This document shows, one piece after another, positions 1 through 32,000 of a stretch of 32,000 nt of DNA. This stretch comes from Erysipelotrichaceae bacterium. Lineage in GTDB: Bacteria > Bacillota_I > Bacilli_A > Erysipelotrichales > Erysipelotrichaceae. The position numbers and the translations under genes were made by a program. The stretch covers positions 1,830,001-1,862,000 of the forward strand of contig OY760660.1 of assembly GCA_963663995.1 (NCBI GenBank), read 5' to 3'. The notes beneath the pieces are model-generated. The model did no database searches and was not told where the DNA came from. It saw only the letters and a program-made list of their open reading frames with translations. The first letter of the stretch is position 1. Each line of letters opens with the position of its first letter.

Positions 1-1513
1 TGATTAATGATTCTTTCTTTTCTATTTTATGTTCTGCTTCTTTAGTAAAAAAGACAGCTGCAAAAACAGGCAAGATAAACATTGCGACAATATATGAGGC
101 TACTAATGAAGTGATAACAACAATTGGAATTGTCGCAACAATATCACCCACAGCTCCAGGTATGAATAAAAGGATACCGAAGGTAATAATGGTAGTTAGA
201 GTGGAAGTAAATACTGGAGCAGCCGTTTCATGAATAGCTGATTCGATAGCTTCTTTCTTAGTGTAATCTTCATTCAGTTTTTGTTGAATAGCATCACTGA
301 CGACAATCGCATTATCAACAAGAATACCTAATGAGACAATCAAAGCCATAATAGAAATAAAGTGAAATTCAATACCAAGAAGATACATGACAAAGAATGT
401 CGCAAATATGGATAAAGGTAAGGCAATAGATACAACAATCGCATTTTTCAGTTTTACACCAATCATTACGACAATAATGATTAAGGCAATTGATTGTAGT
501 AGATTAATGATAAAATCTGTAACGGATTGATCGATATCCTCTGAAGAATAGAGAACTTCATGATATTCAATGTTGGGAGGTAATTCTAATTTAGCTTGAT
601 CGATCACTTTACGGACATCATTGCCAATTAAAACATCATTTACATTGTCACTAAAATACCCAGTTAAAAGAATGGCGCTTTGTCCATCTTGCATATAAGA
701 ATAGCCTTCAGCATAATCAATATAGACGTCGGCAATATCTTTAAGTTGTACAAATCCAATCGTATCTTCGCTACTACCTGCAACAACAATGTTTTCAATA
801 TCTTTTAAAGAAGAGAAGGTTGAAGGCGTATTGACATTTATGATGCCTGACTCATATTGAATAGAACCAGATGGAATCGATAAATTTTGTGCCTTCATTA
901 AGTCGGCAATATTCTCAATTGAAATGTTATAGAGATTTAAGTCATCGATATCAACAACAACATTGACCTGTTTATCTAATTGTCCTTCAATATCAATACG
1001 TTCCACACCATCAACGGCTAATACAGATTCTTTAATTTCTTCTGCATAAGTGACTAAATCCTCTTGGGAATAATCTTCACCTGATAAAGCGATAATAAAT
1101 TGAGGGTTAACAGCTAGGTCAGTTGTTACATTGGGCTCATAAGCCATATCAGGCAATATGCTTTTCACATCATCAATTTTTTGACGAAGTAATGGTAAAA
1201 CTTCATCTGGGTTTGCATCTGTATCAAAAAGTACAACCACCACAGAAGCAGAATTCATAGACATTGAATCTAATGTTTGAATACTTCCTACTTCATTGAC
1301 CGCATCTTCAATTTTTGTGGTAACCATTTTCTCAACTTCTTGTGCGGTTGCCCCAGGATACACGGTGCTGATGATTGCGCCAGGTAAAGAAGTATCAGGA
1401 TTTTCTTGTTTTGGAATGATGTAGTAACTATAAATTCCAGCTAAAACCCATAGACCAAGCAAAATGAAAACAATGACTTTACGCTTGATCATCTCATTGA
1501 TGATTCTAATCAT
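1..1513 (-). CDS. Efflux RND transporter permease subunit (AcrB/SwrC family), N-terminal ~504 aa; continues beyond the window edge
   Basis: Open on the minus strand from ATG 1513-1511 to the window edge, so it is absent from the ORF track. My translation begins MIRIINEMIKRKVIVFILLGLWVLAGIYSYYIIPKQENPDTSLPGAIISTVYPGATAQEVE. Further in it reads MALIVSLGILVDNAIVVSD, which is typical of RND permeases. It has an ATGA start/stop overlap with the adaptor gene at 1510-1513. Confidence 0.85.
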   Translation of the reverse strand, partial: MIRIINEMIKRKVIVFILLGLWVLAGIYSYYIIPKQENPDTSLPGAIISTVYPGATAQEVEKMVTTKIEDAVNEVGSIQTLDSMSMNSASVVVVLFDTDANPDEVLPLLRQKIDDVKSILPDMAYEPNVTTDLAVNPQFIIALSGEDYSQEDLVTYAEEIKESVLAVDGVERIDIEGQLDKQVNVVVDIDDLNLYNISIENIADLMKAQNLSIPSGSIQYESGIINVNTPSTFSSLKDIENIVVAGSSEDTIGFVQLKDIADVYIDYAEGYSYMQDGQSAILLTGYFSDNVNDVLIGNDVRKVIDQAKLELPPNIEYHEVLYSSEDIDQSVTDFIINLLQSIALIIIVVMIGVKLKNAIVVSIALPLSIFATFFVMYLLGIEFHFISIMALIVSLGILVDNAIVVSDAIQQKLNEDYTKKEAIESAIHETAAPVFTSTLTTIITFGILLFIPGAVGDIVATIPIVVITSLVASYIVAMFILPVFAAVFFTKEAEHKIEKKESLI

Positions 1514-2793
1514 TCGCTTATGACCTCAACTAAATTACCAGGTTTAACAGACTTCATGCCACTGGTAATGAGTAAATCACCCGCTTGTAAGCCTTCGACT
1601 AAAACATAATCATTATCAATGTGTTTCGTTATAATAATTTTCTTTTTAACACGATTATCTTTAATAACAAATACATAGTCTTCACCATCATTTTGAATAA
1701 CACGAATTGGAATCCAGATGCCTTGTGTTTTTCCAACATCAATATTTACAACTGAACTCTCACCAATGTAAAAGTTTAATAAGTCTTCAGGAAAGGCAAT
1801 ATTTGTTTCATACGTACGCGAAGATGAGTCTGGAATTCTTGAGATATCTAAAACTTCACCATCAAAGTTTAAATCGCCAATCTTAACATTAGCCGCCATG
1901 CCTGTTTCGACTTTCCGTACATTATCTTGTGAGAGACCAATCGTCACAACAGTTTCAGATGTTCCCAAAACCATTACCGGAATCAGTGGATTTGCGGTTT
2001 CTCCTTCCTCGGCATTTAGGACTAAAACATAACCATCAATATCAGAGTAAAGATAACTGTTGGTGATTTGATCATTAATATTATCGTATTGAGTTTGAGC
2101 TAGACTAGTTTGTGTTTGAGCCGCTTCATAACGCGATTGTGATGCTTGATAGTTCGCATCAGCAATTTCGACTTCTGTGGTTGTGCCATTATCTACTGAG
2201 GCTTGATACTGTTGATCAGCTGCATTATATTCAATCACTGATTGATTATAATCTTGTTGTGCTGAAGTTAGAGCTGCTTGTTCAGTAGTACCAGGGTTGG
2301 CATCATATGCTGCTTGTGCATCGGCAAGGCTTGCTTCATCAGCAATCATTTGATCATAAGCATCATCACGAGTTTGTTTTAATGTAGCTAAATCAACTGC
2401 TTGGGTATCAAGAGCCTTATCATAAGTCGCCTTATCTGCTAACATTTCTTGATAAGCTGCTTCTTCATCAGATTTAGCACTATCAACATTTAATGCTGCC
2501 TCTTCTTTTGTAGCTTCTAAATCGCTTGTATCTTGTTTCGCAAGCAATTGATTGACCTTAACTTTGTCACCTTCTTCAACATAAATCTTTTCAACGGTCG
2601 CAAGATTATCAAATGTTTTCTGAACCATTTTTTCTGGTTGAAGAATTCCCACATACTTAACAAACTCAGTTCTTTCTTCTAAAACTAAGTATTGAGCTTT
2701 AACAGGGTAGATGGTTTCTACATATTCTTCTTCAACTTCATTTGCGCAAGAAGTTAAAAATAGGATGGACAGTAAACAAATTAATTTTTTCAT
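1510..2793 (-). CDS. Efflux RND transporter periplasmic adaptor (HlyD/MFP family) lipoprotein
   Basis: ORF 1510..2856 trimmed to ATG 2793-2791, which is preceded by AGAGGA. The N-terminus MKKLICLLSILFLTSCANE is a lipoprotein signal peptide with lipobox LTSC. A long Q/A/D/T-rich coiled-coil hairpin and a C-terminal beta domain follow. The stop overlaps the RND permease start. Confidence 0.85.
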   Translation of the reverse strand: MKKLICLLSILFLTSCANEVEEEYVETIYPVKAQYLVLEERTEFVKYVGILQPEKMVQKTFDNLATVEKIYVEEGDKVKVNQLLAKQDTSDLEATKEEAALNVDSAKSDEEAAYQEMLADKATYDKALDTQAVDLATLKQTRDDAYDQMIADEASLADAQAAYDANPGTTEQAALTSAQQDYNQSVIEYNAADQQYQASVDNGTTTEVEIADANYQASQSRYEAAQTQTSLAQTQYDNINDQITNSYLYSDIDGYVLVLNAEEGETANPLIPVMVLGTSETVVTIGLSQDNVRKVETGMAANVKIGDLNFDGEVLDISRIPDSSSRTYETNIAFPEDLLNFYIGESSVVNIDVGKTQGIWIPIRVIQNDGEDYVFVIKDNRVKKKIIITKHIDNDYVLVEGLQAGDLLITSGMKSVKPGNLVEVISE

Positions 2794-2814
2794 ATATTCC
2801 TCTATAATAAATAA

Positions 2815-2857
2815 ACACTCGTTCATTATTTCTAATATTAGTATACACCTGTTCATT
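2815..2857. repeat. Two 13-nt direct repeats (ACACTCGTTCATT at 2815-2827 and ACACCTGTTCATT at 2845-2857, 11/13 identical) flanking the 10-bp palindrome CTAATATTAG (2832-2841), in the adaptor/RND promoter region
   Basis: Read directly from the sequence. The repeat starts are 30 bp apart. The upstream copy on the minus strand abuts a candidate -10 TATACT (plus 2840-2845). Confidence 0.5.
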
Positions 2858-2877
2858 TATTTTTTAACAAAATATTT

Positions 2878-2905
2878 TCAAAAAAAGAACCTATTTCTAG
2901 GTTCT
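2878..2905 (-). terminator. Rho-independent terminator after gcvPB
   Basis: On the minus strand the hairpin is AGAACCTA-GAAA-TAGGTTCT (8-bp stem, plus 2886-2905) followed by a run of 7 U (plus A-run 2880-2886). It overlaps the gcvPB stop codon. Confidence 0.8.
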
Positions 2906-4334
2906 ACTTGTATTGATAACTCAAAATTGGATGACGAGCTGCTTGGGTATCATTTACCCGTGATACCGGAGTCTTAAATGGAGCGTTGATTAAACTTTCT
3001 GGATTTTCAAAAGCTTTCTCTTTCAGTTGAATCAATACTTCAATAAACTGATCCATCGTCTCTTTACTTTCAGTTTCAGTTGGTTCAATCATTAGTGCTT
3101 CATGCACTATGAGTGGAAAGTACATGGTTGGTGGATGCATCTCATAATCTAAGAGTGCTTTACATATATCCTTAGCACTTACACCTGTTTGTTTTTTAAG
3201 TTCTTCAAGGGATAAAACAAACTCATGCATACAGTTATGTGGATAAGCGACAGTGAAGTGTTTTTCTAATTTTTTCATCATGTAGTTTGCATTTAAAACA
3301 GCGATTTCACTGGCCTCTTTTAAGCCATCTGAGCCTAAGGATTTGATATACGTATAAGCACGAACATTGACTAAGAAGTTTCCATAGAAGGAACGCAAAC
3401 GACCAATGCTCAAATCATTCTCTTCGATAAAACTTAAATCGTCTTTTAAAGAACCAATTGGTAAGAAAGGTTTTAATATTTCTTTGCATCCAACCGGACC
3501 ACTACCTGGTCCACCACCACCATGTGGGGTAGAGAAGGTTTTATGTAAGTTAAGGTGTATGACATCAAAACCCATATCGCCAGGTCTGGCGGTTCCCATA
3601 ATGGCATTTAGATTAGCACCATCATAATAGAGTAAACCACCTACATCATGAACCATTTTAGAAATGGTTAAGATATTTGGATCAAATAAACCAAGAGTAT
3701 TTGGGTTTGTTAACATGAGTGCTGCAACTTCATCGTCTAAGACTTCAGCTAAAGCTTCAATATCAACGCCCCCTTGTGCATTTGATTTAACGGAAACGAC
3801 TGAATATCCAGCCATATTTGCAGAAGCAGGATTAGTACCATGGGCTGAATCAGGCACAATCACTTTCGTCCTTTTTTGATCGTTACGAGAAGCGTGATAA
3901 GCTTCAATCATTAATAAACCAGTAAATTCACCTTGTGCACCTGCTGCAGGTTGTAAGGTGAAAGCATCCATACCTGTAATTGCTTGAAGAGAAGTATCTA
4001 ATTCTCTCATTAATTTTCGAGCACCTTCTGTTGATTTGAATGGGGCAAGGGGATGGATATTTGCAAATCCATCTAAAGAAGCAGTCAGTTCATTTAATTT
4101 AGGATTGTATTTCATCGTACATGATCCTAAAGGATAAAAACCATTATCAACTCCAAAGGATTTACGTGATAAGTCCATATAGTGTCGAACTAAATCAACT
4201 TCACCAACTTCAGCTAATCGAGCTTGGACGGTTCTACGATATTTTGAATCTAATTCAATGTTTTGTACTTCAGATGCATCAAATGTCACACAACGACGAC
4301 CTTTGACACTTCTTTCAAAGATTAATTGACTCAT
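2904..4334 (-). CDS. gcvPB: Glycine dehydrogenase (decarboxylating) subunit 2, P-protein C-terminal subunit
   Basis: 476 aa. Contains PLGSCTMKYNP and the PLP-lysine region HLNLHKTFSTPHGGGGPG. SD GAAGGAGG lies upstream. Position in the gcv operon fits. Confidence 0.95.
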   Translation of the reverse strand: MSQLIFERSVKGRRCVTFDASEVQNIELDSKYRRTVQARLAEVGEVDLVRHYMDLSRKSFGVDNGFYPLGSCTMKYNPKLNELTASLDGFANIHPLAPFKSTEGARKLMRELDTSLQAITGMDAFTLQPAAGAQGEFTGLLMIEAYHASRNDQKRTKVIVPDSAHGTNPASANMAGYSVVSVKSNAQGGVDIEALAEVLDDEVAALMLTNPNTLGLFDPNILTISKMVHDVGGLLYYDGANLNAIMGTARPGDMGFDVIHLNLHKTFSTPHGGGGPGSGPVGCKEILKPFLPIGSLKDDLSFIEENDLSIGRLRSFYGNFLVNVRAYTYIKSLGSDGLKEASEIAVLNANYMMKKLEKHFTVAYPHNCMHEFVLSLEELKKQTGVSAKDICKALLDYEMHPPTMYFPLIVHEALMIEPTETESKETMDQFIEVLIQLKEKAFENPESLINAPFKTPVSRVNDTQAARHPILSYQYK

Positions 4335-5650
4335 AGAACCTCCTTCAATGTACTAATAACTTCATCACATTGTGCTTTACTGATAGCCTCGGTAACACAC
4401 CATAACATTTCTTTTTCATTCAGCACAAACCCAGATAAAATATTAGCTTGATCTAAAACTTCTTCGATTCTATCAGCAGATAAACGTGGATGACTGGTCA
4501 CAAATTCGTGAAAGAATTCATCTTTGTGGACTCTTTCAAATCCAATTTTTGCGAGTTCGCTTTGTAGATAATGAGCCATATTTAATGAATTTTGCGCAAC
4601 TTCAGCTAAGCCTTGAGGTCCAAGGGCTGTTAAATACATTGATGCGATTAAAGCCATTAAAGCTTGATTTGAACAAAGGGAAGATGAAGCTTTTTCCCGA
4701 CGTATATGTTGTTCACGAGCTTGCAGGGTGAGTGCGTATGCTCTTCTTCCTTCACTATCGATTGTTTCTCCAGCAATTCGTCCAGGAATACGACGTACAA
4801 GTTCTGAAGAGGCAGCCATAAAGCCTAAGTAGGGTCCACCAAAGGATAGGGGAATTCCTAAAACTTGTGCTTCACCGACAGCAATATCAGCTCCACATGT
4901 GCGTGGACTTTTAATTAATCCTAAAGTCATTGGATTAACAATGGAAATGACTTTAGATCCATTTGCATGAGCTAAACGAGATAGTTCTTCTAAATCTTCT
5001 AATAAGCCAAAGTAATTAGGTTGTTGAACACATATTCCCGCAACATTCTCATTGAGTTTTGCTTGTAGATCATCTTCATCAATAAGTCCATCTTTAACAT
5101 TGATTTCAATGAGTTCAATATCAGATTGAAATTGAGTATAGGTTTTAATTGTACTTAAATAGTGAGGGTTAGTATTTGCAGGGATCAAAACTTGATGACG
5201 CTTACGCTCGATAACCATACCAATGGCTTCTGCACAAGCAGATGCCCCATCATAGATAGAAGCATTTGAAACATCCATACCCGTAAGTTCACAGATAGCT
5301 GTTTGATATTCAAAAATCGATTGTAAGATCCCTTGTGAAAACTCAGATTGATAAGGTGTATAAGCACTGACGAATTCTTCTCTTCGACTCATGTGTTTAA
5401 CCACCGAAGGAATCAAATGAAGTTCTGCACCTGCACCTCTTAAAATGGTTTTATAAATTTTGTTTTGAGCAGCTAATGCTTTGAGATCTTCAAGAACTTT
5501 AAATTCGCTAAGACCTTTTTCAAGTTTTAAATCTTCTTTTAAGATTAAACTTTGAGGAAGGTCAGCATAGAGTTGATCAAGGGATTGGATCCCAATTGTC
5601 TCCATCATTTCCTTGAGTTCTTTATCTGTATGTAATGTATACTTTGGCAT
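4331..5650 (-). CDS. gcvPA: Glycine dehydrogenase (decarboxylating) subunit 1, P-protein N-terminal subunit
   Basis: 439 aa. Family-typical sequence includes YTPYQSEFSQG and ASIYDGASA. It overlaps gcvPB by 4 nt and starts 1 nt after the gcvH stop. Confidence 0.95.
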   Translation of the reverse strand: MPKYTLHTDKELKEMMETIGIQSLDQLYADLPQSLILKEDLKLEKGLSEFKVLEDLKALAAQNKIYKTILRGAGAELHLIPSVVKHMSRREEFVSAYTPYQSEFSQGILQSIFEYQTAICELTGMDVSNASIYDGASACAEAIGMVIERKRHQVLIPANTNPHYLSTIKTYTQFQSDIELIEINVKDGLIDEDDLQAKLNENVAGICVQQPNYFGLLEDLEELSRLAHANGSKVISIVNPMTLGLIKSPRTCGADIAVGEAQVLGIPLSFGGPYLGFMAASSELVRRIPGRIAGETIDSEGRRAYALTLQAREQHIRREKASSSLCSNQALMALIASMYLTALGPQGLAEVAQNSLNMAHYLQSELAKIGFERVHKDEFFHEFVTSHPRLSADRIEEVLDQANILSGFVLNEKEMLWCVTEAISKAQCDEVISTLKEVL

Positions 5651-5651
5651 A

Positions 5652-6011
5652 TTAATCTTGTGCCGATTCTAAGTAAGCTGCTTCATCCATTAATTGTGAT
5701 GAATCTAAATTGCCTTTAACTTTCATAATCCATGTCCCATTCGCATCTTGATTGATTTTTTCTGGTTCATCTTCTAAGGCTGTATTTACTTCAACAACTT
5801 CACCACTCACTGGTGAAAAGAGTTCTGATACAGCTTTTACAGATTCAACATCACCAAAGGTTTCACCAAAAACTACTTGTGATCCAACTTCTGGTAAGGA
5901 AATATAGACTATATCTCCGAGTGCATGTTGAGCATGATCGGAAATACCTACTTCTACTAATCCTTCGTTTTCTTGGGCCCATTCATGGGATTCTGCATAA
6001 TATTTAGTCAT
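5652..6011 (-). CDS. gcvH: Glycine cleavage system H protein (lipoyl carrier)
   Basis: 119 aa. Lipoyl-lysine motif ESVKAVSELFSPVSGEV. SD AAGGAGA lies upstream. Confidence 0.95.
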   Translation of the reverse strand: MTKYYAESHEWAQENEGLVEVGISDHAQHALGDIVYISLPEVGSQVVFGETFGDVESVKAVSELFSPVSGEVVEVNTALEDEPEKINQDANGTWIMKVKGNLDSSQLMDEAAYLESAQD

Positions 6012-6025
6012 TTGTTTCTCCTTGT

Positions 6026-7093
6026 TTAACGTTTATAGAACGGAAGTTTAGCTTTTTGTGCTTTTAACTTACGATTTCTAACTTCAATTTCAAATTCATT
6101 TTCCTTAAATACTTTTTCATCAACTAAAGCCATCGCAATCGCTTTTCCTAAAGTAGGCGAGTGAGTCCCAGAACTAATAACTCCAACCTCATTGCCTTGA
6201 TAGAAGACTTTATAACCTTCACGTGCGATTCCACGATCAAGCATTTCTAAACCGATTCTTCGTCTTAATAGAGGTTTCTCTAAAGCACTTTGGGCAATAA
6301 AGGATTCCTTATCTAACTTAACAAATCGTTTTAGTCCAGCTTCAAGAGGATTGATGCTTTCAGATAACTCATGTCCATAGAGTGGCATTGCTGCTTCAAG
6401 TCTTAATGTATCTCTTGCGCCTAAACCACAAGCTTCTAGACCCTCATCAACACCAATTTTTAATAAGCGTTCCCACATTTTTGTGGTATCAGTAGATTGA
6501 GTATATATCTCAAATCCATCTTCACCGGTATAACCTGTTCTTGAGATTATGCAGTTCATATCATCGATATTGACATCTTGTTTAAAACTATAATAATCAC
6601 TTGGAATCTGATCAGTTAACTTCGCCAGTATTTTTTCTGATTGTGGGCCTTGTAAAGCAATTTGTCCAAAATCATCACTGCAGTTATTAAATTCAACTTC
6701 TCCAAACATTTTTGATTGAATATAGGCAAAGTCTTTTTCAATATTAGAGGCATTAACGACCCATAAATATTTAAATTCTGATAGACGATATATGAGCACA
6801 TCATCAACAGCACAGCCATTTTCATAAACTAGCACACCATAGCGGATATTATTAATGGCTAAGTCAGTGAAATCATTCGTGACTAAGTAATTAATATTCG
6901 CCAAAGCATCTTTCCCCTCAAGAGTAAATTCTCCCATATGGGAAACATCAAATAATCCTGCTTTTTCACGAACAATTGTATGTTCGTGGATGATTCCATT
7001 TTCATACTGAATCGGCATATAAAATCCAGCGAACGAAACCATTTTTCCACCATGTGTCTCATGCCACAAAGCTAAGGGTGTTTTCTTATCCAT
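6026..7093 (-). CDS. gcvT: Aminomethyltransferase (glycine cleavage T protein)
   Basis: ORF 6026..7108 trimmed to ATG 7093-7091, which is preceded by GAGAGGAGAAACG. 355 aa with FDVSHMGEF and ARDTLRLEAAMPLYGHEL. Confidence 0.95.
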   Translation of the reverse strand: MDKKTPLALWHETHGGKMVSFAGFYMPIQYENGIIHEHTIVREKAGLFDVSHMGEFTLEGKDALANINYLVTNDFTDLAINNIRYGVLVYENGCAVDDVLIYRLSEFKYLWVVNASNIEKDFAYIQSKMFGEVEFNNCSDDFGQIALQGPQSEKILAKLTDQIPSDYYSFKQDVNIDDMNCIISRTGYTGEDGFEIYTQSTDTTKMWERLLKIGVDEGLEACGLGARDTLRLEAAMPLYGHELSESINPLEAGLKRFVKLDKESFIAQSALEKPLLRRRIGLEMLDRGIAREGYKVFYQGNEVGVISSGTHSPTLGKAIAMALVDEKVFKENEFEIEVRNRKLKAQKAKLPFYKR

Positions 7094-7111
7094 CGTTTCT
7101 CCTCTCAAAAT

Positions 7112-7290
7112 AAAAAGCGCCTCAAAAAATTGATGCGCCTTCGTCTTTTTACCTGAAAGATTCTCTTACGATTGCTTCTTCGGTGGATTGACTCTCTCTA
7201 CGAAGTGTGTCCAAAACCGGTCCTTTTGCCTGAGCGTTAGCTGCGCGTATGCGCCTTCGGCGTCTTATCTTCATAAGATCTCTCCCGGTT
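7112..7290 (-). promoter_or_regulatory. Tandem glycine riboswitch (two aptamers plus terminator-type expression platform) controlling gcvT-H-PA-PB
   Basis: Read on the minus strand. Aptamer 1 is GGGAGAG...CGCCGAAGGCGCA...CTCAGGCAAAAGGACCGG (about 7288-7217). Aptamer 2 is AGAGAGAG...CACCGAAGAAGCAA...CTTTCAGGTAAAAAGACGAAGG (about 7200-7141). The aptamer-2 P1 strands CTTCGT/ACGAAG overlap the 5' arm of a weak hairpin AAGGCGC...GCGCUUU followed by a U-run just before the gcvT SD. This matches the known ON-switch logic. Confidence 0.9.
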
Positions 7291-7311
7291 TCTTCATCCT
7301 TATTAGTTCTT

Positions 7312-7338
7312 ATTATACATAAAAAACATTTATGTCAA
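7312..7338 (-). promoter_or_regulatory. Sigma-A-type promoter for the glycine riboswitch/gcv operon
   Basis: On the minus strand, TTGACA (plus 7338-7333), a 15-nt spacer, then TATAAT (plus 7317-7312) with TG immediately upstream. It sits about 20 nt ahead of the first aptamer. The spacer is short, so the exact hexamer choice is uncertain. Confidence 0.55.
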
Positions 7339-7378
7339 TGCACAAAAGATAATATTGATATACTTTTAAAGAAACTTG

Positions 7379-7394
7379 TGTTATATTTTTGCCC
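7379..7394 (+). promoter_or_regulatory. Extended -10 promoter (TGtTATATT) placed 7 nt before the ATG of the glutaredoxin-like gene; candidate leaderless start
   Basis: TG at 7379-7380, TATATT at 7382-7387, ATG at 7395. No SD-like sequence lies between them (TTTGCCC). Confidence 0.4.
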
Positions 7395-7667
7395 ATGAAA
7401 AGAATTGAGTTAGAACTCTTCATCCTTGAGATGTGTCCATACTGTATTAAAGTGCAGCAATTTCTAAAAGAGCTACTTCAGGAAGAAAAATATTCACAGA
7501 TAAGCATAAAGGAAATCGATGAGAGAATCGAAAGAGATTATGCAAATGCGCACGACTATTATCTAGTCCCTACTTTTTACTGCCAAGATGAAAAACTCTT
7601 AGAAGGACGAATGGGGAAAGAAGATGTTAGACGTGTCTTGGATATGGCTCTCACTAAATGTGTCTAA
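7395..7667 (+). CDS. Glutaredoxin/thioredoxin-fold small redox protein (CPYC active site)
   Basis: ORF 7389..7667 trimmed from the TTG to the ATG at 7395. 90 aa. MKRIELELFILEMCPYCIKVQQFL carries the CPYC motif at the end of beta-1, as in glutaredoxins/NrdH. Confidence 0.75.
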   Translation: MKRIELELFILEMCPYCIKVQQFLKELLQEEKYSQISIKEIDERIERDYANAHDYYLVPTFYCQDEKLLEGRMGKEDVRRVLDMALTKCV

Positions 7668-7698
7668 AGAAAAGCTAGTTCAATGAACTAGCTTTTAA
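7668..7698. terminator. Bidirectional rho-independent terminator between convergent genes
   Basis: Perfect inverted repeat AAAAGCTAGTTC (7670-7681) / GAACTAGCTTTT (7685-7696), with an A-run on one side and a T-run on the other. It overlaps the stop of the 7695..8345 gene. Confidence 0.85.
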
Positions 7699-8345
7699 AA
7701 TATCCAAATCGTATAGAGTAATGCGGTTAAGATCGGAATAAATAAATTATCTAAACCATGTGGGGAAATAGCTTCCGTTAGAGTTGACAATAATGCCAGT
7801 GCTAAAATACAGTCTAAGGCCTCTATGCCATTCATAAGGGTTAAATATAAATATAGAACAATGATAACTGAGAAAAACATTGTTAGTGATCCTTCAACAC
7901 TTTTGGATCCCTTAAAAATTGTATATTGATGTTTACCAAACTTCATTCCAATGGCTGATGCAAGTCCATCACCATAACCTAAACACAAGATACCAACCCC
8001 AGCAATCAATTGGCTTGCTGAACTATCGTAAGTAAAATAAATAAGTAACATCATCGCTAAGTAAGTATATAAGAAACCAAAACGACTACTTTCAGATGCG
8101 CTAGATATTTGTGGAAATAGAACCATATAGTTATTGATTAAATAAAAGAGGTAAAGAAGTGCTGGAATGCTTAAGGCAATGAGTTTATCACTAATGATCA
8201 ACTGCGCCAAGATATACCAGTTAGCGCTCATGATATGAATAAAGAGTCGAGGGTATTCAGCATTCTTTGTTTTGAGTTTTATGGCAATAAAAAAGATGCC
8301 TAAAAAATATAAAATGGATATAAAAAAACCAAGTAAATTATTCAC
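7695..8345 (-). CDS. Polytopic membrane protein of the CTP-dependent polyprenol/dolichol/phytol kinase (CdsA-like, COG0170) family
   Basis: 216 aa and highly hydrophobic. Family motif GYGDGLASAIGMKFGKHQY...KSVEGSLTMF. GTG start at 8345-8343, preceded by AAGGAG. Confidence 0.7.
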   Translation of the reverse strand: MNNLLGFFISILYFLGIFFIAIKLKTKNAEYPRLFIHIMSANWYILAQLIISDKLIALSIPALLYLFYLINNYMVLFPQISSASESSRFGFLYTYLAMMLLIYFTYDSSASQLIAGVGILCLGYGDGLASAIGMKFGKHQYTIFKGSKSVEGSLTMFFSVIIVLYLYLTLMNGIEALDCILALALLSTLTEAISPHGLDNLFIPILTALLYTIWIF

Positions 8346-8379
8346 GGTATAGACTCCTTTTTAATTTGCGTGCGAACAT

Positions 8380-8408
8380 ATTATACTTTTGCACACTATA
8401 AGGGTCAA
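8380..8408 (-). promoter_or_regulatory. Sigma-A-type promoter for the 7695..8345 gene, overlapping the 3' end of rlmA
   Basis: On the minus strand, TTGACC (plus 8408-8403), exactly 17 nt, then TATAAT (plus 8385-8380). Confidence 0.65.
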
Positions 8409-9196
8409 GGTTGTTTTTGATAGATCGTCACAACTGCATAGATTGTCACATCAAATTCATCTTTTTTTAAAAAAGCACTCACTTTGTCTTTTGGTGAAGT
8501 GTAATAATAAGGTGTCATTTCTAAAAGTTGATTTTTGCTTTCTTTATCTAAGTGTAAACGTTGGGAAACACGTTGAGACTGAATCAATTTAAACTTTGGA
8601 TCTTGAATCCTTTTTTCTTCATTTAAAATGACATTTTCATAAAGTTCTTCTTTAAGTTCAAGTAGATGTCTTGCGCCTGCCTGAACGGTTATAAGATAAC
8701 CATAAGGCTTAAGAACACGTTTAATTTCGTCTAGATATAAGGGTGTAAATAAAGCTGTAATGACATCGATGCGATGATCAATGAAAGGTAAATCATTATT
8801 GTTCGCAATAACATATTGAACATTTCTCTTTTGTTTTGAGGCGATATGGATAGCTTCTTTTGATAAGTCGAGACCATAAATATTTTGTTCAGTAAATGTT
8901 TCAGCGATATAGTTTGTATAATAACCTTCACCACAACCAAGATCTAATAAGGAATTAAAAGAAATCTCTTCTAAGAATTGTTTAAGGGTTTCTTTAATTA
9001 AATGATAATGATCTTTTTGATGAAACTTGTGACGTGCTTCTATTTGGAATTTATTATCACCGCGCTCTTTATGCGTATGGTGAGTGCTTAAGTAAACAGA
9101 TCCATTTTTTGCGATATCGAAACTATGGTTATTTTCACAAATAAACTGTTGATTATTGCGATTCATAACGTTATTACATACTGGGCATTTTAACAT
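8405..9196 (-). CDS. rlmA: 23S rRNA (guanine-N1)-methyltransferase, RlmA/RrmA family
   Basis: 263 aa. N-terminal Zn-ribbon MLKCPVCNNVM...FICENNHSFDIAKNGSVYL. SAM motif I LLDLGCGEGYY. Confidence 0.8.
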   Translation of the reverse strand: MLKCPVCNNVMNRNNQQFICENNHSFDIAKNGSVYLSTHHTHKERGDNKFQIEARHKFHQKDHYHLIKETLKQFLEEISFNSLLDLGCGEGYYTNYIAETFTEQNIYGLDLSKEAIHIASKQKRNVQYVIANNNDLPFIDHRIDVITALFTPLYLDEIKRVLKPYGYLITVQAGARHLLELKEELYENVILNEEKRIQDPKFKLIQSQRVSQRLHLDKESKNQLLEMTPYYYTSPKDKVSAFLKKDEFDVTIYAVVTIYQKQP

Positions 9197-9211
9197 GCGC
9201 TCATTGTATCA
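9197..9211 (-). promoter_or_regulatory. Extended -10 promoter TGaTACAAT followed by GAGCGC and the rlmA ATG (candidate leaderless start)
   Basis: The minus strand reads TGATACAAT GAGCGC ATG (plus 9211-9194). There are 6 nt between the -10 box and the ATG, and no SD. Confidence 0.45.
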
Positions 9212-9260
9212 TGGATGACAAACAACAGTGTCTAATTTATACTGTTAAAGAGGTGAATTT

Positions 9261-10010
9261 ATGCGATTTGTATCATGGAATGTTAACGGCTTAAGAGCTA
9301 TTTATCAAAAAGATTTCCCTAAAATCTTTGCTGACTTCGATGCTGACTTTTTTTGTCTACAAGAAACAAAGATGCAAGAAGGACAGTTGGATTTTAGCCC
9401 AGAGGGTTATCAAAAGTATTTTAACTATGCTGAAAAGAAAGGTTACTCTGGCACCGCTATTTATACAAAACACGAACCAATATCAGTGAACTATGGTATT
9501 CAAGTAGAAGAACATGATCATGAAGGGCGTGTAGTAACGCTTGAATATGAGAATTTTTATCTTGTTTGTGTCTATACCCCAAATGCCCAAGATGGTTTAA
9601 GACGACTCAGTTATCGAATGGATTGGGAAGATGCTTTTAGAGCCTATCTTCAAAACTTAGATGCGAAGAAGGCTGTTATTATGTGTGGAGATTTAAATGT
9701 AGCGCACGAAGAGATTGACTTGAAGAATCCAGATTCAAATCATAAAAACCCTGGATTCTCGGATGAAGAAAGAGCTCAATTTACTAACTTACTAGAAGCA
9801 GGTTTTGTCGATAGTTTCAGATTACTATATCCAGAGAAAGAACAATATTCTTGGTGGAGTTATCGAACCAAGGCTCGTGAAAGAAATGTCGGTTGGAGAA
9901 TTGATTACTTTGTTGTGTCAGATCGCATTGCTTCTGATATCGATGAAGCTCTGATTCATGATGATGTCTTTGGATCAGATCATTGTCCAGTCAGTATCGA
10001 AATATTCTAA
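9261..10010 (+). CDS. xth: Exodeoxyribonuclease III (AP endonuclease, ExoA/Xth family)
   Basis: 249 aa. Contains MRFVSWNVNGLRA, FFCLQETK, GDLNVAHEEIDL and the C-terminal SDHCPV. SD AGAGGTGA lies upstream. Confidence 0.95.
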   Translation: MRFVSWNVNGLRAIYQKDFPKIFADFDADFFCLQETKMQEGQLDFSPEGYQKYFNYAEKKGYSGTAIYTKHEPISVNYGIQVEEHDHEGRVVTLEYENFYLVCVYTPNAQDGLRRLSYRMDWEDAFRAYLQNLDAKKAVIMCGDLNVAHEEIDLKNPDSNHKNPGFSDEERAQFTNLLEAGFVDSFRLLYPEKEQYSWWSYRTKARERNVGWRIDYFVVSDRIASDIDEALIHDDVFGSDHCPVSIEIF

Positions 10011-10034
10011 AGACCAGCGATGGTCTTTTTATTT
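10011..10034 (+). terminator. Rho-independent terminator after xth
   Basis: AGACCA-GCGA-TGGTCT followed by TTTTTATTT. Confidence 0.7.
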
Positions 10035-10056
10035 CATTTAAAGGTATACTTTAAGT

Positions 10057-11244
10057 ATGAAGATTGATTTATCACCAAAAGCTATAGCAGTTTTAAGTAA
10101 AATACATGACGCTCACTTTGAAGCTTATGTGGTCGGTGGTTTTGTTCGTGATGCCTTATTAAACAGAGAATCCTATGACATCGATATTGCGACAAATGCT
10201 AAGCCACATGATATTGAAAAAATCTTTAAAGATTATACGTGTTCTTTGGTTGGAAAAAAACATGGAACCATTGGGGTTTTGTATGATGATGAGTGGTTTG
10301 AAATTACAAGTTACCGCAGTGAGCAAGCCTATTCAGATTATCGTCGACCGGATGGAGTTAGTTTTGTATCAAGTTTAAGTGAGGATTTAATTCGAAGAGA
10401 TTTCACGATCAATGCGCTCGCGCTCAATATAAAAGGTGAAATCATTGATTTAGTCAATGGTGAACTAGATCTTCGTGATAAACGTATTCGTTGTGTGGGA
10501 GATCCGGATAAACGCTTTAAAGAGGATGCACTTAGAATGCTTAGAGCGCTAAGACTAGCTGCTCAATTAAAATTTGAAATTGAAGACAATACTGCCATCG
10601 CAATTCATAAAGATGCAGCACTGATTCAAATGATTGCGATTGAAAGAGTCGTGATTGAATTTCATAAAATTCTTCAGGCTGAAGAGTCTGCAAAAATCAT
10701 CTATGAATTTAAAGATGTCATAAAATTGTTTTTACCAGAAATAGGCTTACTTAGTGAAGAAGAAATCTTATTAATTGATAAAGCTCAAAATATGCATCAG
10801 AAAAGCTTAATCATTTATTCAAAAAGTGTAAAAGATGACTTGGTCTTAAGTTTGAAGTATCTTAGACATTCTAATCAGTTTATCCAAACGTTACTTAAAG
10901 AAAGAGAACTTTTGGATATAATTCCTAAGGATTTATTAGATGTGAAACGACTCTGTTCTAAAAATGATTTTGACTTAGTAATAGATAGTCTATATGTTCA
11001 AAAATTATTAAATATAAATGATAATGCATTAACTTTAATAGACTTGGTCAGAGAAATAAAAGAAAAGGATATGTGTATATCTTTAAAACAACTTGATATT
11101 CGCGGACAAGATTTATTTGATTTAGGTCTAAAAGAAAAACAAATAAGTGATATGCTTAATCTGCTTTTAGATGAAGTCATGCAGGGGAATCTGCATAATA
11201 AAAAAGAAGTACTATTAACGTTTGTACAAAAGGTCAAACCTTGA
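10057..11244 (+). CDS. cca: CCA-adding tRNA nucleotidyltransferase
   Basis: 395 aa. Contains AYVVGGFVRDALLNRESYDIDIAT and RRDFTINALA (class II nucleotidyltransferase head). Confidence 0.9.
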   Translation: MKIDLSPKAIAVLSKIHDAHFEAYVVGGFVRDALLNRESYDIDIATNAKPHDIEKIFKDYTCSLVGKKHGTIGVLYDDEWFEITSYRSEQAYSDYRRPDGVSFVSSLSEDLIRRDFTINALALNIKGEIIDLVNGELDLRDKRIRCVGDPDKRFKEDALRMLRALRLAAQLKFEIEDNTAIAIHKDAALIQMIAIERVVIEFHKILQAEESAKIIYEFKDVIKLFLPEIGLLSEEEILLIDKAQNMHQKSLIIYSKSVKDDLVLSLKYLRHSNQFIQTLLKERELLDIIPKDLLDVKRLCSKNDFDLVIDSLYVQKLLNINDNALTLIDLVREIKEKDMCISLKQLDIRGQDLFDLGLKEKQISDMLNLLLDEVMQGNLHNKKEVLLTFVQKVKP

Positions 11245-11269
11245 CGAGTGGGTGACTGTTTTGTATGAT
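11241..11269 (+). promoter_or_regulatory. Sigma-A-type promoter overlapping the cca stop codon
   Basis: TTGACG (11241-11246), 17 nt, then TATGAT (11264-11269) with TG directly upstream. Confidence 0.6.
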
Positions 11270-11293
11270 ATCTATATTTTAAGGAGGAAGCTT

Positions 11294-11365
11294 ATGAAAG
11301 AGGACGCGGACTGTTACCAGATTAATTCAGTCCATATAACTAGATGGGAGATTATGTATGCTTAA
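11294..11365 (+). CDS. Candidate 23-codon upstream ORF/leader peptide ([23 protein letters not shown]) overlapping the start of the CNNM/CorC gene
   Basis: AAGGAGG (11281-11287) sits 6 nt before ATG 11294 and is the best SD in the window. The TAA stop at 11363-11365 lies 5 nt inside the downstream ORF, out of frame. There is no homology evidence. Confidence 0.35.
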   Translation: MKEDADCYQINSVHITRWEIMYA

Positions 11366-12683
11366 TACTTTCATCTTAATTGCTCTAATAGCTACCAATG
11401 CCTTTTTTGCCGCAGCAGAAATGGCTATCATATCCATCAATGATACAAAAATAAAGGTTATGGCTGATGAAGGCCACAAGAAAGCTTTACGTTTAGTAAA
11501 GATTTTAGAGACGCCTACAGAGTTTTTATCAACGATTCAAGTTGGAATCACTTTAGCTGGATTTATGTCCAGTGCCATCGCATCTGCAACTTTTAGTGAT
11601 TCTGTAACTGCTTATTTGGTGAAATATATTCCTGTATCAGAAGATGCTTTAACACCGATTGTAATGGTTCTTATTACATTATCAATAGCATATGTATCGC
11701 TTGTCTTTGGAGAACTTGTCCCAAAACGAGTCGCCATGCACTTTAGTGAAAAGATTGCATTTGGAACATCTGGTGTAATCCTTGTGGTTGGTAAAGTAAC
11801 GAAACCTTTAGTTAGGTTGTTAAGTTTTTCAACCAAGACAATTTTAAGAATCCTTGGCATTGATCCTAATGTTCAGCCTGAAAAAATCACTGAAGAAGAA
11901 ATTCGAATGATGGTTGATGTTGGTGAAGAAAAGGGAACAATTCGAGAAACTGAAAAGGAAATGATTAACAATATCTTTGAATTTGATAATACTGAAGTTG
12001 CTGATATTATGACGCATCGTACTGATGTGGCCGGTATTGATGTTGAATCAAGTTTAGAAGAAGTTAAGAAAATATTACTGGAAGAACAATTTACCCGTTT
12101 CCCTGTTTATGAAGATAGTATTGACCATATTGTTGGGACGATTCATTTAAAAGACATTATGCGTTATATGGATGCAGAACATACAAACTTCAATTTGAAG
12201 AAAGTGATGCGTAAACCCTATTTTGTGCCAGATTCAAAGCATTTAGATGAACTCTTCTTTGAATTACAAAAAAATCGGACACACTTTGCGATTGTTATCG
12301 ATGAATACGGTGGCACTGCCGGTATTGTCACAATTGAAGACCTCATTGAAGAAATCTTAGGTGATATCGAAGATGAGTATGATGAAGAAGAAAATGAATT
12401 TGTTAAAATCAATGCAAATACTTATGACGTCTCAGGTTCAATTGAATTAGATGAATTAGATGAGCGTGCAGCTTTGAATTTACCAAGTGAAGATTTAGAA
12501 GATTATGATACTTTAAGTGGTTTATTGATTGCTCAACTTGGTCGCATTCCTAATGAGAAAGAACAGATTGAAATCAACTACAATAACATGCGATTTAAAA
12601 TACTAAAAGTTGAAGACAAAGTAATTAATCGAGTGAGAGTTATCAAGACAAAAGTTAAGAAAACAAAAAAAGATGCTAGCTAG
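11358..12683 (+). CDS. Hemolysin-family CNNM/CorC-type divalent-cation transporter (DUF21 membrane domain, CBS pair, CorC_HlyC domain)
   Basis: 441 aa. N-terminal TM domain with AAAEMAIIS, then a CBS pair ([11 protein letters not shown]..., [14 protein letters not shown]), then C-terminal [32 protein letters not shown] lies 7 nt upstream. Confidence 0.85.
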
Positions 12684-12698
12684 TGCTAACATCTTTTA
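12667..12698. terminator. Probable bidirectional terminator between convergent genes
   Basis: AAAAGATG (12668-12675) pairs with CATCTTTT (12690-12697) around a 14-nt loop containing CTAGCTAG. An A-run lies upstream and a T-run downstream. Confidence 0.5.
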
Positions 12699-13709
12699 TT
12701 TATATGCTCTTAAATAAGGTTCTGGAAGTAAATCTTTTAAGCCAGCTTTCTTATATTGATCATTCACAAAATAAGGGTTTCTTAATAGTTCTCGTCCCAA
12801 AGCAATATAATCTGCTTTGTTTTCAATAAGGATAGATTCAATTTCATCTGCTTGAGTAATGAGCCCAACCGCAATAACGGGAACATCTAAAGCGGTTTTA
12901 ATCATGGCCGCAAATTCGACTTGATACAAAGGGCGAAGTGGAATTTTACGAAGAACGTTCCCACCCGAACTGACATGAACTGCATCCAATGAATCTTTAA
13001 CCGGTTTTAAGATTTCGGCTAAATGACTTGGATTTAAACCATCATCATCATAATCACTGGCTGAAATACGAACCATTAAGAATGTTTCATCTTTTAAAGC
13101 TAAGCGCATTTCTTTAATTAGATCTCTTAAGATGCGTGCACGATTATCTAGACTACCACCATATTCATCACTTCTTAGATTACTAAGGGGAGACAGGAAT
13201 TCATGAATTAGATAACCATGTGCAGCATGAATTTCAATCCCATCAAAACCTGCCATTTCAGCTCTTAAAGCTGCTTGAACAAATGCACTTTGAATATCTT
13301 TGATTTCTTGAATACTCATTTCAACAGGTGTCATATATTTTTCATCAAATGCAATTGCAGATGGAGCGAGATGTGGGGAGGCACTGGATTCGCTTTTACG
13401 TCCCGCATGGGCTAATTGAATGGCTGCTTTTGCACCATAACGATGTATTTCATCGACTAAACTTTTTTGACCATCAATTAAACTATCATCCCATAGACCC
13501 AAGTCATTATCCGATATACGTCCTTCAGGTGAAACAGCGGTAGCTTCAGTGATAATTAATCCGACACCACCTAATGATCTTGAACCATAGTGTTGAAGAT
13601 GAAAAGGCATGACTTGTCCATTTTCTGCTTCATACATACACATAGGTGGCATAATAATTTTATTTTTTAATTCAGTGTTTCTAATTTTTGTTGGTTGTAA
13701 GAAATGCAT
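12696..13709 (-). CDS. namA: NADPH dehydrogenase, Old Yellow Enzyme family (YqjM/NamA type)
   Basis: 337 aa. Contains IIMPPMCMY, HAAHGYLIHEFLSPLSN.R.DEYGGSLDNR and the C-terminal GRELLRNPY. Confidence 0.9.
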   Translation of the reverse strand: MHFLQPTKIRNTELKNKIIMPPMCMYEAENGQVMPFHLQHYGSRSLGGVGLIITEATAVSPEGRISDNDLGLWDDSLIDGQKSLVDEIHRYGAKAAIQLAHAGRKSESSASPHLAPSAIAFDEKYMTPVEMSIQEIKDIQSAFVQAALRAEMAGFDGIEIHAAHGYLIHEFLSPLSNLRSDEYGGSLDNRARILRDLIKEMRLALKDETFLMVRISASDYDDDGLNPSHLAEILKPVKDSLDAVHVSSGGNVLRKIPLRPLYQVEFAAMIKTALDVPVIAVGLITQADEIESILIENKADYIALGRELLRNPYFVNDQYKKAGLKDLLPEPYLRAYK

Positions 13710-13849
13710 ATTTTTCCCTCGACTGTTAAAATAAATGTACCTTAAGAAGTGTTTACAAACAAGTCGAACACTCTTTATATGGAGAAAATGGATAAAAATT
13801 TCTTTAAAGTATGTTATATTTGTTGAGATTTAAGAAAGGTGGACATTTT

Positions 13850-14431
13850 ATGAACACACAAAGACAAAGAATTGTAAAGATGACAAGCTTAGCACTATTA
13901 ATTGCCTTAATTATCTTAATGACTTTTACTCCAAATTTTGGGTATATTCAAACTGGTTTATTTTCCATTACGATTATTCATATACCAGTACTTATTGGAG
14001 CAGCTATTTTTGGCCCATTAGGTGGTTTAATCTTAGGATTGACATGGGGTGTTACCTCTTACCTATATGCATTAACACTTGGGACAATTGAAGCAATGAT
14101 CTTTTTAAACCCAATGGTTTCCATTGTGCCTAGAATTTTAGTGGGCTTAATTGTGTCTTATACAGCATTAGCGATAAAGAATTTAAAAATAAAAGATTTA
14201 CTTCGTTATGCGATTGTTGCAGGACTTGGAACACTCAGTAACACAATTTTAGTTTTAAGTGCTATTTTCACATTTGAATCAGCGGGACTAGTTTCCTTTA
14301 ACCAAGCCGTTGCGACAATTTATACTATCGTCATTTCAACCAATGGTTTACTTGAACTATCTGCCGCAATTATCTTAGTTCCAGCTGTTGTGACTGCCAT
14401 TAAAAAAGTCAGACCAAATTTATTTGCTTGA
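13850..14431 (+). CDS. ECF transporter S (substrate-capture) component, substrate unknown
   Basis: ORF 13811..14431 trimmed to ATG 13850, which is preceded by AAAGGTGGA. 193 aa with six predicted TM segments. The pattern GYIQTGLFSITIIHIPVLIGAAIFGP is typical of ECF S components. I recognise no riboswitch upstream. Confidence 0.7.
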   Translation: MNTQRQRIVKMTSLALLIALIILMTFTPNFGYIQTGLFSITIIHIPVLIGAAIFGPLGGLILGLTWGVTSYLYALTLGTIEAMIFLNPMVSIVPRILVGLIVSYTALAIKNLKIKDLLRYAIVAGLGTLSNTILVLSAIFTFESAGLVSFNQAVATIYTIVISTNGLLELSAAIILVPAVVTAIKKVRPNLFA

Positions 14432-14506
14432 GCATATTGAGTGACTTTTCACAATTGACTTTGTAGAGTGAAGACATAAGTTATACACAAAAAGGAGAAA
14501 AAACTT

Positions 14507-15106
14507 ATGTCATTCGAATTACCAAAATTAGACTATGCATATGATGCATTAGAACCACATATCGATGCGAGAACAATGGAAATACACCATAGTAAACATC
14601 ATCAAGCATATGTCAATAACTTCAACGCAGCGATGGAAAAACATCCTGAGTTAACAGAAGATCTCTTAGTTTATCTACAAGATCTAACAAAAGTACCAGA
14701 AGATATTCGTACAGCTGTACGAAATAATGGTGGTGGAGCATTTAACCATGCGTTGTTCTGGAAAGTCTTAACACCAGCAAAAGGTCAAACACCTTCCGCT
14801 TCATTAGAGGCTAAATTAGTAGAAAGTTTTGGCTCAGTGGATGCATTTAAAGAAACATTCGCAAATGCAGCAAAAACTCGATTTGGTTCAGGTTGGGCAT
14901 GGCTTGTCTTAAATGCTGATAAGAAATTAGAAGTAACATCTACCGCTAATCAAGATGTTCCAGAAGGAACACCTCTACTAGCTTTAGATGTATGGGAACA
15001 TGCTTACTATCTCAACTATCAAAATAGAAGACCTGATTATGTAACAGCATTCTTCAATGTCGTGAATTGGGATGAAGTTGAAAAACGACTAAACAACGCG
15101 TTATAA
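14507..15106 (+). CDS. sodA: Superoxide dismutase (Fe/Mn family)
   Basis: 199 aa. Contains [28 protein letters not shown] and [19 protein letters not shown] lies upstream. Confidence 0.95.
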
Positions 15107-15113
15107 TGAGCGC
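15078..15113 (+). promoter_or_regulatory. Internal promoter in the last codons of sodA: TTGAAA, 18 nt, TATAAT, GAGCGC, then ATG of the hemolysin III gene (candidate leaderless start)
   Basis: TTGAAA at 15078-15083, TATAAT at 15102-15107 (it contains the sodA TAA stop), ATG at 15114. There is no SD. Confidence 0.45.
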
Positions 15114-15761
15114 ATGTCAAAGAAAACAAATATAAAACTATCTTTAGGTGAAGAAATCGGTAACTCAGTAACTCATGGCGTTATGGCTGTGGGTTTACTG
15201 ATCGCTCTGCCGATTTTTTCTGTATTTGCATATCTAAAAGGTGGTTGGGAATACAGTTTTGGAATTAGTGTATTTACAATTTCGCTCTTCATTATGTTTA
15301 TTATGTCAACGCTTTATCATGCCATGGAACATGATACAAAACATAAGGAAATCATGCAGATTCTAGATCACTCAGCGATTTACATCGCTATCGCAGGAAG
15401 TTATACACCCGTTGCGATATCAGTGATAAGAGGATGGCAAGGTATTGTCATTCTAATTGTTCAATGGACAATGGTTATTGGTGGTATTTTATATAAATCT
15501 CTTGCCAAACACAGAATCCCAAAAGCATCACTTACGATTTATATGACGATGGGTTGGGTTGCGATATTGTTTATCCCTAAACTCATTCAAAATGCTGATT
15601 TCTCATTTTTAATTTGGATTATTATTGGTGGAGTATTTTATAGTATAGGTGCTTGGTTTTATAGCCAAAAACACAGACCATACTTCCATTTTATCTGGCA
15701 TTTATTCATCGATTTTGCGGCGATTAGTCATATCATCGCAATGTTGGTATTTATTAAGTAA
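15114..15761 (+). CDS. Hemolysin III / PAQR-family 7-TM membrane protein
   Basis: 215 aa. Contains EEIGNSVTHGV, STLYH, LDHSAIYIAIAGSYTP and the C-terminal HFIWHLF. Confidence 0.85.
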   Translation: MSKKTNIKLSLGEEIGNSVTHGVMAVGLLIALPIFSVFAYLKGGWEYSFGISVFTISLFIMFIMSTLYHAMEHDTKHKEIMQILDHSAIYIAIAGSYTPVAISVIRGWQGIVILIVQWTMVIGGILYKSLAKHRIPKASLTIYMTMGWVAILFIPKLIQNADFSFLIWIIIGGVFYSIGAWFYSQKHRPYFHFIWHLFIDFAAISHIIAMLVFIK

Positions 15762-15792
15762 AAAAAACATCCTGAAAAGGATGTTTACTTTA
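15762..15792 (+). terminator. Rho-independent terminator after the hemolysin III gene
   Basis: AAACATCCT-GAAA-AGGATGTTT (9-bp stem, GNRA-like loop) followed by a T-rich tract (ACTTTAT). Confidence 0.7.
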
Positions 15793-15816
15793 TAATAGGG
15801 ATAAGGAGACTTTTTT

Positions 15817-17055
15817 ATGAAACTCACGAAAACCGAGAAGAGCTGGATAAAATATGATGTGGCTAACTCTGCATTTTCACTCATCACATCCGCTACGATC
15901 CCCATTTGGTTTGCTTACTTGTATTCACTAGAACCAGTAGGAGATATTCCTCATACCACGTTTTTTGCGATTACGACATCTATTTCAGTAGCGATTATTG
16001 CTTTATTAAGCCCAGCACTAGGTGCGATTGCTGATCATAAAGGAATGAAAAAGAAATTATTCATTGGTTCAGTTGCTTTAGGTATCTTAGGTGGTTTTGC
16101 CTTTACCGCAGTGAATCAATGGGTCGCGTTTTTAATCTTATATATTTTATCAAGAACAGGTTATTCTTTAGCGAATGTCTTTTATGATTCAATGTTGATT
16201 GACGTAACGAATGATGAGAATATGGATAAACTCTCATCTTATGGATATGCATTTGGTTATGTTGGAAGTACGATACCTTTTATTGTTGGTTTAATTTTTG
16301 TAATTATGCCTGATTTATTTGGTATTTCAACGGATCTTGGTATGAAAATATCCTTTGTGATTACCTTTGTTTGGTGGTTTGCATTTACGATTCCACTTTT
16401 ACGGGATGTAAAACAAACGTACTATACAGAATCAGAAAAACGTCTTATTTCAAAATCATTTAAAACGATTGGAAAAACATTTAATAAAATTAGAGCTAAT
16501 AAAATAATGTTCTTCTATATTATTGGTTACTTCTTCTATATTGATGGTGTATATACAATCATTTCAATGGCTTCTTCTTTTGGGGCAGAAGTTGGTTTAG
16601 AAACAACAGGTATGATTATGGCTTTGTTGTTTACTCAATTTATTGCTTTCCCATTTGCGATTTTAGCTGGTAAATTAGCACAGAAAATTAAAGTACTAAC
16701 ACTCTTAAAATTCTATATCCTCATTTATGCTGGTGTGGCTGTGTTTGGATTCTTCTTACAATCTCAATGGCAATTCTGGGTCCTTGCGGCGGTCGTTGGT
16801 TTAGCTCAAGGTGGTGTTCAATCACTATCTCGTTCATTCTTTGGTCGTTTAGTTCCTAAAGAAAATTCAAATGAATACTTTGGCTTCTTTAATATTTTTG
16901 GTAAGTACGCGGATTTATTAGGTCCTATTCTAATGGCAATTTCTGGTTTTGTTTTTAAACAATCAAAATACGCTATTTTATTCTTAGTTGTCTTCTTTGT
17001 GATTGGCTATATTTTAATCGATAAAGTTGATAAATTGATGGAACAAGGTGCCTAA
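15817..17055 (+). CDS. MFS transporter (UMF1/Atg22-like family)
   Basis: 412 aa with about 12 TM segments. Begins MKLTKTEKSWIKYDVANSAF, as in UMF1-family MFS proteins. SD AAGGAGA lies upstream. Confidence 0.8.
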   Translation: MKLTKTEKSWIKYDVANSAFSLITSATIPIWFAYLYSLEPVGDIPHTTFFAITTSISVAIIALLSPALGAIADHKGMKKKLFIGSVALGILGGFAFTAVNQWVAFLILYILSRTGYSLANVFYDSMLIDVTNDENMDKLSSYGYAFGYVGSTIPFIVGLIFVIMPDLFGISTDLGMKISFVITFVWWFAFTIPLLRDVKQTYYTESEKRLISKSFKTIGKTFNKIRANKIMFFYIIGYFFYIDGVYTIISMASSFGAEVGLETTGMIMALLFTQFIAFPFAILAGKLAQKIKVLTLLKFYILIYAGVAVFGFFLQSQWQFWVLAAVVGLAQGGVQSLSRSFFGRLVPKENSNEYFGFFNIFGKYADLLGPILMAISGFVFKQSKYAILFLVVFFVIGYILIDKVDKLMEQGA

Positions 17056-17079
17056 AATTCTTTGCTTATAATGAATCTT

Positions 17080-17114
17080 AAAAAGCAGACATTTTAGAGA
17101 GAGTCTGCTTTTTT
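17080..17114. terminator. Bidirectional rho-independent terminator between convergent genes
   Basis: AAAAGCAGAC (17081-17090) pairs with GTCTGCTTTT (17103-17112) around a 12-nt loop. A-run and T-run flank it. Confidence 0.8.
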
Positions 17115-17128
17115 ATATTTATAGTTAA

Positions 17129-17590
17129 CTATTTTTTAAAGACTCGTTCGAAGGTCTCAATCAGCACAAGCATATCTTCTTTAAATTCATAAGCAAGCTC
17201 AATCGCTTCTTCTTTAAAAAACTTACGGTGATTGTTTTGCCAGGACTCTAAATTAAGATCTTCTCCTTCAAGTTTGGCAAAATCCCAAGTTACTTGATTG
17301 AACGGGATAACTTCAATTGAGATGGTTTTTATAATCGCAACTGGATTTTTATCAAAATCTAAAACTAAACTATAGTCGCCTACTTTTGGAAAGTGATCTG
17401 CATCTTCATAGGCATCAACTGCGCTTGTGGTTGCAGTTTTTTTTCCTGACAAAACTAGATCAGTTAATTCATCAATTGTTTCTTTATGGATACCAAATAC
17501 ACAAAAGTCATAACATTTTGTCTCTTTACTCAAATGATGAAATTGGATGAATTCATCCCAAAACTGCAGTTGTTTGTCACTCATGTGCAT
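17129..17590 (-). CDS. ASCH domain protein
   Basis: 153 aa. LVLSGKKTATTSA and the overall length are typical of the ASCH (PF04266) fold. The start could be ATG 17590 or ATG 17584. 17590 fits a leaderless promoter geometry. Confidence 0.7.
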   Translation of the reverse strand: MHMSDKQLQFWDEFIQFHHLSKETKCYDFCVFGIHKETIDELTDLVLSGKKTATTSAVDAYEDADHFPKVGDYSLVLDFDKNPVAIIKTISIEVIPFNQVTWDFAKLEGEDLNLESWQNNHRKFFKEEAIELAYEFKEDMLVLIETFERVFKK

Positions 17591-17628
17591 AAGATTACTT
17601 TAACATAGTGCTGTGTTATAATGGGCGC
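17591..17628. promoter_or_regulatory. 38-bp divergent intergenic region holding two overlapping back-to-back extended -10 promoters, each 6 nt from its ATG
   Basis: Minus strand: TGTTAAAGT (plus 17605-17597), AATCTT, then ATG (17590). Plus strand: TGTTATAAT (17614-17622), GGGCGC, then ATG (17629). Neither side has an SD. Confidence 0.45.
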
Positions 17629-18549
17629 ATGAATTTAAAACGAAGTTTTATACTCATGATGAGTATTATTTTATTAAGCGCTTGTGTTAAAGAAGAGGTC
17701 ATTCCTGTCGATACTCCTCAAGCGATTCAGTTTGATTTTACAAGCCATGAGTTTGTGATTGCAGGGATGCCAAGCTACGTCAAAGAGAAAGATGTATATC
17801 GAGTTAATACGGAAGAGGAAGTTGCTTTATTAGCTTATATTCACTCTATGGATGAAGTATTAGATTTTAATTATATTAGTGAAAATGAGCTTGATATTAA
17901 CCGAATATATGCCTTCTTAGAAACGCTACTAGCCTTTTCATTTAATCTAAGTTCATCGCAATTATCGTATACACAAAATGATGAAGTTGTGATGGTGCTT
18001 AATACTTTGCATGTTGAACCTGTTTTTTCAGAATGGTCATTAGTAGATAACTATGCTGAATCAATCGTTGAAGACGAAGACCTAGAAAATGAAACGACCT
18101 TAGAAAAGCTTGAATGGGCTCATGATTTGGTTGTATTAAATACAGCTTACGATGAATCAGTGCTACAACTTGATTTAACGAAACCAACGACTCATCTGTC
18201 ATTTGATTCACTTGGGGTCTTTTTAGAGAATACCGCAGTTTGTTCAGGTTATGCGCGGGCTTTTAATGCTTTAAGTGCTGCAATGAATATTCCAAGTATT
18301 ATAGTTTCATCAGAGACGATGATGCATGCATGGAATTTAGTCTACGATGGTGATGAATGGGTATTTATTGATACAACTTGGGATGATCCAATTCCTGATC
18401 GCCAAGGGCGAGTTTTATATACCTATTTCTTATTGGATGAAAAAGAATTTTTAAGAGATAAAAAACATGAATTTGATAAAAGTGCTCAAACTCGCTTAAG
18501 TGCTGATGAATACATTGCTTTTGCGAATTATGTCTTCTTCAATGAATAA
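17629..18549 (+). CDS. Lipoprotein with transglutaminase-like cysteine-protease core
   Basis: ORF 17608..18549 trimmed to ATG 17629. MNLKRSFILMMSIILLSACVKEE is a lipoprotein signal with lipobox LLSAC. The Cys-His-Asp core reads AVCSGYARAFNAL...MHAWNLVY...FIDTTWDD. Confidence 0.8.
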   Translation: MNLKRSFILMMSIILLSACVKEEVIPVDTPQAIQFDFTSHEFVIAGMPSYVKEKDVYRVNTEEEVALLAYIHSMDEVLDFNYISENELDINRIYAFLETLLAFSFNLSSSQLSYTQNDEVVMVLNTLHVEPVFSEWSLVDNYAESIVEDEDLENETTLEKLEWAHDLVVLNTAYDESVLQLDLTKPTTHLSFDSLGVFLENTAVCSGYARAFNALSAAMNIPSIIVSSETMMHAWNLVYDGDEWVFIDTTWDDPIPDRQGRVLYTYFLLDEKEFLRDKKHEFDKSAQTRLSADEYIAFANYVFFNE

Positions 18550-18578
18550 TGTAAGTTTATGAAAATAGATGAAAACGC

Positions 18579-18606
18579 TTGCATTTCAATATCAAAGGAC
18601 TAAAAT
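18579..18606 (+). promoter_or_regulatory. Sigma-A-type promoter of the ankyrin/EF-G2 leader
   Basis: TTGCAT (18579-18584), 16 nt, then TAAAAT (18601-18606). Confidence 0.55.
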
Positions 18607-18641
18607 AGAATTAACAAGATTTTAGAAAGAAGGTCCACATT

Positions 18642-18749
18642 ATGTTAGGGGTCAAAAAGACAATCGATCCACTTCATTTAGCGCTCCACGAGGATGCGCT
18701 CTTAACTTGTGGAATTCTGAAATCAAATCGTATTTTAAAGATGGGTTAA
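18642..18749 (+). CDS. Candidate 35-codon leader peptide (MLGVKKTIDPLHLALHEDALLTCGILKSNRILKMG)
   Basis: AGAAAGAAGGT (18624-18634) matches 10 of 11 positions of the complement of this organism's own 16S 3' tail (AGAAAGGAGGT). It sits 7 nt before ATG 18642. The last sense codons form the 5' arm of the downstream terminator and the TAA stop (18747-18749) lies in its loop. There is no homology evidence. Confidence 0.45.
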   Translation: MLGVKKTIDPLHLALHEDALLTCGILKSNRILKMG

Positions 18750-18768
18750 GTGTGTCCATCTTTTTTTT
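18737..18768 (+). terminator. Intrinsic terminator inside the leader, upstream of the ankyrin gene (attenuator)
   Basis: AAAGATGG (18737-18744) pairs with CCATCTTT (18756-18763) around an 11-nt loop. The T-run spans 18761-18768 (8 T). Confidence 0.75.
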
Positions 18769-18801
18769 ACGAATGTTTGAGAAATGAGGAGGAAAACACA
18801 A

Positions 18802-19470
18802 ATGGATCAAACAAATCAACTTTTCTGGGACGCTGCAGCCGCAGGTGACTTCCAGAAAGTCGTCGCAGCTATTAATCAAGGTGCAGACGTTAATATTCGC
18901 AATGGCGAAGCTAGAACAGCTTTAATGCGTAGTTCTAAACGTGGACATGAAAAGGTTGTTCGTTATCTATTAGATAAAGGCGCAGACGTTAATGCCCGTG
19001 ATAATAATGGGAAAACTGCACTGATGGGTGCAAGTAAAAAAGGACATTTATCAATCGTTAAAATGTTCTTAGATCTTGATGCTGATGTGAATGCCCAAGA
19101 TGTTAAAGGTCGTACAGCCTTAATGAGAGCTAGTTTACTAGGACATGATGAAGTTGTCGATTTACTTGTAAGTGCTGGCGCAAAAGTGAATCAAATTGAT
19201 GAAATGGGTCGTACAGCTTTAATGGAAGCATGTAATGCCTTTAGATTTGAAGTAATTAAACATTTAATAAACGCAGACGCAGATGTGAATGTACAAGATG
19301 CTAATGGAGTCACTGCACTAATGAGAGCTGCTTATACAGGCTACGCTCAAATGGTTGAGTATTTACTAGATCATAGTGCTAATAAAGAAGTGTTGGATGC
19401 AGATGGGAATAAAGCCATGCATTATGTAAGACAAGATTGTTTAACGGAACTTAAACCGTTACTGAAGTGA
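18802..19470 (+). CDS. Cytoplasmic ankyrin-repeat protein (six 33-aa repeats plus a C-terminal cap)
   Basis: ORF 18784..19470 trimmed to ATG 18802, which is preceded by GAGGAGGA. 222 aa with no signal peptide. The repeats read G(R/K)TALM.A...GH..VV..LL..GADVNA.D, with TALM replacing the canonical TPLH. The corresponding 99-nt periodicity is visible in the DNA (GCAGACGTTAAT / GCTGATGTGAAT). Confidence 0.9.
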   Translation: MDQTNQLFWDAAAAGDFQKVVAAINQGADVNIRNGEARTALMRSSKRGHEKVVRYLLDKGADVNARDNNGKTALMGASKKGHLSIVKMFLDLDADVNAQDVKGRTALMRASLLGHDEVVDLLVSAGAKVNQIDEMGRTALMEACNAFRFEVIKHLINADADVNVQDANGVTALMRAAYTGYAQMVEYLLDHSANKEVLDADGNKAMHYVRQDCLTELKPLLK

Positions 19471-19480
19471 GGAATGATAG

Positions 19481-21562
19481 ATGAAAGATTATGCAGCCCA
19501 AGATGTTAAAAATGTTGTCTTACTAGGTCACTCAGGAGCTGGTAAAACTAGCTTAGTTGAATCAATGTTGCACTTTACGAATGCCTCTGATCGCTTAGGT
19601 AAAAATGCAGATGGTTCATCCTTATTAGATTTTGATCCTGAAGAAGCCAAACGTGGAACTTCCGTTTTTACAAGTATTGCACCTGTTGAATGGAAAAATC
19701 ATAAAATTAATTTTATTGATACACCAGGCTATTTCGACTATGCTCAAGAAATGCTAGCTGGTTTATCAGTTGCGGATAACGCTTTGATTGTTGTTGATGG
19801 CCGTGATGGTGTGCAAACTGGAACGATTCGCTCTTTTAAAGCAGCTAATGAATTAAAATATCCAATTCTATTTTTTATTAATAAACTTGATGAAGAAAAT
19901 TCATCCTTTGAAAAAGTTTTAGAACAATTAAGAGAACAATTTGGTAAAAGTGTTATTCCCTTTGAAATGCCAATTATGGAAAATGGTGCGATTATTGGAT
20001 CCATCAATATTCTTAAAGATAAAGCTTGGTATTTAAGTGATCCTGAAACACCAAAAGATGTTCCTGAACATTTAAAGTCACATGTTGATGAATATGTGGA
20101 AATGATTAAAGAAGCCGTCGCAATGGAAAGCGAAGACTTAATGGAAAAATACTTTAGTGGTGAAGAATTTAGTGACACAGAACTTCTCCAAGGTGTACGT
20201 ATTGGGGTTAGAAATGGTGATATTCATCCTGTTTACTCAGGTAGCGCTACACATTCGGTAGGAATTCGTAGACTTATGGATTTAATTGGTGAATATTTCC
20301 CATCCTATGGAGAACTTGGAACGATTAAAGCGAAAAATTTAAAAGGTGAAGAAGTCGAACTTCATACAAATGAAGAAGAAATTTTCTCAGCTCAAATTTA
20401 TAAAACGATTGTTGATCCATTTGTTGGTCGTATATCGCTTTTAAAAGTTCTAAGTGGAACACTCAGTTCAGATACCCACGTTTATAATGCTAATAAAGAA
20501 GAAGCAGAAAAAATATCACAAGTCTTCATTATTAAGGGCAAACATCAAATTGCTGTAGGAAAACTCTTTACCGGCGATTTAGGTGCGATTGTTAAACTTC
20601 AACACTCTCATACAAATGACACTTTAGCGACTAAAGAAAATCCTGTCATATATGAAGCTATTGAATTCCCTGAAGGTAATTTAGCCATGAGTATTTGGCC
20701 AGTATCTAAAAATGATGAAGATAAAATGAGTGGAGCTCTTCAAAGAATTGAAGAAGAAGATCCATCATGTAAAGTGATTAAGAATCCGGAAACCAATGAA
20801 GAAGTTGTATATGGTTTAGGAGATCAACACTTAGATGTTATTGTTTCAAGACTTAAAAATAAATACAAAGTAGATGTTGAACTTAAGGAACCTCGTATTC
20901 CTTATCGTGAAACAATTCGCGGTACTGTTACAGTTGAAGGTAAACATAAGAAACAATCGGGTGGAGCAGGACAATTTGGTGATGTCTTTATTACCTTTGA
21001 ACCTTGTGATGATGAAGATATGGTCTTTGAAGAAAAAATCTTTGGTGGAGCAGTTCCTCGTCAATACTTCCCAGCTGTTGAAGCGGGTTTACGTGAAGCC
21101 ATGGTTAAAGGTGTATTAGCAGGTTACAAAGTAGTGGGTGTTAAATGTACACTTGTTGATGGGAAATATCACGATGTTGATTCAAAGGAAATTGCCTTCA
21201 AGATGGCAGCTAAGAAAGCTTATCGAGCAGGAATGCCACAGGCAAAACCTGTTCTACTTGAACCAATTGTAAAAGCAGAAGTCACAGTGCCTGAAGAATT
21301 TACAGGAACAGTTATTGGAGATTTTAATAAACGTCGCGGAATTATCTTAGGTATGGATTTTAATGAAGATGGTGAACAAATTGTTTCAGCAGAAGTACCT
21401 ATGAGTGAAATGATGCGTTATTCAACTGAATTAAGATCGTTCACACAGGGGGTTGGTATATATAAACAAAGCTTTGAAAGATATGACGTGGCACCACCTA
21501 ATATTGCAGATAGAGTTATTAAAGAATCAAATCATAAAGTCGACGAAGACGACGACGATTAA
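19481..21562 (+). CDS. EF-G2-type (EF-G-like) translational GTPase paralog
   Basis: 693 aa. P-loop GHSGAGKTS, switch II DTPGYFDY (Tyr where EF-G has the catalytic His), G4 NKLD. The domain IV tip is intact (KHKKQSGGAGQFGDV, DGKYHDVDS). Acidic tail KVDEDDDD. The SD TGAGGA overlaps the ankyrin stop, with a 10-nt gap. It is not in an rpsL-rpsG-fusA-tuf context. Confidence 0.85.
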   Translation: MKDYAAQDVKNVVLLGHSGAGKTSLVESMLHFTNASDRLGKNADGSSLLDFDPEEAKRGTSVFTSIAPVEWKNHKINFIDTPGYFDYAQEMLAGLSVADNALIVVDGRDGVQTGTIRSFKAANELKYPILFFINKLDEENSSFEKVLEQLREQFGKSVIPFEMPIMENGAIIGSINILKDKAWYLSDPETPKDVPEHLKSHVDEYVEMIKEAVAMESEDLMEKYFSGEEFSDTELLQGVRIGVRNGDIHPVYSGSATHSVGIRRLMDLIGEYFPSYGELGTIKAKNLKGEEVELHTNEEEIFSAQIYKTIVDPFVGRISLLKVLSGTLSSDTHVYNANKEEAEKISQVFIIKGKHQIAVGKLFTGDLGAIVKLQHSHTNDTLATKENPVIYEAIEFPEGNLAMSIWPVSKNDEDKMSGALQRIEEEDPSCKVIKNPETNEEVVYGLGDQHLDVIVSRLKNKYKVDVELKEPRIPYRETIRGTVTVEGKHKKQSGGAGQFGDVFITFEPCDDEDMVFEEKIFGGAVPRQYFPAVEAGLREAMVKGVLAGYKVVGVKCTLVDGKYHDVDSKEIAFKMAAKKAYRAGMPQAKPVLLEPIVKAEVTVPEEFTGTVIGDFNKRRGIILGMDFNEDGEQIVSAEVPMSEMMRYSTELRSFTQGVGIYKQSFERYDVAPPNIADRVIKESNHKVDEDDDD

Positions 21563-21571
21563 ACTTGAGAG

Positions 21572-21601
21572 AGCATGTATATCACATACATGCTTTTTTT
21601 T
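21572..21601 (+). terminator. Strong rho-independent terminator after the EF-G2 gene
   Basis: AGCATGTAT-ATCAC-ATACATGCT (9-bp stem) followed by a run of T. Confidence 0.9.
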
Positions 21602-21633
21602 GTATAATAAGTAGCATAGACAGTGAGAAAGTT

Positions 21634-22107
21634 ATGAATTTAAACAACGAGAAAACGTGTATAGATCTCTTGGAAAAAAGAGGTGTAAAAGTTGAAGATA
21701 TCGCAGACTGTGCGATGCATCTTCAAAAGAAATATCATCCAGAAATTACACTTGAAGAAAGCATTGATATGGTCCATACGGTTATTGCGAAAAGGGAAGT
21801 ACAACATGCTATCTTAACGGGTATTCAATTAGATATTATGGCTGATTCAAATCATGAAATGGTCGGTAATTTAAAAGAAATCCTAAAAAGTGATGAAGGA
21901 TTATATGGAATAGATGAAGTTTTGGCATATGGTATTTGTAATCTCTATGGATCAATCGCATTGACAAATTATGGCTACATTGATAAAGAAAAGCCTTGTA
22001 TTATTGGTGAGTTAAACGATGATAAAAATCAATGTAATTGTTTCTTAGATGATATTGTCGGTGCGATTGCAGCTGCTGTCGCATCAAAAATTGCGCATAA
22101 TAGTTAG
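21634..22107 (+). CDS. Phosphatidylglycerophosphatase A family protein (YutG-like)
   Basis: ORF 21565..22107 trimmed to ATG 21634. The upstream part of the ORF covers the terminator and a TGTATAAT promoter at 21601-21608. 157 aa. The C-terminal FLDDIVGAIAAAVASKIAH is typical of PgpA/YutG. Confidence 0.7.
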   Translation: MNLNNEKTCIDLLEKRGVKVEDIADCAMHLQKKYHPEITLEESIDMVHTVIAKREVQHAILTGIQLDIMADSNHEMVGNLKEILKSDEGLYGIDEVLAYGICNLYGSIALTNYGYIDKEKPCIIGELNDDKNQCNCFLDDIVGAIAAAVASKIAHNS

Positions 22108-22118
22108 GAGCTATAAAA

Positions 22119-22559
22119 ATGAAAAAACTAATCGCAAGTGTTATGGTTATCAGCCTATTATTAACAGGCTGTGCAGAAAAAGGGATAACAGATGTTAAAC
22201 CAAGTGCTATCTTAAATCAATTTGAACAAGAAGAAAGTTTTATTGTATATCTAGGTTTATCTTATTGTTCAGCGTGTAAAATATTTAGATCTGTCATTGA
22301 AACAGCTCTGCAAACAGAAGATTTTGATGTTCTTTATTTAGAATATGATAAATTGATGGAAAATGAATCAGATGCAGCAGACTTAGAAAAACTAATTCCA
22401 GATTTTCTTGAACAAAATGAAGCATTTAGTTATACTTTCCCGATTTTATATGTTGTTGATAAAGGGGTCATCATTGATCAATTTTCACTTCAACAAACAG
22501 ATACAGAAACTGAATTTATAGACCGTTTAAAAGCGGATGGAGTACTCGTGAGTGAGTAG
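22119..22559 (+). CDS. Thioredoxin-fold lipoprotein (CSAC motif)
   Basis: 146 aa. MKKLIASVMVISLLLTGCAEKG is a lipoprotein signal with lipobox LLTGC. FIVYLGLSYCSACKIF places a CxxC after beta-1. SD AGGAG overlaps the upstream stop. Confidence 0.7.
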   Translation: MKKLIASVMVISLLLTGCAEKGITDVKPSAILNQFEQEESFIVYLGLSYCSACKIFRSVIETALQTEDFDVLYLEYDKLMENESDAADLEKLIPDFLEQNEAFSYTFPILYVVDKGVIIDQFSLQQTDTETEFIDRLKADGVLVSE

Positions 22560-23343
22560 TGAAAAAGAAGTTTCGATTATCACTAGAAATAAATTAAAAG
22601 AACAATTTTTGGCGTGTGGACTTCACAAAGGCGATATCGTCGAAGTACACGCCTCTTTAAAATCTATTGGCTATATTGTTGGTGGCCCACAGGTTGTTTT
22701 GGATGCTTTAGTGGATACAATAGGAATTGAAGGAACGATAGTTATGGCTGCACAAGCCTATGACAATTCAGAACCAGCTTTCTTTGAACATCCTCCGATT
22801 CCTGTTGAAGATTATAAAGCTTTTAGAGAATCACGACCTGTCAATCGCAATAAACTAGAGAATATTAATCATATGGGTGAACTTGCGAAGGCTTTGATGG
22901 CTCGTCCGAATAGTTATATATCTGAACATCCACGTGATGCGTTTATATCAATGGGTAAATATGCTAAGTGGATTACTCAAAACCATCCTTTAAATGCAGA
23001 ATTAGGACCAGACTCTCCGCTTGGGAAAATGTTAGAACTAAAATCTAAGATATGTTTAATCGGTGTCGATTATGACAATGCAACAGGTATGCATTTAGGT
23101 GAACATCTCAGTGCGAAGCGTGAACACATTTTACAAGGTGCACGTATTCTAGTTCATGGTGAAAGCAAGTGGGTAAAGTTTAATGCGACTGATTATAACT
23201 CTGATGACTTTATTGAGCCAGGAAAAAGACTTGAGAAAAACGGTTTAGTAAGATTTGGACAAATTGGCCAAGCTAAGGTAAAGTTATTTACATTAGAAGC
23301 GGCAACACAAGTGTGTAAAGCTTACTTTGAGGAGGTCTTATGA
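22552..23343 (+). CDS. AAC(3)-family aminoglycoside N-acetyltransferase-like protein (YokD-like)
   Basis: 263 aa. GTG start overlapping the upstream gene by 8 nt. GDIVEVHASLKSIGYIVGGPQVVLDALVDTIGIEGTIVMAAQ is typical of the family. Confidence 0.75.
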   Translation: MSSEKEVSIITRNKLKEQFLACGLHKGDIVEVHASLKSIGYIVGGPQVVLDALVDTIGIEGTIVMAAQAYDNSEPAFFEHPPIPVEDYKAFRESRPVNRNKLENINHMGELAKALMARPNSYISEHPRDAFISMGKYAKWITQNHPLNAELGPDSPLGKMLELKSKICLIGVDYDNATGMHLGEHLSAKREHILQGARILVHGESKWVKFNATDYNSDDFIEPGKRLEKNGLVRFGQIGQAKVKLFTLEAATQVCKAYFEEVL

Positions 23344-23795
23344 AGGGTGTATTAAGAGTTATTAAAAGTTATGTAGAAGTTGAAGTTAAAGATGGTGCCA
23401 TCGTTGGATGTGAATTTTGCGATGCTAACGAAATTGATTTAAAAGATGAACCACTATTAATTGAGCTACAAAAGCAATTTGATGAATATACGCATTTTAC
23501 GCGTCATGCATTTGATATTCCACTCTTTGTTGAAGGGACTGAGTTTCAACTAAAAGTCTGGGATGCTTTATGTAAAATTCCATTTGGTGAACTTAGAACC
23601 TATAAACAAATCGCTGAGCAAATTGGTGAACCTAAAGCATTTAGAGCGGTTGGTGGAGCTTGTAATAAAAATCCAATTGGAATCATTATTCCATGCCACC
23701 GTGTGGTGGGATCAAATGGAAAACTTACAGGTTATGCTGGTGGTTTAGATTTGAAACAGTTTTTACTCAATCATGAAAATACCATTAACAAGTAG
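23340..23795 (+). CDS. ogt: Methylated-DNA--protein-cysteine methyltransferase
   Basis: 151 aa. Active site IIIPCHRVVGSNGKLTGYAGG, and FQLKVWDALCKIPFGELRTY. ATGA overlap with the upstream gene. Confidence 0.9.
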   Translation: MKGVLRVIKSYVEVEVKDGAIVGCEFCDANEIDLKDEPLLIELQKQFDEYTHFTRHAFDIPLFVEGTEFQLKVWDALCKIPFGELRTYKQIAEQIGEPKAFRAVGGACNKNPIGIIIPCHRVVGSNGKLTGYAGGLDLKQFLLNHENTINK

Positions 23796-23812
23796 AAATA
23801 CTTGTTTTTTTT
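23787..23812 (+). terminator. Rho-independent terminator after ogt
   Basis: AACAAGTA-GAAA-TACTTGTT followed by a T-run. The ogt stop codon lies within the stem. Confidence 0.8.
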
Positions 23813-23880
23813 ATGATGTATAAGAGAAGTAATAAACTATGAATAGTAATATAATTTTAAATATGAAGTGAGGTTTTATC

Positions 23881-24399
23881 ATGAAGGGGAAAGTGATTTT
23901 AAATATTGCGATGAGTATTGATGGTTATATCGCAAGAAAAGATGATAGTTATGATTGGATACAAGGTCATGGAGATCGCAAAGTTGATACTAAACTCAAA
24001 TTTGATTATCCAAAATGGTTAGATTCTATTGATATTGTCGTGATGGGAAAACGTTGTTTTGATTTGAATATGCATCAAGAACATAAGAATAAACAGATTC
24101 TTGTCGCATCCCATACGAGTCAAAAGGATTACGATAATATTTCTTTTACAACTGATATAGAAACAAGAATCGCTAACGAGAAAAAGAAGGGAAAATCACT
24201 TTATCTTTTTGGTGGTGGAAAACTCATCCAATCGCTCATAGAGAAAGATCTCATAGATGAGTATATTGTTGGTATTATTCCTGAGATTTTAGGGGAAGGT
24301 ATTCCATTATTTTATCCACATAAAAATGCCATCTCCTTAAAGTTAGTTGAAAACTATATTGAAAATGGTATGGTGATTTTGAAATATATAAAGGCATAG
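23881..24399 (+). CDS. Dihydrofolate reductase-like protein (RibD C-terminal domain family)
   Basis: 172 aa. Contains KVILNIAMSIDGYIARKDDSYDWI and LYLFGGGKLIQSL. SD GTGAGG lies upstream. Confidence 0.75.
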   Translation: MKGKVILNIAMSIDGYIARKDDSYDWIQGHGDRKVDTKLKFDYPKWLDSIDIVVMGKRCFDLNMHQEHKNKQILVASHTSQKDYDNISFTTDIETRIANEKKKGKSLYLFGGGKLIQSLIEKDLIDEYIVGIIPEILGEGIPLFYPHKNAISLKLVENYIENGMVILKYIKA

Positions 24400-24432
24400 A
24401 TTAAACAGCGAATAGTGTCGATATTATTAATT

Positions 24433-24464
24433 AAAAAATGGGAATGACAAGTTCCCGTTTTTTT
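24433..24464. terminator. Probable bidirectional terminator between convergent genes
   Basis: GGGAA (24440-24444) pairs with TTCCC (24452-24456) around a 7-nt loop, flanked by AAAAAA upstream and TTTTTTT downstream. The stem is short. Confidence 0.5.
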
Positions 24465-24465
24465 A

Positions 24466-24942
24466 TTAAGCAGTAAATTCAGTTTTTAATATAAGCAGTT
24501 TAACGATTTCTTCAAAGAAGATTTGGATTTCATGATCGAAACGATTGAATTCAGGAGAATCTAAATCAAGTACAGCAATCAAGTTATCATTATTAATAAT
24601 AGGAATAACAAGTTCTGAATTAGATGCACTATCACAGGCTATATGCCCTGGAAATTCATGAACATCTTTAATATTTAAAACTCTTCTATCAAGAGCTGAT
24701 GTTCCGCAAACACCTTTTCCCATTTTGATTCGTGTGCAAGCACTTAAACCTTGAAAGGGACCTAAGACTAAATCGCCATCCTTATATATATAGAAACCAG
24801 CCCAATTCAAACCCTCAATGTTGTTATAGATTAAGGCGGCTAAGTTTGCGCAATTTGCAATTAAGTCAGACTCGTCTTCAAGCAGTGCTTGTGCTTGTTT
24901 AAGTAAGAGGTCGGTATCGTTAGTATGTGTGTGATCAAACAT
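24466..24942 (-). CDS. GAF-domain protein, free methionine-(R)-sulfoxide reductase-like
   Basis: 158 aa. LNWAGFYIYKDGDLVLGPFQGLSACTRIKMGKGVCGTSA matches the fRMsr/YebR-type GAF signature. Confidence 0.75.
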   Translation of the reverse strand: MFDHTHTNDTDLLLKQAQALLEDESDLIANCANLAALIYNNIEGLNWAGFYIYKDGDLVLGPFQGLSACTRIKMGKGVCGTSALDRRVLNIKDVHEFPGHIACDSASNSELVIPIINNDNLIAVLDLDSPEFNRFDHEIQIFFEEIVKLLILKTEFTA

Positions 24943-24977
24943 AAAACTATCCTAGCATATTTGTGATAAAATAAATA

Positions 24978-25100
24978 CCGTGAACAGGGGTGCCCATTCG
25001 GGCTGAGATGTGTTAAACACAAAACCCTCATCACCTGATCTAGTTAAGACTAGCGTAGGGAGCTCACTGCTCTTTACCTTCTTACATTACGGGAGGTATT
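24978..25100 (+). promoter_or_regulatory. TPP (THI-box) riboswitch with SD-sequestering expression platform
   Basis: Reads GGGGTGCCCATTCGGGCTGAGA...AAACCC...ACCTGATCTAGTTAAGACTAGCGTAGGGA. P1 pairs 24980-24985 with 25062-25067. Downstream, TACCTTC (25075-25081) can pair with GGAGGTA (25092-25098), which contains the thiT SD. Confidence 0.92.
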
Positions 25101-25105
25101 TTTTT

Positions 25106-25615
25106 ATGAAAAGATCGGTAGTTAATCAAAGCGTACAGATGGCTCTGTATGCCGCATTGTTTATTGTTTTGGATTATTTTTCAAACCAGATTGGTATCTT
25201 TAGAATGCCACAAGGTGGAACGATTGGCTTAAGCACAGTGGTTCTACTCATTGCTTCTTATCAATTAGGTTGGAAGAAAGGTTTGGTTGTTGCATTAGTG
25301 ACGATTCCACTTCAAGGAATGTTTGCACCATATTATTCAGTTGATATCTTAGATTTCTTCTTTGAATATATTGTCGCCTTTGGTGTTTATGGATTTGCGA
25401 GTTTATTCCCTAACTATAAAAAGCCAATACCATTATTCACGGGTGTAATTATTGTTAATTTACTTCGTTTAGCCATTCATACTTATGCTGGCGTTGTGTA
25501 TTGGGGTGCAACATGGTCTGGATCATTTGCCTATAATGCTTGGTATATGATTCCTACTTTAATTGTTGGCGCATTACTTGTTCCACCAATTCTAAAAAGA
25601 TTACCAAAAAATTAA
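25106..25615 (+). CDS. thiT: Thiamine ECF transporter S component
   Basis: ORF 25010..25615 trimmed to ATG 25106; the upstream part of the ORF is the riboswitch. 169 aa membrane protein (MALYAALFIVLDYFS...MPQGGTIGL), directly downstream of a TPP riboswitch. Confidence 0.85.
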   Translation: MKRSVVNQSVQMALYAALFIVLDYFSNQIGIFRMPQGGTIGLSTVVLLIASYQLGWKKGLVVALVTIPLQGMFAPYYSVDILDFFFEYIVAFGVYGFASLFPNYKKPIPLFTGVIIVNLLRLAIHTYAGVVYWGATWSGSFAYNAWYMIPTLIVGALLVPPILKRLPKN

Positions 25616-25627
25616 TCGTATATATAT

Positions 25628-25654
25628 AAGGATAGGCAACTATCCTTTTGTTTA
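25628..25654 (+). terminator. Rho-independent terminator after thiT
   Basis: AAGGATAG-GCAA-CTATCCTT followed by TTGTTT. Confidence 0.75.
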
Positions 25655-25705
25655 TCCATTAAAAAATTTGTATAATATACAAGCACGTATGAAAGGAAGG
25701 TACAT

Positions 25706-26233
25706 ATGAAATTAGAAGTAGGTCAAAATGTGATCATTCAAAGTTTTAAACATGATGGTTCACTTCATCGCTCTTGGTTATACAGTACAGTCCTTGATGT
25801 CTTTGATGATTATGTGGTTGTATACAATAATAAAACATGGGTCATAGAATCTGATGGACGACGTTGGTTTACAAGAGAACCGGCGATTTGCTTCTTTTAT
25901 ACAAATAAATGGTATAACGTCATATCAATGATACGTAAGAATGGAATCTTCTATTACTGTAATCTTGCTTCACCAAGTTTATATGATGGAGAAGCAATAA
26001 AGAATATTGACTATGATTTAGATGTTAAAGTCTTCCCAGATGATAAATATATCATTCTAGATGAAGATGAATATCGTGATCATGGACGGAAAATGGGTTA
26101 CTCAAATGAACTGAAAGAAGTCGTTGAGTCCCAGATGGAAGAATTAATAGAACATATTAAACAGAAAGATTCTCCGTTCGATATTGAGGTGATTCAAAAG
26201 TATCATGAGAAATACCTAGAAATAAGTAAATGA
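25706..26233 (+). CDS. ntdp: Nucleoside tri-/diphosphate phosphatase (DUF402, UPF0374, YgaC-like)
   Basis: 175 aa. IQSFKHDGSLHRSW, ESDGRRWFTREPAICFF, YYCNLASP and IDYDLDVKV closely follow the YgaC/Ntdp family pattern. SD GAAAGGAAGG lies upstream. Confidence 0.85.
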   Translation: MKLEVGQNVIIQSFKHDGSLHRSWLYSTVLDVFDDYVVVYNNKTWVIESDGRRWFTREPAICFFYTNKWYNVISMIRKNGIFYYCNLASPSLYDGEAIKNIDYDLDVKVFPDDKYIILDEDEYRDHGRKMGYSNELKEVVESQMEELIEHIKQKDSPFDIEVIQKYHEKYLEISK

Positions 26234-26295
26234 TAAGGCTTTATCAGTAAATGAAAGCGCTTAACGAAACTTATGTAAAAAAGTTATAAAAAGCG

Positions 26296-26324
26296 TTGAC
26301 ACATAGTTAACGCTTTGATATTAT
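26296..26324 (+). promoter_or_regulatory. rRNA operon promoter (operon 1)
   Basis: TTGACA (26296-26301), 17 nt, then TATTAT (26319-26324), with an A-rich UP-like tract upstream (AAAAAAGTTATAAAAAG). Confidence 0.7.
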
Positions 26325-26388
26325 AAGTAGGCACTCGTTGAGAAACAGAAGCGAAACAAACGCTAGAAACGAAAGCAAAAAGTGCAGC

Positions 26389-26402
26389 TGTTCTTTGAAA
26401 AC
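26389..26402 (+). promoter_or_regulatory. boxA-like antitermination motif in the 16S leader
   Basis: TGTTCTTTGAAAAC is the Firmicutes-type rrn leader boxA. A second copy, GGTTCTTTGAAAAC, lies in the 16S-23S spacer. Confidence 0.65.
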
Positions 26403-26419
26403 TAAATAGGAAACAACGT
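26398..26419 (+). other. 5' half of the 16S precursor processing stem (pairs with 28030-28052)
   Basis: AAAACTAAATAGGAAACAACGT is complementary to ACGTTAGTTTCCTATTTAGTTTT, giving 22 bp with one bulged A. This is the usual RNase III-type stem bracketing 16S. Confidence 0.75.
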
Positions 26420-26476
26420 CAATTTCAATAATTGAAATTATATATCTCAGGGATGAGATATGAATCTATGAGTACA

Positions 26477-27998
<1,522 letters not shown>

Positions 27999-28070
27999 AA
28001 GGAGAAAGAATACATTTTAAAAAACCTATACGTTAGTTTCCTATTTAGTTTTGAGAGTTCAGCTCTCAGT

Positions 28071-28084
28071 GGTTCTTTGAAAAC
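28071..28084 (+). promoter_or_regulatory. Spacer boxA-like motif ahead of 23S
   Basis: GGTTCTTTGAAAAC is followed directly by the 5' half of the 23S processing stem (28080-28099), which pairs with 31226-31245. Confidence 0.6.
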
Positions 28085-28272
28085 CGAATAACAGATATGA
28101 AAAGACATGATCTTTCTGAATAGTTGAAAAATTATTAGAAAAATTAAGATTTTTACATTACGAGAAACAAAAAACAATTTTTACAAATTGTTTTAGTTAA
28201 AAACAAAACAGTAATCAAAGCAATCAAAGTATATTTTATATACGTGAACACACATATAAAAAAATCAAACGT

Positions 28273-31168
<2,896 letters not shown>

Positions 31169-31264
31169 CCCATAACTAATAAAAAAACATCAATTATTTC
31201 AGAAAGAGAAATAGCCCTTTATAAACATATCTATTATTCGGTTTTGAGAGAATCAACTCTCAGA

Positions 31265-31378
31265 TCTGGTGACGATAGCGTAGTGGTCACACCTGTTCCC
31301 ATCCCGAACACAGAAGTTAAGCACTACAGCGGTGACAATAGCACGGCGTGCCCGTGTCAAGATAACACGTTGCCGGTT
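31265..31378 (+). rRNA. rrf: 5S ribosomal RNA
   Basis: TCTGGTGACGATAGCGTAGTGGTCACACCTGTTCCCATCCCGAACACAGAAGTTAAGC aligns with Firmicutes 5S. The 3' GTTGCCGG pairs with the 5' end. Confidence 0.93.
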
Positions 31379-31383
31379 ACATT

Positions 31384-31409
31384 AAGCTCCTTTATAGGAG
31401 CTTTTTGTT
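31384..31409 (+). terminator. rRNA operon terminator
   Basis: AAGCTCCT-TTAT-AGGAGCTT followed by TTTTGTTTG. Confidence 0.8.
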
Positions 31410-31716
31410 TGTCTTATAGACATAAAAGGTTTATTATAGATTTACTCTCACTTTTTTAGAAAGGATCTAAAACAGTCTGACATATCGATAATAACTTTTG
31501 ATAAGACCCAAATCTTCTTTTAATGACCTTAATCTGAGAAAGAAAGAACTTGGAAATACTTATTAGAATGTTAAAAGAATATGAAGAAGAATTTGTTTTA
31601 ATGTCTAAGTTTTTTTTAAAAAAGAGAGAAAATAGTCTCATAAAGTACGATAAAACACAGGTTTTAAGCCGATTTTTAAATAAATAAAAAAAGGTAAAAT
31701 AAAGTGTAAAAAATCG

Positions 31717-31734
31717 TTGACAGGGGCTAGGGTG

Positions 31735-31745
<11 letters not shown>
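31717..31745 (+). promoter_or_regulatory. rRNA operon promoter (operon 2)
   Basis: TTGACA (31717-31722), 17 nt, then TATTAT (31740-31745). The hexamers and the flanking CGTTGACA are the same as in operon 1, but most of the spacer differs (GGGGCTAGGGTG against CATAGTTAACGC). Confidence 0.7.

Positions 31746-32000
<255 letters not shown>

Follow-up and report, generated by a model that had tools for sequence, protein, structure and literature searches.

The pyrBI and pyrE attenuators of Escherichia coli, the subject of work by Turnbough and colleagues, sense the coupling of transcription and translation. In pyrBI, a leader open reading frame (ORF) runs into an intrinsic terminator whose hairpin is prevented from forming by the ribosome, with no RNA antiterminator; which peptide is made does not matter, the terminator is preceded by a U-rich stretch, and termination occurs by default. 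Other leaders work through alternative RNA structures. Those of ermK, vmlR, bmrCD/bmrB, lmo0919 and hflXr place an upstream ORF (uORF) and an intrinsic terminator before a ribosome-acting gene and need a terminator/antiterminator pair and, usually, a drug-specific arrest peptide; the trp, his, leu and thr attenuators combine a leader peptide and a terminator with runs of regulatory codons and a 2:3 antiterminator. The original leader model for tet(M) is said to be that of Su et al. 1992. In the tet(M) model, faster leader translation leads to antitermination upstream of an EF-G-family gene, and the role of the leader peptide is disputed, as no toeprint was seen and a start-codon mutation had no effect (10.1101/2021.03.24.436905). 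In msrDL, the ribosome that reaches the end of its leader ORF stands directly in the way of a weak Rho-independent terminator (−7.9 kcal/mol); the ORF has 6 codons, encodes the conserved drug-sensing peptide MYLIFM and prefers UAA, and a pause of the polymerase is invoked, so that tight coupling is not required (10.1101/2021.11.29.470318).

We describe here the 252-nt gap ahead of an ankyrin-repeat gene in what we call the window, i.e., the whole stretch of 32,000 nucleotides of Erysipelotrichaceae DNA that was analysed. On balance, we read this gap as a ribosome-dependent transcription attenuator in which the leader ribosome itself would block the 5′ arm of the terminator. The features given above for pyrBI are also those that we propose here. 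There is, however, no sequence relationship, and the cargo is a translation-factor pair instead of pyrimidine biosynthesis genes; the ORF ends at or in the hairpin, whereas that of pyrBI ends beyond it; a helix tends to enclose the ribosome-binding site (RBS); and the host is a Firmicute, in which coupling is not to be assumed. With msrDL, the leader would share direct obstruction by the ribosome and a terminator of similar strength, as well as a cargo that is a translation factor, the ABC-F protein MsrD feeding back on its own leader. With the Ptet/orf12 leader of tet(M) in Tn916, it shares a short leader ORF overlapping terminator structures before an EF-G-family GTPase and the proposed logic by which faster leader translation would favour antitermination, although its cargo is not a ribosomal protection protein and the window leader has no blastn match to plasmid-borne leaders in 72,556 plasmids. 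Neither the terminator/antiterminator pair nor the arrest peptide of the ermK group is conserved here, and, in contrast to the trp group, we found no regulatory codon runs, no 2:3 antiterminator and a cargo outside amino-acid synthesis.

Layout of the leader in the window

All coordinates are on the + strand of the window. An earlier reading of the letters by a model, the sequence-only reading, had listed most of the elements discussed below, and every one of them was found in its place. The predicted sigma-A promoter, TTGCAT-16-TAAAAT at 18579-18606 (−35 at 18579-18584, −10 at 18601-18606), is as that reading had it, though it matches the consensus at just 8/12 positions and falls under the threshold of the promoter scan; transcription would start near 18613. 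We find this promoter credible because its position and sequence are conserved in relatives: a TTGnnn-16/17/18-TAnnnT arrangement lies 23-55 nt 5′ of the uORF start in 38/38 relatives with sufficient upstream sequence, most commonly as TTGCA(A/T)-16-TA(C/A)AAT. Adjoining the −35 hexamer is ATGAAAACGC (18569-18578), a motif that occurs once within the 32-kb window and is a candidate UP-like element or regulator site; several clades have ATGAAAnCGC/CAC directly 5′ of this hexamer. The promoter scan of the window gave no second promoter-like site on the + strand 3′ of the terminator.

The Shine-Dalgarno sequence (SD) of the uORF, AGAAAGAAGGT at 18624-18634, ends 7 nt 5′ of the ATG and agrees at 10/11 positions with AGAAAGGAGGT, the complement of the 16S tail; this tail, ...GGAUCACCUCCUUUCUA, can be read at 27980-27999 of the window, and the match is the one that had been claimed. 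The uORF itself (18642-18749; 35 codons, MLGVKKTIDPLHLALHEDALLTCGILKSNRILKMG) and the position of its TAA (18747-18749) in the loop of an intrinsic terminator were likewise borne out. The terminator, our putative attenuator, extends from 18737 to 18768. Its 9-bp stem joins AAAGATGG(G) at 18737-18745 to (T)CCATCTTT at 18755-18763 across a loop of 9 nt, and a U8 tract occupies 18761-18768; an independent terminator scan also picked it up, and its dG is −7.5 kcal/mol. After a spacer of 18 nt comes the SD of the ankyrin gene, AGGAGG at 18787-18792, which is a perfect AGGAGG in 39/40 relatives.

A U-run at 18733-18736 adjoins the terminator stem and is a candidate pause element for RNA polymerase. 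Runs of at least four T within 20 nt 5′ of the stem are present in 30/40 relatives, where 4.7 would be expected, and the strict NusG pause motif TTNTTT is not enriched in the same 40 relatives (10 against 7.6 expected).

Conservation of the module and signs of uORF translation

The sequence-only reading saw here a dedicated uORF-and-terminator leader controlling the ankyrin/EF-G pair, and comparison with relatives supports this. The module is present in 40/40 species-level Erysipelotrichales genomes and in 9/9 close metagenome contigs with the pair, while the flanking genes differ between carriers; the contigs come from a metagenome scan with the ankyrin protein, in which 9/80 loci were true relatives and the remainder generic ankyrin proteins. 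Among the cultivable carriers are Longicatena caecimuris DSM 29481, Amedibacillus dolichus DSM 3991, Catenisphaera adipataccumulans DSM 25799, Copranaerobaculum intestinale and an Erysipelothrix isolate. Everywhere, the order is the same: promoter, strong SD and start codon, uORF, terminator reached by the uORF, and ankyrin RBS. The latter lies 10-40 nt past the terminator in 38/40 genomes (the exceptions are L037 and L038), and nearly all loci leave too little space for another promoter ahead of it. A homologous hairpin with its U-tract is found in all relatives, and in clade A the terminator has compensatory changes in 5/16 pairs. As a control, we looked at 36 Clostridia orthologues without the ankyrin gene, none of which (0/36) has an SD-uORF followed by a terminator. 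Parts, order and conservation can thus be taken as shown at the level of sequence comparison. As all relatives examined, some 50 genomes and contigs of Erysipelotrichales, have the module ahead of the pair, it is very probable that translating ribosomes on the leader gate ankyrin/EF-G expression.

One has to ask whether the uORF could be a chance ORF. From the window alone, it is just marginally beyond chance: an SD and ATG opening an ORF this long or longer and ending near the terminator occur in 1.05% of dinucleotide shuffles, and the same test with an ATG only is passed by 13%. This last figure, together with the result that the scan detected no further terminator between 18549 and 18737, is what can be said for the view that the hairpin is the ordinary terminator of the upstream transglutaminase-like gene, to which a chance ORF has been joined. 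We give this view hardly any credence, as the module has its own promoter and accompanies the ankyrin/EF-G pair despite a different upstream gene, in 49/49 carriers and 0/36 non-carriers.

The uORF has genuine initiation signals. The SD:16S hybrid of the uORF in the window (−11.8 kcal/mol, against −11.5 for the ankyrin gene) is reached by 1.7% of random ATGs; medians across loci are −12.8 for the uORFs, −12.2 for the ankyrin genes and −3.4 kcal/mol for random ATGs, and the uORF SD is stronger than 90% of random ATGs in 35/40 loci. For the 37 leaders with a canonical SD, the shuffle p per leader ORF ranges from 0.006 to 0.06, and the uORFs of the different clades are mutually unalignable. The frame is open in all 49 relatives, whereas the other two frames carry a mean of 2.1 stops over the uORF stretch; in the clade A alignment, every gap of the 5′ half is a multiple of three.

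The peptide, on the other hand, is not conserved. In seven relative pairs, non-synonymous and synonymous codon differences stand at 36 to 8 for the uORF and at 70 to 323 for the ankyrin gene (p = 1.5e-17, Fisher); the leader peptide evolves neutrally, with no purifying selection, and yet its frame is always open. In close pairs, 12/168 codons have changed in the leader, versus 204/1111 in the ankyrin gene; leader codons change less often than ankyrin codons, which points to a constraint at the RNA level that pure occlusion does not explain. The uORFs have 23-37 codons (median 30) and encode hydrophobic peptides rich in Val, Leu and Phe (Val 13%), of otherwise unremarkable composition, and across the 40 of them we detected neither an arrest motif nor a conserved C-terminus nor a regulatory codon run. 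They differ in this from msrDL, being longer, variable in peptide and mixed in stop codons (21 TAA, 13 TGA and 6 TAG). Good initiation signals that are conserved and hydrophobic peptides might also point to a functional micro-protein co-expressed with the operon, the hairpin then being a leaky terminator or an RNA-stability element, but peptides that cannot be aligned between clades and a reading frame that shifts relative to the conserved terminator nucleotides make this explanation very improbable in our eyes.

The sequence-only reading had also asked whether the geometry of a stop codon in the terminator loop is conserved together with the uORF frame and its length, and in this geometry the relatives vary. 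The stop codon falls between −10 and +16 nt from the stem foot in 39/40 loci; 21 loci have it ahead of the stem, 7 within the 5′ arm and 12 within the loop. When this stop occupies the A site, the ribosome would hide the entire 5′ arm in 30/40 loci and half of it or more in 35/40; in the other 5/40, a terminating ribosome would lie over less than half of it. Stop placement alone is nevertheless weak evidence, because 66% of off-frame first stops fall in the same interval around the stem foot (−12 to +16 nt): the stop-in-loop detail is not conserved, and it is cheap by composition. The annotation of one locus, L034, is ambiguous.

Folding of the leader and the search for an antiterminator

The minimum free energy (MFE) fold of the leader has a z of −4.6, and its upstream domain alone a z of −3.25. 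In this fold, predicted closing helices bring together a 5′ strand at 18618-18639, made of GAUUUUAGAA (18618-18627) and UCCACA (18634-18639) on either side of the SD core, and a 3′ strand at 18701-18724, made of CUUAAC (18701-18706), UGUGGA (18708-18713) and UUCUGAAAUC (18715-18724). UUCUGAAAUC pairs with GAUUUUAGAA, UGUGGA with UCCACA, and CUUAAC with GUUAGG at 18644-18649, just past the start codon. Some of the pairings proposed by the sequence-only reading are found again in this fold. The AGCGC/GCGCU hairpin at 18680-18700 is there, as AGCGCUCC-ACGA-GGAUGCGCU inside the uORF. Copies of UCCAC do occur at 18634, 18668 and 18685 as candidate partners of the single GUGGA at 18709, but only the first is predicted to pair with it. 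CUUAAC is indeed at 18701, but it is not predicted to join GUUAAG in the terminator loop, and that pairing, which is broken in the closest relative, L001, was rejected.

Most relatives have a hairpin equivalent to the internal one of the window, but with another sequence and loop; as in the trp, his, leu and thr attenuators, such an upstream hairpin could synchronise polymerase and ribosome. Mimicry of the SRL or of the GTPase centre by this hairpin was considered and rejected because its loops are not conserved. We also rejected a −1 frameshift at the in-frame heptamer U UUA AAG (18734-18740), since the frame relative to U UUA AAG differs in relatives.

The closing helix shows one compensatory U:A to A:U change with respect to L001 and, by inspection, a C:G to U:A change with respect to the L002 clade. 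RNAalifold on MAFFT alignments of two clades recovered the terminator alone; the upstream helices are out of register from one lineage to the next, which precluded a column-wise scoring of covariation, and per-sequence statistics were used instead. The RBS region makes a mean of 10.7 long-range pairs, against 7.0 in shuffles, with 32/40 leaders exceeding their own control. The mean probability of being unpaired is 0.34 for the uORF SD, against 0.62 for the ankyrin SD. The uORF SD tends to be paired, which would hinder ribosomes from loading promptly, but that of the window has its core in an open internal loop (0.92 unpaired). The SD:anti-SD duplex test was weak (median z −0.86, with p < 0.05 in 6/40 leaders), and we thus present RBS sequestration, and the predicted RBS-enclosing helix across the family, as a tendency and not as a finding.

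These folds could fit an RNA whose structure responds to a small ligand, to temperature or to a protein acting in trans, such as a ribosomal protein or one of the two operon products, the EF-G paralog and the ankyrin protein. The signal would open or close the RBS-enclosing helix or stabilise the terminator, and the uORF would be an accessory or a mere read-out. The fold z-scores, the long-range pairing of the RBS region above that of shuffles, the compensatory changes in the closing helix and the leader nucleotides, which in close pairs are more conserved than neighbouring synonymous sites, all speak for such a sensor. However, no sequence block or loop is common to the clades besides promoter, SD and terminator, and the helices change register from one clade to another. 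No known unrelated leader family turned up either: Rfam 15 gave nothing at gathering thresholds for 18550-18801 or for the leaders of 14 relatives, and the best matches of a permissive scan of the window had E values of at least 2.6 (the L20 leader, for example, with 13.9 bits vs 58.7). The universal strong SD, the ATG and the frame open to the terminator would also be left unexplained, and we hold a sensed RNA structure to be quite unlikely as the main explanation.

An RNA antiterminator would be expected under the classical scheme of erm, vmlR, bmrCD and hflXr, in which an antibiotic or a starved codon arrests the ribosome within the uORF and so frees an RNA segment that forms an antiterminator with one terminator arm. 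The sequence-only reading had invoked such stalling at an earlier codon, and the window taken by itself is in its favour: masking a ribosome footprint at codons 21-28 brings the predicted terminator probability from 0.95 to about 0. This loss is absent in L001 and, at any upstream codon, in 20/31 scorable leaders, and the dips that do exist fall at non-corresponding codons between leaders. Unmasked, the terminator has a probability of at least 0.8 in all 31 leaders with a correctly delimited hairpin. The purine-rich RBS region AAAGAAGG is nearly a copy of the terminator 5′ arm AAAGAUGG and can pair with the 3′ arm, of which it is the best upstream partner in 21/40 leaders, but upstream partners of the arms are on the whole no better than shuffled sequence (5′ arm, median z 0.10; 3′ arm, median z −0.44). 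The leaders thus have no conserved RNA antiterminator, the sole possible one, in the window, being missing from its nearest relative, and the idea that an earlier stall frees alternative pairings finds no conserved support in either masked folding or arm duplexes. A cargo that is a translation factor, like ABC-F, HflXr and Tet(M), is in keeping with erm-type stalling; a neutral peptide with no arrest motif, conserved C-terminus or codon run is not, and we consider this scheme unlikely.

The leader ribosome as putative antiterminator of an EF-G paralog

We infer that termination and uORF translation do take place at this leader and that occlusion of the terminator by the ribosome is the switch between its two outcomes. 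Under this occlusion reading, transcription would start from the conserved promoter, and the nascent leader, if unaided, would fold into the closed 5′ domain and then into the weak terminator at 18737-18768, where most transcripts would stop; folding predictions thus make termination the likely default. A ribosome loading co-transcriptionally would trail RNA polymerase down to the last codons of the uORF and cover the 5′ arm of the terminator; with its 5′ arm covered, the hairpin could not form, and the polymerase would proceed into the ankyrin and EF-G genes. The antiterminator would be the ribosome itself, with no need for an alternative RNA hairpin, so that read-through would report how soon translation of the leader begins and how fast it goes, compared with transcription. 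Ribosome loading may be confined to a brief co-transcriptional interval by the RBS-enclosing helix. In Bacillus subtilis, RNA polymerase outruns the ribosomes, and occlusion therefore requires a pause; we conjecture that the U-run ahead of the stem slows the polymerase. The state of the cell that raises read-through could be one of translation capacity or NTP supply, the presence of inhibitors, or slow termination or recycling.

What stays constant in these leaders amounts to two instructions, “be translated” and “run into a terminator”; as only these are constant, the cell would tie the level of the EF-G paralog to the state of translation. If so, the family would be a well-populated addition to the few attenuators with the ribosome as antiterminator, in a Firmicute lineage where transcription-translation coupling is debated ground, and the leader would offer an experimental handle on which stresses, among them inhibitors, starvation and NTP depletion, call up the EF-G paralog.

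The first of the regulated genes (18802-19470, with its ATG at 18802) encodes an ankyrin-repeat protein of 222 aa (Pfam Ank_2, 1.6e-44), for which an exact database look-up gave no record. In Erysipelotrichales, the ankyrin gene always stands directly 5′ of the gene of the EF-G paralog, which in the window (19481-21562) encodes 693 aa. That this cargo belongs to the EF-G family, as the sequence-only reading had it, is supported by Pfam, which matches all five EF-G domains, and by NCBIfam, where NF009381 scores 870 bits and the EF-G equivalog TIGR00484 stays under its cutoff; the tet_protect model gives 306 bits for a cutoff of 775, so it is not a ribosomal protection protein. Its G3 motif reads DTPGY instead of DTPGH, and all orthologues in which this motif could be located have Tyr, Phe or Leu in the position of the catalytic His. 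To our knowledge, the missing histidine is the activator of GTP hydrolysis in all translational GTPases. One is reminded of EF-G2 of Bacteroides, a GTPase-deficient factor required in the gut. The order across which the ankyrin/EF-G pair is conserved consists mostly of gut-associated bacteria. Among the papers that we searched, none dealt with the pair or with an EF-G leader.

The nature of this cargo allows a further, speculative reading, to which we attach only a small probability: the leader could be a homeostatic sensor of ribosome performance that sets the level of the His-less EF-G and its ankyrin partner. Read-through would then be set by the dwell time of the ribosome on the last codons and the stop, as against the paused RNA polymerase; translocation, termination and EF-G-dependent recycling would all bear on this time. 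A feedback loop would be closed by the EF-G paralog, which the ankyrin protein may hold or target, acting in turn on the leader ribosome as MsrD does on msrDL. If this were true, the pair would be a regulated back-up or rescue system for translocation or recycling in Erysipelotrichales, and the leader a natural reporter of the activity of the EF-G paralog.

Between the terminator and the ankyrin RBS of the window lies a GUUUGA motif (18775-18780); at this position, clade B has a recurrent GTTTGA(A) and clade A a recurrent TTTGAT(T)C.

Leader elements in the window and their chance expectation

A 252-nt gap separates a transglutaminase-like lipoprotein gene (17608-18549) from the ankyrin-repeat gene (18802-19470). 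A check of its sequence recovered, each in its place, all the elements claimed by an earlier, sequence-only reading. The forward strand carries a predicted promoter, TTGCAT-16-TAAAAT (18579-18606; consensus match 8/12), which is absent from the output of a promoter scan of the window; a Shine-Dalgarno (SD) sequence, AGAAAGAAGGT (18624-18634), which agrees at 10/11 positions with the sequence complementary to the tail of the organism's own 16S rRNA (...GAUCACCUCCUUUCUA); a 35-codon leader ORF (uORF, 18642-18749), whose TAA (18747-18749) lies within the terminator loop; and the predicted terminator itself, a 9-bp hairpin (18737-18763) with a U8 tail, on which an independent terminator scan agrees. 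The ankyrin SD, AGGAGG (18787-18792, same strand), precedes the start ATG at 18802.

In the window sequence alone, these elements exceed chance only modestly. Among dinucleotide shuffles, 1.05% contain an SD-preceded ATG ORF of at least this length that ends near the terminator, a share rising to 13% when the ATG is the sole requirement; 1.7% of random ATGs do as well as the uORF SD:16S hybrid (-11.8 kcal/mol vs -11.5 for the ankyrin gene), and the leader folds better than its shuffles (z = -4.6 overall, z = -3.25 when restricted to the sequence ahead of the terminator). The stop codon in the loop, put forward as a telling feature, is uninformative alone: because the flanks are A/U-rich, the first stop of the other two frames also falls within -12 to +16 nt of the stem foot (the base of the hairpin) in 66% of cases.

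Directly against the -35 hexamer lies an ATGAAAnCGC (or CAC) motif, present in a single copy in the window (18569-18578) and shared by several clades; a role as UP-like element or regulator site is possible. GUUUGA (18775-18780) follows the terminator, ahead of the ankyrin RBS; it recurs in clade B, and clade A has TTTGAT(T)C at the equivalent position; the window copy could pair with UCAAAU (18723-18728), bracketing the terminator in the read-through RNA. An in-frame U UUA AAG heptamer (18734-18740), a classic -1 slippery pattern, sits right at the hairpin foot and is probably incidental, since relatives differ in frame relative to it.

Conservation of the module and evolution of the uORF

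Scanning species-representative genomes with the EF-G paralog (19481-21562) yielded 80 loci, with the ankyrin gene directly upstream in all Erysipelotrichales matches and in zero Clostridia matches. For the 40 loci with enough sequence, we then tabulated uORFs and terminators in the 400-nt stretch that precedes the ankyrin gene; the order of parts (promoter, SD and ATG, uORF, intrinsic terminator, ankyrin RBS) is identical in 40/40, one having to keep in mind that such cross-locus statistics are not phylogenetically independent and that the effective sample is about 8-10 lineages with mutually unalignable uORFs. A TTGnnn-16/17/18-TAnnnT promoter stands 23-55 nt ahead of the uORF start in all 38 loci with enough upstream sequence, uORFs span 23-37 codons (median 30), and terminator energies range from -7.5 to -20 kcal/mol; compensatory changes in 5/16 pairs within clade A support the terminator hairpin. 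In 38/40 loci, 10-40 nt separate the terminator from the ankyrin RBS, a spacer too short to hold a second promoter; in L037 and L038 it measures about 100 nt. Median SD:16S energies are -12.8 kcal/mol for uORFs, -12.2 for ankyrin genes and -3.4 for random ATGs.

Nine close metagenome contigs, from three further lineages, have the identical arrangement; in the negative control, the same pipeline found an SD-uORF with terminator in 0/36 Clostridia orthologues lacking the ankyrin gene. Flanking genes differ among loci, and the module therefore moves as one with the gene pair. That the hairpin merely ends the upstream gene and the ORF is there by chance is barely credible, since both the synteny and the distribution (49/49 vs 0/36) contradict it.

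Two groups of Clostridia orthologues (L058, L060, L069, L072, L074; and L063, L067, L073, L076, L079) each have a conserved, apparently structured 5' UTR of their own ahead of the EF-G paralog, unrelated to that of Erysipelotrichales. At the locus of Candidatus Caccousia avistercoris (L065; Oscillospiraceae, without ankyrin gene), a GC-rich terminator-like hairpin lies in the 5' UTR, about 95-67 nt ahead of the paralog; an SD-preceded ORF overlaps it and seemingly reads through it, and the locus may be an independent instance of the same logic.

The frame is open from SD-ATG to terminator in every leader, where the other two frames average 2.1 stops, and every gap in the 5' half of the clade A alignment is a multiple of three. 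The peptides are unalignable between clades, and their frame relative to conserved terminator nucleotides also shifts. Across seven genome pairs, non-synonymous to synonymous codon differences are 36:8 in the uORF vs 70:323 in the ankyrin gene (Fisher p = 1.5e-17), and in the five closest pairs 12/168 uORF codons changed vs 204/1111 ankyrin codons (p = 1.5e-4). Judged from these comparisons, the pattern is that of a regulatory ORF, in which translation matters and nucleotides are constrained, the peptide product not. A functional micro-protein is very improbable, as the substitution pattern contradicts it. Nucleotide-level constraint would be consistent with a structured RNA sensed by a factor, a reading we hold to be decidedly unlikely: it fails to account for the presence of an SD, an ATG and an open frame in every leader, conserved loops are lacking, and an Rfam search of the leader gave no match.

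Proposed terminator occlusion and the search for an antiterminator

The leader is most likely a ribosome-dependent transcription attenuator in which the ribosome itself occludes the terminator. By default, its transcript would terminate; a ribosome loaded on the uORF during transcription would reach the last codons and cover the 5' arm of the stem, allowing polymerase to read through. The geometry fits: the uORF stop lies -10 to +16 nt from the stem foot in 39/40 loci, and a ribosome holding this stop in the A site would cover at least half of the 5' arm in 35/40 and the entire arm in 30/40. A collided ribosome can approach the active site of polymerase to about 30 nt and hardly nearer; occlusion would therefore fall in the period when the last 4-8 codons are being translated, and the ORF need only extend to that point. 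U-runs of four or more adjoin the stem in 30/40 leaders (4.7 expected) and could slow polymerase before the stem. Candidate conditions for raised read-through are leader translation that is quicker or more frequent, a polymerase slowed by NTP shortage, or impaired translocation, termination or recycling, which would hold the ribosome longer on the last codons; it is conceivable that the EF-G paralog feeds back on its own leader ribosome.

The sequence-only reading had proposed, besides coverage of the terminator by a ribosome finishing the uORF, that one stalled earlier would free alternative pairings (erm/vmlR-type logic); masked folding and duplex tests of both arms revealed no conserved antiterminator. 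With a 27-nt ribosome footprint set on each codon, terminator probability stayed at 0.8 or above until the footprint reached the stem in 20 of the 31 scored leaders (those with the hairpin correctly delimited). It collapses in the window with the footprint at codons 21-28 and remains 0.99 in the nearest relative, L001. For the 5' arm, the strongest upstream pairing is no better than in shuffles (median z 0.10) and varies in position, and for the 3' arm it does not exceed them either (median z -0.44), the purine-rich RBS region being the best 3' arm partner in 21/40 leaders. With neither antiterminator nor arrest motif conserved, refolding of this type is unlikely.

Most leaders are predicted to fold into an upstream domain closed by a helix engaging the RBS region, then an internal hairpin. 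Long-range pairs of this region average 10.7 vs 7.0 in shuffles (32/40 exceed their own control, 9/40 at p <= 0.05), and mean P(unpaired) is 0.34 for the uORF SD vs 0.62 for the ankyrin SD. Since a simple duplex test is weak (median z -0.86) and the pairing varies by lineage (GAGCG:CGCUC, GAGUG:CACUU, AGGGG:UCCCU, GAGGUGUUCA:UGAAUGCUUC), we take RBS enclosure as a tendency of the modeled folds. The closing helix could confine ribosome loading to a brief co-transcriptional window. In the window, it is predicted as GGUCCAC:GUGGAAU, with the SD core inside an internal loop; among the three UCCAC copies proposed to pair with GUGGA, the first does so in this fold and the others do not, and CUUAAC, thought to pair with the terminator loop, is placed instead on GUUAGG right after the start codon.

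We filed the leader as a putative ribosome-dependent transcription attenuator, a class already known, and within it in the subclass without RNA antiterminator. The two closest in working are the pyrBI/pyrE coupling attenuators, where a leader ORF runs into the terminator, the ribosome acts as antiterminator, the peptide is irrelevant and a U-rich pause region is present, and the msrDL leader of the ABC-F gene msrD, where a ribosome at the end of the leader ORF obstructs a weak terminator. There is also some resemblance to the proposed, disputed tet(M) orf12 model, likewise upstream of an EF-G-family gene. The leader is a member of none of these families, as the cargo differs, no sensor peptide is conserved and Rfam gives no match; no sequence similarity to it was found in plasmid-borne leaders.

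The gene pair and other features of the window

The window belongs to an Erysipelotrichaceae bacterium. Its gap is followed by the ankyrin-repeat gene, which encodes 222 aa, and after a further 10 nt by the gene of the EF-G paralog (693 aa, all five EF-G domains), a protein sharing 93% identity with its counterpart in MAG OY781039.1. The paralog scores above the cutoff for NCBIfam EF-G subfamily NF009381, under that for the EF-G equivalog TIGR00484 and far under that for ribosomal protection proteins; its nearest solved structures are canonical EF-Gs. The DxxGH histidine is a catalytic residue of translational GTPases. Here, the G3 motif is DTPGY, not DTPGH (near residue 80), and every orthologue with the motif found (66/80 loci), including Clostridia orthologues without the ankyrin gene, has Tyr, Phe or Leu instead; the catalytic histidine is therefore missing family-wide, and the family is probably GTPase-deficient or slow. 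The ankyrin gene is always adjacent to the paralog in Erysipelotrichales (L001-L043, L049; spacing about 10-20 nt), a constancy that suggests the two proteins are physical partners; a literature search found no publication on such a pair.

Beyond the paralog, at variable distance, many genomes carry a PgpA-like gene and one resembling AAC(3)-type aminoglycoside N-acetyltransferases (21565-23343 in the window; L001-L004, L009, L012, L017, L019-L021, L025, L039, L040, L042); those of the window, with no gap after the paralog, may belong to the same transcript. Elsewhere, the window contains a TPP riboswitch (24976-25078, forward strand, 71 bits) and a glycine riboswitch (7208-7297, reverse strand, 65 bits), both above the Rfam gathering score, and a complete 16S-23S-5S operon (26478-31378); a second 16S gene starts about 520 nt past it (31899-32000), so that rRNA operons are in tandem.

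Follow-up and report, generated by a model that had tools for sequence, protein, structure and literature searches.

The stretch of DNA that we analysed (the window, 32,000 nucleotides from an Erysipelotrichaceae bacterium, GCA_963663995.1 OY760660.1:1830001-1862000) includes a gene for a small ankyrin-repeat protein, here named ank, followed at once by a gene for a paralog of EF-G. The question raised by this locus is why an ankyrin-repeat protein should be encoded together with a translation GTPase, a pairing of which we found no description in the literature searched for ankyrin with EF-G or with Erysipelotrichaceae. We suggest that the two genes are a regulated operon for an alternative, probably GTPase-deficient EFG II paralog and a dedicated ankyrin-repeat partner protein, a reading that we give about an even chance of being correct. 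The features discussed are listed in Table 1.

Table 1. Features of the ank-EF-G2 locus, with positions counted from the first nucleotide of the window
Feature	Position	Strand	Comment
cre-like palindrome TGAAAACGCTTGCA	18570..18583	+	overlaps the -35 hexamer; one mismatch to TGWNANCGNTNWCA
promoter-like TTGCAT, 16 nt spacer, TAAAAT	18579..18606	+	read from sequence
leader SD (AGAAAGAAGGT) and leader ORF	18624..18749	+	ORF 18642-18749, 35-codon, MLGVKK...ILKMG
intrinsic terminator (attenuator) between leader and ank	18737..18768	+	scanner match: 10 pairs, then T-run
ank	18802..19470	+	ankyrin-repeat protein of 222 aa, cytoplasmic; five TALM repeats between N-cap and C-cap
SD (GAGG) of EF-G paralog	19469..19472	+	overlaps ank TGA stop codon
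EF-G paralog, EFG II / EF-G2 type	19481..21562	+	693 aa, all five EF-G domains
Tyr84 codon, switch II DTPGY	19730..19732	+	aligns with catalytic His (DTPGH) of Thermus EF-G
acidic C-terminal tail DEDDDD of EF-G paralog	21542..21559	+	read from translation
intrinsic terminator closing unit	21567..21601	+	GAGAGCATGTAT-loop-ATACATGC then T8

The layout given in the earlier note, with ank 10 nt ahead of the GTPase gene and the SD of the latter overlapping the ank stop codon, is borne out by the ORF reading of the window. There is a second in-frame ATG for ank at 18784, but the start at 18802 is favoured by its SD (GAGGAGG) and by the MDQ start, which is conserved in orthologs. The junction is equally close elsewhere, with a spacing of 7-24 nt in 51 genera (one has a 4-nt overlap), and TAGGAGG is its usual form. 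Both of the terminators that had been claimed are present. The scan found the upstream one as a hairpin at 18737-18763 with a T-run, and folding found the one after the GTPase gene at about 21567-21601 (-18.1 kcal/mol, z = -4.9), where the terminator scanner had missed the hairpin and T8. From this arrangement we infer that the two genes are co-transcribed. The description of the pair as its own transcription unit is thus right as regards the terminators on both sides, but this is not an autonomous constitutive operon, as it has a leader-ORF attenuator and a cre-like operator in front.

With regard to the GTPase, it had been proposed that it is of the EF-G2 type and not the product of the housekeeping fusA gene, and both parts are supported. 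It has the Pfam domains GTP_EFTU, EF-G_D2, EFG_III, EFG_IV and EFG_C and the motifs GHSGAGKT, DTPGY, HKKQSGGAGQFG and DGKYHDVDS. There is no rpsL, rpsG or tuf gene near it, and the genome has a separate canonical rpsL-rpsG-fusA-tuf operon (G000:C1, about 1189-1193 kb) with an EF-G1 that carries AHIDAGKT, RGITI and DTPGH. The paralog, which is 36% identical to this EF-G1, is thus not the housekeeping EF-G, and the possibility that the organism has no other fusA does not apply. Canonical FusA was also rejected on the TIGR00484 score (623.3 bits against a cut-off of 659.4), on Tyr84 in place of His and on the lack of str context. The motifs reported earlier, and Tyr84 at the position of the catalytic His, are confirmed by translation and by alignment to Thermus EF-G, but the replacement is the norm for the subfamily and not a peculiarity of one gene. 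Of the 51 Erysipelotrichaceae orthologs 48 have Tyr as the switch II residue, while 13 of 14 paralogs from the sister family have Ser, Thr or Ala there.

For assignment to a subfamily we took the diagnostic EFG II positions from Margus, Remm and Tenson 2011 (PMC3150367). The G-domain type I positions Gly16, Leu25 and Ser61 (the last in a relaxed RGITI) are G16, L25 and S61 in the paralog (GHSGAGKTSL; RGTSV), and 50/51 orthologs have V, L, I or F at position 25. In domain II, with reference positions Thr291, Gly333 and Lys352 (316, 360 and 379 in EF-G1 numbering), T310, G354 and K373 stand opposite Ile, Ala and Gly of EF-G1, as counted by hand from the printed alignment to Thermus EF-G. The Lys-Lys of domain IV loop I (positions 471 and 472) is K490-K491 in GKHKKQSGG, and the paralog coexists with an EFG I copy in the str operon, as is characteristic of EFG II. 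All six type I positions and both domain IV positions checked have the EFG II residue, and by these sequence criteria the EF-G2 assignment holds, membership being judged on diagnostic positions. The paralog is not an equivalog of the EF-G2 groups of NF009377 (EF-G-like EF-G2, 578 against a cut-off of 890) or NF058620 (Bacteroides EF-G2, 575 bits against 1000), because it scores under both cut-offs. NF009381 was discarded as a subfamily marker, as it is also passed by the EF-G1 of the same genome (831 bits) and by 10 control genomes.

Among EFG II proteins, those of the "Clostridia" sub-subgroup (PMC3150367) are, like the paralog, an additional EF-G encoded away from the str operon in genomes that also have an EFG I copy. 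The paralog shares with EFG II, a subfamily also named EF-G2 or EF-G-like, the P-loop Gly (GHxxxGKT), a hydrophobic residue after GKTS, Ser for Thr in a relaxed G2 (RGTSV), the Thr/Gly/Lys signature of domain II, KK in loop I of domain IV and all five domains. However no conserved partner gene or context is given for EFG II in that paper, whereas the Erysipelotrichaceae copy is fixed behind ank and a leader attenuator, often with a cre-like site. The EF-G2 of M. smegmatis (PDB 9K0Z/9K10) also has Tyr at the catalytic-His position of switch II, and in EF-G1 the substitution H88Y nearly abolishes ribosome-dependent GTPase activity (bioRxiv 10.64898/2026.05.25.727771). The paralog is nevertheless distant from it (419 bits, against 526 bits to canonical Thermus EF-G), and the mycobacterial protein has a more degenerate P-loop and no reported ankyrin partner.

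The ank product belongs among the ankyrin-repeat proteins, having tandem 33-residue helix-turn-helix repeats that are predicted to stack into a curved solenoid. Pfam gives Ank_2 (PF12796) at 1.6e-44 and Ank (PF00023) at 2.9e-42, with five Ank stretches scored. The AlphaFold model (pLDDT 96.6) has 14 helices in seven pairs, with five TALM repeats between an N-cap and a C-cap, and its best match among PDB structures is a DARPin (TM 0.96), with gankyrin at TM 0.92. The earlier description of a 222-aa protein that is ankyrin throughout therefore stands, but its count of six repeats with TALM in each was approximate. No N-terminal hydrophobic stretch is visible, in agreement with the claim that the protein has no signal peptide. 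The gene is single copy in the genome, the product is 222-224 aa long in 50/51 loci, and 35% of its positions are conserved at 90% or more (51 loci). Groove positions 5, 10, 13 and 14 of the repeats are nearly invariant, in contrast to the hairpin tips, which vary. The invariant or nearly invariant groove residues are R38, R43, K46, R47, K71, K79, K80, R104, R109, R137, E142, R175 and Y178. Overall the protein is close to neutral (median pI 6.2), the basic character being confined to the groove. Ankyrin repeats in general most often have Arg at position 5 and a basic residue at position 13, so that part of the basic groove may be consensus-like scaffold.

Bacterial ankyrin proteins are mostly discussed as secreted effectors. 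A secreted Dot/Icm Ank effector was considered for ank and rejected, as the matches are to repeats only and far under the cut-offs (AnkY 92 against 600), there is no signal peptide and ank is a core gene of the whole family. A defence system was also considered, but the PADLOC models gave just generic ankyrin-repeat and weak P-loop matches, and this explanation was abandoned.

To see how general the pairing is we can turn to 201 Erysipelotrichaceae genomes from 83 genera. The ank gene is present in 193 of these and the EF-G paralog in 188, and all 188 have both. In each of the 133 genomes listing both coordinates ank is directly upstream on the same strand with a gap of 4-45 nt, and at 80 further named loci there is direct adjacency in 78, the others being one with an 84-nt gap and one where the contig ends after ank. 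The pair is conserved in 79-81 of the 83 genera, at 46-90% protein identity, while the flanking genes vary from genus to genus. Eight genomes lack both genes, with EF-G1 alone kept in the five checked, and none of the 201 has the EF-G paralog without ank. With regard to the five genomes that appear to have ank only, in three the paralog is cut by a contig end beside ank, in the fourth each gene is present as fragments only, on different contigs, and in the fifth, which is 76%-complete, no paralog was seen. Almost all genera of the family thus retain the unit despite differing flanks, and both genes are lost jointly, so the adjacency is not, as it might have been, confined to one genome.

The situation outside the family is quite different. 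None of about 65 unrelated ankyrin loci elsewhere has an EF-G neighbour, and in the sister family the EF-G paralog is solitary, without ankyrin gene or leader, and rarely with an acidic tail. It follows that the ank partner is a lineage-specific addition, and that the factor in principle needs no ankyrin protein. The DEDDDD end that had been remarked on as unusual is indeed present, but the exact string is particular to this genome and it is an acidic cluster that recurs: at least three of the last six residues are D or E in 34/51 family orthologs, against 0/14 sister-family paralogs. About a third of the orthologs have a weak tail or none. In general, neighbouring genes can stay or go together for regulatory reasons alone, and a single deletion can explain their joint loss.

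The region upstream of ank has recurrent features too. The promoter layout cgcTTGCA ... TAcAAT recurs in orthologous loci. The single cre-like site is not significant within the window alone, but such a site is found upstream of ank at 26/51 orthologous loci (shuffles gave a mean of 1.7 and a maximum of 5), and also upstream of 8/14 of the solitary sister-family paralogs. The best LacI-family protein of the genome scores 265 bits on the ccpA model, for which the cut-off is 442. The leader stop codon (TAA, 18747-18749) is inside the hairpin, giving the layout known from msrDL, in which a short ORF with its own SD has a stop abutting or inside a terminator upstream of the regulated gene. Leader ORFs of 17-47 codons with the stop -4 to +13 nt from the hairpin start were found by script in 45/51 genera, and by eye in 3 more. 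The hairpins are at the same place in orthologs but with differing sequences, and the leader peptide is not conserved between genera. Among the leaders with the stop at the hairpin base, 20/29 end in Phe, but in 19 of these 20 the codon is TTT and belongs to a conserved TTTTAAGRTGG string, so that amino-acid and nucleotide selection are inseparable here. By eye, the NusG pause motif TTNTTT fits some leaders only.

Two known systems offer parallels for the regulation. The first is msrDL-msrD, where a short leader ORF likewise comes before the gene of a translation factor, in this case an ABC-F factor of macrolide resistance. A ribosome halted at the leader stop codon blocks the terminator, and the factor feeds back on its own leader (PMC10314930). 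However MsrDL is a 6-residue drug-sensing peptide, while the ank-EF-G2 leaders, known from sequence alone, are much longer and unconserved and imply no drug. The other is the EF-G2 of Bacteroides thetaiotaomicron (fusA2, BT2167; PDB 7uvp/8dmf), induced on carbon limitation via the master regulator of carbohydrate use; Bacteroides fusA2 rises 238-fold (PMC6989115). By analogy the cre-like operator at the ank promoter suggests the same carbon logic, although the regulator is different and the Bacteroides gene is single, without ankyrin partner or leader attenuator.

We can now outline how the proposed operon might work. A CcpA-like regulator would repress transcription while good sugars are present. 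A ribosome that completes the leader ORF, or stalls at its stop codon, would cover the 5' arm of the terminator and allow readthrough by RNA polymerase, as in msrDL-msrD, and translational coupling would then give Ank and EF-G2 in similar amounts. Ank may bind EF-G2 or an EF-G2-ribosome complex via its invariant, largely basic concave groove, for which the acidic C-terminal tail of EF-G2, rare in the sister family that lacks ank, is a candidate docking element, and so tune the loading, release or stability of EF-G2. Having Tyr for the catalytic His, EF-G2 would probably function with no GTP hydrolysis stimulated by the ribosome. It would then be either a slow translocase that saves energy, as EF-G2 is in Bacteroides, or a factor that binds ribosomes in times of stress, as in mycobacteria. 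We infer, then, that the ankyrin protein is a dedicated EF-G2 partner made under carbon limitation or disturbed translation. A stronger version, which we find rather doubtful, would make Ank an obligate EF-G2 subunit, its groove gripping the tail or another surface and controlling ribosome engagement, with ribosomes at the leader stop inducing the operon and the complex clearing or resetting them. No docking patch was apparent on EF-G2: the 74 positions that are conserved in the family but differ from those of its sister are scattered through every domain, slightly more densely in G and G'. Treating the pair as one artificial fusion for modelling was rejected, since a linker of about 4 residues would dictate the geometry and the biology gives no hint of such a fusion.

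Other explanations have to be weighed against a dedicated partner. The two proteins could simply be needed under the same condition, be it carbon limitation or translation stress, and have unrelated targets, Ank being a general scaffold or chaperone and the shared promoter and leader keeping the genes in order. Ankyrin repeats bind partners of many kinds, the shared leader and cre-like operator are a regulatory reason for linkage, and the sister-family paralog can work alone, so this possibility has to be taken seriously, but we lean against it: co-regulation alone would not call for a junction that in 51 genera keeps to 7-24 nt and places the stop codon within the SD, nor for the lack of any rearrangement or split across 201 genomes and 83 genera, where the sole single-gene candidate is the 76%-complete genome. 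In addition ank, the leader and the switch II Tyr mark the family and are mostly missing from its sister, and an acidic tail is frequent in the former only. We think it unlikely, and less likely than co-regulation, that the target of Ank is EF-G1 or the ribosome, for instance its L7/L12 stalk region or rRNA, and that Ank restrains GTP-consuming translocation so that EF-G2 can take over. RNA or an acidic protein surface would be a fitting ligand for the basic invariant groove, the family-specific EF-G2 positions form no obvious docking patch, Bacteroides fusA falls while fusA2 rises on carbon limitation (PMC6989115), and mycobacterial EF-G2 is described as a stress-specific regulator (bioRxiv 10.64898/2026.05.25.727771). 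However a binder of EF-G1 or the ribosome could serve alone, yet ank is essentially never kept without the paralog (one 76%-complete exception in 201 genomes), and EF-G2 often has an acidic tail in the presence of ank but hardly ever in its absence.

Tet(M) is a relative of EF-G and is likewise behind a leader peptide and terminator. That analogy of paralog and leader, together with a leader ORF that runs into a terminator as it does in msrDL-msrD (PMC10314930), raises the case of a pair induced by a ribosome-targeting drug to protect or rescue ribosomes, with Ank as cofactor. We consider this very improbable. The paralog does have a distant match to the Tet(M)/Tet(O) model tet_protect (NF012153), which speaks in favour, but it scores just 306 bits against a cut-off of 775, its domain IV tip loops are of EF-G and not Tet type, and it is a vertically inherited core gene of the whole family and not part of a mobile element. 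The unconserved leader peptide sequences argue against a specific drug-sensing nascent peptide, and the cre-like site points instead to carbon status. As for an adjacency without functional meaning, due to hitch-hiking or chance, it has nothing in its favour beyond being a general possibility, and since 79-81 of 83 genera keep the pair, with a fixed junction between differing flanks, and the two genes disappear together, we give it practically no credence.

The family-wide presence of ank ahead of a His-less EF-G2 points to an undescribed helper protein for an alternative factor. The FusB-type proteins, which confer fusidic acid resistance, are also small accessory proteins that act by binding EF-G. 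Their fold is unrelated to ankyrin repeats and their target is the canonical EF-G, and their genes are mobile or accessory resistance genes that do not accompany a paralog of EF-G. EF-G2-type paralogs are widespread and their role is debated, with slow GTP-independent translocation in Bacteroides and stress-time ribosome binding in mycobacteria as the proposals, and a tightly coupled, family-wide partner gene gives a concrete handle on their function. If Ank is indeed an obligate subunit, bacterial translation GTPases would gain their first ankyrin-type cofactor, and EF-G2 a defined job in Firmicutes. A partner role for Ank would also be an unusual housekeeping one for a bacterial ankyrin protein. 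Erysipelotrichaceae are common in gut, rumen and digesters, and the EF-G2 of Bacteroides is needed for gut colonisation; regulation by carbon status, if true, would be a parallel to the Bacteroides case. Several carriers of the pair are in culture, among them Holdemania filiformis, Anaerorhabdus furcosa and Stecheria intestinalis, so that experiments on it are feasible.

The earlier note had allowed that the adjacency of ank and the EF-G paralog might be confined to one genome, but the pair recurs across Erysipelotrichaceae. Among 201 genomes of the family, from 83 genera, an ank ortholog (46-90% identity) is found in 193 genomes and 81 genera, and the paralog in 188 genomes and 79 genera. Both coordinates were listed for 133 genomes, and in every one of them ank immediately precedes the paralog on the same strand, with the matched ends 4-45 nt apart (median 15). 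Another 80 named loci were looked at: 78 have the genes directly adjacent, the others being one with an 84-nt gap and one in which the contig ends after ank. The genes flanking the pair vary from genus to genus. The downstream neighbourhood is partly common to some genera and the flanks differ in others, as can be seen from a locus of another genus (L108, 1343-2574), where PgpA/CobZ-like and AAC(3)-like acetyltransferase genes follow the paralog as they do in the window.

Losses of the two genes coincide as well. There are eight genomes without ank and all eight likewise lack the paralog; the five of them that were examined keep only EF-G1, the canonical housekeeping EF-G. Five other genomes appeared to have ank only: in three a contig end beside ank truncates the paralog, one has only pieces of the two genes, on different contigs, and in the remaining genome, which is 76% complete, no paralog was seen. 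A paralog without ank was not found in any of the 201 family genomes, and no EF-G neighbour was found at about 65 unrelated ankyrin loci of other phyla. A few paralog matches (genomes G021, G027, G036, G066, G100, G123, G126 and G139) are interrupted in frame by one or two stop codons (TAA or TAG), and may be pseudogenes or assembly errors of metagenome bins.

With regard to the window itself, the close coupling described in the earlier note is there in the sequence: the genes are separated by 10 nt and the SD of the paralog (GAGG) overlaps the TGA stop of ank. The junction was compared at 51 loci, for the most part a single locus for each genus: it spans 7-24 nt, apart from one locus where the genes overlap by 4 nt, and its usual sequence is TAGGAGG. 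The terminators said to bracket the pair were both recovered, the upstream one by the terminator scanner and the downstream one by folding (-18.1 kcal/mol, z = -4.9), the scanner having missed that hairpin. A longer reading of ank is possible from an in-frame ATG at 18784, 18 nt 5' of the 18802 start, but the latter is favoured, since GAGGAGG precedes it as SD and the orthologous proteins have MDQ as their conserved beginning. The longer version appears in the ORF-finder list as a 228-aa ORF with its start inside the SD, and automatic annotation may thus over-extend ank. Ank is 222-224 aa in 50 of the 51 loci, the exception (L133) having 228 aa.

Coordinates of the gene pair, its putative control elements and other features of the window
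Feature	Position	Strand	Remarks
Glycine riboswitch	7208-7297	-	Rfam
cre-like site	18570-18583	+	one mismatch; alone not significant
Promoter TTGCAT-16-TAAAAT	upstream of ank	+	first of the upstream elements, then SD, then leader ORF
Leader RNA	18612-18724		5' part (SD, start codon) can pair with 3' end of leader ORF
Leader ORF	18642-18749	+	35 codons; TAA inside terminator hairpin
Upstream terminator	18737-18763	+	10-pair hairpin and T-run
ank ORF	18802-19470	+	222-aa protein; same strand as paralog
EF-G paralog ORF	19481-21562	+	693-aa protein
Downstream terminator	about 21567-21601	+	GAGAGCATGTAT-loop-ATACATGC then T8
PgpA/CobZ-like and AAC(3)-like acetyltransferase genes	21634-23795		follow the paralog
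TPP riboswitch	24976-25078	+	Rfam
rRNA operon	26478-31378		Rfam; one complete operon
Second 16S gene	31899-32000		Rfam; start of the gene, directly downstream of the operon

The paralog carries all five EF-G domains (Pfam), and it is not the housekeeping EF-G, in agreement with the earlier note: rpsL-rpsG-fusA-tuf is elsewhere in the genome, and the EF-G1 encoded there has AHIDAGKT, RGITI and DTPGH and is 36% identical to the window copy. The paralog scores below the cut-offs of canonical EF-G, of two named EF-G2 models and of tetracycline protection proteins. Its best NCBIfam match is NF009381, which we rejected as a subfamily marker since EF-G1 of the same genome also passes the cut-off. The published EFG II subfamily is defined by a set of diagnostic positions (Margus et al., PMC3150367). 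In an alignment to Thermus EF-G, Gly16, Leu25 and Ser61 (in the relaxed G2 motif) correspond to G16, L25 and S61 (RGTSV) of the paralog, Thr291, Gly333 and Lys352 to T310, G354 and K373, and the Lys-Lys of loop I of domain IV to K490-K491, while the catalytic His aligns with Tyr84. The EF-G2-type assignment was thus right, and absence of the catalytic His is the norm of the family and no oddity of the window gene. Both the EFG II subfamily and its lack of the His in switch II had been described before. M. smegmatis EF-G2 is reported to have the same His-to-Tyr replacement as the paralog, and when H88Y is introduced into EF-G1 almost all of the ribosome-dependent GTPase activity disappears (bioRxiv 10.64898/2026.05.25.727771).

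A sister family of the same order provides a natural control. Its paralog, 41-47% identical, is solitary and usually divergent from a small membrane-protein gene, after which comes a gene for a cyclophilin-type peptidyl-prolyl isomerase; this neighbourhood (loci L099-L103) is conserved there and unlike that of Erysipelotrichaceae. No ank ortholog was found in the sister family, in contrast to 193/201 genomes of Erysipelotrichaceae, and it has neither the leader ORF nor the terminator, both of which most genera of Erysipelotrichaceae possess. The switch II residue is Tyr in 48/51 loci of Erysipelotrichaceae and Ser, Thr or Ala in 13/14 of the sister family, and the last six residues of the paralog include at least three D/E in 34/51 and 0/14 respectively. 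Given these differing counts, ank, the leader and the switch II Tyr are traits of Erysipelotrichaceae that the sister family largely lacks, and only in Erysipelotrichaceae is an acidic tail common.

Ank consists of ankyrin repeats only (Pfam Ank_2, 1.6e-44), no signal peptide is visible, as had been said, and ank is the sole ankyrin gene of the 1.95-Mb genome. Six repeats had been proposed, each with TALM where TPLH is expected; the TALM replacement stands, but the AlphaFold model, made with 12 orthologs (pLDDT 96.6, 14 helices), has five such repeats between an N-cap and a C-cap. Among solved structures the model comes closest to DARPins, designed proteins of five repeats (TM 0.96), and to natural solenoids, gankyrin among them. 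Across 51 genera the median pairwise identity is 59%, with 35% of positions at least 90% conserved. Repeat positions 5, 10, 13 and 14, which line the concave groove, show no or almost no variation (R38, R43, K46, R47, K71, K79, K80, R104, R109, R137, E142, R175 and Y178), and positions 2, 3 and 33 at the hairpin tips are variable. This conservation is consistent with one conserved ligand in a largely basic groove, a candidate for which is EF-G2's acidic tail. It must be borne in mind, however, that in ankyrin repeats generally position 5 is most often Arg and position 13 most often basic; the Arg at position 10, within TALMR, is the more specific signature.

A script found the leader layout of the window in 45 of 51 genera, inspection by eye added three more, and both hairpin sequences and leader peptides vary between genera. 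The leader stop is at the hairpin base (-4 to +1) in 29 loci; in 16 it is further in, within the 5' arm or the loop (+2 to +13). A ribosome at the leader stop codon would mask the 5' arm of the hairpin, which we propose from the layout by likeness to the msrDL-msrD attenuator, where a ribosome at the leader stop covers that arm (PMC10314930). At 26/51 loci there is a cre-like palindrome overlapping the promoter (mean 1.7 and maximum 5 in the shuffle control; 1/49 downstream control regions), and 8/14 sister-family loci have one too. The best CcpA-like protein of the genome is below the ccpA cut-off. Should the cre-like site be real, good sugars would repress the operon, in parallel to the 238-fold rise of Bacteroides fusA2 on carbon limitation (PMC6989115).

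The reading best supported is that Ank, made when carbon is limiting or translation is upset, is a dedicated partner of an alternative EF-G that is probably GTPase-deficient; our literature search found no paper on an ankyrin partner of EF-G2. What the sequences show is the synteny, the coupled junction, the joint loss, the signature of the subfamily and the leader layout, and from these are inferred binding by Ank, the site of binding, what it does to the factor, the loss of GTPase activity and how the switch works. Adjacency by chance is very unlikely given the recurrence and joint loss of the pair. Co-regulation of ank and EF-G2 without protein contact, a less likely reading, would be served by the shared leader and cre-like operator, and the uniform junction counts against it. 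In a factor switch, also less likely, Ank would act on EF-G1 or the ribosome. A drug-response module is a further and unlikely alternative, to be considered with the msrD-like leader on one side and the score below the tetracycline protection cut-off on the other.

Several details of the leaders may be added. The leader regions of loci L109-L148 and of the window (18642-18768) form two classes. In the first the stop at the hairpin base lies within a conserved TTTTAAGRTGG, and these leader peptides thus end in Phe (TTT); in the second, which includes the window, a shifted frame runs through AAG ATG G to a stop in the 5' arm or loop. One locus (L119, genome G053, genus g32) is without leader ORF or terminator and has a promoter-like region near the ank SD; at least one genus has thus kept the pair but lost the attenuator. 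For the whole leader of the window the folding energy is -45.3 kcal/mol (z = -4.6), and where this leader has TCCACA/TGTGGA a related genus has TTCATAA/TTATGAA, which looks like a compensatory change.
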